A stretch of 64,000 nt of DNA from NCBI GenBank assembly GCA_963700635.1, contig CAVOYH010000004.1:288001-352000 (forward strand). Direction: 5' to 3'. This stretch comes from an uncultured Bacteroidota bacterium. GTDB taxonomy: Bacteria; Bacteroidota; Ignavibacteria; UBA10030; UBA6906. Each line of letters opens with the position of its first letter. Position 1 is the stretch's first letter. Made by a program: the position numbers and the translations under genes. Below are positions 1 through 64,000 of this stretch, in pieces. The notes below the pieces were generated by a model. It saw nothing but the letters and a program-made list of their open reading frames with translations. It had not been told where the DNA came from and made no database searches.

Positions 1-111
1 GTAATAGGATTTAGCGTAACGATCGTCACACTTGGCGTCCTGGCGGTCGTGATGACCTCAATCGGAGGAAGACGGTTTGTCGCCACGATCCTGGAGACCC
101 TGGAGGAGTAA
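1..111 (+). CDS. 3' end of a membrane protein (partial, runs off the window start)
   Basis: Frame 1 is open from base 1 (VIGFSVTIVTLGVLAVVMTSIGGRRFVATILETLEE*), has a hydrophobic segment, and stops at TAA 109-111. Confidence 0.5.
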   Translation, partial: VIGFSVTIVTLGVLAVVMTSIGGRRFVATILETLEE

Positions 112-151
112 ACCCCGGGGAGGAGATATGGCGGGAGGTGATGAGGCGGGG

Positions 152-1150
152 TTATTCGCCAGAACAGAGTTTGTTGAGCTTTAAGAGGTTAGCCCGCTCT
201 CCGAGTGCGATGATCCGATCACCGGGTTCCAGCACCGCCGAGGATGTCGGGTTGTAGACAAACGTGCCATCAGACTTGTTCACCGTAATAACCATGATGT
301 TGAAGTCCTGCCTGATGGAAGACCCTGCCAGAGTCTTGTGTGCGAGGGAAGAATGGCCCATCACCTGAAACTCTTCAATATTCAGATCCACCTTTTTGTC
401 CCGGGCAACGATATCGATAAACTCGATGACGCCCGGTCGCACCAGCAGCTCGGCCATTTTTGATCCGGCAGTTTCATAAGGCTTGACCACGCGGTTGGCG
501 CCGGCCTTGAGGAGCTTCGGTTCGGTTTCCTCCTCCACCGCCCGCGCAACCACGAAGATCTTCGGATTCAGCGATTTGGCGGAGAGCGTCGCAAACACAT
601 TGTCGGCGTCAGAATCGAGCACGGCAACCAGCCCGCGTGCTTTCTCAATCCGTGCTTCTTCAAGCACATCATCACTCGTGGCATCTCCCAGGACGAACAC
701 ATAATCCAATTCCCGGATAAGATCAATCTTGGCGGGGTCCTTTTCGATCACAACAAAAGGGGCTGCATTCTCGACGAGATTCTCACAAATGTATTTTCCC
801 ATCTTTCCGTACCCACAGACAATGAAGTGATCGTGAAGATCAATCAACTTCTTGCTCATGCGCCGCCTCCAAAAAAGTTGGGTTTCGAACAAAACCTGTA
901 CGGCCTTGCCCCCGGTGTAGGCAATAGAGCCGAACCCCAGAACTATAAGAATGATCGTGAAGGACCTCCCCGCCGGCGAAAGCCGGTGCACCTCCTGAAA
1001 TCCGGTCGTGGTGACGGAGATGACCGTCATGTAAATCGCGTCGAGGAAATCCCACCCTTCAATGAGCATATACCCGACCGGACCGATGAACATCGTCAGG
1101 ACAAGAAGAGTTATGCCAATTCTGAGTTGGTGTCGCGGGCTGTCAATCAA
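152..1150 (-). CDS. Potassium channel protein (2TM pore + TrkA-N/RCK + TrkA-C), MthK/Kch-like
   Basis: Two TM helices flank the pore motif VTTTGF. A Rossmann motif VCGYGKMG and GDAT..L..A.I..A mark RCK-N, followed by a C-terminal RCK-C domain. Confidence 0.92.
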   Translation of the reverse strand: MIDSPRHQLRIGITLLVLTMFIGPVGYMLIEGWDFLDAIYMTVISVTTTGFQEVHRLSPAGRSFTIILIVLGFGSIAYTGGKAVQVLFETQLFWRRRMSKKLIDLHDHFIVCGYGKMGKYICENLVENAAPFVVIEKDPAKIDLIRELDYVFVLGDATSDDVLEEARIEKARGLVAVLDSDADNVFATLSAKSLNPKIFVVARAVEEETEPKLLKAGANRVVKPYETAGSKMAELLVRPGVIEFIDIVARDKKVDLNIEEFQVMGHSSLAHKTLAGSSIRQDFNIMVITVNKSDGTFVYNPTSSAVLEPGDRIIALGERANLLKLNKLCSGE

Positions 1151-1374
1151 AAAACATGGCCGATTCGGTGATGAGTGACGCGGTGCTGCGGACCCCGCCT
1201 AACCTGCTGGCACTGTCCGGTGATACAATAATATACGAATTAGGATGACAAAATGGCTACTCTTCACTACATTGTCTTACAGAACCTCTGTGCCACAGTC
1301 GCCCCTTGACCGCAAATCCTCTTTTCATTTTGGCTGCTGGAGCGGAATGAAGGACATCACCAGGAGAATACGGG

Positions 1375-2691
1375 ATGATCAATTCGATCGGAATACGAAA
1401 AGAGACGAAGGATAAGACACAACGCCGTGTCCCACTTGCCCCCGGTCACGTCCGGGAGCTCATCCGCAGACACGGGATGACGATATTTGTTGAACCGTGG
1501 ACCCAGAGGGTCTTTAGCGACAGGGAATACAAGAATGCCGGCGCCATCCTGACGTCCGATCTCAGCAAAAGCAACATCGTTTTCGGGGTCAAGGAAATCG
1601 ATCCGGTCTTCATGGAAGAAAAAATGCCGTACTGTTTCTTCTCGCATACGATCAAGGGTCAGCCGTACAACATGGCAATGCTGCGGCATATATTGGCCCA
1701 CAAGAATACGCTTTTTGACTACGAGCTGGTGAGGGGCGAAGACAGGAAGCGTCTCATTTTTTTCGGCGACTTTGCAGGATATGCGGGCATGATCGATTCA
1801 TTCTGGGCTCTGGGTCGCCGGCTTATCTGGGAAGGAATTGACAATCCTTTTGCGCGGATCAAGTATGCCTCGAAATTTGACGGGTTGCGGGAGGCGCGGG
1901 AAGCCCTGAGGGAGACCGGCGAACGGATCTGGAAGAACGGTCTGCCAGAACAGATTGTGCCGTTTATTTGTGCATTCACCGGGTACGGTCGGGTATCCAG
2001 TGCGGCTCAGGAACTCTATGACCTGCTTCCCACAGTGGAGATTGAAGCCGAGAAGCTTCTGGCATTTGTGCGTGCGGGCCGGTTCTCGGACAGGGTTCTG
2101 TACAAGGTGCAGTTTCAGAAACCCGATATGTTCCATCACAAAAAGCCCGGAACCCGGTTCAACGTGGAACACTTTCAGAAACATCCTGAGTCGTACATAA
2201 ATCGGTTTGAGCAATACGTCCCCCATCTGACCATGATCATCAACGGTATCTACTGGGAACCACGATTCCCGCGATTACTCACCAAGAAGTTCATGAAGGC
2301 GTTGTACAGGAGTGAGAAACGACCCCGCCTGAGAGTTATCGGCGACATTACATGCGATATTGACGGCTCCATAGAATTGACCGTCAAGGAGACAGATGCC
2401 AGGAACCCGGTGTACGTGTATGAGCCGTCGTCAGGTAACGTGAGAGATGGGTGGGAGGGAAAGGGACCGGTTATTCTTGCGGTGGACAAACTCCCTGCGG
2501 AGCTCCCCCGGGAGGCCTCGGAATCGTTCGGCAACGCGCTGACTCCGTTTGTCCCTGAACTTGCTGCAGCAAAGTATTCGGGGCCGTTCGGCGAAGTCAA
2601 AATCCCGGAGGAGTTTAAGAAGGCGATGATCGTTCACCGCGGAGTGTTACGCCCGCGGTTTTCACATTTAAAAAAAGTTATCATTGAATAG
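1375..2691 (+). CDS. Lysine-ketoglutarate reductase / saccharopine dehydrogenase (AlaDh-PNT fold; LKR domain of AASS-like)
   Basis: Motifs IGIRKE..RRVPLAP, GVKE, FFSHTIKGQPYN, DYE, FAGYAGMID, GIYW, IGDITCD..GSIE and AVDKLPAELPREAS..FG match the LKR domain. It lies directly upstream of a saccharopine dehydrogenase. Confidence 0.85.
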   Translation: MINSIGIRKETKDKTQRRVPLAPGHVRELIRRHGMTIFVEPWTQRVFSDREYKNAGAILTSDLSKSNIVFGVKEIDPVFMEEKMPYCFFSHTIKGQPYNMAMLRHILAHKNTLFDYELVRGEDRKRLIFFGDFAGYAGMIDSFWALGRRLIWEGIDNPFARIKYASKFDGLREAREALRETGERIWKNGLPEQIVPFICAFTGYGRVSSAAQELYDLLPTVEIEAEKLLAFVRAGRFSDRVLYKVQFQKPDMFHHKKPGTRFNVEHFQKHPESYINRFEQYVPHLTMIINGIYWEPRFPRLLTKKFMKALYRSEKRPRLRVIGDITCDIDGSIELTVKETDARNPVYVYEPSSGNVRDGWEGKGPVILAVDKLPAELPREASESFGNALTPFVPELAAAKYSGPFGEVKIPEEFKKAMIVHRGVLRPRFSHLKKVIIE

Positions 2692-2700
2692 GATTCGATC

Positions 2701-4050
2701 ATGAAACAGGTTCTCGTTTTAGGCGCTGGGCAGAGTACTTCATACCTGATCGCGCATCTGCTCGACCGCGCACAGGAACATGACTGGTTCGTCACAGTCT
2801 GTGATTCAAACGGTGCGCTTGCGCGGGAGCGCGTTGCCGGACACCCGCGGGGCCAGGCAATCTCTTTTGACATTAATGATTCGGCTGCGCGCACGGCGCT
2901 CATGACAAAGGCCCAGGTCGTCGTGAACATGCTGACCCGGCCCTACCAGTATCAGATAGCGTCGGACTGCATTAACAACGGCGCACACATGTTGAGCGCT
3001 TCGTATGAGGATCCCAAAGTGAGCGCACTTGAGGCCGATGCCCACAAGAAGAACGTGCTGATTCTCAACGAGATGGGGCTCGATCCGGGCATCGACCACA
3101 TGACTGCCATGTCGTTGATTCAGAAGGTGCGCTCCAATGGCGGCGTTGTGGCTAGCCTGCGCTCCTATGGAGGTGGTCTGCCGGCGCCCGAAGCCATCAC
3201 CAATCCCCTGCGCTATGCCATCACATGGAATCCGCGGAATGTGCTCATGGCGGGTGAGGATGGCGCACTCTACAAGGAAGATGGAAAACTCAAACTTCTT
3301 CCATTCCATCAGGTGTTTCAGAGAACCTGGTCGGTCGACATTGACGGACTGGGTACGTTCGAGGCCTACCCGAATCGGGACTCTCTCGCCTACAAAGCTG
3401 ATCTTGGGCTGGGAAAAGAAAGTACGATCATCAGGGGGACGCTCCGGTATCCCGGCTGGTGTGAGACGTGGCAGCAGGTCGTCCACCTCGGGCTCGCCAA
3501 TGAAGCCTTGCACATCGCCGAGCTCAAGAATATGACCTACCGTGAGCTGACGGAAATGTGCCTCCCTCCGTCGGGAGGGAAGTCAAAACTCGAACATCAG
3601 GTCGCAAATTACCTGGGCATCAGCCCGACCGGCCGGATCATGGAAAATCTCCGGTATCTTGGTTTGTTCTCCAAAGAGAAAATCGGCAGTAATGTCGATA
3701 CGGTTGCTGATGCAATGATCCATCTCATACGCGAAAAGCTGCAGATGCCTGAGGGGGCCCGTGACATTGTTATTCTCATGCATGAACTTGATGTAACGTA
3801 TCCTGAGGATGGGGGGAGAGCGGAGAAAATCACTGCCACGATGATCGAGTATGGCGAACCCGGTGGCTTCACCGCAATTGCAAAAACCGTTGGAATGCCG
3901 ATTGCGATTGCTGCGGAACTCTTGATGACAGACCGGTTATCTATCACGGGCTGCCTGATCCCTACGCATCCGGCGGTGTATGAACCTGTGCTTCAACTTT
4001 TGCAGCAGAACGGACTGGAATCGAAAGTGAGCGTCACCCCTGCCGCCTGA
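2701..4050 (+). CDS. Saccharopine dehydrogenase (Lys9/AASS SDH-domain type)
   Basis: N-terminal VLVLGAG plus ASY, NEMGLDPGIDHM, SYGGGLP, NPLRYAITWNP, EAYPNRDS, RGTLRYPG and AIAKTVGMP motifs. Confidence 0.92.
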   Translation: MKQVLVLGAGQSTSYLIAHLLDRAQEHDWFVTVCDSNGALARERVAGHPRGQAISFDINDSAARTALMTKAQVVVNMLTRPYQYQIASDCINNGAHMLSASYEDPKVSALEADAHKKNVLILNEMGLDPGIDHMTAMSLIQKVRSNGGVVASLRSYGGGLPAPEAITNPLRYAITWNPRNVLMAGEDGALYKEDGKLKLLPFHQVFQRTWSVDIDGLGTFEAYPNRDSLAYKADLGLGKESTIIRGTLRYPGWCETWQQVVHLGLANEALHIAELKNMTYRELTEMCLPPSGGKSKLEHQVANYLGISPTGRIMENLRYLGLFSKEKIGSNVDTVADAMIHLIREKLQMPEGARDIVILMHELDVTYPEDGGRAEKITATMIEYGEPGGFTAIAKTVGMPIAIAAELLMTDRLSITGCLIPTHPAVYEPVLQLLQQNGLESKVSVTPAA

Positions 4051-4060
4051 ATCGCGCTTC

Positions 4061-4267
4061 GTGCCGATCGCACTCACACCCGGGAAGAATGCAGCGGTAG
4101 CAGAGTTGCTCCAGAGGGCTGGCGTCCCCCTCTCCGAAGTTCATCTCGTGCAGAAGAATGGAGAATCAGTCGGGTTTGACAGCATCGTGACGCCCGGTGA
4201 CCGGTTGAGCATATATCCGGCGTTTGTGAGATTGAACGTCAGAGGACTCCAGCGCCTGCGGCGATAA
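4061..4267 (+). CDS. Small beta-grasp protein, Mut7-C ubiquitin-like domain (stand-alone or remnant)
   Basis: GVPLSEVHLV..NGESVGF.....PGDRLSIYPAF resembles the Ub-Mut7C domain. There is no C-terminal GG and no following PIN domain. Confidence 0.55.
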   Translation: MPIALTPGKNAAVAELLQRAGVPLSEVHLVQKNGESVGFDSIVTPGDRLSIYPAFVRLNVRGLQRLRR

Positions 4268-4280
4268 CCCTTCGGATCCC

Positions 4281-5345
4281 TTACACAGACACTTTTCGCG
4301 AGAGTGCAAAATCAACAATCATGCGAAGCGTGTGTGCAAATGACAAACCGGCCTTTTCCGCAGACTCCATAAATGAAACACCCTCCGTGAGATCCGGGTT
4401 GGGATTCACTTCCAGAACAAAGGGCCGGTTTTTCGCGTCCAGTCGAATGTCAAGCCGGGCGTAGTCGCGGCATTCAGTGATACGGTAGGCCAGCAGGGAA
4501 ATCTCCTCCACCTTTTTCTGTACCCGGGCCGACAGTTTGGCCGGGCAGATCGCGTGAAGGCGGTGATAGGCTTCGTCAAGCGGATTCCACTTGGCGGCAT
4601 AGCTGATGATGGAGGGATGATCGTCGGGGAGTTCCGAAAAATCAAATTCGATAATGGGCAGCACCTGAGGCGGAGAATTTCCCAGCACCGACACGTGCAG
4701 CTCGCGGCCCTCTATGAACTCTTCGACGATGATGGGAGGAGAGTACTCGGCGAACGCGAATTCCAGGCGGCGGGCGAGACTCGCATAATCATACACGACG
4801 GATCCCTTGTCGATGCCTGAGCTGGCATCTTCGCGGGCGGGTTTTACGATGAGCGGATACCGGAGTCCGTGACGTTTCGGCGCGACCGGCTCATGGAGAA
4901 TGCGATACCGCGGCGTGGGCACATTGTTGGCAAGCAGGAGCTGTTTTGCGAGCCCCTTGCGCTGACATAATGTGAGGGCGAATGGAGGTGCTCCTGTGTA
5001 CGCCACACGCGAAAGATCGTACAGCCCCGCAATCATCCCCTCGAGTCCCGGCACACCATGGAAAAACTCCACCAGGTTAAACACAACATCGGGGGGATCC
5101 TGCTGAAGTAACTGTTGAAGCGCAGAGAGGTTTTCATCGATGTTTACCGCGCGCGCTGAGACCCCTTCACTGTTCAGGGCATCAACAATGGCATCGATCT
5201 CCTCCGCAACAGTCGAGACGTTTATTGCATACTCCGGCGTAAAACCGAGAGAAGCAGGATCAATCTCCTTGAGCTTTTCGAATTCATCCTCTCCGACGTG
5301 ATTGTAGAGGACGACGACCCTGGGCTTGTGTTGTGTGTCTGTCAT
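4281..5345 (-). CDS. D-Ala-D-Ala ligase-like ATP-grasp enzyme (non-canonical)
   Basis: YPLIVKP.REDASSGI, EEFIEGRE, YARLDIRLD and LEVNPNP motifs are present. It lacks the Ddl N-terminal GG.S.E motif. ATG 5345 was chosen over the longer ORF start at 5423. Confidence 0.8.
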   Translation of the reverse strand: MTDTQHKPRVVVLYNHVGEDEFEKLKEIDPASLGFTPEYAINVSTVAEEIDAIVDALNSEGVSARAVNIDENLSALQQLLQQDPPDVVFNLVEFFHGVPGLEGMIAGLYDLSRVAYTGAPPFALTLCQRKGLAKQLLLANNVPTPRYRILHEPVAPKRHGLRYPLIVKPAREDASSGIDKGSVVYDYASLARRLEFAFAEYSPPIIVEEFIEGRELHVSVLGNSPPQVLPIIEFDFSELPDDHPSIISYAAKWNPLDEAYHRLHAICPAKLSARVQKKVEEISLLAYRITECRDYARLDIRLDAKNRPFVLEVNPNPDLTEGVSFMESAEKAGLSFAHTLRMIVDFALSRKVSV

Positions 5346-5432
5346 GGGCGATGTGGGATGGAGTAAATCATCATGAGAAAACAGGCCCGGAATCTCCGGG
5401 CCTGTGGGCAACGAGAACGGCATACTGCGAGA

Positions 5433-5978
5433 TCAGAGCTTATAGGACACTCCGATCTTGAGGAATCCGATGTCGTAGCCGAGTTCGGCAGTCGCGGCAA
5501 ATTTTGGTGAAAAATAATATCGGCCCCCTACGTAGATGCCAAAACCGAAATAACTCCCGCCGGCATTGTACGGGTGAAGTTTCTCGTTTTCGCCGGAGAA
5601 CTTTGCGCTGACGACGTGATACCCGAGCGTGAGACCACCGTAAAGGTCAATGTTCTTCACGTCTTTGAGAACCTCGCCGAAATGATACGAACCCCGGGCG
5701 CCGATGAAGATATATGAGTACGACCACTTGTCGCTGACGAACGAATAGGATGAAGTCGAATACGACACGACGCCACCAATCGAGATTTTTGGTTGTATCG
5801 CATGGTCAAACGAGAGAAACACAGGGGGCATGCCCGAGCTGCCATACGCGCCAGGATACCCGAGCCCCAGCCCGGCAGTGATAACACTTTCCCCCATTTT
5901 GGCCTGTGCAGAAGAAACGGAAACCGACAGCGTGGAAACGACGATAATCGCCGTAACGAGCACCAGTATCTTTTTCAT
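5433..5978 (-). CDS. Outer-membrane beta-barrel protein (8-stranded, OmpA/OmpW-like)
   Basis: Sec signal peptide, alternating aromatic/hydrophobic beta strands, and C-terminal IGVSYKL barrel signal. Confidence 0.8.
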   Translation of the reverse strand: MKKILVLVTAIIVVSTLSVSVSSAQAKMGESVITAGLGLGYPGAYGSSGMPPVFLSFDHAIQPKISIGGVVSYSTSSYSFVSDKWSYSYIFIGARGSYHFGEVLKDVKNIDLYGGLTLGYHVVSAKFSGENEKLHPYNAGGSYFGFGIYVGGRYYFSPKFAATAELGYDIGFLKIGVSYKL

Positions 5979-6117
5979 TGACCATGCTCCCGGAGAAGTG
6001 AGTCGGTGTGGAACTGTGGTTTTCTATGCTGTCAAATATAGAGCTTTTTGTTCTTATCCACAAATACATTGATCGGCCTGTTTGTGTCGCGAACACTCCA
6101 TGCCAGTCGCTGCTTCG

Positions 6118-6146
6118 TTGACAATCCTCCGGGTGCGGTGTATATT
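6118..6146 (+). promoter_or_regulatory. sigma70-type promoter for the GH78 gene
   Basis: TTGACA (6118-6123), 17-bp spacer, TATATT (6141-6146). Confidence 0.75.
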
Positions 6147-6232
6147 GTGTCCGCATATCATCCCCAAATCCATTCAGACCGAGCACTCTTGCCTATGAAA
6201 CACGACATGATGAACCAGCCAAAGGACAGATT

Positions 6233-9200
6233 ATGCCGGGAAAGACATGCGTACTGCTGTTGCTCCTGTGCTCTGCTCGCCATTACTCCCTGTGTGGCGA
6301 GGAGGTGCAGACCGTGAACACAACTCATTCATTTCGGATTTCGCAGACGCGCTGCGAGGGGCGATTCGACCCCGCGGGAATTGACGCAGCGGCTCCCCGC
6401 CTTAGCTGGACAATGGAATCCGGGGAACGGAATCAGTACCAGACTGCATATCAGATCCTCGTGGCTAGCTCGCAGGAGCTCCTGCAACGGGACAACGGTG
6501 ACCGGTGGAATTCCGGGAAGGTTGAATCAGGTCAGTCGATTCAGGTTGCGTATCAGGGCGAACCTCTGAGATCGGGACATGCATGCTACTGGAAGGTGCG
6601 GGTTTGGAACCGGGAGGGGAAACCCTCGGAGTGGAGCCCGGTCGCCACATGGACGATGGGTCTTCTGAGCCAGGATGATTGGAAGGGGAAGTGGATCGGA
6701 CTTGATGGAGTGGACACGACGTATCACCTCAGCGGCACTGACTGGATCTGGTATCCCGGTGGGCATCCGGACCAGGCGAGTCCGACAGGGACACGTTACT
6801 TCCGTCGTGTGTTTGATCTTCCGGCGAAGAGCACCGTCAAGAGCGCCATTCTGCATGTCACGGCAGATGACGAGGGAGAGTTCTTTTTGAACGGTTCATT
6901 CGTGTGTTCAACGAAGAATCACCGTGTTCTCACGGAAGTCAACGTCACAAAGTTCCTCGGTGATGAAAAAAATCTCCTCGCCGCATCCGTCCTTAACGCG
7001 GGGGCCGAACCGAATCCGGCGGGCCTGGTTGGTGTGCTTGAGATACGGTTTGTCAACGGAACCTCACTACGTGTTCGAACCGATTCTCTCTGGAAGACAG
7101 CCGATACGGCTGTCCCGGGATGGCAGACTATTACGTATGATGACTCTCAATGGGTTCAGGCACAGATGCTGGGACCCGTCGGGATCTCTCCCTGGGGCAA
7201 GAAGAGCACGCCGGTTGATCGTCGGCTTGCTGCCCGCTGGTTGAGAAAGGAGTTTACGCTTGCGAAGCCCATCCGCAGGGCGACGGTGTACCTGAGCGGA
7301 CTCGGTTTGTCGGAACTGTACGTGAATGGCAGCAAGATCAGTGATCACGTCCTCTCCCCGGCATTGAGCGAATATCCCAAACGGGTTTTTTATGTCACGC
7401 ACGACGTTTCCGCGGCACTTACATCCGGCAGGAACGCGCTCGGTGTTGTTCTTGGCAACGGACGGTATTTTGCCCCGCGCCTGGTGGAGCCGACCATCAC
7501 CCAAACGTATGGCTACCCGAAGCTGCTTTTTCAGCTTCACCTGGAATTTGAGGATGGGACGGAGGGGGAGATTCTCAGCGACGAGACGTGGAGGCTGAGT
7601 GCCGACGGGCCGATTGTGGCAAATAATGAATACGACGGGGAAGAATACGATGCCACAAAGGAATTTGACGGGTGGACCGTAAGTGGATTTGATGATTCGC
7701 ACTGGGAAGTCCCGCAGGTGGTGGAGGCTCCGGGAGGTCTGTTGCGGGCTCAGATGATCAACCCGATCCGTGTCGTGGAAACGTTAAAGCCGGTGTCAGT
7801 CACCGAACGGAGTCCGGGCGTGTTTATCGTCGATATGGGTCAGAACATGGTCGGATGGTGTCGTCTCCGTGTGCATGGCGCTCGCGGAACGCAGGTATCG
7901 CTCAGGCACGCGGAGACCCTCGGACCAGACGGAGGACTCTATTTGGATAACCTGCGGGGGGCAAAGGTAACCGACCTGTACACACTAAGCGGTGGAGAGG
8001 ACGAGGTGTACGAACCCCGTTTTACCTATCACGGTTTTCGGTTTGTGGAGGTTCAGGGGTATCCCGGTCGGTTGACCCCGGAAAAAATTGACGGTCGAGT
8101 TGTCAATGACGATGTGGAAACGGTTGGTGAATTCAGTTGTTCCAATCCCGTCATTAACAGAACATACCAAAGCATCTTCTGGGGCGTACGCGGAAACTAC
8201 CGGAGTATTCCCACCGATTGTCCGCAGCGGGACGAGCGGCAGGGGTGGCTGGGGGATCGCTCCGCAGAAGCGCGCGGTGAGACATACATGTTCGATGTGT
8301 CAGCGCTTTATGCCAAATGGGTCCAGGATATGGCGGACGCGCAACTGCCTAACGGCAGTGTGAGCGACGTGTGTCCTTCGTATTGGCCGTTGTACAGCGA
8401 AAACGTCACCTGGCCGAGCAGTACGGTCATCATACCCGGTACACTGCTCGACCAATACGCCGACAGTGTATTAATCGGCCAGCACTACACAAGTATGGTG
8501 CAGTGGATCGACTTCATGAGCGGGTTTATCAAAGACGGATTCCTGGAGAAGGACAGATATGGCGACTGGTGTGTGCCACCGGAGAGCCCGGAGCTGATCC
8601 ACTCCAAGGATCCCAAGCGCCAGACCGCTCCCGGAATCCTGGCAACAACGTACTTCTATTATGATGTGGTTCTGATGGCCCGATATGCCTCGCTCTTGGG
8701 AAAAGGAGATGATGCGCAACGGTTTGTTTCCCTTGCGGGACGCTTAAAAGAGGGGTTGAATCAGCGCTATTTCGACGAGGCCAGAGGATACTATGACAAT
8801 GGATCACAGACTTCATGTGTTTTGCCGCTTGCCTTTGACATGGTGCCCGCGGACCAGCGTGACAGGGTGTTCGCGCGTTTGATTCAGAAGATCACGGAAG
8901 AATCCAGGGGCCATATCGGGACGGGTTTGGTGGGCGGACAATGGTTGAACCGGGTGTTGACCGATTTCGGCCGGACTGATATTGTCTACGGATTTGCCAC
9001 ACACACCACCTACCCGAGCTGGGGGTACATGATGGAAAAGGGAGCGACGACGGTCTGGGAATTGTGGAATGGGGACAGCGCTGATCCGGCCATGAACTCC
9101 GGAAATCACGTGATGCTCGTGGGAGACCTTGTGATCTGGCTCTACGAGAATCTCGCCGGACTGAAAGGGGATCCTCACAATCCGGGGTTCAAGCATCTGA

Positions 9201-9511
9201 TCATGTGTCCGACGCCTGTCGCCGGGCTGGATTTTGTCCGGGCCACCCACAAGTCACCGCACGGTCTCATCAAGAGTGAATGGAAAATCAGTGCAGGTCG
9301 TTTTGAATGGGATGTCCGCGTGCCGGTTAATACCACCGCGACAGTTTCTGTTCCGGCGTTGACAGTAGAAGAAGTGACAGAGAGTGGCAAGCCGGTGCAA
9401 CAGGCAGAAGGGGTAGCGTATCTGCGGATGGAAGGGGCCGCAGCGGTGTTTGAGGTACAATCGGGTGAATATCATTTCTCGTCGGCGATTAGTCCGGTGA
9501 TGTGGGGATGA
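6233..9511 (+). CDS. Alpha-L-rhamnosidase, glycoside hydrolase family 78
   Basis: PRLSW...QTAYQILVASS...WNSGKV, DMGQNMVGW, PRFTYHGFRFV, PTDCPQRDERQGWLGD, GATTVWELWN and SGNH motifs. The true start may be a GTG near 6305-6314. Confidence 0.93.
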   Translation: MPGKTCVLLLLLCSARHYSLCGEEVQTVNTTHSFRISQTRCEGRFDPAGIDAAAPRLSWTMESGERNQYQTAYQILVASSQELLQRDNGDRWNSGKVESGQSIQVAYQGEPLRSGHACYWKVRVWNREGKPSEWSPVATWTMGLLSQDDWKGKWIGLDGVDTTYHLSGTDWIWYPGGHPDQASPTGTRYFRRVFDLPAKSTVKSAILHVTADDEGEFFLNGSFVCSTKNHRVLTEVNVTKFLGDEKNLLAASVLNAGAEPNPAGLVGVLEIRFVNGTSLRVRTDSLWKTADTAVPGWQTITYDDSQWVQAQMLGPVGISPWGKKSTPVDRRLAARWLRKEFTLAKPIRRATVYLSGLGLSELYVNGSKISDHVLSPALSEYPKRVFYVTHDVSAALTSGRNALGVVLGNGRYFAPRLVEPTITQTYGYPKLLFQLHLEFEDGTEGEILSDETWRLSADGPIVANNEYDGEEYDATKEFDGWTVSGFDDSHWEVPQVVEAPGGLLRAQMINPIRVVETLKPVSVTERSPGVFIVDMGQNMVGWCRLRVHGARGTQVSLRHAETLGPDGGLYLDNLRGAKVTDLYTLSGGEDEVYEPRFTYHGFRFVEVQGYPGRLTPEKIDGRVVNDDVETVGEFSCSNPVINRTYQSIFWGVRGNYRSIPTDCPQRDERQGWLGDRSAEARGETYMFDVSALYAKWVQDMADAQLPNGSVSDVCPSYWPLYSENVTWPSSTVIIPGTLLDQYADSVLIGQHYTSMVQWIDFMSGFIKDGFLEKDRYGDWCVPPESPELIHSKDPKRQTAPGILATTYFYYDVVLMARYASLLGKGDDAQRFVSLAGRLKEGLNQRYFDEARGYYDNGSQTSCVLPLAFDMVPADQRDRVFARLIQKITEESRGHIGTGLVGGQWLNRVLTDFGRTDIVYGFATHTTYPSWGYMMEKGATTVWELWNGDSADPAMNSGNHVMLVGDLVIWLYENLAGLKGDPHNPGFKHLIMCPTPVAGLDFVRATHKSPHGLIKSEWKISAGRFEWDVRVPVNTTATVSVPALTVEEVTESGKPVQQAEGVAYLRMEGAAAVFEVQSGEYHFSSAISPVMWG

Positions 9512-9721
9512 GTGATTGACGTGAGCAGATCCATGGGAAAGTTGACAAGGCAAAGTTGTTGACGCTATTGAGTATTGACTTGGCAGAAATGCGGCTGATC
9601 TTTGTGTCAATCGTCCACCCATTTTCCCTCGTATGAAGTTTCAGGGATGTCTTTTCCCGCTTCAAGGGCCGGTTTGCCTGAACTGTAACCCCTCTCTGCA
9701 CAGCCCCCGCCCCCCGGCGAA

Positions 9722-9769
9722 AATACCGTATTTGCGGTATTGTCGGGCCTTCCCTCTAGGTTGTATATT
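9722..9769 (+). promoter_or_regulatory. Palindromic operator abutting a sigma70-type promoter
   Basis: Inverted repeat AATACCG-tatttg-CGGTATT (9722-9741) overlaps TTGTCG (9740-9745), followed by an 18-bp spacer and TATATT (9764-9769). Confidence 0.5.
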
Positions 9770-9829
9770 GCATATTCGAACGGAAACCGCCGCAACAGTT
9801 TGTGCCACCTGAGGGGAGGAGAAATAGGC

Positions 9830-10396
9830 ATGAACGCCCGACGAATAGTGCTCTGTGGTGCTCTGGTCGTATCCCTCCAGGCAGCATCCTTAGGCCGGGT
9901 GCCCCCGGCCGACCACCCCGAGAGGTTTCAGCCGCCGTCCCGGACAATCGAATTAAAATCCCCTCTTCTGGCTTTCGGAATGTCGTTTCTTATACCGGGC
10001 CTTGGCCAGTACTACAACGGACACTATTTCAAAGGCGCGATTCAGACCGGAGTTTTCGCCGCGGGGATCATCGTGATGCTGACGATGGGGACGGAAACGC
10101 ACTACAGCTCGGGCGCCTACACCGACTACAGCCGTTACGGCACGTTCACGTATTACCGGCCATCTTCGGAAAATGAACTCTCGACGATGTTCTACGTCGG
10201 GGCCGGCGTCGCCGCTGCTTCGTGGTTGTGGTCGATCATCGACGCCCCGCTGTCGACAAGCTCGATCAACGAGCGTCGGAGAGAACAGCAGAGGTACGGG
10301 CATATGTACGAGCTCGGAGGCGAGCGCTACGCGCTGGGCATGGACGTGGTGCCGGTGCGGGAGGGGATCGCCGTGCAGCTGGTGATGCACTTCTGA
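9830..10396 (+). CDS. Secreted/membrane protein with TM2/DUF5683-like motif
   Basis: SD GGAGGAG before ATG 9830, a signal peptide, KSPLLAFGMSFLIPGLGQYYNG and WLWSIIDA motifs, and a C-terminal Phe. Confidence 0.7.
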   Translation: MNARRIVLCGALVVSLQAASLGRVPPADHPERFQPPSRTIELKSPLLAFGMSFLIPGLGQYYNGHYFKGAIQTGVFAAGIIVMLTMGTETHYSSGAYTDYSRYGTFTYYRPSSENELSTMFYVGAGVAAASWLWSIIDAPLSTSSINERRREQQRYGHMYELGGERYALGMDVVPVREGIAVQLVMHF

Positions 10397-10531
10397 CCTG
10401 ACATCGGAAAAACTGCACCTCCGGTCCGATCGTCCGCCGGAGCGAAGGGGTACCTGAAGCGGCAATCTTTGGCACAGGGGAGTTTCCTGCCTGAAAATGA
10501 TCTCTTCGCACACTCTCACCGGGAGTCTGAT

Positions 10532-11083
10532 ATGAACGCACGCTCGCGCCGGTTTCTCTCCACCGCCGTCCTTGGGTTCGTCATCGCTACTCTTGCGGCC
10601 GCTCAGACCAGCTCGTCGTTCAGAATGCTGAGCGGCGGAGTTGCCGTCACGGGAGGCTCGGCGGCATCATCTTCTTTCCGCCTGCTGGTCTCAGCCGGAA
10701 CGGCGATCGCGTCAGGCCGGGCCACCAGCACAAACTTCCGGCTGAACGGTGGCGTGGTCCTGACCGATGTTCCCGGTGGCGACGGCTCGCCTCCGCAGAC
10801 CCCGACGTCGGTGCAACTACTCCAGAATTACCCGAACCCGTTCAATCCGGCCACCACAATCTCGTACGAGCTCCCGCGCAGGTCCACAGTCCGTATCACG
10901 GTCACCAATGCTCTCGGTGAAACTGTACGGACGATTGACGAAGGAGAACGGGAGGCAGGAACTCACCGTGTGCTGTGGGACGGGCGCAATGATTCCGGGA
11001 TTCAGGCCCCGAGCGGGGCCTACTACTACCAGCTGTCCGCGGGCGATACAAGGTACGCACGAAAGATGATACTGATTCGATGA
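10532..11083 (+). CDS. Small secreted protein with T9SS type A / FlgD-Ig C-terminal domain
   Basis: Signal peptide and a thrice-repeated S(S/T)(S/N)FR(M/L) segment, then LLQNYPNPFNPATTISY...WDGRND.G...SGAYYYQL...RKMILIR. Confidence 0.85.
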   Translation: MNARSRRFLSTAVLGFVIATLAAAQTSSSFRMLSGGVAVTGGSAASSSFRLLVSAGTAIASGRATSTNFRLNGGVVLTDVPGGDGSPPQTPTSVQLLQNYPNPFNPATTISYELPRRSTVRITVTNALGETVRTIDEGEREAGTHRVLWDGRNDSGIQAPSGAYYYQLSAGDTRYARKMILIR

Positions 11084-11140
11084 TCCCCCGGCCCGCCGGG
11101 GACACAACATGCTGTGGACCAGTTTTCAGCAGGAGCTCCC

Positions 11141-11665
11141 ATGAAGACACTCTTTTCACTTCTCTGCACCCTCTGCCTCGTGATGGCGCCCCGGGTGTTC
11201 GCGCAGCAGGTCCCGCAATGCATCTTTTATCACGGCACACTTACGACCGCCGCGGGGTCCGCGGTATCGACGCCGAAGACCATGGTGTTCACCATCTGGT
11301 CCCAGGCGTCCGGCGGCTCAATGTTGTGGCAGGAATCGCACACCGGAGTGACGGTGAGCCAGGGGCACTTCAGCGTCATGCTTGGAGGCGCGGGAAACGC
11401 CATCCCAGCTTCCGTGTTCTCTGATACGCTGCGTTACCTGCAGGTTGTCATCGAGGGGGAGACACTCACGCCGCGGCAGCGCATCGGCAGTGTCCCGTTC
11501 GCGTACAGATCGGCTTCTGCGCCCGACATGACTCTCCCCTTTTCCGGGAGCGCTTCCAGCGTAGGGAGCGTGTTCCGCGTTGAGAACACGAACACGGACA
11601 ACCGTTTCATCATCGGCGTCAGATCCATCGGGCGGCCGAATAGGGGAAGGGGAGTATTCTCATGA
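11141..11665 (+). CDS. Secreted fibre-type protein N-terminal domain (probably C-terminally truncated)
   Basis: SD AGGAG and a signal peptide. QVPQ.IFYHGTL...LWQESH..V.V..G.FSVMLG...RYLQV.I.GETLTPRQ.IGSVPFA is the N-terminal domain typical of FCB collagen/peptidase-S74 fibre proteins. It ends soon after this domain, and its stop overlaps the next ATG. Confidence 0.65.
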   Translation: MKTLFSLLCTLCLVMAPRVFAQQVPQCIFYHGTLTTAAGSAVSTPKTMVFTIWSQASGGSMLWQESHTGVTVSQGHFSVMLGGAGNAIPASVFSDTLRYLQVVIEGETLTPRQRIGSVPFAYRSASAPDMTLPFSGSASSVGSVFRVENTNTDNRFIIGVRSIGRPNRGRGVFS

Positions 11666-12183
11666 AAAACATGTATCGATTGCTGCTATTGCTCTGCCTT
11701 TGTGGCCTGTGCCTCGCCTCGTGTGACGATCTGCTTGTGACAGATCAAACCGGCGGAGAGTGGGCCATCTTCAGGCTTGCTGACCCTTCTGTGACCAGCG
11801 ACCAGGTCCGTGATGTGCCGCTTTCAGACATGAAGCTGGCAGATGTCCCGTTCATATCGGCCCGGGAGCTAGAATCGTATCACTGGAAGACACATATGTT
11901 CGAGTGTACACCGGAGGCCGACAGCCTCTTAGACTCTCTGGGGCGGTACGGCGGGTCGACACGCGGGGTTCCCTTTGTCGTGACTGTCGACAGGCAACCG
12001 ATCTACTTGGGGAGTTTCTGGTGGGGATACTCATCCATGGTGCCCTGGTGTCCATTCGTGGAAATTGCCTGGCCACAATCGAGAAGGATTCAGTTGCCTT
12101 CTCTCTATCAGGGAAAAGACCCGCGTTCCGACCCCCGGATCTATTCGGCGCTCAAGAATGCCGGGGTGTTGACTGACGAGTAA
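11662..12183 (+). CDS. Hypothetical lipoprotein
   Basis: Lipobox LASC after a hydrophobic stretch, and an ATGA overlap with the upstream gene. Confidence 0.7.
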   Translation: MKNMYRLLLLLCLCGLCLASCDDLLVTDQTGGEWAIFRLADPSVTSDQVRDVPLSDMKLADVPFISARELESYHWKTHMFECTPEADSLLDSLGRYGGSTRGVPFVVTVDRQPIYLGSFWWGYSSMVPWCPFVEIAWPQSRRIQLPSLYQGKDPRSDPRIYSALKNAGVLTDE

Positions 12184-12249
12184 CCCTCCGACAGCGGATG
12201 AGCCTGGCATCGCGGACGCCGTTGAATGAAAGGGTAGAAGGAGAATACA

Positions 12250-12609
12250 TTGGAGAAAGTAAACCTGGCGGAAAAGTTCTCGCTTTTCACAACACACTGG
12301 GATCCTAAGATCGTGGGTGGGCTCAATGGCCAACATGTGAAGTTGGTGAAGTTTCAGGGCGAGTTTGTGTGGCATCACCATGAAGCGGAGGATGAATTGT
12401 TCTTTGTTGTGCGCGGGACGTTCAGGATGGAGTTCCGCGATCGTGTTGTGCCGTTGAGCGAGGGGGAATTCATCATCGTGCCGCGTGGCGTGGATCATCG
12501 TCCGGTCGCGGAGCAGGAGGTGCATGTGTTGCTGTTTGAACCGGCGTCCACGGTTAACACAGGATCCGCGCCAGGCGGGAAGACCGTGAGGAACCCTGAG
12601 TGGCTCTGA
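12250..12609 (+). CDS. Cupin domain protein
   Basis: GEFVWHHHEAEDELFFVVRG and IVPRGVDHRP cupin motifs. SD AGGAG precedes the TTG start. Confidence 0.9.
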   Translation: MEKVNLAEKFSLFTTHWDPKIVGGLNGQHVKLVKFQGEFVWHHHEAEDELFFVVRGTFRMEFRDRVVPLSEGEFIIVPRGVDHRPVAEQEVHVLLFEPASTVNTGSAPGGKTVRNPEWL

Positions 12610-12739
12610 CCCATCCGGGGATTCTTCCTCAAACAAACACCGGATTATCAAGGACCTTTTGTCCCGGGAGGACTGAAATGCGGGTCAATCTGTATCGGCA
12701 CCGCCACCCTTCTGGCGCGCCATCACCCGGGAGGAAAAC

Positions 12740-13513
12740 TTGCAGCACATGATGCATCGGATGGGTTGGGTTGTTCGAAACGCCTCGAACCTCCTCCGGG
12801 GTTACAATATCTATGTCAATCGGGAGAAACTACGTTTGATTGATCGGGCGTTCAGATCGATGGATCCTGCTCCACGATCGTTTGTCGATCTTGGTGGTGT
12901 GTGGAGGGTCAACGCGGCATACACACGATATACCCTCAGGGGATTCAGTATCGACAGGGGTGTCATTGTCGACACCGATTACCCGGAATCTGTGCGGAGA
13001 ATGCTGCGCAGATTTCCCCAGCTCACGGTGCTTCAGGGTGACTTTACCGCTCCGGCACTTATTGAGCGAATAGAGCCAGTGGACCTGGTGTACTGTTTTG
13101 ATGTGCTCCTTCACCAGGCAAACCCAGACTGGGATCAGGTGCTCAGTGCCTATGCCGGTGCTACGAGCTGTTTTGTCATCTTCAACCAGCAGTATATCAG
13201 GAGCGCACACACCATCCGGTTGACAGATCTCCCCCTGGAAGAGTACCTGGCGATTGCACCTGCCGGAAGGGAGCTGATGTATCGGAAAGTGTATGCGCAC
13301 AAAAAAGAGATCCATCCAATCCACGGCAAGCCATGGGGTGACATACACAACATCTTTCAATGGGGTATTACGGATGGGGATCTCCGCGCCCTCATGGCCG
13401 ATCTGGGGTTTACGGAGACGTACTACTGCAATCATGGCAGATTCTCGAACTTGCCCGCATTTGAGAATCACGCCTTCATTTTTGACGCGAGATCACAAGA
13501 CGGGCCTGACTGA
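12740..13513 (+). CDS. Putative class I SAM-dependent methyltransferase
   Basis: SFVDLGGVW motif-I-like segment, acidic end of beta2 (IVDTD), QGDF, and DLVYCFDVLLHQ motif-IV-like segment. Confidence 0.6.
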   Translation: MQHMMHRMGWVVRNASNLLRGYNIYVNREKLRLIDRAFRSMDPAPRSFVDLGGVWRVNAAYTRYTLRGFSIDRGVIVDTDYPESVRRMLRRFPQLTVLQGDFTAPALIERIEPVDLVYCFDVLLHQANPDWDQVLSAYAGATSCFVIFNQQYIRSAHTIRLTDLPLEEYLAIAPAGRELMYRKVYAHKKEIHPIHGKPWGDIHNIFQWGITDGDLRALMADLGFTETYYCNHGRFSNLPAFENHAFIFDARSQDGPD

Positions 13514-13713
13514 CGGCTCGCCCTGATGCCGCTCGCCGGGACGCGGCGTATGTGCCGAAAAAGACCGGAAAAAGAGCACAAATCTTGCCTCACCGTAGGG
13601 GTATTGCCCCGGTCATTCGTTTATATCAGGTACAGGTCACTCGAATCGCAAGCCCGCGGGCATGGTCTAGTCCGCTGCCGGTTGATGAGAATCCTTCAAT
13701 GGGGGAGGTTTCC

Positions 13714-13832
13714 ATGGACAAATCATTTCTCTTTGTCCTCTCTCGTTCACATACAATGGTGAACAACTGATGCTGGAGCAACATGATCAGCAGCACCAGC
13801 GGGAACGTAAAATTGTATTAACACGGCAGTAG
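13714..13832 (+). pseudogene. Possible internally deleted gene remnant
   Basis: Strong SD GGAGGT precedes MDKSFLFVLS, which is joined out of frame to a protein-like tail FTYNGEQLMLEQHDQQHQRERKIVLTRQ*. Confidence 0.3.
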
Positions 13833-13921
13833 TTTCGCATCAATGATGCCTTCGTGCTCTGATGTGGGCACCGAGCCTGTTACAGGGTGGTTGGCCGACT
13901 ACCACTCGTGATGAGGTCCTG

Positions 13922-14539
13922 ATGATACACAGAAGATGTGCCGGAATACTCCTGGGAATTCTTATCCTGTTTTCACCGTTTGTCCGGGCTCAGGTGAATG
14001 TCTCCTCTGTGACCATCCGCTCAGGCGTGATCCGGACAATGTGGCACGATCATGGCTCAGTCTCCGTCCCACTCTGGGCTTTCTATCCCGAGATTCAGAT
14101 TGGAGGGATGTTGTTTCTTCCTTATCTTCGATGGGGTGCCTCCTGGGGATACTGGTCCGATGGTATTGACCGACCACTTCCTGTCATGGATATGGTCACG
14201 TATTCGCAGAGTAGTCATGTTGTCGCAATGCGTATGGAATTCCACCCGCGTGAACTGGACCAACATGTGCCGATTCCGATCAGCGTATTTGTTGGAGCTG
14301 CGGAACACTTCGTGCGGCAAGAATACATCGGAGGAGCTGACCTCGCGGGAAACGGTGGCCAGAATTCTTCTGACCGCGCACTGGTTGGGTTTGCCGGCGT
14401 GGGTGTGTCCTTTCGAGTGCTGCCCTCCCTGAGTCTGGAAGGAGAAGTACGGCAATTTATCCCGTTTGGCGAGAGTGAAGACCAGCGCGCGCACAAGGAC
14501 CGCCGGGTTTTTTCGATTGGCGGCACTCTGAACTTCTGA
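13922..14539 (+). CDS. Hypothetical outer-membrane beta-barrel protein
   Basis: SD GAGG, signal peptide ending VRA-Q, amphipathic strands, and C-terminal FSIGGTLNF. Confidence 0.65.
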   Translation: MIHRRCAGILLGILILFSPFVRAQVNVSSVTIRSGVIRTMWHDHGSVSVPLWAFYPEIQIGGMLFLPYLRWGASWGYWSDGIDRPLPVMDMVTYSQSSHVVAMRMEFHPRELDQHVPIPISVFVGAAEHFVRQEYIGGADLAGNGGQNSSDRALVGFAGVGVSFRVLPSLSLEGEVRQFIPFGESEDQRAHKDRRVFSIGGTLNF

Positions 14540-14599
14540 CCTTCTGGAGAAGTCGGTGAAGATGGCAGTGCATCCACCTGATTTAGTATTGACTACATC

Positions 14600-14760
14600 G
14601 TGAGAATGAAGCAGACCGCAGCCGAAATTCACCAATCCCTGGTGGCGATCACACGAAAAGATGTGCCTTCCGTTCGTATCCTTCGCCGTTCGTGGTCCAA
14701 TCGACTAAAGGATATACCCGGCCCTTCCGTCATTAGCCTGGCCCCCCGAGTTAGCCGGGA
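14600..14760 (+). pseudogene. Possible 5' remnant of a DNA alkylation repair (AlkD-like) gene
   Basis: DVPSVRILRRSWSNRLKDIPGPSVISLA resembles the N-terminus of AlkD-family HEAT-repeat glycosylases. The similarity does not continue downstream. Confidence 0.3.
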
Positions 14761-14862
14761 GGCACGCAACAAGCTGCAAACAGGACTCAAGAACCCCCGG
14801 CATCCGATCGCCGGTGAACGTGCGGAGTTATATTGTTTTAGCACATGCAAGAGAGTGCTACA

Positions 14863-15267
14863 ATGAAATGGCGATTTGTCATTGCCTGGATTCCCGGTAT
14901 CCCCATAGCTATTGCGAATGGCTTTCTGCGCGAAATGGTGTACACTCAAATGATGAACGGACTTCATGCCCACCAACTCTCGGCGGCAAGTTTTATCGTC
15001 CTCTTTGGCGCGTACGTGTGGCTCATTCTCCTATGGTTGAAGCCCGAATCAGGCCCGGAAGCGGTGCGGATCGGCCTCCTCTGGCTTGTCCTGACTGTGG
15101 TGTTTGAGTTCGGTTTTGGCCACTATGTGATGGGACACCCGTGGCAACACCTCTTCCATGACTACAATATCGCCGCAGGCCGACTGTGGGTTATAGTGTT
15201 ATTCTGGATTGCCGCCTCGCCGTGGATCCTCAACAGATTGCTGAAGCGGCGGACACACGCAGAGTGA
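14863..15267 (+). CDS. Hypothetical 4-TM membrane protein
   Basis: Four hydrophobic segments with conserved-looking AIANGFLRE, WLVLTVVFEFGFGHYV and DYNI..GRLW motifs. Confidence 0.75.
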   Translation: MKWRFVIAWIPGIPIAIANGFLREMVYTQMMNGLHAHQLSAASFIVLFGAYVWLILLWLKPESGPEAVRIGLLWLVLTVVFEFGFGHYVMGHPWQHLFHDYNIAAGRLWVIVLFWIAASPWILNRLLKRRTHAE

Positions 15268-15338
15268 ACGGCGCGAAGAACACGAACCTGCCACACCGGG
15301 CACATTGAGGGTATGGCAGAGTTGAAAAACAAAAAGTG

Positions 15339-16749
15339 TTATCCGGCAAGTTCTGCCTCGATCCGCTCGAGCGACTTCCCCTTGGTTTCGGGAACACGCA
15401 GGGCAACAAAAACGAACCCGCCTGCACAGATTGCTGCATACAGCCAGAATGTTCCTGAAGCCCCGAGCAGGGTATTCAGAAGCGGAAATGTGTATGTGAG
15501 AATAAAGCATGCTATCCAGAGGGCCGCAACCGCTGTAGAGACCGCAGCGCCGCGGATCCGGTTGGGGAAGATTTCAGAGATAAGCACCCACGTCACAGGA
15601 GCCAGGGAGAGCGCATAACTGGCAATAGCCAGGAGCACAAACGTCACGATCACCGGACCTGTCCAGTGAAAGAAGTAGGCCAGGCCGATAAGTGTATGGA
15701 ACGATGTGATCCCGGCGCAACCAATCAGGAGCAAGGCCCGCCGGCCAAAACGGTCCACAGTGCCCAGTGCGATGAGTGTTGATACAAGATTCACGATGCC
15801 CGTGATCACGATGGTAAAGAGGATCGAACTTACCCCGTACCCCGCCTCCAGAAAAATCTCTTCCGCGTAGTTAAAGATGACATTGATCCCGCTCCATTGT
15901 TGCAGTACCGCAAGGGCGACGCCGATCAACAGGATCCTCCGGACACCCGGTTTCGAAAAGATCTCGAAAATGTACCTGCCCGATGTCTTCTTTCCGGATC
16001 GTCTCCTGAATCGACATTACTTCGCCATTTGCGTAGTCTGTGCCCCCTATTCTGGCGAGGATTCTGTGCGCGCGCTCCGTCGCGCCGTTCTTTACCAGCC
16101 AGCGCGGACTTTCCGGGATAATGAGGGATCCGACAAAAAACGCCGCTGACGGGAGTGCCACCACGGTAAACATCCAGCGCCATCCCTCTTGTCCGTTCCA
16201 TGAAGCACGAATAAATTCTGTGGAGGCACCCTCCGGCACCGGTTCTGCAATAAGCCAATTGATGATCTGAGCCGCGAGTATGCCGATGACGATCGTAAAT
16301 TGATTGAGAGAAACAAGTCTGCCGCGGATATGGGCGGGAGCAATTTCTGCGATATACATGGGCGAGAGAGCGCTTGCCATGCCAATGGCAACCCCGCCGA
16401 GGATCCTCCACACGATAAAACTGCTGAAGGTGCCGGCCCAGCCTGTCAGGACGGATGAAGCGGCAAAGAGCACGGCCGCAAGAAGGAGCAGGCGTTTGCG
16501 TCCGAACCGGTCGCTGAGCCCGCCGGTGAAGACTGCGCCTGCCAGGCAGCCGAGCAGCGCGCAGCTGTTCGCCCACCCTCTTTCGCTTTCATGGTTGAGG
16601 TGAAAAAATGGTTCAAAAAAGGGTTTGGCGCCCCCGATGACCACCCAATCGTACCCGAACAACAACCCTCCCAAAGCAGCCACAAGCGACACCAGCCAGA
16701 CATAGCGCATATTCAACGCGTGTACACCAGCGGGTTCAACTGCTCTCAT
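15339..16749 (-). pseudogene. Sugar porter family MFS transporter (XylE/AraE-like), split by a +1 frameshift near 15951-15954
   Basis: The N-half has ALGGLLFGYD, SDRFGRK and PESPRWL. The C-half has LQQWSGINVIFNYA, VDRFGRR, WVLISEIFP and PETKGKSLE. Removing one base restores LF(K/E)PGVRRILLIG. The gene may be intact, with a sequencing error. Confidence 0.85.
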
Positions 16750-16861
16750 GGGGGACCTGTCCTTCTTTTAGTCATTACAGGCATCTGTGGAACAGAAGAT
16801 AGAGAAACAAATCCCCATTTGCACCGGGACCCGGCGGATAGTTGCGGGGAAGACGGGAGAC

Positions 16862-16900
16862 TTGACAATGTATCAATATATTTCTATATTGGTCGAAATA
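16862..16900 (+). promoter_or_regulatory. sigma70 promoter with overlapping inverted-repeat operator (likely ArsR autoregulation)
   Basis: TTGACA (16862-16867), 17 bp, TATATT (16885-16890). Inverted repeats TATTTC-N10-GAAATA (16879-16900) and CAATATA-N4-TATATTG (16874-16891) span the -10. Confidence 0.7.
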
Positions 16901-16917
16901 GTTATATGGAGGTTATT

Positions 16918-17502
16918 ATGGTGCCCGAGGCATATCTTTCGGACCTCGTACAGTTTTTTAAGGTGCTCGGTGAGCCGCAACGGCTCAGGATCGTGGGGTT
17001 GTTGTCGCAACGCCCGCACACGGTGGAAGACCTTGCGCGAACCCTCCGGCTCAGCGGTTCGACCGTGTCGCATCACCTTTCACGTCTTTCCGATGCCGGA
17101 CTCGTTACCGCACGGGCGGAGAGTTACTACAACGTCTACACGCTCAGGACAGAAGTATTGACGACAATGGCGCGGACCATCCTCAAGCAGACCCAACAGC
17201 CCAGACCGGCTGATGCCGGTATGCTGGATGCCTTCGAGCGTAAGGTCGTCGAAACCTTCACCACGCCGGATGGGAAGATCAAGGCCTTTCCCGCACAGGA
17301 GAAAAAGTACCTTGTCCTGGTACGGTATGTCTTGAAGGCATTTGACCCGGGGGTAAAATATACCGAAAAACGGGTTAACCAGATTTTGTCCAGGTACAAT
17401 GATGATACGGCACGCCTGCGCCGGTCCCTCGTAGAGTTCCGGTTTATGGCAAGGGAGGGAGGGGGAGGGAAGTACTGGCGGATCGATGAGCAGGCGGGTT
17501 AA
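16918..17502 (+). CDS. ArsR/SmtB family transcriptional regulator with C-terminal DUF2087
   Basis: FFKVLGEPQRLRIVGLL...STVSHHLSRL..AGLV winged HTH, plus C-terminal IKAFPAQEKK...YTEKRVN..L..Y.DDTARLRRSLV...M.R..GG..YW. SD GGAGG. Confidence 0.88.
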   Translation: MVPEAYLSDLVQFFKVLGEPQRLRIVGLLSQRPHTVEDLARTLRLSGSTVSHHLSRLSDAGLVTARAESYYNVYTLRTEVLTTMARTILKQTQQPRPADAGMLDAFERKVVETFTTPDGKIKAFPAQEKKYLVLVRYVLKAFDPGVKYTEKRVNQILSRYNDDTARLRRSLVEFRFMAREGGGGKYWRIDEQAG

Positions 17503-17533
17503 ACCACTTGGGTCGTCTTGTTGTCCAATATGA

Positions 17534-17569
17534 AAGCCGGTATTGTGTGGGCAACCGGCTTCTTTTTTT
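17534..17569 (+). terminator. Rho-independent terminator
   Basis: AAGCCGGT/ACCGGCTT stem followed by a T7 tract downstream of the ArsR gene. Confidence 0.7.
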
Positions 17570-17590
17570 CACATTTGAAAGAGAGGCACC

Positions 17591-17980
17591 ATGATACACA
17601 GGACACTTTTCCCGACACGCCGGCTGGTATTCACGCTTCTTGTGCTTGTGATGGCATCAATCGGCTCGACGGTACGGGCACAGCCAATGAGGATCTCGGC
17701 AGAGGAACGGACTAAAAACCTGACGGAACAGCTCGCGCTGGATACCGAGCAGGCGGCGAAAGTGCTGGTCATTCTCAAAAAGTCGGAAGAGGACATGAAG
17801 AAACTCTTCGAAAGTGCTGAGGGTGATCGCGAATCCATGCGGGCCACCATGCGAACAGGCAGGGAAAAAACGAACAAGGCCATTGAAGGTGTTCTCACTG
17901 CTGAACAGAAGAAAAAGTTTGAAGAGATCAGCAAGCAGGGTAATCGTCCCCCTCAGGGAAACCGCCCCGGAGGCCGCTGA
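17591..17980 (+). CDS. Periplasmic helical protein, Spy/CpxP-like
   Basis: Signal peptide, charged helical body with LDTEQ and LTAEQKKKF (LTxxQ) motifs, and a G/R/P-rich tail. Confidence 0.7.
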   Translation: MIHRTLFPTRRLVFTLLVLVMASIGSTVRAQPMRISAEERTKNLTEQLALDTEQAAKVLVILKKSEEDMKKLFESAEGDRESMRATMRTGREKTNKAIEGVLTAEQKKKFEEISKQGNRPPQGNRPGGR

Positions 17981-17994
17981 TTCCGGATTGGTGC

Positions 17995-18048
17995 GCTGAG
18001 GCGCCAGGGAGCAGAGCAGGGCCGAAAAGTCCCCTCTGGCGCTTCAGC
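17995..18048. terminator. Stem-loop between convergent genes
   Basis: GCTGAGGCGCCAG pairs with CTGGCGCTTCAGC (13 bp with one wobble). No clear U tract. Confidence 0.45.
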
Positions 18049-18089
18049 AAACGATACACAAGTGGTCGCAGTAGGCGATTCCGCACCGG

Positions 18090-18779
18090 TCAGAATCGAA
18101 CCGACACTCCGATCTGAAGCACCAGAAGGTCGGTTCTTGATTTGAGGATATCGTACACAACACGGCCGTTCACATTACGGACCGAACCTTCCTTCAGATA
18201 TTCAGCCTCTCCGCCAAACACATACCGTGCTCCGAGGTCCACAAACACGTCGCTGATACTCCCGTCTGCGGGGCTGTATACCAGAATCATCAATCCCGCC
18301 CCGCCGCCATAGCTGAATGTGCCATCCGACAGGTTGTTGCTGCTGGCAACTTCCTGGCCGGGAACATTGATGTTCTCGATTTTTGTCTCTGTGAAGAGGT
18401 AGTTAAACCCGATCATCCCCTGGAGGTAGGGACGCACCTTGCCGGTGTTCGGCTGGAGCCGGAGCAGCGCATGGCCGAGAAAAAAGTTGTTTGTGGTGGA
18501 AACATTCACAAATACGTCGGGGATGGTTGTGCTGAATGCTTCCCGCCGATCGGCTGACCCGTAATTCATGAAGCCGACTTCGAGTCCAAGCATGATTGGC
18601 GTGCCCTCCGGTGCAAACCCGGCGTTCCCCGTTATGCCGAACCCGACGTTATCAACGTTTTTCTTGAATTCGCCCTGGGGCACCCCGACCAGGAAATCCA
18701 GCCCTCCCTGCCAGGATTGCGCCGCGGCGGCGGACGTCAGGAGCATGATGGCGGACAGAACCTGAACCAGGTGACGCAT
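18090..18779 (-). CDS. Outer-membrane beta-barrel protein
   Basis: SD GAGGAG, signal peptide ending AAA-Q, RPYLQGMIGFNY strand motif, and C-terminal QIGVSVRF. Confidence 0.8.
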   Translation of the reverse strand: MRHLVQVLSAIMLLTSAAAAQSWQGGLDFLVGVPQGEFKKNVDNVGFGITGNAGFAPEGTPIMLGLEVGFMNYGSADRREAFSTTIPDVFVNVSTTNNFFLGHALLRLQPNTGKVRPYLQGMIGFNYLFTETKIENINVPGQEVASSNNLSDGTFSYGGGAGLMILVYSPADGSISDVFVDLGARYVFGGEAEYLKEGSVRNVNGRVVYDILKSRTDLLVLQIGVSVRF

Positions 18780-18870
18780 GATGGAATCTCCTCTCTGGAT
18801 GTATTTTCGATGTACGTGAAAATTGCCACACAAGTTGCATCTCGCGCAGATTTTCGAGAAACTACGCGCC

Positions 18871-19428
18871 ATGTCGAATCTCGAGATACTTCTCCTCGCC
18901 CTGGCATTGTCGATTGACGCATTCGCCGTATCACTTTCTGTGGCCGCGACAGGCAGGATTCAGGATGGGCGCGCGACGTTCCGTCTGTCGTTCCATTTTG
19001 GGTTGTTCCAGTTTATGATGCCGGTGCTCGGATGGACTGCAGGCCTCAGCCTCGCGCCCTTCGTCGTGCCATTTGATCACTGGATAGCGTTTGTGCTCCT
19101 GTTATACGTGGCGGCCCGGATGATCCGTGCGTCTTTTGTTTCAACACACGCAGAAATATCGGGCGATCCGTCACGCGGTCTCACCCTGATGGCACTGGCT
19201 GTCGTGACGAGTATTGATGCCCTGGCTGCAGGGCTCAGTCTGGCCATACTGGGCACCGACATCTGGTGGCCGAGCCTGGTGATCGGCATGGTGACGGGAG
19301 CAGTATCTCTTCTTGCCATCCGGCTGGGCCGCCGTCTGAATACTATCATTGGAAAACGTGCCGATCTTGTGGGGGGGCTCTTGCTCGTCTTCCTCGCCTT
19401 CCACGTACTACTCTCGCACGTACCGTAA
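18871..19428 (+). CDS. mntP: Manganese efflux pump MntP
   Basis: ALALSIDAFAVS, FGLFQFMMP..GW, DHWIAF.LL and TSIDALAAG twin motifs. Confidence 0.9.
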   Translation: MSNLEILLLALALSIDAFAVSLSVAATGRIQDGRATFRLSFHFGLFQFMMPVLGWTAGLSLAPFVVPFDHWIAFVLLLYVAARMIRASFVSTHAEISGDPSRGLTLMALAVVTSIDALAAGLSLAILGTDIWWPSLVIGMVTGAVSLLAIRLGRRLNTIIGKRADLVGGLLLVFLAFHVLLSHVP

Positions 19429-19450
19429 TCGTCTGGTCTGACTGGAGTCC

Positions 19451-21868
19451 TCACATTTGACGACTCATTTTTTTACCGTAGCGTTCCATGGCGACTGCCA
19501 GTATCCCGAACTGATCGGTGAGGAGCCCCTCGTAACCGCACGGCCAACCATCCCAGCTCCGCCCGTCGATGCCCGATTTGGCACCCCCGAACAGCTCGGC
19601 ATTGGCGAAACCCGTACAGATCCGCAGAAGGACTTCATCAGCTTCTGCGATCATGCCCACCCGGTACATCGCTGTGACGACATGGCGGGTTTGCGCCGTG
19701 GTCAAACCGCCGTTCCCATAATACCCGAACGGAAACCCGTGCTGGATTTCCGACAGGTCATGATCAGGGATGGGCCAGAGACTCGCCGGCATTCCCCACT
19801 GATAGGGCAGCTGAAGACGGTTTGCCTCTTCCCATATGCGCCGCATCATCTCCCGCCCGGGATCCACATCGACGACGCCGCTTGCCACTGCCGCTCCGTT
19901 GATTGTGATAAACGCATGGTCATGCAACTGGTTATTTTTGCATCGCCATCCTGCCAGCCAGCCCGTGGCGGGGTTAAAAAACGCCGGCAGGTAATTCGTT
20001 TTCAGGCGGTCAGCCCATGCATCAAGACCTTCCGCCATATCCGCATGATGCAGCGGTGGAAGCACGCGAGCCAGTTTCTTCAACGCTGCGTACAACAACG
20101 CATTCGAGAAGGTGCATTTCCAGCCGAATGAAATAACGTCGTAGAAGCATGTTGCCCACTGATACTCTCCGCTCCTACCGAGCCGGTAGTTGCTCTCCAC
20201 GATGCCATCGTCGTCCACATCCCTTTTTTTCATTGCGACCAGCTGCGCATTCAGCTGAGGTCCAAAACGAGAGAGCCATTCTTCGGTTCCGCTGTGTTCC
20301 AGAAAATCGGCGATGCCGAGCAGGCCGGCGGTGCCGGTCATGATGTATTCATCCTCGGCCAGGTGAGGAGCGCCGGTTCCCAGCAAGCCCCCGCTCGCGT
20401 AGCCCGGTCCGCCATCAAGCCACCGCTCGATGGAATCACGGAGCAGATCAACAGCCGAGAGGCCGGTGACAAGCTGGCCGATCCGCGTCGCCAATGCCGA
20501 CCAGTTGTCCATGCAGAGCGGACAATGCATGGAATTCCCGTTGTTGCTCAATGTTCCTGTGTCAGGGCGGTAGGAAAGTGATGTGACAGTGCATCGCTGG
20601 ACGGCGCGCACGATATCGTGCGGTGTACCGGCAGAGAGCGGGGGACCAAACTGGCGAACGGCAAATGTGAATGTGGCCTCGTGTTTCCCTGAGAGAAGGA
20701 GATAATCACCTTCCGGCTGGGGGATTTCGCCGAGTTTTGCCTGGTGCAGGGCAAGGTCGGCGGGACGAATGGCGTCTGATCGCCAGAGTGATGTGTTGGC
20801 GGTGGACTGGATCTCAAAACTGCCGAACCCCGGTGCATGGAAGATGACCGGAAGTGCCATGGTCCCGGACTCTCCGTTTCGCGTAATCGGGCCGAGTGCG
20901 GTGGTCGCCGACGCACGGGCATCAAGGCCGATCGTCCAGGCGCTGCTGTCCCATGCCCGGATTTCCGTGTCGCCGGTGCGCGAGAGGTGAAGGAGAAGCC
21001 GGTCCTCGAAAACCTCCCACCGGGCAATGTAGTGCTGACCGTGAACCTCGGTTTGCACGTCATAGGTGATACAATTTCCCTTTACCTTTGTTGTCCCCTG
21101 TACCGCATAGCGGATTGAGGATGCCATTGTCGGACCGGTTCCCACCGGGTGCAAGAAAAATCCCTGCACAGATACTCCGGGGCTCATGCGGAGGAGATTG
21201 GTTCCCGTCCGGCCCTCTCCTTCATCATCGATACTGAGGTGTGATAACCCTGCGCGGCGGAGACAGAATCCCACATCCAGGTAGCGGGTGCGGTATCGGA
21301 CTTCGCCGTTGGCATGGCTCACGCGCACACCGGGTAGTGTCGGGGAAAGATCGATGGCATCGACGTGGAGTGCACGCTCACCTCGGAGTTGAGGCGCGTC
21401 AGGTGGGTCACCGTCGAGGACCATGCCACCCGCGCAGAGGTTCCAGGAAGGCCACCACGGGTCCGAAACACATTCGCGGATCTCAAAAAGCGCGGCACTT
21501 GTTTCGATGCCGTTCAGGTTTATCCAGTGAATCTGATCGCCTTCCGGCCTGGGCAGATTCGTCTCATGAAGGTGCACACCCCATCGTGTACCGTCCCAGA
21601 TCAGGATGCGCAGGGCTTTTACCCAGTCATGTTCCACATGGCTGCCGCACTTATGATAACCGAGGGAGCGGCGGAGTCCGAGTCGCCTCAATCGGGCTGG
21701 TGCATGGAGCTGAAGGGTACGGCTGTGAATAATCCGGTGTGCGGGTGCCGTTGATTCGTTTTTCAGGGGAGTCGTCCAGACGGCCCTGCATGTAGAAACT
21801 CCGGGGCGTATTCCCAGGTCGCCTGCAGGGGGTTCAAGCCCCTGGAGGCGGAAGAGATCGTGTTTCAA
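19451..21868 (-). CDS. Hypothetical protein with a C-terminal six-hairpin glycosidase-like (alpha/alpha)6 domain
   Basis: 805-aa ORF. The C-terminal RDVDDDGIVES, YDVISFG...SNALLYAAL..LA, FFNPATGW and YYGNGG segments resemble GH116/GH63/amylo-1,6-glucosidase barrels. The N-terminal half is unrecognised. Confidence 0.6.
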   Translation of the reverse strand: MKHDLFRLQGLEPPAGDLGIRPGVSTCRAVWTTPLKNESTAPAHRIIHSRTLQLHAPARLRRLGLRRSLGYHKCGSHVEHDWVKALRILIWDGTRWGVHLHETNLPRPEGDQIHWINLNGIETSAALFEIRECVSDPWWPSWNLCAGGMVLDGDPPDAPQLRGERALHVDAIDLSPTLPGVRVSHANGEVRYRTRYLDVGFCLRRAGLSHLSIDDEGEGRTGTNLLRMSPGVSVQGFFLHPVGTGPTMASSIRYAVQGTTKVKGNCITYDVQTEVHGQHYIARWEVFEDRLLLHLSRTGDTEIRAWDSSAWTIGLDARASATTALGPITRNGESGTMALPVIFHAPGFGSFEIQSTANTSLWRSDAIRPADLALHQAKLGEIPQPEGDYLLLSGKHEATFTFAVRQFGPPLSAGTPHDIVRAVQRCTVTSLSYRPDTGTLSNNGNSMHCPLCMDNWSALATRIGQLVTGLSAVDLLRDSIERWLDGGPGYASGGLLGTGAPHLAEDEYIMTGTAGLLGIADFLEHSGTEEWLSRFGPQLNAQLVAMKKRDVDDDGIVESNYRLGRSGEYQWATCFYDVISFGWKCTFSNALLYAALKKLARVLPPLHHADMAEGLDAWADRLKTNYLPAFFNPATGWLAGWRCKNNQLHDHAFITINGAAVASGVVDVDPGREMMRRIWEEANRLQLPYQWGMPASLWPIPDHDLSEIQHGFPFGYYGNGGLTTAQTRHVVTAMYRVGMIAEADEVLLRICTGFANAELFGGAKSGIDGRSWDGWPCGYEGLLTDQFGILAVAMERYGKKMSRQM

Positions 21869-21974
21869 ATATGGTCCTCAGTTTATAGAGTGAAATGGAC
21901 TCATTATACCTTGATCGGCACCAAGAAGCAACGTCGGGAGATGGGGATTTTCCCGCCCCGGAGAAGAAAACCCC

Positions 21975-22003
21975 TTGCACAAGCCGTAGTGATGTACTAT
22001 ATT
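21975..22003 (+). promoter_or_regulatory. sigma70-type promoter for the Yip1 gene
   Basis: TTGCAC (21975-21980), 17 bp, TATATT (21998-22003). Confidence 0.6.
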
Positions 22004-22176
22004 AGCACGACTTGCCGATAGTTCCTTTCCTACGTCTCTTCCGGGGCCTTCCATGCGTGCCAGCATTGTGGTGATTGCCTTAAGGCGTATGACCCACTCG
22101 ATCCACGCAGATGGTTTTTGTTTCTTCAGGGGACTAAAATCTTCCACCAGTACCACACATCTCTTCAGGAGGTAGT

Positions 22177-22770
22177 ATGAATCTTGTTGATCGCGCGAAG
22201 AACATCATCATGACGCCAAAGACAGAGTGGGCTGCCATTGCGGCGGAACAGCCTAACGCCGGTGCGATCATGACGGGGTATGTGATCCCGCTGGCTCTTA
22301 TACCCGCAGTGGCGATGGTCATCGGACACGGTTTCATCGGCGGGACCATGTTCTCATCCGTCACCTGGGGCATAGGGATGGGGGCGGTGTCATTCGTATC
22401 CACCGTGATCGGCGTGTATCTGACCGCTCTGGTGATGAACTTTCTCGCTCCTAATTTCGGGTCGGAGAAAAATTTCGGCCGCGCCATGCAGACAGTAGCG
22501 TATGCGTATACGCCCGCCTGGATTGCCGGAATCCTGAACATACTTCCTGTGATCGGATGGCTCGGGTCTTTACTCGGGTTGTACGGCCTGTACCTGATGT
22601 ATCTCGGGCTTCCACATACCATGAAGACGCCGGCAGACAAGGTAGTTCTTTATCTCGTCGTCACCATCATTGTCCTCGTGATTATTTATGCGATCCTGGG
22701 TGCCATCATGACCGCCATCATGTTCGCCATTCTGGGATTTGGTGCCATGGGGATGATGCAGTCGATGTAA
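22177..22770 (+). CDS. Yip1 family membrane protein
   Basis: RAKNIIMTPKTEW..I, LAPNFG, AYAYTPAWIAG and YGLYLMYLGL motifs with five TM segments. SD AGGAGGT. Confidence 0.9.
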   Translation: MNLVDRAKNIIMTPKTEWAAIAAEQPNAGAIMTGYVIPLALIPAVAMVIGHGFIGGTMFSSVTWGIGMGAVSFVSTVIGVYLTALVMNFLAPNFGSEKNFGRAMQTVAYAYTPAWIAGILNILPVIGWLGSLLGLYGLYLMYLGLPHTMKTPADKVVLYLVVTIIVLVIIYAILGAIMTAIMFAILGFGAMGMMQSM

Positions 22771-22802
22771 TTGATGATTGTCGGACGTAGTGTTTGATCG
22801 TG

Positions 22803-22838
22803 CGGGGCCTCCCGAGGGAGGCCCCGTTCCTTTTTTTT
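22803..22838 (+). terminator. Rho-independent terminator
   Basis: CGGGGCCTCCC-GA-GGGAGGCCCCG inverted repeat followed by a T8 tract. Confidence 0.85.
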
Positions 22839-22870
22839 GCTTGTCAGCCCTCTTTTTTATACATTGGGCC

Positions 22871-23412
22871 ATGAAAATCTACACGAAAACGGGTGATAAA
22901 GGCGATACTTCTCTCTTTGGCGGGCAGCGTGTCCCTAAAGACGCTTTACGGATCGAAGCCTACGGGACGGTCGACGAGCTGAACTCCGTTCTGGGCATCG
23001 TTCGTGCCGAAGGTCCCGCCCGTGAACTGGATGCGGTGCTCGGGACCATACAGGATCACCTGTTTGTCCTGGGGGCTGATCTGGCGACGCCGCGCTCCCT
23101 CGAGAAGAAGGGCAGCCGGCGGATCGGAGCAAAAGAGACGGAGTATATTGAACACCAGATTGATCGTTTTGACGCAGAGCTTCAACCTCTCAACTCTTTT
23201 ATCCTTCCCGGGGCTCGCCCGGCGCTGCCCGTATCCACTTTGCACGAACCGTCTGCCGGCGCGCCGAACGTGTTATTGTCCGGCTCTCACGTCAAGAAGA
23301 TATCGGCGATGATTGTATGGTGTATTTGAACCGGCTCTCCGACCTGTTATTTGTTCTTGCCCGCTTTTCCAACCATAATGCTAACGTCCCCGAGGTACAG
23401 TGGAAATCTTGA
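22871..23412 (+). pseudogene. pduO: ATP:cob(I)alamin adenosyltransferase (PduO type), -1 frameshift at about 23210
   Basis: MKIYTKTGDKG.T.L.GG.RV.K, YGTVDELNS and FILPG. Adding one G to CCCGGGGCTCG restores [25 protein letters not shown]...YLNRLSDLLFVLAR...W, with TGA at 23410-23412. Likely a homopolymer error. Confidence 0.88.
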
Positions 23413-23432
23413 ACGCAACCCGGCTATTCCGG

Positions 23433-25769
23433 ATGCGTATGAGAAGGTATATGTTGATCGGCCTGCCCGGTACTTTGATCACCCTCATCCTGATGTGCTG
23501 GCCCGCGACCGCACCCGCGGAATCCGGATTTTCGGGCTCGAATGCCTACGCCATTTTGAAGGTCCTTGCCCAGGACATCGGTCCCCGTCCGATGGGCTCT
23601 CCCGCTGAACAACGCGCTCTGGCCTTTGCCGTAAGCACGTTCGCCGCGTACGGCTGCGACACCGCCTACATCATGCCGATGCGTTCCCCCGGAGGGGTGA
23701 ATACAACAAGCGGTGTAGCGATCGGCATTCTGCGCGGGGCAACAGAGCGGAGTATTGTCATCGGAGGCCATATTGACTCCTCGGGTCCCGATATCCCCGG
23801 GGCCAATGATGACGGATCCGGCTCAGCATGTGTTATGGAGCTTGCACGCGTCCTCGCGAAGCGGGAGCTCCAGTCCACGATTGTATTTGTCTGTTTCGGG
23901 GGGGAAGAAGAAGGCCTTCTCGGCAGCAAATATTTTGTTGACAACTTCCAGAAGATCGATAGTGTGGTCTTGATGCTTCAGATTGACATGGCCGACGGCT
24001 CATCGTTCCTGGAACTGGATCCGGATGCGCCGGATCAGGTCAGCGCGCCGCGCTGGCTCGTGGAAGCGGCGGTCCATGAATACTATTCAACGCTCGGGTA
24101 TTCGGATCTCCGGTATCTGACAAACGGCTCGACGCTGAATGCCTCGACGCCGGGCGCAACGGGTTCGGATCACATTCCATTTCTTGAAAAGGGAATTCCC
24201 GCCCTCGACTTCACGTCCGATATCGCGTATCCGATTCACACGCCGCTGGACAACCTTGCAGCGTTCGACAGTGCAGGGCTTGCCCGTTCGGGGAATCTTG
24301 TTCTTAAACTGGTGGAACGTTTTGATAAGGGGGTCCCATCCCGGAGCACCGAGAAATACTATCTGCTGCAGTGGGATGAGAACCTGTTCTTTATCACCCA
24401 TCAGATGCTGCTCGTGTTCGTCGGACTGGCGTTCGCCATTTCCATTATGGCGTTTGTGTCACTCCGGCGCCGCCGGCTGCAGGACCGCACGGCGGAACCG
24501 CGCTATTCCGGATTGAAGCTCGCACTTTTTGTTGTAATTGTGCAGGTGTTCGTCTGGGTTCCTGAAACTCTGATAGGACTGCTCAAAGGGTATCGCTTCC
24601 CCTGGGTGAACGGTTTTGGGTGGTACGCACTGTTTGCCCTCTTTACGGCACTCGCGGGTATCTGGATTGTTCTCCGTCTCGCTTCCCGGTGGCGCCTGGG
24701 GAGTGATCCGTTTCCGTACTTTGTCAGGTTCTTTATTCTTATGGTCGGCGGCGTGTTCGGTACCGTGCTGATTAATCCTGAAATCGGGTTGTACGCAGCC
24801 TGGCCATTATTCTGGATCTCTCTCGCCGTCCTTCTGCGTCCGGTATGGGTGAAGGGTCTGTTGTTTCTGCTGGCGGCATATCTTCCTCTCCGCCTGGTGT
24901 TCATCGAACCCCTGGTTCTCATTCAGCGAGGGTTTGCTGCGTCCTTGTATGATGGCGTGATTCGCGATGGATTGACGGATCTGTTTTTTGTGGCAGTGTT
25001 TGCTCTTCTTTCGGTGCCGTTCGTCTACGGTCTTGCTTCGCTCTACAGATCTTCCGGGCAGGATCTTTTCCTTCTGAAGCGGTTCAGGGGAGTCCGCACT
25101 GTCGGTCCTGTTGTGGCAGGTATTGTCGTACTGGGTGCTTACCTTCTCACGTTGCCGGTCTACGATGGTTTCTGGATGCAGAATGTGCGCGTTGAAGAAC
25201 GTTATGTGATGGGCGAAGATTCAAGCACAGTAACACTCAAGGGGTCTGAAGGCGTCGACGAAATCTCCGTGTTTGTCAATGGAAATGAACAGGCGATTGA
25301 ACCCGGGACGAGCATATACAAAAAGAACTTCACACCACCGTCCGCATCAGCGTGGTTAGCGTATGACCAGACCACCGCGGTCCTTCCCGATTCAGCGCGC
25401 CCCGATTCTCTGGTTCGTGTCGACCGCGTGATCGATCTGGACAGCCGTGTGCGGCCGCTGAGCATCCAGGTCCGTTATCAATCCGATCAACCCATGACTG
25501 TAACATCGCCCTGGGCCTTTGGCAGCCGTCGGAGGGGCGCAGGGAAGTCGGACCGTACTGCCACACTCAGCTGGTACGCATTTCCCGAGATGCCGCTCCG
25601 GATTCCGGTCCGCCTGCAGGTGCGCCGTGGACAGAGCGTAACGGAATCAGTTGAGGCGACATATGACACGCTTGTCGCGCCTGTACGGGCCACGGCTCCG
25701 CTGAGTATTGTCCGGAGTCGCTTGACCATCGCCCGTCATGACACGCTCCGGGTTCCCGGTGGAGAGTGA
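23433..25769 (+). CDS. M28 family metallopeptidase with multi-TM region and C-terminal soluble domain (ERMP1/PFF1-like architecture)
   Basis: GPRPMGS, GGHIDS, GANDDGSG, GGEEEGLLGS, IDM, SDH.PF and IHTPLD zinc-site motifs, then about 8-9 TM helices. The exact start (23400-23451) is uncertain. Confidence 0.85.
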   Translation: MRMRRYMLIGLPGTLITLILMCWPATAPAESGFSGSNAYAILKVLAQDIGPRPMGSPAEQRALAFAVSTFAAYGCDTAYIMPMRSPGGVNTTSGVAIGILRGATERSIVIGGHIDSSGPDIPGANDDGSGSACVMELARVLAKRELQSTIVFVCFGGEEEGLLGSKYFVDNFQKIDSVVLMLQIDMADGSSFLELDPDAPDQVSAPRWLVEAAVHEYYSTLGYSDLRYLTNGSTLNASTPGATGSDHIPFLEKGIPALDFTSDIAYPIHTPLDNLAAFDSAGLARSGNLVLKLVERFDKGVPSRSTEKYYLLQWDENLFFITHQMLLVFVGLAFAISIMAFVSLRRRRLQDRTAEPRYSGLKLALFVVIVQVFVWVPETLIGLLKGYRFPWVNGFGWYALFALFTALAGIWIVLRLASRWRLGSDPFPYFVRFFILMVGGVFGTVLINPEIGLYAAWPLFWISLAVLLRPVWVKGLLFLLAAYLPLRLVFIEPLVLIQRGFAASLYDGVIRDGLTDLFFVAVFALLSVPFVYGLASLYRSSGQDLFLLKRFRGVRTVGPVVAGIVVLGAYLLTLPVYDGFWMQNVRVEERYVMGEDSSTVTLKGSEGVDEISVFVNGNEQAIEPGTSIYKKNFTPPSASAWLAYDQTTAVLPDSARPDSLVRVDRVIDLDSRVRPLSIQVRYQSDQPMTVTSPWAFGSRRRGAGKSDRTATLSWYAFPEMPLRIPVRLQVRRGQSVTESVEATYDTLVAPVRATAPLSIVRSRLTIARHDTLRVPGGE

Positions 25770-25770
25770 T

Positions 25771-26565
25771 GTGTATGCTGTAAACCCCCGACGACCCCCG
25801 GATAACGGCGCAATCCTCGTCGTCGAAGGGCTGCGCAAATCCTACGACACGCTCGTTGCAGTCGACGGGATCACCTTCTCTGTGTCACGTCAGGAGATCT
25901 TTGGTATCCTTGGCCCGAATGGTGCGGGCAAGACGACCACGCTCGAAATGATTGAGACTCTTCGTCCGATGGACGAAGGCAACATCACGCTCAACGGCAT
26001 TGATGTCCGGCGTTCGCCGCAAGAGATCAAACAGATAATCGGTGTCCAGCTCCAGTCGTCCTCCTTCTTTGACCGTCTCTCGTTGGAGGAATTGCTCATC
26101 CTGTTCGGCGAATTCTACGGCAGGAGCGTGAACGCGTCGGGGCTTCTTGACAAGGTAGATCTTGAAGAAAAGGCAAAGGCGTATCCGGTACATCTATCGG
26201 GCGGACAAAAACAGCGGTTTTCCGTGGCTCTCGCTCTGGTAAACGATCCCATGATGCTGTTCCTTGATGAGCCGACAACGGGGCTGGATCCCCAGGCGCG
26301 CCGGCATCTCTGGGGTGTCATCCGGGGGATCCGGGACGAAGGAAAAACAATAGTGTTGACCACGCACTCGATGGAGGAGGCGGAGGAGCTCTGTGACCGC
26401 GTTGCCATTATGGACCGGGGGCGGCTTGTTGCCATGGATACCCCGCAGGCTCTGGTCCACCGGCTGATCAAGACCGGGTTCACCCGCGAACGGACTCACG
26501 CCATGGCCAATCTGGAGGATGTGTTCCTGTCACTGACGGGTCATTCACTCCGGGATGAAACATGA
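25771..26565 (+). CDS. ABC-2 type exporter ATP-binding subunit
   Basis: Walker A GPNGAGKTT, signature LSGGQKQR, Walker B LFLDEPTTGLD, and H-loop TTH. Confidence 0.93.
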   Translation: MYAVNPRRPPDNGAILVVEGLRKSYDTLVAVDGITFSVSRQEIFGILGPNGAGKTTTLEMIETLRPMDEGNITLNGIDVRRSPQEIKQIIGVQLQSSSFFDRLSLEELLILFGEFYGRSVNASGLLDKVDLEEKAKAYPVHLSGGQKQRFSVALALVNDPMMLFLDEPTTGLDPQARRHLWGVIRGIRDEGKTIVLTTHSMEEAEELCDRVAIMDRGRLVAMDTPQALVHRLIKTGFTRERTHAMANLEDVFLSLTGHSLRDET

Positions 26566-27632
26566 AAAAGACCTGGAAATTGACTCTCGCATCGCTGAAA
26601 ATGTACCTCCGGCAGCGGGAGGTGCTGCTCTGGGCATTCTTCTTTCCGCTTTTGTTGCTGAGCGTGTTCGGGTTTATCAGGTTCGACGGCATCGGCACGC
26701 TCACACTTGGCGTGGTAAACGAGGCAGGGGAACGGGGGCAACCTTTCGTTGATCGACTCCGTGCAATGCAGACCCTGGAACTTTCCGAAGGAACGGGTGC
26801 ATACGAACGGGAGCAATTAGTGAAGGGCGAGCGGGATCTGGTCCTGGTCCTGCCGGAAGGCTGGCCGGATATTGACGGCGGGCGTGTTCTGCTCCTTGCC
26901 GACCGCGAAGCAAAACCGCGCGAGACTCAACTCGGCGCACTTGTGATCCAGCGTGTTCTTGACGAACAGTTGTTTGAGAAGGTGGCCGTTCCTGCCCGGC
27001 TCGTCGTTGACGTACAGCCCGTTGCGACACGTAATCTTACGTATGTAGATTTCCTGCTTCCGGGCATCCTGTCGATGTCGATCATGCAGCTTGGCGTTTT
27101 TGGAGTGGCATTCGGATTTGTGTCACTGAAGCGGCGCGGAGTGCTGTTCCGGCTGAAAGCGACCCCCCTGCGGCCCGCGGATTTTATTGCCGCACAGGTA
27201 ACGAGCAGGATGGTTGTGCTGATTGCACAGATGGTCGTGATGGTGGGATTCGGTGTGCTGGTGCTAAACCTGCATTTTGTCGGGAATGCGTTGCTCCTGC
27301 TGGTGATCGGGGTTCTGGGAGCGGCGATATTTCTGTCTGTGGGTTTTGCCATCGCGGGCATTGCGCGCACAGAAGACCAGGTTCCGCCCCTCGCCAACGT
27401 CGTTTCGTTGCCGATGATAATTCTGTCGGGCGTATTTTTCAGCCGGTCGCATCTGCCGGATTTTGTACGGGTCGTTACCGAGTATCTTCCCCTGACATAT
27501 CTTGCCGATGGATTACGGAGTGTCGCAATCGACGGCGCAGGTGTGTTCGACATCCTGCCCCAGCTTGCCGGTCTGGGAGTCTGGGTACCCGTGAGTATTA
27601 CGCTGGCAGTCTGGCTGTTCAGATGGGAATAG
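26562..27632 (+). CDS. ABC-2 type exporter permease
   Basis: N-terminal TM, extracytoplasmic domain, YVDFLLPGI, LSGVFF and LPLTY motifs, ending FRWE. ATGA overlap with the ATPase gene. Confidence 0.92.
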   Translation: MKKTWKLTLASLKMYLRQREVLLWAFFFPLLLLSVFGFIRFDGIGTLTLGVVNEAGERGQPFVDRLRAMQTLELSEGTGAYEREQLVKGERDLVLVLPEGWPDIDGGRVLLLADREAKPRETQLGALVIQRVLDEQLFEKVAVPARLVVDVQPVATRNLTYVDFLLPGILSMSIMQLGVFGVAFGFVSLKRRGVLFRLKATPLRPADFIAAQVTSRMVVLIAQMVVMVGFGVLVLNLHFVGNALLLLVIGVLGAAIFLSVGFAIAGIARTEDQVPPLANVVSLPMIILSGVFFSRSHLPDFVRVVTEYLPLTYLADGLRSVAIDGAGVFDILPQLAGLGVWVPVSITLAVWLFRWE

Positions 27633-27700
27633 GAATGGGGGGCTGAACATCCCCCGGATCATAATGTGTGGTAATCCGCAAACGTAAAAAAGGAGGCACA

Positions 27701-29020
27701 GTGAAAACCCTGCAAGTAATACTCTTCCTGATGCTGGTGGGCGCACTGGCATTCGGACAGGTGAATATTCGTTTCGAGCAGTACGATCTGCCCAATGGCC
27801 TGCACGTCATCCTGCACCAGGATCGATCTGCGCCGATCGTCTCTCAGGTCGTCGCCTATCATGTCGGGTCGAAGAACGAACTACCGGATCGCACGGGGTT
27901 CGCGCACTTTTTTGAACATCTGATGTTTGAGGGATCACCCAATATCCCCCGGGGCGAATTCTTCAAGATGGTGCAGAATGCCGGAGGAAATCTTAACGCG
28001 TTTACCAGTTTCGACCAGACCGTCTATTTTATTACGGTCCCTTCAAACCAGATCGAGCTGGCGATGTGGATGGAATCCGAACGGATGCTGCAACTCAAGG
28101 TGGATTCGATTGGCGTCGAAACGCAACGGGGTGTCGTCAAGGAAGAACGGAAGCAGTCCCTGGAGAACCGTCCCTATGGGACCATCCTGGAAAAGACCAT
28201 GGCCAGCTCCTTCACGGTGCATCCGTACCGGTGGACACCGATCGGTTCCGTCCAGTACATCGATCAGGCATCGATTGATGAGTTCTACCGCTTCTATAGG
28301 TCGTTCTATGTTCCGGACAATGCCTGTTTGGTTATCGCGGGGGATATTGACCTTCCGCAGACCAAAGCCCTGGTCGCCAAGTACTATGGTGACATTCCCC
28401 GGGGTGCCGGCGATATCTTCCGTCCGAAGGAAGTTGAACCGCCGCAAACTGCCGAGGTGCGTGACACGGTGTATGACAATATCCAGCTTCCGGCAGTTAT
28501 CCTGGCCTATCATATGCCCGCCCAGGGAACAGATGAATCCTATGCGCTGAGTATGCTGACGACGCTCCTCTCGGGAGGTGAGAGTTCACGACTCACCAAG
28601 CGCCTTGTGGACAAGGAAAAACTGGCGCTTGCCGTGCAGTCGATACCACTCAGCCTTGAAGATCCAGGTTTGTTCCTTGCGTTTGCCGTGGCAAATTTCG
28701 GGCGGACTCTCCCCGAAGTGGAGAAGGTGATGCAGGAAGAAATCGAACGGGTCCAGAAGGAACTCATCAGTGAAAAGGAATTCCAGAAGATCCGGAACCA
28801 GCGGGAAACGGAGTTTATCCAGAAGAACTCCACCGTACAGGGCAAAGCGCTTGAGCTGGCGAACTATCACATCTTCTTTGGAGACGCAAACCTGATCAAC
28901 GCGGATCTTGACCGGTTTATGAAGGTCACCCGCCAGGATATCCAGCATGCCGCACAGAAATATCTTCGTGACGAAAGCCGGGCTGTACTCTATTATCTTC
29001 CCAAAGTGCAAGGACAGTAA
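27701..29020 (+). CDS. M16B zinc peptidase, catalytic subunit
   Basis: SD AGGAGG with GTG start, signal peptide, LPNGL, GFAHFFEHLMF (HxxEH), NAFTSFDQTVY and VVKEER. Confidence 0.93.
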   Translation: MKTLQVILFLMLVGALAFGQVNIRFEQYDLPNGLHVILHQDRSAPIVSQVVAYHVGSKNELPDRTGFAHFFEHLMFEGSPNIPRGEFFKMVQNAGGNLNAFTSFDQTVYFITVPSNQIELAMWMESERMLQLKVDSIGVETQRGVVKEERKQSLENRPYGTILEKTMASSFTVHPYRWTPIGSVQYIDQASIDEFYRFYRSFYVPDNACLVIAGDIDLPQTKALVAKYYGDIPRGAGDIFRPKEVEPPQTAEVRDTVYDNIQLPAVILAYHMPAQGTDESYALSMLTTLLSGGESSRLTKRLVDKEKLALAVQSIPLSLEDPGLFLAFAVANFGRTLPEVEKVMQEEIERVQKELISEKEFQKIRNQRETEFIQKNSTVQGKALELANYHIFFGDANLINADLDRFMKVTRQDIQHAAQKYLRDESRAVLYYLPKVQGQ

Positions 29021-29026
29021 GGAACC

Positions 29027-31117
29027 ATGACCATGAGAAGGACCATTATGTTGCTGCTTGCCGCCCTTGTTGTTCTGACGGGGCAGCTTTTTGCCCAGCT
29101 GGACCGGAGTATCGTCCCCCCTCCGGGACCTGCGCCGGCGGCATCGTTTCCCGATTACGACATTGTGACTACATCCAACGGGATCCGCGTGATTATCGTG
29201 CAGAACGCGGAACTCCCCACCGTTACCATCCGGCTTCTTATAGACCGCGCGCCGATTCTCGAAAAAGAAACTGTCGGCGGCATTGATGTGACCGGCCAGT
29301 TGATGAGGGCCGGGACGACGAAGCGGACAAAGGACCAGCTGGATGAGGAGATCGATGGGATTGGAGCAAGTATCTCCGCTTCCGGCACGTCGCTCTCAGC
29401 GTTTGGTTTGTCACGGCACACGGAAAAACTCTTTTCGCTTCTTGCCGATATCACCCTCCGGCCGTCGTTTCCGAAGGACGAGCTGGAAAAGCTCATCATG
29501 CAAAACCAGTCGAATCTGAAGGCACGCAAATCGGAACCCGATGCCATTGCCGACCTTCTCCGCAGAAAGATCCTCTATGGTGAGGCCCATCCGTATGGGG
29601 AGGTGGAGACAGAGCAATCGGTGGGGCGTGTGACACAGGCCCGATGCAAGGAACTCTACGATACATATTTTAAGCCTGACGCGGCGATTATCGCCGTGGT
29701 GGGTGATGTGGAGAAGAAGAAAGTACTTTCACTTATCGAGAAGTATTTTGGTGCGTGGAAGAAGGGGAAACTTCCGGTTTCCGTATACGCGGCGGTCTCG
29801 CCGCTGCCTGAACGTTCGATTGCACTCGTGGATAGGGCCAGTTCCGTGCAGTCGGTCATCCGTGTCGCCCAGAGTGTTCCTCTCCAGCGCACATCTCCCG
29901 ATGTCACGGCGGTGACCCTCATGAATAAGGTGCTCGGCGGCGGGGCATTCCGTCTGTTTGCGAACCTGCGTGAAAAGCATTCCTACACCTATGGCGCGTA
30001 CAGCGCAATGGGGCCCGATGAACTGATCGGGGCATTCACGGCATCCACCTCCGTCCGGAACAGCGTTACCGACAGCGCCCTCACCCAGATCTTCTTTGAG
30101 ATTAACCGCATCCGGAACGAAGAAGTCGATCCGTTGGAACTGGACCGCGCCAAGAACTCGCTCAGCGGAAGTTTCGTCCAGAGTCTGGAAACGGCGACCA
30201 ACGTGGCCAACTACGCCATCGAAATCGAACGGTATGATCTTCCGAAGGATTATTACCGGACGTATCTACAGAGAATATCGGCGCTGACGTCGAAAGACGT
30301 ACAGCGCGTCGCCCGGCAGTATCTGACCCCGGAGAAGATGCTTGTCGCCGTGGTGGGATCGGGTAAGGACGTCAAGGATAAACTCGCGCATTTTGGCCCG
30401 GTCACGATGTTCGACGAGGAAGGCAAGAAGGTCGTCGAAAAGCCGGCGTCGGCGATTTCGATGACGGCCGATGAAGTGTTTGCGAAATTCCTTGAACGGA
30501 CCGGGGGCAAGGAACAGTTCAAGACGTTGAGAGACAGGACTATGGAAATGAGCGGCAAAATCCAGAATATGGACGTGAAGGTGAAGACCAGCCAGAAGGC
30601 CCCGTCAAAATTCTACCAGGAAACAGCGATGATGGGAATGGTGCAGAAGTCGGGGTTCGATGGCACCAGAGGATGGTCTTCCAGCCCGATGGGCACGCAG
30701 GATCTGGAAGGGGATCAACTCGAGGCCATGAGGATTGAGGGGGTCATGGACTTCTACGGCCAGTACAAGAGTCTCGGTCTCAAGGCAGCGGTGACCGGGA
30801 TGAAGGACATCAAGGAGCGGGAGTGTTATGAAGTGACGTTCTCGGCTGATTCGGGAAGTCCCATGGTTCATTATTTTGGCACAAAAGACTTCCTCAAAGT
30901 CCGTGAGGTGACCGTCCGAACCACCCCGCGCGGACCGATCGAACAGGTTACGGATTTTGCCGACTACAAAGACTTCAGCGGCTATCTGATTCCAACCAAA
31001 TATGAACAGACTGTGATGGGTCAGTCGTTTGTGATGTCACTCGACAAATGTGAGATCAACACCGGCGTTGCAGACGCTATTTTTGTCAAGCCGGAACCCG
31101 CACAGCAGAAGAAGTAG
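29027..31117 (+). CDS. M16B peptidase non-catalytic subunit with extra C-terminal domain
   Basis: M16 fold without HxxEH, HPYG, and RLFANLREKHSYTYG (R/Y pair). Followed by a ~220-aa beta-rich extension. Confidence 0.88.
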   Translation: MTMRRTIMLLLAALVVLTGQLFAQLDRSIVPPPGPAPAASFPDYDIVTTSNGIRVIIVQNAELPTVTIRLLIDRAPILEKETVGGIDVTGQLMRAGTTKRTKDQLDEEIDGIGASISASGTSLSAFGLSRHTEKLFSLLADITLRPSFPKDELEKLIMQNQSNLKARKSEPDAIADLLRRKILYGEAHPYGEVETEQSVGRVTQARCKELYDTYFKPDAAIIAVVGDVEKKKVLSLIEKYFGAWKKGKLPVSVYAAVSPLPERSIALVDRASSVQSVIRVAQSVPLQRTSPDVTAVTLMNKVLGGGAFRLFANLREKHSYTYGAYSAMGPDELIGAFTASTSVRNSVTDSALTQIFFEINRIRNEEVDPLELDRAKNSLSGSFVQSLETATNVANYAIEIERYDLPKDYYRTYLQRISALTSKDVQRVARQYLTPEKMLVAVVGSGKDVKDKLAHFGPVTMFDEEGKKVVEKPASAISMTADEVFAKFLERTGGKEQFKTLRDRTMEMSGKIQNMDVKVKTSQKAPSKFYQETAMMGMVQKSGFDGTRGWSSSPMGTQDLEGDQLEAMRIEGVMDFYGQYKSLGLKAAVTGMKDIKERECYEVTFSADSGSPMVHYFGTKDFLKVREVTVRTTPRGPIEQVTDFADYKDFSGYLIPTKYEQTVMGQSFVMSLDKCEINTGVADAIFVKPEPAQQKK

Positions 31118-31207
31118 GCCGCATAGACATACAGCGATGGATCGTCGGAGAGAGAAGAGGCATTGAGCTTCTTCTCTCTTCGCTTTTTTGCGGTGTCTGG
31201 CAGGTAC

Positions 31208-32002
31208 TTATTCCGCCCTCCTGCTTCTGGAGCCGCGTGTGGCGTGGGCAAGCCAGTAGTACACCCTCCGCGGAAGCCAGCGGGCGGCCAGCGCGACAAG
31301 TTTATAACGGAGTCCAGGGATGGAAACGACCCTCCCTTTCTCAAGGTCCCGTATCGACGTGGCCACGACCTCTTCGGCAGTCATAAAATGCCGGAAAAAA
31401 TCCCCCGAGGTGTCAATGCCGAGTCGTTCATGGAAGTCAGATCGGGTGTAACCGGGGCAGAGCGATTGAACACGAATTCCCGAGCCTGACAGTTCAAGGT
31501 GGAGCGATTCGGTGAAACTCGTAATATAGGCCTTTGTTGCGCAGTAGGTTGCGCTTTTCGGCCCGACGAGAAAACCGGCGATGGACGAAACGTTGATGAT
31601 GGTGCCGTTCTTGCGGTTGCGCATGCCTGGCAAGACCGCGTGGGTCAGCCGGATTGTGGCGAGAACATGGGTCCGGACCATCTCCTCCTGCGCTTCAATG
31701 CTCTCCTGCGTGAAGCTCTTCTTCAAGCCGTAGCCGGCGTTATTCACGAGCACCACGAGGTCCGGAATGCTCTGCATGCGCTGCTCCAGAGCCTTCACCT
31801 CTTCCAGCCGGGAGAATTCCGCAAGAGCATATTCCGCGCGGATCCCGTAGCGCGCCTGCAGGCTCCGGGAGAGTTGTTCGAGTTTTTCCTTTCTGCGTCC
31901 GTGCAGGAGCAACGCGTACCCCCGGGAGGCGAAATGATGCGCAAAAGCTTCTCCAATACCGGATGAAGCCCCGGTAATGCACGCAGTTCCTGGTTGTTGC
32001 AT
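31208..32002 (-). CDS. Short-chain dehydrogenase/reductase (DltE-like)
   Basis: TGASSGIG, NNAG, NVSS, YCATK (YxxxK) and CPG.T. Confidence 0.93.
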   Translation of the reverse strand: MQQPGTACITGASSGIGEAFAHHFASRGYALLLHGRRKEKLEQLSRSLQARYGIRAEYALAEFSRLEEVKALEQRMQSIPDLVVLVNNAGYGLKKSFTQESIEAQEEMVRTHVLATIRLTHAVLPGMRNRKNGTIINVSSIAGFLVGPKSATYCATKAYITSFTESLHLELSGSGIRVQSLCPGYTRSDFHERLGIDTSGDFFRHFMTAEEVVATSIRDLEKGRVVSIPGLRYKLVALAARWLPRRVYYWLAHATRGSRSRRAE

Positions 32003-32011
32003 ATAGGACGA

Positions 32012-33988
32012 TTACCTTATGTAGAGCATAGTGCGTGTGAGAATGGCCCCGTTTGCGGCCAGACGGTAATAGTACACTCCGGTAGCCACCTGGCGGTCGG
32101 GAGTGCGTTCGGGGCTCCCCCCGGAATACCCTGGACCCCACTGATACTCGTGGATGCCCGGTTCTGCGACTCCACTATGGAGCGTGGTGATGAGCTGTCC
32201 GAGGATGTTATGCACGGTTAACGTGATATGGTCCCGCCGGGGGATTACAATCCTGATACTTGTTCCGTTGTTGAATGGATTAGGATAGTTCTGGGCAAGC
32301 AGTGGCGTAACAGGAAGTTCGGGAGCGGGGTCAATCACTTCCCTCAGGATCCATTGCTCCGGATCAACTTCTGCACGTTCAGGCCGGAACGGAAGTCTGA
32401 CCTCGAACTGCTCACTGTTCCGTGAATTCCAGACGACGACTGTTGTGTCCTTTCCGGCCGCGGAAAATCGAATGTCTACGGGCATGACAAACACCGCCGG
32501 GTTGGTTGTTCCGGTCTTCTGCTCCAGGTCCATTTCGATTCGAAAGGAAGACCCGTCTGCGAACGCGGTCCACCGGAGCGTGTAACGCGGATATTTCTCA
32601 CCGTACACCCATTGTGCAAAAAAGAAGGCCAGAGATTTTTCGTAGACGGATTCGCAGACCTGCTGGAAATCAGCGGTGCTCGCCGTTCCATACTGGAAGC
32701 GCGGGTCGTCAGCATACGCCCGTAGAGCCCGGAAAAAGAGCGAGTCACCCATAACATGGCGGAGCATGTGCAGAACGGATGCTCCTTTGGAGTAGACACG
32801 GTTCCGGGCGAACAGGTTGGGAACACTCGCCGTATCCCGCACGAAGAGGGATCCCTGTGCGGCGAGCGCATCGGACATCCGGTAACGGATGAGAGCCTGG
32901 TATTGTGCTATCCCATACCGCGCCTCACGGTACAATGATTCGCTGTATGTTGCAAAGCCCTCGTTCAGCCAGAGATCCTCCCAGGTACGGCAGGTGATCA
33001 TGTTTCCGAACCACTGGTGGGCCAATTCATGCGCGATAACATCCTCGTCGAATGTCGTTGTTGATGTCATCGTCTGGTGCTCCATCGCGCCACCGCGTCC
33101 GAATTCGCTGTGGCCGTACTTCTCTTTCAGAAACGGATAGGGGCCGTACAACCGTGAGAATATCTCCAGCATGTCGACAGTTTTCGGGAGTGTCGCCTGT
33201 GCCTGCTGGAGATGGTGCGGGAGGATGTAATTCAGAATCTCCAGAGAGTCCCCGGGAGCGTATCTGTACCAGTTGCTGAATTCTACGTACGGAGCGATGG
33301 CCACTGAAACAAGGTATGTGGCGATGGGGTATCGTTCTGCCCAGATGTGTGTGGATGTTCCGTCATTGTTATCGCGGACGCCGAGGAGACGCCCATTGGA
33401 ACCAACCTTCAGTCCCGTCGCACAGGTGACGGAGATATCGACGGAATCAGCTTTGTCCAGCGGATGATCTTTGCACGGCCACCAGTCTTTGGCTCCGTAA
33501 GGCTGGCTGAGGGACCAGACCCATGCTCCACCAAAGGTACTCGAAAAAACGAAGCTTCCGAACCCCGATGCCAGGGGTGTCCCGTGGTAACCGATATCGA
33601 CCACTATGTGTTCGCCCCTGGTGTATTTTCGGGGGAGCTGGATCATAAACGTGGAAGGAAAACGGGCCACCTGAAGGAGGGAAGATCCCTGCCGTACGGA
33701 ATCCAGCGTCATGGAGGCCGCGAGATCCAGCGTAACGGAGGCCAGAGAGTCTGCCAGCACCAGAGCCTCAATCCTCACGTCGCCACTGATGAGACTGGTC
33801 ACGTGGTCAACCCGCAGATGGATCCCGTAATAGGTTACATCGATACCCTGTGCTCCTGCGGAAGAGGGGATATTCGGGCGTGCCAGAAACTTGCTCTTTG
33901 CCGAACATCCTTCATCCGTCCCGCCGGCGGCGGAGAGAACGAAGAACAACAGACCTGAAAAAATAACGATCCACCATGGAAATCTCAT
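32012..33988 (-). CDS. M1 family aminopeptidase with T9SS type A C-terminal domain
   Basis: GGAMEH, HELAHQWFG, WLNEGFATY and YSKGA motifs, with C-terminal QNYPNPFN...GVYYYRL. Confidence 0.92.
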   Translation of the reverse strand: MRFPWWIVIFSGLLFFVLSAAGGTDEGCSAKSKFLARPNIPSSAGAQGIDVTYYGIHLRVDHVTSLISGDVRIEALVLADSLASVTLDLAASMTLDSVRQGSSLLQVARFPSTFMIQLPRKYTRGEHIVVDIGYHGTPLASGFGSFVFSSTFGGAWVWSLSQPYGAKDWWPCKDHPLDKADSVDISVTCATGLKVGSNGRLLGVRDNNDGTSTHIWAERYPIATYLVSVAIAPYVEFSNWYRYAPGDSLEILNYILPHHLQQAQATLPKTVDMLEIFSRLYGPYPFLKEKYGHSEFGRGGAMEHQTMTSTTTFDEDVIAHELAHQWFGNMITCRTWEDLWLNEGFATYSESLYREARYGIAQYQALIRYRMSDALAAQGSLFVRDTASVPNLFARNRVYSKGASVLHMLRHVMGDSLFFRALRAYADDPRFQYGTASTADFQQVCESVYEKSLAFFFAQWVYGEKYPRYTLRWTAFADGSSFRIEMDLEQKTGTTNPAVFVMPVDIRFSAAGKDTTVVVWNSRNSEQFEVRLPFRPERAEVDPEQWILREVIDPAPELPVTPLLAQNYPNPFNNGTSIRIVIPRRDHITLTVHNILGQLITTLHSGVAEPGIHEYQWGPGYSGGSPERTPDRQVATGVYYYRLAANGAILTRTMLYIR

Positions 33989-34029
33989 AGATTCTAAGAT
34001 ACTAACCTCGCGTGCGACCTGCAAACGAG

Positions 34030-34058
34030 TTGACTTTTCGGCGCCGAGTTGGTAGTTT
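34030..34058 (+). promoter_or_regulatory. sigma70-type promoter for ferritin
   Basis: TTGACT (34030-34035), 17 bp, TAGTTT (34053-34058). Confidence 0.55.
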
Positions 34059-34109
34059 ACAGTACGTATATTCCTTTTACCACCAATCCACAATCAGGGA
34101 CACCATCGA

Positions 34110-34601
34110 ATGCTAAGCAAGACACTTCAAGACGCCTTTAACGAGCAGATCCGGAACGAGATTCAGTCTGCATACCTCTATCTGGCAATGGCCCAGCACT
34201 GCGAAGCCGTCAACCTTCCGGGGTGCGCGTCCTGGCTCACCGCACAATGGGCGGAGGAGCTGGAACATGCGATGAAATTCGTCGCATACGTGAATGACCG
34301 CGGCGGTCGCGTGCTGCTCGGCGCCATCGAGAAGCCCCAGGCCGAATATGCTTCACCCACGGCGGTGTTCACCCAGGTCCTGGCGCATGAACAGAAGGTC
34401 ACGGGGATGATCAACCAGTTGTACGCGCTTGCTCTCAAAGAGAACGATTACGCTTCGCAGGTTGAGCTCCAGTGGTTCATCAAGGAGCAGGTTGAAGAGG
34501 AAAAGAGTGCGGAGGCAATCATCGTGCAATTGAAGATGGTTGGAGAAAGCGCAACTGCCCTTCTGATGCTGGATCGTCAACTCGGCAACCGGGGGAAATA
34601 G
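34110..34601 (+). CDS. ftnA: Ferritin (non-heme)
   Basis: [31 protein letters not shown] and [12 protein letters not shown] ferroxidase motifs. Confidence 0.95.
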
Positions 34602-34770
34602 CAGGTCCCGGCCCCGGGGCATAGAACCCCGTCTGTACTTGCCGTCGCGTCCTTCCGGGGATAGTGGAGGAGCTCCTTCCCCTGCTATCCTCGGATCCTA
34701 CCAGTACTTGTCCGCGCGCGTTTGTTCTGCACACATGTGATGCCGCAGAAGTGCGGTGAAGGAGGTTATT

Positions 34771-35844
34771 ATGGTCACCCGGGATGCCCCTCTCCGTTTC
34801 GGAATCATCGGATTCGGAAGTTTTGCCGAACGGGCAATCGCTCCGGCGATACGGGAGACCCCCGGGGTAGAACTTCAGGCAATTCAGAAACGATCGCTTG
34901 ACGCTGCCCGCAACAAGGCCCGGGAGCATGGCATACCCCTGTTCTTTTCCACCGCAGAGGAACTTGCGGCCCATCCTGACGTCGACGCGGTGTTTATCGT
35001 GTCGGCAAACGCGTCACACTGCGCCGAAACAAGCGCTGCAGCACGTGCAGGCAAACATGTGCTTGTGGAAAAACCGATGGCCATGACCGTGCCTGAGGCA
35101 GAACAGATGATCGACGTCTGTGCGCGTAACAAGGTACGGCTCATGGTGGGCCATATGATTCGTTTTTCACCGCTGGTTCTTCGCATGCGCGAAGTCATAC
35201 GATCCGGCATACTGGGAAAACTCGTGTTTGTCAGGGCCGACTTCGTGTATGACGGGCGACTCTCGCACAGGGTCTGGTTGCGGGATCGGGGCATTGCGGG
35301 AGGCGGTCCAGTGTTCGACGTGGGTGTGCATTGCCTTGATACGCTCCGGTTTATCCTGGATGACGAAGTGCGGTCCGTGCACGCAGTTCTTGATCCGCTG
35401 CCGACACAATCACAAACCGAAGAAACCGCGCTGCTCGGACTTCAATTCTCTCGGGGAACGACCGGGTCCATTCTCTGCTCGTATGCCGCGCCGGTTCGCC
35501 GGAAGGAAATCGAAATTCTGGGGATGGAGGGGCGGATGACGGCGGAGGATTTTACGGTCGGGGGTATTTCTGCACAACTCCGGATTGACACATCGAAGGA
35601 CTCCGCGCCGGCCAGAGTGCTGGAAGAGACATTTCAGATCCCCAATCTGTATGTGAAGGAAATCTCCCATTTTGCAGAGGCGATCCGCACGGGTTCGGCC
35701 CTGCACACACCGGGGGAAAATGGCCTCGCCAATCAGAGGGTTCTGGATCGGGCCGTCGCAGGGGGCGGCACACCTTCCGGCTCGTTGCATTTTGATCCCC
35801 TTGTTCCTACAATGAACACCATCGGACACCCCATAAAGCGGTAG
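34771..35844 (+). CDS. Gfo/Idh/MocA family oxidoreductase
   Basis: SD AGGAGG, GIIGFG, AGKHVLVEKPMA and GGGPVFDVGVHCLD. Confidence 0.92.
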   Translation: MVTRDAPLRFGIIGFGSFAERAIAPAIRETPGVELQAIQKRSLDAARNKAREHGIPLFFSTAEELAAHPDVDAVFIVSANASHCAETSAAARAGKHVLVEKPMAMTVPEAEQMIDVCARNKVRLMVGHMIRFSPLVLRMREVIRSGILGKLVFVRADFVYDGRLSHRVWLRDRGIAGGGPVFDVGVHCLDTLRFILDDEVRSVHAVLDPLPTQSQTEETALLGLQFSRGTTGSILCSYAAPVRRKEIEILGMEGRMTAEDFTVGGISAQLRIDTSKDSAPARVLEETFQIPNLYVKEISHFAEAIRTGSALHTPGENGLANQRVLDRAVAGGGTPSGSLHFDPLVPTMNTIGHPIKR

Positions 35845-35845
35845 C

Positions 35846-36913
35846 ATGAAAACGAAGACCCGTATCATACTCGTAGTAGCAATCCTCGCGATTCTTGCAG
35901 TTCTGTTAAGTCCGCGGCTAAAGCTCTTTTCCCCTTCAGAGACTCTTCCTGGCGGATCCGGGCAACGTGATGTGCGCCTGCCGGTGTCCGCCATTGTCGT
36001 GCGCCCTGAACCTCTGACGAACTCCATTCGTGCGACCGGCACCATTCTGGCGTATGAGGAAGTGGAACTGCGGAGCGAAATAGCCGGAAAAATTGAGCGT
36101 ATTGGTTTCCAGGAGGGAAGTGTTGTACAGAAGGGTGCGCTCCTGGTGAAGATCAACAGCGATGAAATTCAGGCACAACTTCAAAAACTGGAGTCGCAGG
36201 TCAAACTCGCTGAAGAAAAGGAACGCCGGCGCCGCCTTCTTTTTGAAAAACAGAATATCAGTCCCGAAGACTACGACATTGCACTGAATGAACTCAATTC
36301 CATCAAGGCCGAGTTTCAGTACAATCGCGCCCGGCTGGAAAAGACCGAGATCCGGGCTCCCTTCACAGGGGTGATCGGACTCCGCTACGTGAGTGAGGGG
36401 AGTTATGTATCATCAACCACCCGGATTGCAAGTCTTCAAAACCTGGAGCAGGTCAAAATAGATTTTGCGGTGCCGGAGCGGTATGCGCAGTCCGTGAAGG
36501 TGGGCCAGATGATACGTTTTACCCGAGCAGGATCGCAGGAGGTATTTTCGGGCAAGATTTTTGCGATTGAACCCAAAATAGATCCTCAAACGCGCACGCT
36601 CCAGGTACGCGCGCTTTCGCGGAATGTGGGCGGCCGTTTGCTCCCGGGAGGGTTTGCGGGGGTAGTGCTGGAACTCGAACACTTTGAGGGGGCGTTGCTG
36701 GTGCCAAGCCAGGCAATCGTTCCCGAGTTGCAGGGACAGAAGGTATTTCTGCAGCGTAACGGCAGAGCGGAGCAGTCGCAGGTCGAGGTCGGGATGCGTA
36801 CGGAAGCACGTGTGCAGATTCTTTCGGGCGTTCGGCCCGGGGACACCGTTATTACGACCGGCATGCTGCAGCTCGCACCTGGACTCCCCGTACAGCTCAC
36901 GTCGGTGGAGTAG
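35846..36913 (+). CDS. RND efflux periplasmic adaptor (MFP)
   Basis: N-terminal anchor, lipoyl half-motifs SEIAGKI..I.F.EG..V.KG and IRAPFTGVIG, and LVPSQAI. Confidence 0.92.
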   Translation: MKTKTRIILVVAILAILAVLLSPRLKLFSPSETLPGGSGQRDVRLPVSAIVVRPEPLTNSIRATGTILAYEEVELRSEIAGKIERIGFQEGSVVQKGALLVKINSDEIQAQLQKLESQVKLAEEKERRRRLLFEKQNISPEDYDIALNELNSIKAEFQYNRARLEKTEIRAPFTGVIGLRYVSEGSYVSSTTRIASLQNLEQVKIDFAVPERYAQSVKVGQMIRFTRAGSQEVFSGKIFAIEPKIDPQTRTLQVRALSRNVGGRLLPGGFAGVVLELEHFEGALLVPSQAIVPELQGQKVFLQRNGRAEQSQVEVGMRTEARVQILSGVRPGDTVITTGMLQLAPGLPVQLTSVE

Positions 36914-36919
36914 AGCACC

Positions 36920-39900
36920 ATGAGTCTGGCAGAAACCGCCATCCGGCGCCCCGTCCTCGCCATCGTGATGTCCATAGCGATTGTGCTGTTTGGCATTATC
37001 GGCTACAGCTATCTCGGCGTCCGCGAATACCCCAGCGTTGATCCCCCGGTTGTGACCGTGTCGGCCTCGTACACCGGCGCAAATGCGGATGTCATTGAAT
37101 CACAGATCACGGAGCCGCTTGAAGAAACCATCAGCGGCATTGCCGGCATCCGTTCGTTGAAGTCCACGAGTTCCGAAGGACGCTGCAACATTACCGTTGA
37201 GTTCGAGCTCGGCGTGGATATGGAAGCTGCGGCCAACGATGTGCGCGACAAGGTGTCGCGTGCGGTCCGACTTCTCCCCCCTGACGCGGATAACCCCGTC
37301 GTGATGAAAGCCGACGCCGATGCCATTCCCATTCTCTTCATGAGTGTAAAAAGTGACCGGCGGAATCTGCTGCAGTTGACAGACATTGCAACCAATGTCT
37401 TCAAGGAACGGCTGCAGACGATCGACGGCGTGAGCGAAGTGCAGATCTGGGGAGAAAAACGTTATGCGATGCGATTGTGGATGGATCCGGCCCGCCTTGC
37501 AGCGTACCGCCTCTCACCTCTTGATGTGCGGAGTGCGCTGCTCCGCGAAAACGTGGAATTGCCGTCCGGCAGAATCGAAGGACAATGGACTGAACTCACC
37601 GTCCGCACCTTAAGCCGTCTCTCCACTCCGGAGGAATTTAACAATCTGATTGTGCGCGAGTCCGAGGGACGTATCATACGCTTCCGGGATATCGGCACCG
37701 CCGAATTGGGACCGGAGAACTACAGGAGCATTCTCCGCCGTGACGGCACTCCGATGGTGGGAGTGGTACTCATTCCGCGGTCCGGGGCGAACTACATTAC
37801 TATCGTCGATGAAGCATACCGGCGGGTTGAAGATCTTAAAAGAGATCTCCCCGAGGACATCGGGATGGGTGTTGGTTTTGATTCCTCACGGTATATCAGA
37901 CAGGCCGTTGCCGAGGTTGCAGAAACGGTTCTCCTGGCCTTTGCCCTGGTGTTTCTCGTCATTTACCTGTTTCTCCGGGACCTCCGGACAACGATTATCC
38001 CGATGCTCGCCGTGCCGGTATCACTGATCGGCGCGTTCTTTATTATGTACATCGCAGATTTCTCTGTGAATGTGCTCACGCTCCTCGGCATTGTGCTGGC
38101 CATCGGACTTGTGGTGGACGATGCGATCGTGATGCTGGAGAACATCTTTACCAAGATCGAGGGGGGTATGCTCCCCCGCGAGGCGGGAAACCGGGGTTCC
38201 TCAGAGGTGTACTTTGCGATCATCGCAACAACAGTCGCGCTGGTGGCGGTGTTCCTTCCGGTGATTTTTCTTCAGGGCATCACGGGGCGTCTGTTCAAGG
38301 AATTTGGCATTGTGCTGTCCGGCTCAGTCATTATCTCCTCGTTTGTCGCTCTGACCCTCACCCCGATGATGTGTACCCGGATTTTCAGACAACATCAACA
38401 CCACAGCCGATTCTATCAGGCGACGGAGCCATTTTTCCGGACCATGGCGGACCGATACCGGGATCTCCTCGCCGGGTTCCTGGAACGCCGCTGGATGGCG
38501 TTTGCCGTTGTCGGGGGGGCATTCGTGCTGATTGCCGTGGTGGGGATGTCGCTGCAATCGGAACTGGCCCCTCTTGAAGATCGGGGCAGGATGCGGGTAA
38601 ATGTGACGGGACCCGAGGGGTCCTCCTTCGAGTACATGGATGCGTACATGGCGGAGCTTGTGGCAAAGGCCGAACGTACGGTCCCCGAACGGGAAGCGAT
38701 CATCGCCATCACCTCCGGCGGCGGCGGTGGGGCAGTGAATTCGGGCTTTATGAACATTATTTTGAGGGATGCCGGTACGCGCACGCGGACGCAACAGCAG
38801 ATCGCAGACCAGATTTCTACACTGGTGCGCGGGATAACCGGTGCTCGAGCGTTTGTGACACAGGATCAGACGATCGGCGGGCGTACGCGGGGACTGCCTG
38901 TACAATTTGTTATCGAGGCGCCGAACTTCGAGAAGCTCAAAGAAAGACTTCCGCAGTTTCTCGCGGCGGCGAAATCACATCCGGACTTCGAGGTTGTGGA
39001 CGCCAACCTGAAATTCAACAAACCCGAAACGCGTGTCCAGATCGACCGCGACCGGGCCAAAGCCCTCGGTGTTTCTGCCATCGACATTGCACAGACACTC
39101 CAGGCGGCCTTCAGTGGTCAGCGGTTCGACTACTTCGTCATGAATGCAAAACTGTATCAGGTTATCGGACAGGTACGACGGGAGGACCGTGATGATCCCA
39201 TCGACCTGAAGTCGCTTTATGTCAAGAACAGCCGGGGCGAGATGGTACAGCTGGACAACGTGGTAACCCTGGTGGAAGAGAGTAGTCCTCCCGCGCTCTA
39301 CAGGTTCGACCGGTATGTCGCAGCCACCGTGTCGGCGGGTCTCGCCGCGGTTATACGATGGGGGATGGTATCACCGCCATGCGCGGGTGGCAGATCGTGT
39401 TCTGGACGAATCATTCAGCACCGCTCTGGATGGTGCGTCAAAAGACTACGCCGAAAGTTCATCCAGCCTGGTCTTCGCGTTTGCACTGGCCATCGTGTTG
39501 ATTTATCTTGTGCTCGCCGCACAGTTTGAGAGCTTCCGCGACCCGTTGACCATCATGTTTACCGTCCCGCTGGCGCTGAGCGGTGCCCTGTTTTCGCTCT
39601 GGTACTTTGGACAGACCATGAACATTTTCAGTCAGATCGGTATGATCATGTTGATCGGGCTGGTCACGAAGAACGGCATTCTGATCGTGGAGTTCGCGAA
39701 TCAGCGACGTGAGGCAGGGTCGTCGCTGTAGGATGCAATCCAGGACGCCTCGGCAGCCCGGTTGCGGCCGATCCTCATGACCGCACTTTCGACAATTCTG
39801 GGAACACTGCCGATCGCCCTTGCACTCGGCGCCGGAGCGGAAAGCCGGGTGTCAATGGGTATCGCTGTTGTCGGAGGACTCGTGCTCGCGACGGTATTGA

Positions 39901-39968
39901 CTCTTTTTGTGGTCCCGGCCGTTTATACCTTCATTGCGCGGAAGGATGTCGTAAGCCCGTCGCCGTAA
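36920..39968 (+). pseudogene. RND efflux permease (HAE1/AcrB family) with two -1 indels (about 39349 and 39385) and an in-frame TAG (39729-39731)
   Basis: IRRPVLA, REYPSVDPP, GLVVDDAIV.LENI, GLVTKNGILIVEFANQ and RLRPILMT. The reading continues across three ORF fragments to TAA 39968. Confidence 0.88.
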
Positions 39969-40002
39969 CGTAACCACCTCACACTGCTCCAGTCGGTTGC
40001 CC

Positions 40003-40764
40003 ATGCACCTACACTATCGGAAGTACGGCTCCGGGCCGGTCCTTATCCTCTTGCACGGACTCTTCGGCTCGCTGAACATCTGGCATTCGCACGCCCGTGC
40101 GTTCAGCAGTCGCTTTACTGTATATGCCGTTGATCAGCGTAACCACGGCATGTCCCCGCACGATCCTGATTCTTCCTATCCTGCCATGGCGGAAGATATT
40201 CACACATTAATGAATGTGCTTGGTATTTCTGACGCCGTCCTGCTTGGGCATTCGATGGGAGGGAAGACGGCCATCCAGTTTGGTGGGATGTATCCCGGGC
40301 GGGCAAACGCGCTTGTCATTGTGGATATCGCGCCGAGAGGTTATCCGGAGGAGCACGGGGAGATATTCAGGGCGCTTCATTCGATCAACCTCGAGACGTT
40401 ATCGCAGAGGGAGGAAGCAGACCGGGCACTGATACCCTTTATTGACGATTCGTCGGTGAGGCGGTTTCTGGTGACCAATATTGTGCGCGATGCACGCGGC
40501 CACTTGCGGTGGAGGATGAACCTCCCCGTCCTTCGCGAATCCTACGGTCTTCTCGCCGGTCCCGTTGACCTTGCCGCACCCTTCCTGAAACCCGCGCTGT
40601 TCATCCGGGGAGAGCGATCCTCGCACATAACGCCGGAGGACGAAGGGCCTATCACACAGCTGTTTCCCGCCGCAAAGTTTCTGACTCTCCCTGGCGCCGG
40701 CCACTGGGTGCCGGCTGACGTGCCGGAGCTCTTTCAGAAAGTTGTTCTTGAGTTTCTGTCCTAA
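40003..40764 (+). CDS. Alpha/beta hydrolase, YbfF/ABHD11-like esterase
   Basis: LHGLFGS, DQRNHG.SPH, GHSMGGK nucleophile elbow, VDIAP and AGHWV. Confidence 0.9.
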   Translation: MHLHYRKYGSGPVLILLHGLFGSLNIWHSHARAFSSRFTVYAVDQRNHGMSPHDPDSSYPAMAEDIHTLMNVLGISDAVLLGHSMGGKTAIQFGGMYPGRANALVIVDIAPRGYPEEHGEIFRALHSINLETLSQREEADRALIPFIDDSSVRRFLVTNIVRDARGHLRWRMNLPVLRESYGLLAGPVDLAAPFLKPALFIRGERSSHITPEDEGPITQLFPAAKFLTLPGAGHWVPADVPELFQKVVLEFLS

Positions 40765-40901
40765 GACTCTGTATGCATGGTGTTCAGGCGACGTTTCCTG
40801 GAACGCCGCATGAAAGATTGGGGGAGTGTCCCGGGGAACCCCCGGGGGGAGTGGGGTTTCTGCAGAATGACGGAAGGGTGTGCGGTGCGGCGCCAGTACC
40901 G

Positions 40902-42146
40902 TCAGAGGAGCTTGCGTCGTACCAGTTCCAGAGCGGCCGCCGCGGCCCGCTCTCGAATAATATCGCGTGTTCCACCGAACTGGTGTCTCACCGCAAGGGC
41001 GCAGGACTCGTCGGCATAACCGATCCAGACCAGGCCGACCGGTTTCTCAGCGGAACCGCCGGATGGCCCGGCAATCCCGGTGACTGAAAGCCCGATGTCG
41101 GTGCCTGCCGCGCGCCGGATTCCGGACGCCATCATTTCCGCCGTTTCCCGGCTCACCGCTCCATGCACGTCGAGAATATCCGACGGCACGCCCAGCATCT
41201 CGATCTTTGATCGATTGCTGTACGTCACCGCACCTCTCTCCACGTATGCCGAGCTGCCTGCGATGCGCGTCAGCTTTTCCAGAATCAGTCCACCAGTGCA
41301 CGACTCTGCAACGGCAATGGTCTTCTTACGCTCGGTCAGGAGGTGCCCCAGGGTTTCCTCCAGTTCCTGTTGCCCCGCGCCGTAAATATATTTCCGGGCT
41401 TTTGAGCGGATCCTCTCTTCAACCTCTCCCACTTTCCGGTCTGCTGCCACCGCATCCGTATCCAGGACGGTAATGCGCAGTTTCACTCCGGCCGGCGAAG
41501 GGAGAAAGGCGAGTTTTGCCCCCTGCAGTAATTCGTCGATGTTCCCGAGCATGGATGCCAGATCACTCTCGGGTATTCCGGTCGTTCGCAGCGTCCGGTG
41601 TCTGATCACTGAACCCTGCACGAGAGAAGCGAGCTTCGGAATGACGCCCGAGTCCATCATCTCCTTCATTTCATAGGGGACTCCGGGCAACACGATAAAA
41701 CGCTTGCTTCCATCTTTGAAGAGCATGCCCGGCGCCGTGCCGAGGGAATTCCAGATCACCTCCGCTTTCCGGGGAACCATCGTTTGTTCTTCGGCAGACG
41801 CGGACCATGTGCGGTTCCTGCGTTTCAGGAATTCGTCAATATGGTTGCCCACGTCAGCGTTGCGCTCAAGCGTGGAATCAAAGAACGTGCACACTGCTTG
41901 TTTTGTGATATCATCGTGTGTGGGGCCAAGTCCGCCGGTAACGATTACAATATCGTGGCGGGTCCACGCATCGGCGAAGGCATCAAGAATAGGCCCCATT
42001 TCATCGGCAACGGTGACCATGCGGGCGACGCGGATATTGATCAGCGTAAGCCGATCAGCGATAAAGGCCTGGTTGGTGTTGAGGATCTGGCCGATCAGCA
42101 GCTCATCGCCGATGGTGAGAATCTCGCTCGTCATCCTTCCGGACAC
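40902..42146 (-). CDS. cinA: Competence/damage-inducible protein CinA (MoCF-binding domain + NMN deamidase)
   Basis: IGDELLIG, TGGLGPTHDDIT, GTAPG, LPGVPYEM, AESCTGG and TGIAGPSGG..EKPVGLV. Confidence 0.95.
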   Translation of the reverse strand: MSGRMTSEILTIGDELLIGQILNTNQAFIADRLTLINIRVARMVTVADEMGPILDAFADAWTRHDIVIVTGGLGPTHDDITKQAVCTFFDSTLERNADVGNHIDEFLKRRNRTWSASAEEQTMVPRKAEVIWNSLGTAPGMLFKDGSKRFIVLPGVPYEMKEMMDSGVIPKLASLVQGSVIRHRTLRTTGIPESDLASMLGNIDELLQGAKLAFLPSPAGVKLRITVLDTDAVAADRKVGEVEERIRSKARKYIYGAGQQELEETLGHLLTERKKTIAVAESCTGGLILEKLTRIAGSSAYVERGAVTYSNRSKIEMLGVPSDILDVHGAVSRETAEMMASGIRRAAGTDIGLSVTGIAGPSGGSAEKPVGLVWIGYADESCALAVRHQFGGTRDIIRERAAAAALELVRRKLL

Positions 42147-42176
42147 CCCCTCTCGTGAGTGAACAGTCGTGTTACG

Positions 42177-42776
42177 CTAAACAAAGGCCCACTGCCATCC
42201 CCACCACCCTGCCCAGGTCAGAAGATTTGCGTAGATTCCGGCAACCACGTCATCCAGCATGATCCCCCAGCCGTTTGGAATCCGTTCCATGTATCGTGCC
42301 GGCTGGGGTTTGAGAATGTCCATGACACGGAAGGCAAAAAATCCTATCAGCATTACGGGAAGTGTTTTCGGGAGGAACAGAAGAGTTACCCACATCCCCA
42401 CGATCTCATCGATGACGACGATAGAAGGATCGGGTGTCGTATGGTCGTCTGGCTGGAAAACCGCTTTTGCACGCCTGGCTGTTTCTGTGAGCTGGTGTCC
42501 CACGGCGTCGGCCACACGGGCGGATGAGAAGACGCCTGCAAAAAACCCGGAAACGATCAGGATGCCGAGCGTAAGTGGGGACTCGAGGCCCGGTATCAGG
42601 TAGATCAGAAGCCCGACCAGGGTTCCGACGGTGCCTGACGCCCAGGGGCTGTAGCCCGAGAAGAATCCCGTTGCGATAAATCGGTGGAGGAATGGAATCG
42701 TGGCTGGCGGCCGGTCAGCTTCGCGGGCGTGTACGGAATCGTTCGGAGAGTTCAAGGAGAGTTTTCCCGTTATCAA
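42177..42776 (-). CDS. pgpA: Phosphatidylglycerophosphatase A
   Basis: GYSPWASGTVGT, DPSIVVIDEIVG, FRVMDILKP and GWGIMLDDVVAG. The start is uncertain because it overlaps the end of pgsA. Confidence 0.92.
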   Translation of the reverse strand: MITGKLSLNSPNDSVHAREADRPPATIPFLHRFIATGFFSGYSPWASGTVGTLVGLLIYLIPGLESPLTLGILIVSGFFAGVFSSARVADAVGHQLTETARRAKAVFQPDDHTTPDPSIVVIDEIVGMWVTLLFLPKTLPVMLIGFFAFRVMDILKPQPARYMERIPNGWGIMLDDVVAGIYANLLTWAGWWGWQWAFV

Positions 42777-43347
42777 AAAGATACGCGATGCCGGTCCCGA
42801 CGGTCGAAAGGGTCACCAGCAGCATCATGCCAAAGAGCACTTGCGGGTGCATAAGACTCTCGATGGTCGGGCCGAACTGCTCATACACCGAAGGTACACT
42901 CCGGGCTACAAAAAGTATAAGGATATAGTAGATAACGACAAATTCGCCGAACGTCTTGGCCTGGGCACCTTTTGATGTGACGATAGGCCGGTCATGGTAT
43001 TCGGCGTAACTCCGCAGACCCGTAATCAGAAAGTCTCTGCCGATGACGATCCAGACCATCCATGCGTCGACAAGGTCAAGATGTACATACGCGAGGAGGG
43101 CGGCAGAGGAAAGGATCTTATCTGCGAGAGGATCGAGGAATTTTCCCCAGCGCGAGGTGTAGTCCAATTTCCTCGCTATCCATCCATCGTACCAGTCGGT
43201 GAGCGCGGCGATGATAAAAATGGCAAGTGAAAGCTGACGGAACAGGGGGCTGTCCGAGAGGAGAAACCAGGCGAACACCGGCGTTAAAGCAATACGCAGC
43301 AGTGTCAGCTGGTTTGGAAGGTTGAGTTCGAGGTGAAGTCTCGGCAT
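42715..43347 (-). CDS. pgsA: CDP-diacylglycerol--glycerol-3-phosphate 3-phosphatidyltransferase
   Basis: NLPNQLTLLRI and the CDP-alcohol phosphotransferase motif TDWYDGWIAR....TSRWGKFLDPLADK, in pgsA-pgpA-cinA order. Confidence 0.92.
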   Translation of the reverse strand: MPRLHLELNLPNQLTLLRIALTPVFAWFLLSDSPLFRQLSLAIFIIAALTDWYDGWIARKLDYTSRWGKFLDPLADKILSSAALLAYVHLDLVDAWMVWIVIGRDFLITGLRSYAEYHDRPIVTSKGAQAKTFGEFVVIYYILILFVARSVPSVYEQFGPTIESLMHPQVLFGMMLLVTLSTVGTGIAYLFDNGKTLLELSERFRTRPRS

Positions 43348-43360
43348 CGCGCTTCTGGGA

Positions 43361-43396
43361 TAAATAAAAAAGCCATCGAACAAAGATGATGGCTTT
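43361..43396 (-). terminator. Rho-independent terminator after rpmB
   Basis: On the minus strand, AAAGCCATC-loop-GATGGCTTT runs into TTTTTTATTT. Confidence 0.75.
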
Positions 43397-43420
43397 GGGA
43401 CAGGATTGTCTGACAACCCG

Positions 43421-43612
43421 TCAGGCGGCCTTCTGCACCTTGTTTGATTTCAGGCAATTCGTGCAGACCGTCAGGCGTTTTGTGCGGCCGTTCACAAGTG
43501 CCCGCACCTCCTGGAGGTTCGGCATCCAGCGCCTGCGCGTGAGGTTATGCGCGTGACTGATATTGTTGCCGCTCATCGGCTTTTTGCCGCAGATATCGCA
43601 AACTCGTGCCAT
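43421..43612 (-). CDS. rpmB: 50S ribosomal protein L28 (Zn-ribbon C+ form)
   Basis: [34 protein letters not shown]...VCTNCLKS. Confidence 0.97.
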
Positions 43613-43640
43613 TTTTCATGCCTTTGATTTATAGCATATA

Positions 43641-43669
43641 AATATAGCAGTTCCTGCGAAAAAAAGCAA
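43641..43669 (-). promoter_or_regulatory. sigma70-type promoter for rpmB
   Basis: Minus strand TTGCTT (43669-43664), 17 bp, TATATT (43646-43641). Confidence 0.6.
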
Positions 43670-43907
43670 GGAGAAAAGGATCCCGCGTGAAAGGGACCTG
43701 ATCTACCCTTGCCAGTCAATGCGAGGCAGAACAGCAGGGGGAAACGAGCAATTCGGATTTCGCCCTTCTGCCCTGTATATATTGCGGGGCTTCTCGGGCC
43801 GGCTGCCCTGAGGGGTTTAGCAGGCTGTGCCCCCCCCTAATGAAACCAGAAGAAAATCCGTCCACTGCCTTGTGCAACCCTTTCATGCCCACCCGGGGGG
43901 AGCCGCC

Positions 43908-45167
43908 ATGACCATCAAGAGGATCACCTGTCTGATCGCAGGCCCCGCTCTTGCCGCCTTTGCTCTGTTGATCCCGGCGTGGATGTCTTTTCTTAATACC
44001 GCCCCGAAAACCGGCCCGGAAGAGGCATTGATCATTGACAGGTCAGGAGAAATTGTTTTTCCCGTTCGTGCGGCTATCGCCCGCAAGCAGATCCTGGTCA
44101 AACGCCTCTCGACCAGCGGTACACTACGCGCCCGGCGTGAGGTCGAAATCCGATCCCGTGTTGCCGGGTGTCTCACCGGCGTATCTGCGTACAACGGAAA
44201 GTTTGTCAACCGGGGAGAACCCCTTGCCACCATCGATGACCGTGCGTACCGTCTTGCGTTCGATCGAGCCAGAGCAAACCTCCTGAATGCTCAGATCGAG
44301 TTTAGAACCCTCAGCGCGACACCCTTCCTTGTGGCATCCGACTCCCTGGAGACCCAACGCCGGCGAGAAACGGAGATGCTCCGGATCGATACACTCCGCC
44401 AGATGTATGACTCGGGTCACCTTGACGACGAGGCGTACGCACGACTGTACCGCGAGCGGGAAGCTGCACTGGCCTATCTTACCGCCAACCGGGGCGACGT
44501 GATCGCCGGACGCAGCGGACTTGCACAATCACGGGAGGCATTCGAAACGGCGAACCTGAATCTGCAGGGGACACGCGTCGCAGCGCCGTTTCCGGGGCAT
44601 GTGGCCGATTGCCTCCTCGTCCCGGACATGCATGTGGGGGAGGGACAACTCCTCCTGAAGCTCCTTGATCTTTCGGCACTCCTTGTCGATGTGGATATTC
44701 TGGAAAGTGAAGTCGGCAGAATTGTTGTCGGACAGAAAGCCCGGATTCAGGTTGTCGGATTTCCCGGAAGACAATTTTATGGCTCTGTCCTCCATCGTAA
44801 TCCTCTTGTGGATGTGAAATCCAGGACGATGAGGGTGACCATCGTCCTCGAGTCCGGACGCCGGGGGAGGTCATCTCCGCTGGTATTCCTGCGACCCGGG
44901 ATGTTTGCGACCGTGTTTGTGGAGACGGATGTCCTCTATGACCGGCTTGTCGTTCCGCGTGTTGCCGTCCTGGAGCGCGACGAACGTAGTCTGGTGTTTA
45001 CCCTCGAAGGATCTCTCGCAAAGTGGCACTACGTGGAAACGGGAGAGAGGAACGAAGAGTTCGTTGAAATCCTGGACGGCCTGGGAGCCGGCGATACCGT
45101 CATGATTGACGGTCACCATACCCTTGCGCACGACGCACGGGTCTCGATCACCAACAGATTGCCGTAA
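43908..45167 (+). CDS. RND efflux periplasmic adaptor (MFP) with extended helical hairpin
   Basis: N-terminal TM, lipoyl motifs, APFPG.VA, LRPGMFA and VPRVAV. The coiled region is longer than in the MFP at 35846. Confidence 0.9.
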   Translation: MTIKRITCLIAGPALAAFALLIPAWMSFLNTAPKTGPEEALIIDRSGEIVFPVRAAIARKQILVKRLSTSGTLRARREVEIRSRVAGCLTGVSAYNGKFVNRGEPLATIDDRAYRLAFDRARANLLNAQIEFRTLSATPFLVASDSLETQRRRETEMLRIDTLRQMYDSGHLDDEAYARLYREREAALAYLTANRGDVIAGRSGLAQSREAFETANLNLQGTRVAAPFPGHVADCLLVPDMHVGEGQLLLKLLDLSALLVDVDILESEVGRIVVGQKARIQVVGFPGRQFYGSVLHRNPLVDVKSRTMRVTIVLESGRRGRSSPLVFLRPGMFATVFVETDVLYDRLVVPRVAVLERDERSLVFTLEGSLAKWHYVETGERNEEFVEILDGLGAGDTVMIDGHHTLAHDARVSITNRLP

Positions 45168-45182
45168 GTTCCTGGATAGCAA

Positions 45183-48100
45183 ATGAGCCTCGCGTCTATC
45201 GCCGTCCGGCGACCCGTAACCACTCTGATGCTGTACACGGGAATTGTGCTGCTGGGACTCGTTGCACTGTTCAATCTGCCTGTCGATTTTCTGCCCACCA
45301 TTCAGATCCCGAAGGTCACCGTTCAGACATTTTATCCCGGTACGTCTCCCGCAGAGGTGGAGTTTGTGGTCACCCAGCCGATCGAATCCTCGCTGGGTAC
45401 TGTGGCGGGAGTGAAGAAGATCCGTTCGATCACACGTGAGGGCTTGTCTGTCGTTACGGTGGAGTTCTACTGGGGCACCAGCATGGACTTCGCCGTGCTT
45501 GAGATCCGGGAGAAGCTGGACCAGGTACGGTGGGCCTTTCCCGTTGAGGTGGGACGACCTGCTATTCTCCGCGTGGACCCGTCGGTGGAACCCATCATGA
45601 CGATTGCCGTCTCCTCGTTGAGATTCTCATCAGGGGATGAAACCCGGGAACTGGCTGAGGTCAATGAGATCGCCCGGACGCTGCTGAAACGCCGGATTGA
45701 ACAGGTTGACGGCGTGGCCCAGGCTGCCGTCATCGGGGGAGTCGAGCGCGAGGTCCATGTTGATGTTCATCTCCCCGTGCTCCGGGCACTCGGCATTGGT
45801 ATCGATCAGGTGTCAGAGGCCCTCGCCGCGGCAAACGTGAATCTCCCGGGAGGGAGCATACGGCAGGGACTGTTCAGGTATGCGTTACGAACAGCGGGTG
45901 AATGTAAGGACCTTGACGACATCCGCAACGTGGTGATCTGCCGGACCGGCGCGGGTCGGCAGATCCGGATTGCCGATTGCGCAACAGTCCGGGACGCACA
46001 CCGGGAACGTTCTGGACTCACGCGGTACAACGGGCGTGAAGTGATCGTCATACAGGTCCGGAAAGAAGCGGACGCCAACACCGTAAGGGTTTCCCGTTCG
46101 GTGCACTCCGTCCTGGATCAGTTGCAGAATGAAAATCCGGGCCTTTCGCTCATGGTCATCGCCGACCACGCGGAATTCATCGCTCAATCCGTCAGCGATG
46201 TCCAGGACGCCATTGCCATCGGGGCGCTGCTGGCGTCGGTCGTCCTGTTCTATTTCCTGAAGCAGCCCAGGTACCCGCTCATTATCGGCCTGACCATACC
46301 GGTGTCCATTCTTGCGACGATCGTTGTTATGCATTTCCTTCGGATCAACCTGAACGTCATATCTCTGACGGGTCTTGCACTGGGAATAGGAATGCTGGGA
46401 GACAACGCAATTGTGCTGATTGAGAATGTGTCCCGCCTGCGGGAGCAAGGAATGCCGCTTGTCGATGCCACACTGGAAGGGGCACGGGAGATCGGGACGG
46501 CGGTGACAGCCTCAACGCTTACCAACGTCGCGATCTTCCTGCCAATCATGTTCGTGGAAGGTGTAGCCGCACAGTTGTTCGCTGATATGGGAGCAACGAT
46601 GACGATTTCCCTTATGGTGTCGTTGCTCGTGGCAGTGACTCTCGTTCCGATGCTGGTCTCTCGCGAAGGCTTCCGGGGTAGCCGGTCGGTCAGGAGGCTC
46701 GGGCGCATGGTACCCGTGAACCGGGAGAGTGCCATCTGGAGGAGGGTGACGCCTTCCTTGAATATAGAGAGGCTCGACGAGAGTTTGCATCAGGGTGTAG
46801 GGTGGTATTTGACCTGGGCCCTTGATCATCGTGCCGCGGTGCTGTGGACGGCCGTCGTTCTTCTCGTGTGCGCCATAATCATTGCCCTTCATATTCCCGC
46901 TGAACCTGCACCGGACATCGATCAACGCCGGTTCATCGTGCAGGTCCGCTTGCCGCGGGGAACGTCTCTTGAGGGGACCAGCAACTTCTCTCGCTCCATC
47001 GAAGCCCCTCTGGAGGCCATGCAGGGCGTTCGGGGAGTGTTCGCGCGTGTAGGTGCCACGGAGGGAGATGTCTTTGCGCACGTCCATGAGGCATCATCTG
47101 AGGTGGCGTTTCTTGAGGTGATCCTGCAGGAGCAGGCTGCGGCTCCGGTGATCATGGATGCGGCAAGGACATTTCTGCAGCATCTTTCGGCATCAACCGA
47201 TGGGATCGAATATTCTGTAAAACCCCGCGGAACCTCCTTTGAACAGATTCTGAGACCGGAACCAAATGATGTATGCTGCAACATCGTCGGCCATGACATG
47301 GCAGCGGTGGAACGGCTCGCCGGTCTTTACGCGCAGAAAATCCAACGTATTCCCGGTCTGGTAGATCTCCGCCTGTCTCTACAGGAAGGCACTCCGGAAC
47401 ATCACATTACGATCGATCGCGAAGCAGCGGGTCGTCACGGATTGAGCGTGCGGGAGGTCGCCACGCATCTGATGCGCACGGTGCGCGGAAACGAAGCATC
47501 GTCGTTGAGTGATTTCGACAGGAAGGTCACGATCCGCGTAAAGCCCTCGGCCGGGAACCGGGGCGATGTCAGCGCTGTGCTTGAGTCGTATGTGGGTGCG
47601 GGAGAGAACGCGGTCCCTGTCCGGTCAGTCACAACGTGGAAAGAGACTCGCGGGTATGCGGAGATCTGGCGGGAGAATCAGCAGCGGACTCATGTTCTCG
47701 TGGCGAATGTGAGCGGGCGATCGGTGGGAAAGGTCGTACGCGATATGGAAGATGCGGCCAAAGAGCTTCATCTGCCGCCGGGGTATTCCATTTTCATAGG
47801 CGGCGAAAACGAAGAGATCCGTGAATCCTTCCTGGGGCTGTCTGTCGTGATCCTTCTCTCCCTGTTTCTTGTCTTTATGATCCTCGCCGCGGAGTATGAG
47901 TCCATCCTGTATCCGCTCGTCATACTGTTGACGAGCCCGCTCGCATTCATCGGAGCAATATTCGCCATGGGCATAACCGGACAACACTTTAATGTCATGT
48001 CGCTTGTGGGATTGGTGATCATGATCGGTGCGGTGGATAACGACGCCGTTATCGTGGTGGATCTGATTACAGGCCTGCGGCGTGATGGTATCGCGCTCCG

Positions 48101-48347
48101 GGAAGCCATTGTCAGGGGGATGCAGCAACGGCTGCGGCCGATACTCATGACAACCACAACGACGGTTCTGGGGATCATCCCACTGGTGTTCGAATTCGGG
48201 TCGGGGTCGGAACTCGTGCGGGCGCTGACCGTGCCACTGGTGGGTGGGCTTGTCGCCTCCACGCTGTTTACGGTGGCGGTGATTCCGGCTGTGTATGCGT
48301 CGATTGATCAATGGGCAGTGGGAATGAGGGGAAGTGTGCGGACATGA
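45183..48347 (+). CDS. RND permease subunit 1 (AcrB/AcrD/AcrF family)
   Basis: VRRPVTT, LPVDFLP, GMLGDNAIVLIENV and RLRPILMTT, with a 12-TM RND layout. Confidence 0.93.
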   Translation: MSLASIAVRRPVTTLMLYTGIVLLGLVALFNLPVDFLPTIQIPKVTVQTFYPGTSPAEVEFVVTQPIESSLGTVAGVKKIRSITREGLSVVTVEFYWGTSMDFAVLEIREKLDQVRWAFPVEVGRPAILRVDPSVEPIMTIAVSSLRFSSGDETRELAEVNEIARTLLKRRIEQVDGVAQAAVIGGVEREVHVDVHLPVLRALGIGIDQVSEALAAANVNLPGGSIRQGLFRYALRTAGECKDLDDIRNVVICRTGAGRQIRIADCATVRDAHRERSGLTRYNGREVIVIQVRKEADANTVRVSRSVHSVLDQLQNENPGLSLMVIADHAEFIAQSVSDVQDAIAIGALLASVVLFYFLKQPRYPLIIGLTIPVSILATIVVMHFLRINLNVISLTGLALGIGMLGDNAIVLIENVSRLREQGMPLVDATLEGAREIGTAVTASTLTNVAIFLPIMFVEGVAAQLFADMGATMTISLMVSLLVAVTLVPMLVSREGFRGSRSVRRLGRMVPVNRESAIWRRVTPSLNIERLDESLHQGVGWYLTWALDHRAAVLWTAVVLLVCAIIIALHIPAEPAPDIDQRRFIVQVRLPRGTSLEGTSNFSRSIEAPLEAMQGVRGVFARVGATEGDVFAHVHEASSEVAFLEVILQEQAAAPVIMDAARTFLQHLSASTDGIEYSVKPRGTSFEQILRPEPNDVCCNIVGHDMAAVERLAGLYAQKIQRIPGLVDLRLSLQEGTPEHHITIDREAAGRHGLSVREVATHLMRTVRGNEASSLSDFDRKVTIRVKPSAGNRGDVSAVLESYVGAGENAVPVRSVTTWKETRGYAEIWRENQQRTHVLVANVSGRSVGKVVRDMEDAAKELHLPPGYSIFIGGENEEIRESFLGLSVVILLSLFLVFMILAAEYESILYPLVILLTSPLAFIGAIFAMGITGQHFNVMSLVGLVIMIGAVDNDAVIVVDLITGLRRDGIALREAIVRGMQQRLRPILMTTTTTVLGIIPLVFEFGSGSELVRALTVPLVGGLVASTLFTVAVIPAVYASIDQWAVGMRGSVRT

Positions 48348-51300
48348 TTGAACGTTTCACGCAGTTTCTTATCCACCGGCCTGTCGCGGTCTCGACGGTT
48401 TATGCAGCGCTTGTGGCCTCAGGTCTGTTTGCTCTGGAACGGCTCCCTGTTGATCTCACACCTGCCGTCGATTTTCCAGCACTTTCAATCCAGACAGCCT
48501 GGCCCGGCGTCCCCGCCGAAACCGTGGAAATGATCCTCACATCACCTATTGAAGAGACCGCTCATACGATCCCCGGTATACGAAGGGTGAGTTCTGTCTC
48601 TTCCGAAGGGCACTCACGGGTTCACGCCGAATTCGAACCGAAGACAAAAATGGACTTCGCCCGTCTTGAATTATACGAGAAACTGGCGGCACTTGTCCGA
48701 ACCCTGCCCCCCGGAATCGGGTCTCCGGCTCTTGATCCGTATGTGCCCGAGGATCTCCGGGATCTTCACGGCTTTATGAGTTATTCGCTTGTGGGAACCC
48801 AGTCCGCCTCTGTCCTGAGGAATCTGGGACAGGGAGAGATTGCCCCGCGTCTGCGCTCGATCCGGGGTGTGGCGGATGTGGTCGTGCTCGGGGGCGAGGA
48901 AGAAGAGGTACACATTGAGCTTGATGCACAGAAAATTCTCTCCCTTGGACTCCGAGTTGAAGAGTTGACGGCCGGGCTCAACACGCTGGAGTACAATGCG
49001 CCGGTCGGGGTGCTCTCACGCAGTTCAACCCGCGAGATTGTCTCCGTCCGGACAGCGGATCTCACGCTGGACAGGCTCAAGCGGGTACCCATAACACACA
49101 CGTCAAGCGGCTCGCCGGTTCGGCTTGGAGACATCGCCACGGTGAGCCTGACAACCGGCGAAAAGACGGGATTGTTCAGGATCAACGGGAAGGCCAGCGT
49201 GACAATTCGGATAGACAAGGATCCGTCAGTGAATACGCTGAGGCTTGCAGACGGAGTCTCTGCCCGCATCCAAGAGCTCCGGAGTTTACTGCCTGAGGGA
49301 GTGGAATTGATCCTAGAATCGGACACGAGCCGGGACATGCGTGCAGAGCTGGCGGCCCTCTATCGGGATAGTGTCCTTTCGATCCTGTGCATTCTGATTG
49401 TGTTATTCCTGTTCCTCGGTCATTGGAACGCGCCTCTTGTCGTATTCTCCTCGATTCTTTTTTCCCTTGCAGGCACTTTTCTGCTGTTCTGGTTGCTCGG
49501 CATCGGGCTGCATTTGTTCAGTCTGGCCGGACTGATACTGGGCTCTGGCCGGCTGGTGGACGACTCGATCGTGGTACTGGACAATATTCAGAGGAGGGGC
49601 GCACTGGATACGTCGCGAACGGCGATTCCTTCTGCTATGGCGGAGATAGCCCTGCCGGTCATCGCGTCAACCGGGACCACCATCGGTGCCCTGTTACCAA
49701 CGGGTTTCCTCCCGGCAGACCTGAAGCCCTACTTCTTCCAGTTCGCTCTGGCCGTTGGTGTATCACTTGTGATGTCGCTGGTGGTGTCCTGCACGCTTAT
49801 CCCTGTGATAGCGCACAGGGTGCGGCTGTCACCCCTGCTGCCTGATGTGTACGCGGGCGCGGGAGAATGGGGAATGCGGACATATGCATGGCTCCTGCGG
49901 AAAGTGCTCACGCACCGGCTGGTTGTGATGTTTGTCGTACTCTGGTTGTTTGGCATTCCCATCTGGCTGCTGCCGGAAAACAGCAACGTCCCCGGATTCC
50001 CCGGGCATGTCTACAACACCGTTTTTGGAAGCGGCTGGTATCGGGCGGCTCGGCCGTATCTGAATCAGATTCTGGGAGGGAGTTGTTTTCTTTTTTTTAC
50101 GAAGGTGCGGATGGGTGAGGTGTGGGAGTATCAACGGGAGACCTACCTGATCGTCCGTGTGACGTTCCCGCAGGGAATGGACCTGCACCGTTGTGATGAC
50201 ATTGCAAAGGCCGTCGAATCGGAGGCGCTGAGTTTTGGTGCACACATCGAAAAGGTGACGTGCCTCGTGGAGCAGGATTATGCGTTTATTCGCATTACCA
50301 TTCCCGATGCGCGTGCCAGTACGGAGATCCCTTTTATCGTCAAGAATCGATTGACGAAGTTGGCCTCGCAAACGGGCGGGGCTTCGATAGGCATCTGGGG
50401 CTTCGGACCCGGGTTCACCAGCGGGGGTGAGACCCCACCCACATTTGCCGTAAGGGTTCTCGGATACAATTATGAGAGGGTGAAAGTAATCGCGGAAAGA
50501 ATCCGGACCCGGCTCGAAGCAAATCCCCGGATTGCTGATGTGGATATCAACCGTTCCTGGACAGGACAACGGGGAAAGGCGGCGGAGGTGGTTGCATACG
50601 TAGACCGGCTCGAAGCGGCCCGGCATGATATCCCTGTGGCAGAGCTTGTGAACGCCATCCGGACCCACACCCCGGGAGCAGTTCACCGGAACCGATTGAC
50701 GATCGACGGGATACGGGTGCCGTACACCGTGAAGTTTGCAGGATATCAGGAGTGTAGTGCGGAGGAGTTACAGAACGTCATGATCACAGGCAGGGAAAGG
50801 CAGACTGTACGACTGCTTGGGCTTCTCTCGCTTCGCAAACACCCGACACCCGGAGAGATCCTGCGGGAAAACCGGAGCTATGTCCGGTGGATTTCCTTTG
50901 AATACCGGGGACCACTTCGGCACGCCATTTCATTCGTCGATGCATCCATCCGGGCCACGGTGTTGCCACACGGTTACCGGGTTGACCGGTCGGCCTCAGG
51001 CTTTACCTTCTCGGAAAACGACAGGGACTGGTTGCTGCTCACGGCCGGAATTGCGCTGGCGCTGGTGTATATGATCACGGCATCCCTCTACGAATCATTC
51101 AAGAACCCCCTCCTCATCATTCTCGCTGTGCCGTTTTCCTTGATAGGGCTCTTTCAGGCATACTATCTCACGGACACTCCGTTCGGGCGGGGCGGATACG
51201 CCGCGGTTTTCCTCCTGATCGGCATTGTGGTTACGAACAGCATCATGCTCGTGGATTGCCTCTCACGCCAGTGCGGCCGGCATGGCTGCACGGTAGAAAC

Positions 51301-51520
51301 TCTTGTTGCGGCTGCTGGACAACGCCTGCGTCCGGTGCTCATGACTACGCTCACAACCACCGGAGGGCTGCTGCCCATGGCATTGTTTGGTGAACGATCG
51401 GGAATATCGAGTTCACTGGCGCTGGGAACCATCGGCGGCCTGCTCTCCTCTATGTGTCTGACCCTGTTGCTGATACCGCTGGCATACCGGATGATACATC
51501 GTCGAGAGTATCGTGCCTGA
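48344..51520 (+). CDS. RND permease subunit 2 (divergent)
   Basis: HRPVAV, GRLVDDSIVVLDNI, ASLYESF..P and RLRPVLMTTLTT. ATGA overlap with subunit 1. Confidence 0.92.
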   Translation: MIERFTQFLIHRPVAVSTVYAALVASGLFALERLPVDLTPAVDFPALSIQTAWPGVPAETVEMILTSPIEETAHTIPGIRRVSSVSSEGHSRVHAEFEPKTKMDFARLELYEKLAALVRTLPPGIGSPALDPYVPEDLRDLHGFMSYSLVGTQSASVLRNLGQGEIAPRLRSIRGVADVVVLGGEEEEVHIELDAQKILSLGLRVEELTAGLNTLEYNAPVGVLSRSSTREIVSVRTADLTLDRLKRVPITHTSSGSPVRLGDIATVSLTTGEKTGLFRINGKASVTIRIDKDPSVNTLRLADGVSARIQELRSLLPEGVELILESDTSRDMRAELAALYRDSVLSILCILIVLFLFLGHWNAPLVVFSSILFSLAGTFLLFWLLGIGLHLFSLAGLILGSGRLVDDSIVVLDNIQRRGALDTSRTAIPSAMAEIALPVIASTGTTIGALLPTGFLPADLKPYFFQFALAVGVSLVMSLVVSCTLIPVIAHRVRLSPLLPDVYAGAGEWGMRTYAWLLRKVLTHRLVVMFVVLWLFGIPIWLLPENSNVPGFPGHVYNTVFGSGWYRAARPYLNQILGGSCFLFFTKVRMGEVWEYQRETYLIVRVTFPQGMDLHRCDDIAKAVESEALSFGAHIEKVTCLVEQDYAFIRITIPDARASTEIPFIVKNRLTKLASQTGGASIGIWGFGPGFTSGGETPPTFAVRVLGYNYERVKVIAERIRTRLEANPRIADVDINRSWTGQRGKAAEVVAYVDRLEAARHDIPVAELVNAIRTHTPGAVHRNRLTIDGIRVPYTVKFAGYQECSAEELQNVMITGRERQTVRLLGLLSLRKHPTPGEILRENRSYVRWISFEYRGPLRHAISFVDASIRATVLPHGYRVDRSASGFTFSENDRDWLLLTAGIALALVYMITASLYESFKNPLLIILAVPFSLIGLFQAYYLTDTPFGRGGYAAVFLLIGIVVTNSIMLVDCLSRQCGRHGCTVETLVAAAGQRLRPVLMTTLTTTGGLLPMALFGERSGISSSLALGTIGGLLSSMCLTLLLIPLAYRMIHRREYRA

Positions 51521-51567
51521 GCCCCCTCAATCTTGAATCTCAGGGCACCTTTGCGTACCATGATTTT

Positions 51568-52566
51568 ATGACAATTCTTGGCATTGAATCCTCCTGCGAT
51601 GAGACCTCCGCCTCGGTTGTAAAAGACGGCGTCGTCCTGTCGAACATAATATCCTCACAACTGGTCCATAGAACTTATGGTGGTGTTGTTCCGGAACTTG
51701 CATCCCGGGCCCATCAGCGACTGATCCTTGATGTTGTGCAGGAAGCGCTCACGCAGGCACACACGACGCGTGAGGATCTTGGGGGTATCGCCGCCACCCA
51801 CGGTCCCGGACTCATCGGCGCTTTGCTTGTGGGACTCAATTTTGGCAAAGCCATGGCCTACGGGCTTGGAATACCCTTTGTCGGAGTGAATCACATGGAA
51901 GGGCACCTGTACTCGAACATGCTGCGCCCGCAGGCCCATGGGTTCCCATTCCTCGCGCTCATCGTATCCGGAGGCCATACGATGCTGGTTCATGCCACCG
52001 GGCCGTTCCAGCATCGTGTACTCGGTCAAACGCGGGATGACGCCGCCGGGGAGGCTTTTGACAAGGTGGCGAAGATGCTGGGCCTCGGGTATCCCGGGGG
52101 CCCGCGGATAGATGCACTGGCGAAGAAGGGCAATCCCCGGTCAATCCGTTTTCCACGATCATTCCTGGACCGCGACACGTTTGATTTCAGTTTTAGCGGG
52201 GTAAAAACCGCCGTGCTGTACCATGTGCGGGACAACGGAGTACCTGAGACCGAACAGGGGATGGCAGATCTTTGTGCGAGTTTTCAGGATGCGGTTGTGG
52301 ATGTGCTCGTTGAAAAGACACTGCGTGCGGCACGACGGACAGGAGTATCTGACATCACGGTCGCCGGTGGAGTCTCGGCGAATTCCCGCCTGCGGTCACG
52401 ATTGGGGGATGAATGCGAAACACAGGGATTCCGCCTGTTTTCGCCGGGGCTGGAATTTTGTATGGATAACGGCGCCATGATTGCGTACGTTGGCTGGATG
52501 AAATTGAGCCGGGGTGTTCGATCCCCGCTGTCATTGCCCGCTGTCGCTGCCCTGGAGCTGGCCTAA
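51568..52566 (+). CDS. tsaD: tRNA N6-adenosine threonylcarbamoyltransferase
   Basis: ILGIESSCDETS, GGVVPELASRAH, VNHMEGH, VSGGHT, DDAAGEAFDKVAK, GGVSAN and DNGAMIA. Confidence 0.97.
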   Translation: MTILGIESSCDETSASVVKDGVVLSNIISSQLVHRTYGGVVPELASRAHQRLILDVVQEALTQAHTTREDLGGIAATHGPGLIGALLVGLNFGKAMAYGLGIPFVGVNHMEGHLYSNMLRPQAHGFPFLALIVSGGHTMLVHATGPFQHRVLGQTRDDAAGEAFDKVAKMLGLGYPGGPRIDALAKKGNPRSIRFPRSFLDRDTFDFSFSGVKTAVLYHVRDNGVPETEQGMADLCASFQDAVVDVLVEKTLRAARRTGVSDITVAGGVSANSRLRSRLGDECETQGFRLFSPGLEFCMDNGAMIAYVGWMKLSRGVRSPLSLPAVAALELA

Positions 52567-52570
52567 ACCT

Positions 52571-53638
52571 ATGAAACCGATCTCTGCTTCTTTCCCGCGG
52601 ATGTTCTCCCGACGCACACTTGTGGTCGCCGGTGGAGTCCTGCTGGGACTCTTCCTGTTGACCGTGTATGTCGTGTTTTTCGGGGAGAACACTTTTGGAG
52701 AAGAACAGGAGAAGATCTTCTTCGTCCGGCGCGGGCAGTCTTTCTCCCACATCGTGGATTCACTCGATCAACAGGGGGTAATCCGGAGCAGGAACATGTT
52801 CAAGTGGGTGGCCCGCATCTACGGCGGAACCGAGAGGATACAGGTGGGGAAATACCGGTTCACGAGCGGGCTTTCCAATGCTGAGATCTTCCTGATGCTG
52901 CGTAACGGTGAAGGGAATCAGCTCATCAAAGTCACGATTCCGGAAGGGGCCAGCCCACGCCTGCAGGCACGATTGTTTTCCCGTTTAATCGGCATTGATT
53001 CGGCGCGTTACAGTTCAATAGCGTACGATCCGGAGTTTACACGCGACGCCGGAATCGATGCTGCATCACTGGAAGGATATCTCCTGCCCGAAACATACTC
53101 CCTGCGCTGGGGACTCGATGAGGAGGATCTGATACAGATGCAGGTGCGCGAATTCAAGACGTTCTTTTCAGATTCCCTGATCGAGCGGGCGCAAGAACTT
53201 GGTTGGAGTATCCATCAGGCCGTGACATTCGCTTCGATCGTGGAGGGTGAGGCGGTTCTGGACGAAGAACGGCCGGTGATTGCTGGAGTGTACCACAACC
53301 GTCTTCGCATCGGCATGAAGCTGGAGGCAGATCCGACGATCCAGTATATGTTCGATGAAAAACCGAGGAGGGTGCTCTATTCAGATTTGCGTGCAGATAA
53401 TCCGTACAATACGTACAAGTATGTCGGCCTGCCCCCGGGTCCTGTCAATAATCCCGGAAAGGCTTCCATTCTCGCCTCTCTGTATCCTGCGGGGCACAAC
53501 TATTTGTTTTTTGTCGCGAATGGCAGAGGGGGGCACTGGTTTTCAGCTTCGTACACAGATCACTTGAAGAATGTGAGACGGTACCGGCACGAGAGGGCAC
53601 GGCGGTGGAGAGAAGAAAAAAGCCTCACCGGGGGGTGA
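52571..53638 (+). CDS. mltG: Endolytic transglycosylase MltG
   Basis: N-terminal TM, VTIPEG, LEGYLLPETY, ASIVEGE, GVYHNRL..GMKLEADPT, PYNTY...GLPPGP..NPG and YLFFV. Confidence 0.95.
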   Translation: MKPISASFPRMFSRRTLVVAGGVLLGLFLLTVYVVFFGENTFGEEQEKIFFVRRGQSFSHIVDSLDQQGVIRSRNMFKWVARIYGGTERIQVGKYRFTSGLSNAEIFLMLRNGEGNQLIKVTIPEGASPRLQARLFSRLIGIDSARYSSIAYDPEFTRDAGIDAASLEGYLLPETYSLRWGLDEEDLIQMQVREFKTFFSDSLIERAQELGWSIHQAVTFASIVEGEAVLDEERPVIAGVYHNRLRIGMKLEADPTIQYMFDEKPRRVLYSDLRADNPYNTYKYVGLPPGPVNNPGKASILASLYPAGHNYLFFVANGRGGHWFSASYTDHLKNVRRYRHERARRWREEKSLTGG

Positions 53639-53646
53639 GGCCTTTT
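53616..53646. terminator. Bidirectional Rho-independent terminator
   Basis: A6-GCCTCACC-GGGG-GGTGAGGC-CTTTT. The minus strand gives U6 immediately after the stem, and the plus strand gives a weaker CUUUU. Confidence 0.8.
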
Positions 53647-53830
53647 CCTGAACTAGAGACGCATTCCCTGGATCACCCACCATGCATCCTCTTAATACAA
53701 TGCCGGGGTGTATCAGGGTCAGCCGTTACCGCCACCTTCCACCAACGGCTCAGCACGTCCAACTGCACGTGACTCCTGTACACCCCGGGCGTAAACATTA
53801 TGTCGCACATTCTCTGGTTCAGACTACCTC
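53616..53830 (-). ncRNA. Candidate structured non-coding RNA (~200 nt, family unassigned)
   Basis: Nested helices: 53648-53659 with 53811-53822, 53703-53712 with 53779-53788, 53714-53720 with 53772-53778, and hairpins at 53721-53750, 53754-53771 and 53670-53689. It ends in a terminator whose U6 is on the minus strand, where no nearby CDS ends. Confidence 0.6.
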
Positions 53831-53859
53831 ATGCTTCTACCTGTAGGAACGAGCAGAGT

Positions 53860-55581
53860 ATGAACAAAGTTCCCACCTCACGCGGTCGTTCAAGAGCCGT
53901 GGTTTTTCAATGGCTTGCAGCGATTGTTTTTGCAGGGTGCGCGGGGCAGATTCACCCCTCCGGTGGCCCAGCCGATTCCATTCCTCCGACCATTATCCGG
54001 ACCGTTCCCGATACAAATGCAATCCGTGTCGCCACAAGGTTTTTCGAACTGGAATTCAACGAATATGTCGACCGGCGGTCCGTGGAGGAATCGATATTTA
54101 TCTCCCCATATCTCGGTGCGCTGGAGTTTGATTGGGGAGGACGGGATGTGCGCATCATTTTCGCGGACACACTGCGGAGGAACACAACGTATGTGGTAAC
54201 AGTCGGGACTGACGTGATCGATCTGCGTGCACAGAACAGGATGGCCCGGGGGTATACGCTCGCCTTCAGCACGGGAGACTCTCTTGATCAGGGTGTGATT
54301 CAGGGACATGTTGTGGACGAGCGGCCGGACGGAGTGATGATCTTCGCCTATAATCTTGAAGGAGTCGATCCCGATACCCTTGATCCGTCACGTGCCCGCC
54401 CCGACTACATTATGCAGACGGGAGCTGACGGCCGATTTCAGCTGCGAAATATTGTTCTCTCAACATACCGGGTGATCGCAGTCCGCGATGAGTACCGGAA
54501 TCTACTCTACGATCGAGAAGTTGATGAGTACGGTGTCTCACAACATGACATCACCCTCGCCCCGGACCGCCCCCGCGAAGAAGGGATCTGGTTCCGGCTT
54601 GCAAAGGAAGACACCACCAGACCGTTCCTTTCCAGTGTGGCCGCTTCCGATCAACATCATCTGCTTATCCGGTTTAGTGAAGCCGTTGATACGCTCTCCG
54701 TTGCTACGGCCCTCGTAAGTGTCTCTGATACGCTCACCGCACTCCCTGTGCGGCTCGGGGCGCTCTATCCGGATATGGCGAATCCGGCACTGCTCGGAGC
54801 TGAGTTGCTTGATCCTCTTGACAGCACCCGTGTGTACCGCCTACGTGTCCGGGGATTCCTCGATCGTACCGGTAATGCCATCGACACCGTGCACAGTATC
54901 GCGGATTTTTCCGGCTCGGGTATTCCCGATACTTCGAGGCCTTCGCTGAGAATAAGGGGGGTAGCCGATAGTGCCCAGGGTGTTCCGCTCAACTCTCCCT
55001 TTCAGATAGAGTTTGGCAAGCCTGTCTCTCTTCGCGGGGCACTGGCAGCGGTGCGGCTGATGGACAGCTCACACAGTGTTGTCCCTGCCACCATCGTTGC
55101 TCGAACCCCCGCGGAAATACTTCTTCTCCCGCATGCCAGCCTCTCGCCTCTTGCGTGGTATTCCATCCGGGTGGTGATGGACTCGTTGGTGGATAGCCGG
55201 GGAAATCGGTATCAGGATTCGCTTGTGACCGTGAGGTTCAGGACTCTTGACCTGCGCTCGACAGGGTCAATCGAAGGACAGGTGCTGGATCCCACGGGAA
55301 AAGGGAATGTTATGATTACCGCGCGGAGTGTGGATCTGATTCCTCCGCGAACAGGTTCAGTCGTTGTCGAGAAGGGAACCGCGTTCATGATCCGGGAACT
55401 GTCTGAAGGAAAGTACACGATTCAGGGATACCGTGATGAGGATAGGAACGGCGCATACAGTGCGGGGCTTCCGTCTCCGTTTCGTCCGTCTGAACGTTTT
55501 GTTGTTTATCCCGACACCGTGAAGGTGCGCGCGCGATGGAGCATAGAGGGAGTGATACTCAGGTTTCCCGAAGGCAGGTAG
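53860..55581 (+). CDS. Ig-like (Big_5) domain lipoprotein
   Basis: Lipobox FAGC then A...PSGGP.D..PP, FNEYV and AFSTG..LD.G.I.G, with repeated D...P-started Ig modules and C-terminal D.D.NG.YS.G...PF.PSE. Confidence 0.85.
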   Translation: MNKVPTSRGRSRAVVFQWLAAIVFAGCAGQIHPSGGPADSIPPTIIRTVPDTNAIRVATRFFELEFNEYVDRRSVEESIFISPYLGALEFDWGGRDVRIIFADTLRRNTTYVVTVGTDVIDLRAQNRMARGYTLAFSTGDSLDQGVIQGHVVDERPDGVMIFAYNLEGVDPDTLDPSRARPDYIMQTGADGRFQLRNIVLSTYRVIAVRDEYRNLLYDREVDEYGVSQHDITLAPDRPREEGIWFRLAKEDTTRPFLSSVAASDQHHLLIRFSEAVDTLSVATALVSVSDTLTALPVRLGALYPDMANPALLGAELLDPLDSTRVYRLRVRGFLDRTGNAIDTVHSIADFSGSGIPDTSRPSLRIRGVADSAQGVPLNSPFQIEFGKPVSLRGALAAVRLMDSSHSVVPATIVARTPAEILLLPHASLSPLAWYSIRVVMDSLVDSRGNRYQDSLVTVRFRTLDLRSTGSIEGQVLDPTGKGNVMITARSVDLIPPRTGSVVVEKGTAFMIRELSEGKYTIQGYRDEDRNGAYSAGLPSPFRPSERFVVYPDTVKVRARWSIEGVILRFPEGR

Positions 55582-55606
55582 TCCAAACGAGACTGGATCA
55601 GAACCC

Positions 55607-55628
55607 CACCGCAGGCGGTGATTTGTTT
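55607..55628 (+). terminator. Possible Rho-independent terminator
   Basis: CACCG-CAGG-CGGTG followed by ATTTGTTT after the Ig-like gene. Confidence 0.4.
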
Positions 55629-55679
55629 ATGTACAGGACTGTGGTACCCTGGCCCGGGTTGGCCCGGGACGGGCGGAAG

Positions 55680-56237
55680 TTATGGCCGTTTGCCGGGTGA
55701 AATAAGAACTTTCTCGGGAACAGTCCACGCCTCCACATATCCCAGTTCTGTCATCCTTCGTGCAAATCGATCCGCTTCAAATCTGTTCTGAAAGTTTCCT
55801 GCCCGCAGTTTGTAGGTAGGCGCATGATAATGGAGGTAGAACCACTCCTCAGGGAAGACCGCTTCGAATTCTGACTTCTTGTCGCGGGCGGCATCGATGC
55901 TGGTCGTTGAGAAGACCTGGACCCGGAATCCCTGCGTCGTCTCCTGGCTTGCGGGAACCATAAATTCATCCGCCACGATTACACTGCTGGTGTCGACATG
56001 CCGGGGGTGGCGATCAACGTTCAGGACACGAGCCGGGTCAGAATCTGATGGTTGGAATGTGGATTCAAACCGACGGATTTCCTCTTCTGTTGCCTTATGC
56101 TCCCCCGCCTTCACGGCTTTGGTCGACGCACATCCGGAAAGCATCACGAATCCGATCGTGGTGCAAAGCAGGGCAACCAGCAGTGCTCCCGGTGGGCGGC
56201 ATGGCAGACCAGCGGGAGAAGGGATGTACGTATTCAT
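55680..56237 (-). CDS. SPOR domain lipoprotein
   Basis: Lipobox LSGC and C-terminal GFRVQVFST...Y..PTYKLRAGNF.NRFEA....GY.EAW. Confidence 0.88.
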   Translation of the reverse strand: MNTYIPSPAGLPCRPPGALLVALLCTTIGFVMLSGCASTKAVKAGEHKATEEEIRRFESTFQPSDSDPARVLNVDRHPRHVDTSSVIVADEFMVPASQETTQGFRVQVFSTTSIDAARDKKSEFEAVFPEEWFYLHYHAPTYKLRAGNFQNRFEADRFARRMTELGYVEAWTVPEKVLISPGKRP

Positions 56238-56239
56238 GC

Positions 56240-56767
56240 CTACCTCTTTATTTGTACAATCCAGGAATCCCTGTACTCTGCCGGATGGTCTGCCTGCATC
56301 CGCAGCAGGAGTGTTCGCGCTTCTGCGCGGCTCGCGAACGAACCGATACGGATCTGATACAGGGCCAGGCTTGGATAAAACTCATTGCGCACAGAAAACT
56401 GGTAGCGCCTACGGGCGAGGGTTTGCGCCTGGATAGCGTTTTGTGGATCCTTAAACGCTCCTATCTGCACGGCAAATCCTTCTTCTCCGGCTGTGAACGT
56501 GGAATCGGCTGGTCCCGGTTCATCCTTGGGGAGGGCATCTACGGTGTCGGTGCGCATAACAAACTCGACAGTTTCCGACGATGCTGGGGGAGGAGCGGAA
56601 ACGGTCGATGAGTCCGGTGGAAGGGGTATCTCCGGCGCTGGCGCGGTCGTCCCACATCCTGCAAAAAAGAAGGCACTCACGATGGCGAGGACCCCGGAAG
56701 GTCGCACCGGAAATCTCCATACCGTGATATCAGCAGAACTGTGCGGGTTCGTACGCTCATCCTCCAA
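56240..56767 (-). CDS. SPOR domain lipoprotein
   Basis: Lipobox FAGC, Pro-rich linker, and [14 protein letters not shown]...[15 protein letters not shown]. The start is uncertain. Confidence 0.85.
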
Positions 56768-57611
56768 CGATTTTTACGCTGGCACTTGCGCCGATACGAT
56801 CGGCGCCGCTTGCGACCATTGTGAGAGCATCTTCCCGGCTCCTCACGCCACCGGATGCTTTGACGCCCATGGCGGAGCCGACGACCCGGCGCATAAGAGC
56901 GATGTCGCCTGCAGTTGCTCCTCCCTTGCCGAATCCGGTGGAGGTCTTGACAAAATCCGCGCCTGCACGGCGTGCCAGGACGCATGCCTTGATTTTCTCT
57001 TCGTCCGAGAGGAGCCCGGTTTCGATAATCACTTTTGTGAGCACTTTATGGCGTCGGGCCGCGGCCACCACTCCGGCGATATCCCGTTCGACATAATGAA
57101 ACTCTCCGCCTTTGAGCATTCCCACGTTAATCACCATATCCACTTCTTCAGCGCCGTCGTGTATGGCGAGTTCCGTTTCACCCGCTTTTGCCGCACTTGA
57201 GGTCGCGCCGAGGGGGAAGCCGATAACCGTGCACACTTTTACGGGTGATCCTTTGAGAAGGCGGGCGCACAACGGCACGTAGCTCGCGTTTACACACACG
57301 CTCGCAAAGCTGAACTTCCGCGCCTCGGCGCAGAGTTGTTCGATTTCCTTCGGCATCGCGTCCGGCTTGAGCATGGTGTGATCGATCATCCGTCCTAGAG
57401 CAGGATCCACTCCGCCTGCCAGTTCGATGCCGGTCCCGGAGGTAATACGCGACGCACCATTCTCAACAATACAGCGGACCCCTTCGGTGTTGTGAATAAC
57501 ACAGAGGCCGTCCTTACACATTCCTTCCTGACAGGCCAAAGTTCCGGAAGGCGCGCCCAGCTTCTGTGTTAAAACTTCACGGACAATGCGGTCGACAAGA
57601 GTACGGTCCAT
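56757..57611 (-). CDS. deoC: Deoxyribose-phosphate aldolase with N-terminal extension
   Basis: [56 protein letters not shown] and RIGAS. About 70 extra N-terminal residues. Confidence 0.95.
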
Positions 57612-57662
57612 ACGGTCCAATATAGGGGAAAGAAGAGGAGATGCAACCGGGTGGGTTGCGTC

Positions 57663-59084
57663 TCAGGGTTCATCATCCAGGAAGATTTTTCCGGGATTGA
57701 GTATTCCAGCTGGGTCAAATACCCGTTTGATGTCCCTCATCAATCTTAGTTCCACGGGATGAAGGGCCAGAGGAAGATACGGGCGTTGCGCGTAGCCAAT
57801 ACCATGTTCGGCGGAAATTGTCCCGCCGAGACTTACGGTCAGCGCAAAAATCTCACGAATTGCAGGGTCTATGACCCGGTTCCAGGTGTCCTCGTCGAGC
57901 GTGTGCTTCAGGATATTCACATGGACATTGCCGTCCCCGGCATGGCCGTAGCAGATGGAGGTCAGTCCATACCGCCCGCAGATCTCTTTCACGCCTTTGA
58001 CCAGCTGGGGAAGCTGTGCCCGTGGCACGACGGTGTCTTCTTCTTTGTACGCGGATATGGACTTTACGGCCTCGCCGATACCCTGCCGGAGAGCCCACAC
58101 TTCGTCCACTTTCTGCCTGTCTTCAGCCAGCAGGATATCCGCCGCGTTGTGTTTTTCTACCACTTCCGCGATTGCGGTGATTTCCTCTGTGAGCGCATCC
58201 TCATGGTTGCCGTCCACTTCAATCAACAGTTGAGCCGCCGCAGTGCCGTTGGGAAAACTTTTGCCAAGACGCTCCTCGGCGGCCTGTACGGCGGCGCGTT
58301 CCAGGAATTCCATGGCGGACGGGGTGATACCGCGCTGGAATATCGAGGCGACTGCTGCTGCGGCGTCTTCGAGCGTATGAAAGGCAACAAGGACCACCTT
58401 TTTCAGACGAACGCGGGGCACCAGTCGGACCACCACTCTGGTGATCACTGCGAGCGTGCCCTCACTTCCGATGATCAGCTGAGTGAGATTATACCCTGAC
58501 ACATTTTTCAGGACGCGTGCGCCGGTTGTGAAGATTTCTCCGTTAGGCAGGACGGCCTCAATGCCCAGGACGTAGTCTTTTGTCACGCCGTACTTCACGG
58601 CATGCGGCCCGCCCGCGCATTCGGCGAGATTTCCTCCTATAAAGCAGCTACCCCTTGATGCCGGGTCCGGCGGGTAAAAAAGTCCGGCCTTCTCCACTTC
58701 CTCCTGAAACTTCTGCGTAATGACGCCCGGTTCCACCGTGGCCTGAAGATTCTGTGTGTCAATCGCCACGATCCGGTCAAACCGCCGCATGGACAGGCAG
58801 ATCCCTCCCGCCACAGGGAGAGCGCCGCCGGAAAGTCCGGTTCCACCGCCCCTCGGCGTGACCGGGATCGCATGCTGGGTCGCAAGTCGGAGGATGGCCG
58901 AGACCTGGGCCGTCGTATCCGGTTCGAGTACCACGCCGGGAAGAAACAGCAGATCCTCCGTTTCGTCCCGGCCGTGAAGTGCGAGAGACTCCCCGTCTGT
59001 CCGGACGTACTCCGTCCCCAGAATCTTTCTAAACGCGTTAAGGAGGTCTTCGGAGAGAATGCGGGGGGGGATTGATGTCGGCAT
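57663..59084 (-). CDS. FAD-linked oxidase, GlcD/D-2-hydroxyacid dehydrogenase family
   Basis: PRGGGTGLSGG, YPPDPAS, GG.HAVKYG.T, GSEGTL, GHAGDGNVH, GTISAEHGIG and FDPAGILNPGK. Confidence 0.92.
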   Translation of the reverse strand: MPTSIPPRILSEDLLNAFRKILGTEYVRTDGESLALHGRDETEDLLFLPGVVLEPDTTAQVSAILRLATQHAIPVTPRGGGTGLSGGALPVAGGICLSMRRFDRIVAIDTQNLQATVEPGVITQKFQEEVEKAGLFYPPDPASRGSCFIGGNLAECAGGPHAVKYGVTKDYVLGIEAVLPNGEIFTTGARVLKNVSGYNLTQLIIGSEGTLAVITRVVVRLVPRVRLKKVVLVAFHTLEDAAAAVASIFQRGITPSAMEFLERAAVQAAEERLGKSFPNGTAAAQLLIEVDGNHEDALTEEITAIAEVVEKHNAADILLAEDRQKVDEVWALRQGIGEAVKSISAYKEEDTVVPRAQLPQLVKGVKEICGRYGLTSICYGHAGDGNVHVNILKHTLDEDTWNRVIDPAIREIFALTVSLGGTISAEHGIGYAQRPYLPLALHPVELRLMRDIKRVFDPAGILNPGKIFLDDEP

Positions 59085-59090
59085 GGAGTG

Positions 59091-61868
59091 TTAACCCTTG
59101 AGCATCTCGAGGTTCTTCTCCAGTTTCTCCATGGCATGGGCAAACGAGTCGAGCTTTTCACGTTCGCGCTCAACAACATCCTGAGGAGCTTTTGCCACAA
59201 AGCTCTCGTTGGCGAGCTTACGCTGGACACCCTGGAGCATGCCTGCAAGCCGGTCGATTTCTTTCTGGAGTCGTGCGCGTTCGACATCGAGGTCAATTAA
59301 ACCCTCGAGCGGTACGAAGAGCTCCTTGCCGTCGACCACTGCGCTTGCAGAAAGACGTGGACGCGCTGTTTCGTCAAGAAATCCCAGTGATGTCACACGT
59401 GCGAGACGCTGAAGATATCCCTCATAGCGGCGGATGCTCTCACGCGATTGCGGATCACCCAGCCGCATCAAGAGTCCGATGTCCTTCGACGGGGCGATCC
59501 CCATCTCGCTTCTGATGGTACGGACTGTCTCGATGACATTCTGAACAAAGACCATTTCCTTTTCCACATCCGTGTCGATATACGTCGTATCGGCAGGGAC
59601 GATTTCCGTGCGCATGATACTTTCGAGGGGCGCGCGTTCCCGGATATTCTGCCAGAGCTCTTCCGTGACAAACGGCATCAGGGGGTGCAACAGGCGCAGC
59701 GCAGCATCGTAGACGTCGATTGCCCGCGAGATCACTGCGATTTTTACCGGCTCGGGTTCGGTACCGTACAGACGGGACTTCACCATCTCCAGATACCAGT
59801 CGCAGTAGTCGTGCCAGAAGAAATCGTAGATTATCTTTGCAACTTTGTTGATGTCAAACTGCTCCAGGGCTGCAGCAATCCCTGCAGTCGTCGAATGGAG
59901 CCGGGAGAGTATCCATCGATCCGCAAGATCAAGATGGTCGAGGTTGAAGGATGCCCCGGTTGTTTGCGGAACGCCGCCGATCTGATCGCGGTTCATAAGC
60001 ACAAACCGGCCTGCATTCCAAATCTTGTTGGCGAAGTTCCTCCCGATCTCGTTCTTCTCCCTGGAGTAGAGAATATCCTGTCCGAGTGGCGCGAGATAAA
60101 TAACCGTGAATCGTACTGCATCCGCTCCATATTCGGCAATAAGATCGAGCGGTTCGGGGGAATTGCCCAGCGACTTGGACATCTTGCGGCCTTTGTCATC
60201 CCGGACCAGGCTCGTGAAGTAGACGTCCCGGAACGGTACATTAAGCGCCGGATCCGAACTTCCGGTGAACGAGGGGCCGAACTTCAGTCCGGCCATAATC
60301 ATCCGTGCCACCCAGAAAAAGATGATATCAGGCGCCGTGACAAGGGTATCCGTTGGATAGAAATACTGCAGGTCCTTTTCCGATCCGGGCTTTCCCTGCC
60401 CCGGCCAGTCATGGACCGAGAACGGCCACAGCCAGGAAGAAAACCACGTGTCGAGCACGTCTTCATCCTGCTTGAGGTTCGTGGTTCCACACCGGGGGCA
60501 CAGTTCCGGTGTCGAGCGGCTCACGATCGGCTCCGGGCATGCGGGCCTGCCGTCCTGTCCCTGGCAGTACCAGACCGGGATCCGGTGACCCCACCAGAGT
60601 TGGCGGGAGATACACCAGTCCCGGATATTTGACATCCAGTGCTGGTAGACCTTCGTCCATCGGTCAGGATAAAACCGGATCGTCCCGTTCTGCACAACCT
60701 CGAGGGCGGGTTTTGCAAGAGGCTCCATCCGGACGAACCATTGATCGGACAGATAGGGTTCGATCACGGTGTCGCACCGGTAACAACGCCCGACATTGTT
60801 GATGTGATCTTCAACTTTGGCCAGAAGGTCGTCCTTCTCAAGGTCCTCGAGCACGAGCCGGCGTGCTTCGTAACGATCCAGGCCGCGGTACTTCCTGGGG
60901 ACGGTGTCGATCGTTCTGGCAGAGATGTCAAAAATATTTATTTGCGGCAACGAGTGCCGCAGTCCGATCTGAAAGTCATTCGGGTCGTGAGCAGGAGTAA
61001 CTTTGACCATACCCGTGCCGAAGGCAGGATCCACAAAATCATCGGCAATGATAGGAATCTCCCGCTCTGTGAGCGGGAGGAGCGCCATTCTGCCAATCAG
61101 GTGTTTGTAACGCTCGTCCGAGGGATTCACCGCAATAGCGGTATCACCGAGCATCGTTTCGGGCCGGGTGGTCGCGACAGTCAGATACTTCTTTGTTGGC
61201 GTGCTCTTGCCTTTGGCCAGAATGGGATATTTGATGTAGTAGAGCTTTCCCTTTTGTTCGCTATGATTGACCTCATCGTCAGAAATGGCGGTATGATCTT
61301 TCGGGCACCAGTTGACGATGTATTTGCCGCGGTAGATCAAACCTTCTTCGAAGAGCCGGACGAACACTTCGCGCACGGCGGCTGAGAGGCTTTCGTCCAT
61401 CGTGAACCGTTCGCGGTCCCAGTCGCAGGAGGTGCCGAGTTTTCGCAACTGCTGAATAATCACCCCGCCATACTGCGCCCGCCATTCCCACACCCTCTCG
61501 ATGAACTTCTCACGTCCAAGATCGTGTCTCGTTTTTCCGTCTTTGATCAGCGATCGTTCAACGACATTCTGGGTTGCGATTCCGGCATGATCCGTGCCGG
61601 GGATCCAGCACGCCTCAAATCCTGTCATACGTTTGTACCGGATGAACGCATCCTGAAGCGTGTTGTTCAGGATATGTCCCATGTGCAGTACACCTGTCAC
61701 GTTTGGTGGCGGAATAACGATCGTGTACGGCTTCTTTTCGGGGTTAACGTGCGCACGAAAGAGGTGATGTTCTTCCCAGAACCGGTACCACTTTTCTTCG
61801 GTTTCCTGAGGGCTATACGTCTTCGGGATTGCTGATGCTGGGGGTTGATCCGACAAATATTGCTCCAA
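59091..61868 (-). CDS. valS: Valine--tRNA ligase
   Basis: PPPNVTGVLHMGH, GTDHAGIATQ, ATTRPET, DWCISRQLWWGH, DTWFSS and KMSKS, with a C-terminal coiled coil. Confidence 0.98.
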   Translation of the reverse strand: MEQYLSDQPPASAIPKTYSPQETEEKWYRFWEEHHLFRAHVNPEKKPYTIVIPPPNVTGVLHMGHILNNTLQDAFIRYKRMTGFEACWIPGTDHAGIATQNVVERSLIKDGKTRHDLGREKFIERVWEWRAQYGGVIIQQLRKLGTSCDWDRERFTMDESLSAAVREVFVRLFEEGLIYRGKYIVNWCPKDHTAISDDEVNHSEQKGKLYYIKYPILAKGKSTPTKKYLTVATTRPETMLGDTAIAVNPSDERYKHLIGRMALLPLTEREIPIIADDFVDPAFGTGMVKVTPAHDPNDFQIGLRHSLPQINIFDISARTIDTVPRKYRGLDRYEARRLVLEDLEKDDLLAKVEDHINNVGRCYRCDTVIEPYLSDQWFVRMEPLAKPALEVVQNGTIRFYPDRWTKVYQHWMSNIRDWCISRQLWWGHRIPVWYCQGQDGRPACPEPIVSRSTPELCPRCGTTNLKQDEDVLDTWFSSWLWPFSVHDWPGQGKPGSEKDLQYFYPTDTLVTAPDIIFFWVARMIMAGLKFGPSFTGSSDPALNVPFRDVYFTSLVRDDKGRKMSKSLGNSPEPLDLIAEYGADAVRFTVIYLAPLGQDILYSREKNEIGRNFANKIWNAGRFVLMNRDQIGGVPQTTGASFNLDHLDLADRWILSRLHSTTAGIAAALEQFDINKVAKIIYDFFWHDYCDWYLEMVKSRLYGTEPEPVKIAVISRAIDVYDAALRLLHPLMPFVTEELWQNIRERAPLESIMRTEIVPADTTYIDTDVEKEMVFVQNVIETVRTIRSEMGIAPSKDIGLLMRLGDPQSRESIRRYEGYLQRLARVTSLGFLDETARPRLSASAVVDGKELFVPLEGLIDLDVERARLQKEIDRLAGMLQGVQRKLANESFVAKAPQDVVEREREKLDSFAHAMEKLEKNLEMLKG

Positions 61869-61909
61869 CGGGTTGTTATCGTGCTGAATGACCGGCGGTG
61901 GACACCTTC

Positions 61910-63709
61910 TTAGCGAACGCGGAAAGCGCGTTCGTAAAGAACGCTATTACCCATCTTGTCGGCCAGACGAATGGAGAGCCGGTGGGAACCCCTGCTGAGG
62001 GGGGAGGTGGGTTGTGCGGTTGCTCTGTGGTGTTCGCCGTCAATTTCCGGTATGATCATCGTGGCGTCAATGTACAGTTTTACTTCTTTATATTCAACGC
62101 CGGACAAATTGTCCCGAAAACGGAACGAAATGAGGGGTTGGCGATCGGTCCCGCTTATGCGGACTCGGTAAATGGTCGGGGGAATGGAGTCCTGCATCAA
62201 TGCAATATCCCCAAGAAACCGCCTCAGCCGGGCCGGAACGTAGCCGGCTGAATCAGGGTTTGCACGGGATAGAAACGTCCAGGATGTCCCGCTCCGCGTA
62301 TAGATGCCCGCATGGTTCATCTTCGAGGGTTGCTTGACGAGGAAGTCCAAACCGCCGTCCAGTGGAGTGCCGGTTGGTTCGATCCCATAGCCGGTGGCTC
62401 CCGCCTCCTGGAGTGGCGTGGCGCTGAGATCGACGGTGGAAAAGAATGAGGAGCGGGGGTACCTGATGATCATAGCTCCGCGGTCAAGGATGATCTCTCC
62501 CGCACCTGATGGATCTATCCGGTGGGTCCGGGGGCCGGAATCGAACGGTGTCTGTGTCCGGGACATTCCTTTGGTGTGCGGTTCGTTTCGCCGGCACTGA
62601 AATGTGCCGGCAAGTTCTGACGTGTTGCCATTGTAATCTACACAGATGACCGTAAATGTGTGCCGTCCCTCGCTCAGCCCGGGAGCAAAAAGAATACCGT
62701 TGCCGGGAGCCGATCCCGAAAAGATCGGGAGCTGATGGTGGGTATCGACAAACAGTTTGTGAAACCGTCCGCGCTGCTTGATCTCCGGTTGCTGGAGATA
62801 AACCAGTCGAATTTGATGGCCGTCCCGGAGCGGGACGCGGTCATAACGGACACTAAACAGTTCAGTGCTATCCACGACAAGCTGGAGCGTATAATAACCA
62901 TGAAGGTAGTTCGAAAAATCAGATCTGTCACGCGCGTCAACGGCAATCCCGATGCGGCCGTCCAGGACGGGGGATTCATCCAGGACATATCGTGTCGCAG
63001 AAACCTGGCGGGCTTTGATCACCCGTGGTGCGGGGACATTGTTAACCTGTCCGGAAGAATCGATCGGGGTGAATACCAATGCCCGGAAAATGGGGGGTAG
63101 CCCGTCAACGATCGAAAAGGGATCGGCAAGCAGAGGGTTGATGGTGTTATTAAACTCGTCCCGGATTTCAAAATGTAGATGCGCAGAGCCCGACCCGGTG
63201 TCCCCGGCAAAAGCGACTATCTGGCCGGTTGTCACCGGCAAAGAGTCCGGTGGGAAGGTGATATCAACTGGATAGTATCCCTTGCGCAGCTGTTCTTTCT
63301 GCACGATGGCTTCAATCCAGGGGGGAAAACCCTGAAGGTGCGCGTATGAGGTTGTAAAACCGTCTGCGTGACGGATGTGGATGATTTTGCCGTATCCTGT
63401 CGGCGAAATGGTGATGCGTCTGATATATCCCTCGCGGGACGCCATAACGGGAAGCCCGATCGTGTCGCCGGTGCTGATGTCAATTCCTGCGTGAAAATGT
63501 GTGGACCGGTACTCACCAAAGGAGGATGTCATCGTGGTACTGGTTGTCATCGGCCAGATGTACGAAGACAGATCGGTCCGGATGGAGTCGTACGGGTTGA
63601 CGTCAGGCCTTCTTGCTTCCGGAGCGGAAACCGTTTTCCAGGACAGACTGCCGGGGAAGAGGAGCGTTGCGGCGATAAGGTAGAGTATCTTGATGGATGT
63701 CCTCAGCAC
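61910..63709 (-). CDS. M23 family peptidase with long C-terminal region
   Basis: Signal/TM segment, FGEYRSTHFHAGID (HxxxD), GYG, YAHL and GDTGSGSAHLHFEIR (HxH). Confidence 0.9.
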   Translation of the reverse strand: MLRTSIKILYLIAATLLFPGSLSWKTVSAPEARRPDVNPYDSIRTDLSSYIWPMTTSTTMTSSFGEYRSTHFHAGIDISTGDTIGLPVMASREGYIRRITISPTGYGKIIHIRHADGFTTSYAHLQGFPPWIEAIVQKEQLRKGYYPVDITFPPDSLPVTTGQIVAFAGDTGSGSAHLHFEIRDEFNNTINPLLADPFSIVDGLPPIFRALVFTPIDSSGQVNNVPAPRVIKARQVSATRYVLDESPVLDGRIGIAVDARDRSDFSNYLHGYYTLQLVVDSTELFSVRYDRVPLRDGHQIRLVYLQQPEIKQRGRFHKLFVDTHHQLPIFSGSAPGNGILFAPGLSEGRHTFTVICVDYNGNTSELAGTFQCRRNEPHTKGMSRTQTPFDSGPRTHRIDPSGAGEIILDRGAMIIRYPRSSFFSTVDLSATPLQEAGATGYGIEPTGTPLDGGLDFLVKQPSKMNHAGIYTRSGTSWTFLSRANPDSAGYVPARLRRFLGDIALMQDSIPPTIYRVRISGTDRQPLISFRFRDNLSGVEYKEVKLYIDATMIIPEIDGEHHRATAQPTSPLSRGSHRLSIRLADKMGNSVLYERAFRVR

Positions 63710-63730
63710 GAATGTCTCTCCATTGATCCG

Positions 63731-64000
63731 TCAGTCACGCTGTGCCACGCTGACTGTGAGAGATCCGACATCCTGCAATTCGGCCGTGAGGATGTCACCC
63801 GGCAGTGCGGGGCCGACGCCTTCAGGGGTCCCGGTAAAGACGAGGTCGCCGGGTTCAAGGGTAAACACAGAAGAAATGTAGGCAAGCATGGTTTCAACCC
63901 GAAAGATCATGTGTCGGGTGTTGGACTGCTGGCGCGTCATACCATTCACGCTGAGACGGATGTCAAGTGTATGCGGATCCTTGATCGTTTCAGCGGGCAC
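63731..64000 (-). CDS. Fumarylacetoacetate hydrolase family protein (3' part; runs off the window end)
   Basis: VNG..RQ.SNT..MIF, TLEPGDLVFTGTPEGVG and GD motifs. Confidence 0.92.
   Translation of the reverse strand: MPAETIKDPHTLDIRLSVNGMTRQQSNTRHMIFRVETMLAYISSVFTLEPGDLVFTGTPEGVGPALPGDILTAELQDVGSLTVSVAQRD

Follow-up and report, generated by a model that had tools for sequence, protein, structure and literature searches.

The 64-kb window, the whole stretch of DNA that was analysed, carries mltG (YceG family; 52514..53638, plus strand; Pfam YceG, E 3.9e-81) and, as its right neighbour, a gene for an Ig-like (Big_5) lipoprotein (53860..55581, plus strand; Pfam Big_5, E 2.9e-27). The mltG stop codon and the lipoprotein start are 222 bases apart, and this interval contains the element described here. 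The stretch is single-copy in its genome, which speaks against a repeat or mobile element. A sequence-only reading had folded almost the whole interval into a nested structure of about 200 nt, and the parts that it listed are all present: a perfect 10-bp stem (53703-53712/53779-53788), a 12-bp closing stem (53648-53659/53811-53822) with one pair that is T.G on the plus and C.A on the minus strand, a hairpin at 53670-53689, a terminator hairpin at 53622-53641, and three copies of CCACC on the plus strand (53677, 53732 and 53739), corresponding to GGUGG on the minus strand. The tail of the terminator hairpin reads TTTTTTCTTC on the minus strand versus CTTTTCCT on the plus strand, as had also been noticed.

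Both strands of the interval fold better than dinucleotide-shuffled sequences. The minus-strand fold reaches -72.8 kcal/mol (z -2.56, with 4 of 200 shuffles as good) and the plus-strand fold -63.8 kcal/mol (z -4.62, 0 of 200), and in this genome the better z-score belongs to the plus strand. The nested fold is present in the sequence, but the rod that it forms is not conserved among the five congeners. The left flank is absent from one of them and the right flank from another, each time together with the corresponding half of the 12-bp closing stem, and the second junction hairpin is broken in two of the five. These losses indicate that the ~200-nt rod is particular to this genome. The conserved unit comprises about 90 nt (53703-53788) and consists of a long outer stem and a G/U-rich centre that bears the motif.

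In BLAST searches, all five other genomes of the genus match, with 78-96% identity and over 53699-53789 only. A covariance model built from the six sequences of the genus gave full-length matches in three further genera, and at 14 of the 15 loci the element has mltG on one side and the lipoprotein gene on the other, with its orientation unchanged; the remaining locus has neither of these genes and was dropped as a false match. A second covariance model, built from these 14 sequences, detected the element at the same locus in two further genomes of another genus. Homologues were then sought downstream of mltG, as had been proposed: mltG was located in 67 of the 68 genomes of the family, and when 45 downstream stretches were scanned without speed filters at E values up to 0.05, the element was detected in 27 of them, always co-oriented with mltG. 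In total, it occurs in 43 of 68 genomes and in 18 of 29 genera of a single family of uncultured Ignavibacteria-like bacteria; it was not found in 18 mltG-downstream stretches of the family, and seven genomes offer no usable stretch. Other families of the order gave no match in 120 genomes from eight families (strict filters) or in 20 mltG-downstream stretches (filters off), and with strict filters, 147 genomes from 25 further families of the class likewise gave none. Named genomes were scanned with a pattern, which returned 37 stretches, 11 of which passed the covariance model; all 11 genomes are metagenome-assembled and are labelled Ignavibacteriae/Ignavibacteriota (six), Bacteroidota (four) or Chlorobi (one). 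The homologues are kin, and counts of them overstate the independent support.

The absence of a recognisable RNA family, already remarked upon in the sequence-only reading, is borne out by Rfam, which gave no match at gathering scores in the 64-kb window. With E values up to 10, the region 53450-54000 yielded four chance matches, all of them on the terminator or far below threshold, and 12 homologue stretches searched with E values up to 1 yielded two chance matches only. The idea of an SRP RNA was rejected, as the SRP RNA is located elsewhere in the genome.

On the minus strand, the 5' arm of the outer stem (53770..53788) pairs with the 3' arm (53703..53721). Among 39 distinct homologues, 12 of the 13 pairs tested in this stem vary on both sides (110 cells), and 89.8% of the cells are paired versus 68.2% in shuffles. 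The covariation score of the outer stem was reached by 0 of 500 shuffles, and slid controls showed 27-53% pairing. Between the two arms lie 40-60 nt (53722..53769 in this genome) in which the plus strand is rich in C and A and poor in G, and the minus strand accordingly G/U-rich. This centre contains a hairpin (53722-53727/53744-53749) with GGUGG twice in its loop, corresponding to CCACC at 53732 and 53739, and a second, poorly conserved hairpin that bears GUUGG. A 3-bp inner helix (GUC/GAC) likely exists as well, with 100% of cells paired in the first 14 sequences and weaker pairing over 39. The outer stem and the motif-bearing centre are conserved clearly above chance.

The RNA is very probably read from the minus strand, opposite to both neighbours, because the type of mismatch, the U tail, the stability of the stem and an upstream promoter motif all point to this strand. 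Mismatches in the core helix comprise 12 A.C or C.A cells (G.U when read on the minus strand) versus a single G.U cell on the plus strand. These values come from a column-wise count, which replaced an earlier one (82 versus 12) that was inflated by the A/C-rich centre; the small inner hairpin is ambiguous in this respect, with six G.U versus seven A.C cells. In 34 of 39 homologues, the arms form the more stable duplex as minus-strand RNA, with a mean difference of -3.5 kcal/mol. At least six T within the 12 nt after the stem are found on the minus strand in 37 of 43 homologues and on the plus strand in 6 of 43, and in many genera the minus-strand U tail starts a few bases from the mltG stop codon. 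The sequence-only reading had proposed an independently transcribed RNA, antisense to both neighbouring genes, and the strand comparisons together with the promoter motif agree with this view.

The promoter motif, GGAAC[C/T]-N16-nGTT, is located upstream of the element on the minus strand in all 43 homologues, with a spacing that is always exactly 16 nt. On the matching strand of 20 mltG-downstream control stretches from other families it was not found (0/20), and no sigma-70-type promoter was detected on either strand of 53450-54000. In this genome, the -35 box (GGAACT) occupies 53868..53873 and the -10 box (CGTTC) 53847..53851, both on the minus strand, and the GTT of the latter carries 1.6-1.9 bits per position. 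GGAACn-N16-CGTT is the form of the experimentally mapped SigH/SigE promoters of C. glutamicum listed in Table 2 of PMC10012870, and the canonical EcfG promoters presented in PMC8103513 fit GGAAC/CGTT boxes too.

From the promoter geometry, the RNA would start at about 53840 (+/-3), 6-8 nt past the -10 box, which gives a predicted 5' leader at 53789..53840 (minus strand). The leader includes one half of the non-conserved 12-bp stem, the right one (53811-53822). Across the homologues, leaders range from about 2 to 55 nt and the stretch between promoter and stem from 8 to 61 nt. The lipoprotein gene is divergent from the RNA gene and its start overlaps the RNA promoter, the -35 box falling within lipoprotein codons 3-5 on the opposite strand. 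This arrangement recurs in 39 of 43 homologues, in which an ORF with a lipobox cysteine (followed by AGQ or AGD) starts at most 60 nt from the -35 box on the other strand. In 15 of 43 homologues, an invariant TATATT is present on the plus strand inside the 5' part of the RNA. It may be the -10 box of the lipoprotein gene; in that case, the lipoprotein promoter and that of the RNA would oppose one another, with possible interference.

In most genera, the 3' arm of the outer stem is immediately followed by a U tract. Where this is the case, setting the start 6 nt past the -10 motif gives predicted RNAs of 95-160 nt (median 138). The tail behind the outer stem is weak in this genome (CAUUGUAUU), and the RNA probably continues to the hairpin at 53622-53641. 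This hairpin and the minus-strand U tract at 53612-53621 (53612..53641, tail TTTTTTCTTC) likely form the 3' end of the RNA in this genome, and the hairpin is likely a two-way terminator common to the RNA and mltG, whose stop codon (53636-53638) falls inside it. A terminator scan of 53450-54000 reports the hairpin on the plus strand only; the minus-strand tail was read directly. The RNA in this genome is thus probably about 229 nt long, extending from about 53840 through an extra hairpin (53670..53689, minus strand), which presents the third GGUGG in the loop CAUGGUGGGUG, to the U tract. The extra hairpin is found only in part of the family: CAUGGUGGG is retained in four of six genomes of this genus and in one genome of another genus.

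All 43 predicted RNAs contain the pentamer UGGUG, and 42 of them contain GGUGG, mostly twice. With 2.12 copies per RNA versus 0.47 in shuffles, GGUGG is 4.5-fold enriched. The bases of the motif have an unpaired probability of 0.55, versus 0.36 for the rest of the RNA, and are the more unpaired ones in 39 of 43 homologues. The sequence-only reading had placed GGUGG in loops, and these family-wide values support such a display. The family members share a short unit with a stem and a minus-strand U tail (37/43), without a conserved ORF as judged by indels within the centre whose lengths are not divisible by three; the same indels argue against a leader peptide, an idea that was set aside.

Six public metatranscriptome runs each contain about 5% of the words of 53400-54100. 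Contigs from four such runs (168-632 nt), derived from relatives, match only 53714-53790 and run into unlike sequence on either side; they show neither strand nor ends and do not prove transcription. Possible targets were sought near 35,104 candidate starts, by exact complementarity of at least 9 nt to the loops and, for the same starts, by duplex energy. With a crude ORF set and a G-rich seed, each scan returned nothing but scattered matches on doubtful ORFs. Hfq was not found in the genome, which is 97% complete, so that any pairing would need another helper or none.

A position-weight matrix was derived exclusively from 40 non-redundant promoters of the RNA (23.5 bits) and run genome-wide. 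Its highest-ranking site precedes a 144-aa membrane ORF, the second is the RNA promoter at the present locus, and the third is found 83 nt upstream of the gene for a 207-aa ECF sigma factor (Sigma70_r2, r4_2). Further high-ranking sites stand before genes for a TonB-dependent receptor, a YceI protein, a DUF6448 protein and membrane or secreted proteins. Of 30 loci with an orthologue of the sigma gene, 10 retain the site, 79-84 nt upstream of the start; these comprise the full sets of five loci from this genus and from one other genus. The remaining 20 loci are without the motif and have a housekeeping-type promoter (TTGACA-N17-TATAnT) instead. The shared motif suggests that an ECF sigma factor activates transcription of the RNA, for which the 207-aa sigma gene at contig C3:511988-512608 is the candidate. 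What links the RNA to this sigma gene is the shared motif.

The stretch is very probably the gene for a conserved small non-coding RNA, transcribed from the minus strand under an ECF-type promoter; the conservation, the covariation, the strand, the promoter motif and the terminator tail were all computed here. For the reading as a whole, in which this ECF-sigma-dependent minus-strand sRNA pairs with its targets via the GGUGG loops, a probability of roughly 0.6 appears appropriate. Transcription would start at the ECF promoter (-35 box at 53868-53873, -10 box at 53847-53851) that overlaps the divergent lipoprotein start. It would proceed from about 53840 to 53612-53621 in this genome and elsewhere mostly end at the U tract right after the outer stem. 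The long GC-rich outer stem would act as scaffold and terminator stem at once, presenting the G/U-rich centre with its UGGUGGGUG-type motifs in loops. Once turned on by the ECF sigma factor, the RNA could work independently of Hfq and provide that stress regulon with an RNA arm for repression, its GGUGG loops pairing with C/A-rich sites in target mRNAs. Transcription across the overlapping lipoprotein promoter region may also reduce lipoprotein expression.

The same ECF-driven minus-strand RNA might instead be a decoy that titrates a protein or a C-rich nucleic acid via its GGUGG loops, as CsrB does with GGA for CsrA. At least two GGUGG copies are present per RNA in 35 of 43 homologues, the motif is enriched and preferentially unpaired, the two scans of this genome with its crude ORF set gave no mRNA target, and CsrA is encoded in the genome. 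Of the CsrB-like role suggested in the sequence-only reading, the literal version is not supported: the motif differs from that of CsrA, GGA is not enriched (2.44 copies per RNA versus 2.99 in shuffles, with AGGA in 14 of 43), and CsrA adjoins FliW, its protein antagonist. A csrA gene beside fliW is an arrangement typical of protein-based control. GGUGG may titrate another partner, but two to four motifs are few for a sponge and no candidate binding protein is linked to the locus. A stress-induced decoy, in which two to four GGUGG loops in a terminator-grade stem would trap C-rich RNA or an RNA-binding protein upon activation of the ECF sigma factor, is a tentative and rather unlikely alternative. 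If true, titration would rely on a motif different from that of any described sponge and would operate in a lineage lacking Hfq, and the promoter of the RNA, head-on with the lipoprotein gene, would double as a switch. Somewhat more doubtful is a device acting mainly in cis, in which the ECF promoter fires through the promoter and 5' region of the lipoprotein gene and lowers its expression by interference or a short antisense overlap, while the element is chiefly a strong terminator that shields mltG from antisense transcription. The proximity of the -35 box to the lipoprotein start in 39 of 43 homologues, the TATATT within the transcribed 5' part in 15 of 43 and the stem with its U tail right after the mltG stop would all fit such a device. 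A plain terminator, however, needs no conserved centre of 40-60 nt with an almost invariant motif, the leader between promoter and stem varies freely (8 to 61 nt), and no -35 partner of TATATT is evident by eye.

An element of the plus strand is very improbable, whether as a leader of the lipoprotein gene or as a structured 3' UTR of mltG that would act, for example, as a stabiliser or as a Rho entry site rich in C and poor in G. The good plus-strand fold in this genome (z -4.62), the C/A-rich, G-poor centre and the constant position after mltG speak for it, but the stem mismatches are A.C on this strand (12 versus 1), a T tail is present on it in just 6 of 43 homologues, the likely lipoprotein -10 box lies downstream of the element in 15 of 43, and the conserved minus-strand promoter (43/43) would be left without explanation. 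The sequence-only reading had also considered a 6S-like RNA that binds the RNA polymerase holoenzyme, a role now hardly credible. The length of about 229 nt and the minus-strand fold in this genome do resemble a rod, and RF00013 finds no 6S RNA anywhere in this genome. Against this role, Rfam searches of the whole genome, the window, the region and the homologues gave no match to 6S RNA, the rod with its bubble is not conserved and its closing stem is missing in two congeners. Moreover, the conserved unit measures about 90 nt within RNAs of 95-160 nt in most genera, the promoter is of the ECF stress type, and the element is found in one family only.

An ECF-sigma-dependent sRNA that pairs via its loops is thus the preferred reading; the RNA family is new, while its functional class is already known. 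Among the matches listed by a full-text literature search, there was no paper on RNA regulators in Ignavibacteria. For Ignavibacteria-like bacteria, the locus supplies a well-defined candidate RNA regulator with a covariation-supported structure, a clear strand, a conserved motif and a promoter that ties the RNA to a stress sigma factor. Under the preferred reading, the view that sigma factors depend on an RNA arm for gene repression would extend to another deep lineage, and a case without Hfq would be added whose architecture is unusual in that the seed is placed inside the terminator stem. The analysis also provides a usable promoter model for one ECF regulon of uncultured organisms.

Several known systems share single features with this RNA. 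CsrB and RsmZ have repeated loop motifs in common with it, but GGA is not enriched here, and 6S RNA is similar in size and rod-like fold in this one genome only, without a model match and with a rod that is not conserved. The SigH/SigE promoters of C. glutamicum and the EcfG-type promoters (GGAAC-N16/17-CGTT), as given in PMC10012870 and PMC8103513, have the same two boxes and the same 16-nt spacing; theirs drive protein genes in Actinobacteria and Alphaproteobacteria, whereas the factor here is an unclassified ECF sigma of an Ignavibacteria-like bacterium. GibS and other Bacteroides sRNAs are described in PMC7366714 as trans-acting RNAs of a phylum without a known RNA chaperone, which is related to the one studied here. 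GibS has a long, unstructured, A/U-rich 5' seed and a housekeeping promoter, while the present RNA is G-rich, highly structured and ECF-driven. The sigma-E-dependent sRNAs FoxI and FoxJ of Fusobacterium nucleatum, as summarised in PMC11005410 and 10.1101/2022.07.29.501972, follow this scheme outside the Proteobacteria; the organisms are unrelated. A precedent is provided by the RpoE-dependent MicA, RybB and MicL, which constitute the RNA arm of the envelope stress response according to PMC8103513. The present RNA differs from them in that it has no sequence or Rfam similarity to them, Hfq was not found in its genome, its motif lies inside the stem that closes the terminator and not at a free 5' end, and its promoter boxes are of the GGAAC/CGTT kind. 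As characterised in PMC8103513, these RNAs share with the present one a short gene that does not encode a protein, an ECF-type promoter, an intrinsic terminator and a position among cell-envelope genes, and like MicA, RybB and MicL, the RNA described here is probably co-regulated with outer-membrane and periplasmic proteins.

In 15 homologues (L093 and L117, for example), the predicted minus-strand small RNA between mltG and the Big_5 lipoprotein gene has an additional hairpin in its 5' part. This hairpin, of variable but covarying sequence, lies between the transcript start and the conserved long outer stem of the RNA (53703-53721/53770-53788 in the window), and its loop displays an invariant CAAUAUA (TATATT on the plus strand). 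It might serve the lipoprotein gene as a promoter box, or else give the RNA another functional loop. Three mltG-downstream stretches, L083, L085 and L123, contain the GGAAC-N16-nGTT promoter motif on the expected strand without a match of the RNA element to the covariance model of the conserved unit; they may be strongly diverged or reduced forms of the RNA gene.

The mltG stop codon (53636-53638) is contained within the terminator hairpin (53622-53641), and this overlap of coding sequence and hairpin is kept in five of the six genomes of the genus. Throughout the family (window 53860-53960 and homologues), the Big_5 lipoprotein begins, in its mature form, with the strikingly conserved sequence C-AGQ-(V/I)-PP-x-GGP-x-D-x-(I/V)-PP, whereas its signal peptide is not conserved.

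Across the source genome G000 (97% complete), neither 6S RNA (RF00013) nor Hfq (PF17209) was detectable, and csrA is located directly downstream of fliW (contig C3:207747-208246, minus strand), which corresponds to the flagellar partner-switch arrangement. The genome-wide best match of the matrix built from the promoters of the RNA homologues is on contig C5 (285866, plus strand; 24.2 bits), upstream of a membrane ORF of 144 aa that matches no Pfam family. Since the start codon of this ORF approximately coincides with the predicted transcript start, its mRNA may be leaderless.

The ECF sigma gene (C3:511988-512608) is also preceded by the promoter motif of the RNA gene. At 20 of 30 orthologue loci (L136-L160 being from other genera), the upstream 120 nt instead contain a TTGACA-N17-TATAnT promoter. 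Between this promoter and the start codon, an ATCG-n-ACA-like unit occurs as three or four direct repeats, which look like operator sites for a repressor. The promoter also makes clear that classical -35/-10 boxes, and not the TAnnTTTG type of Bacteroides, are in use in these bacteria.
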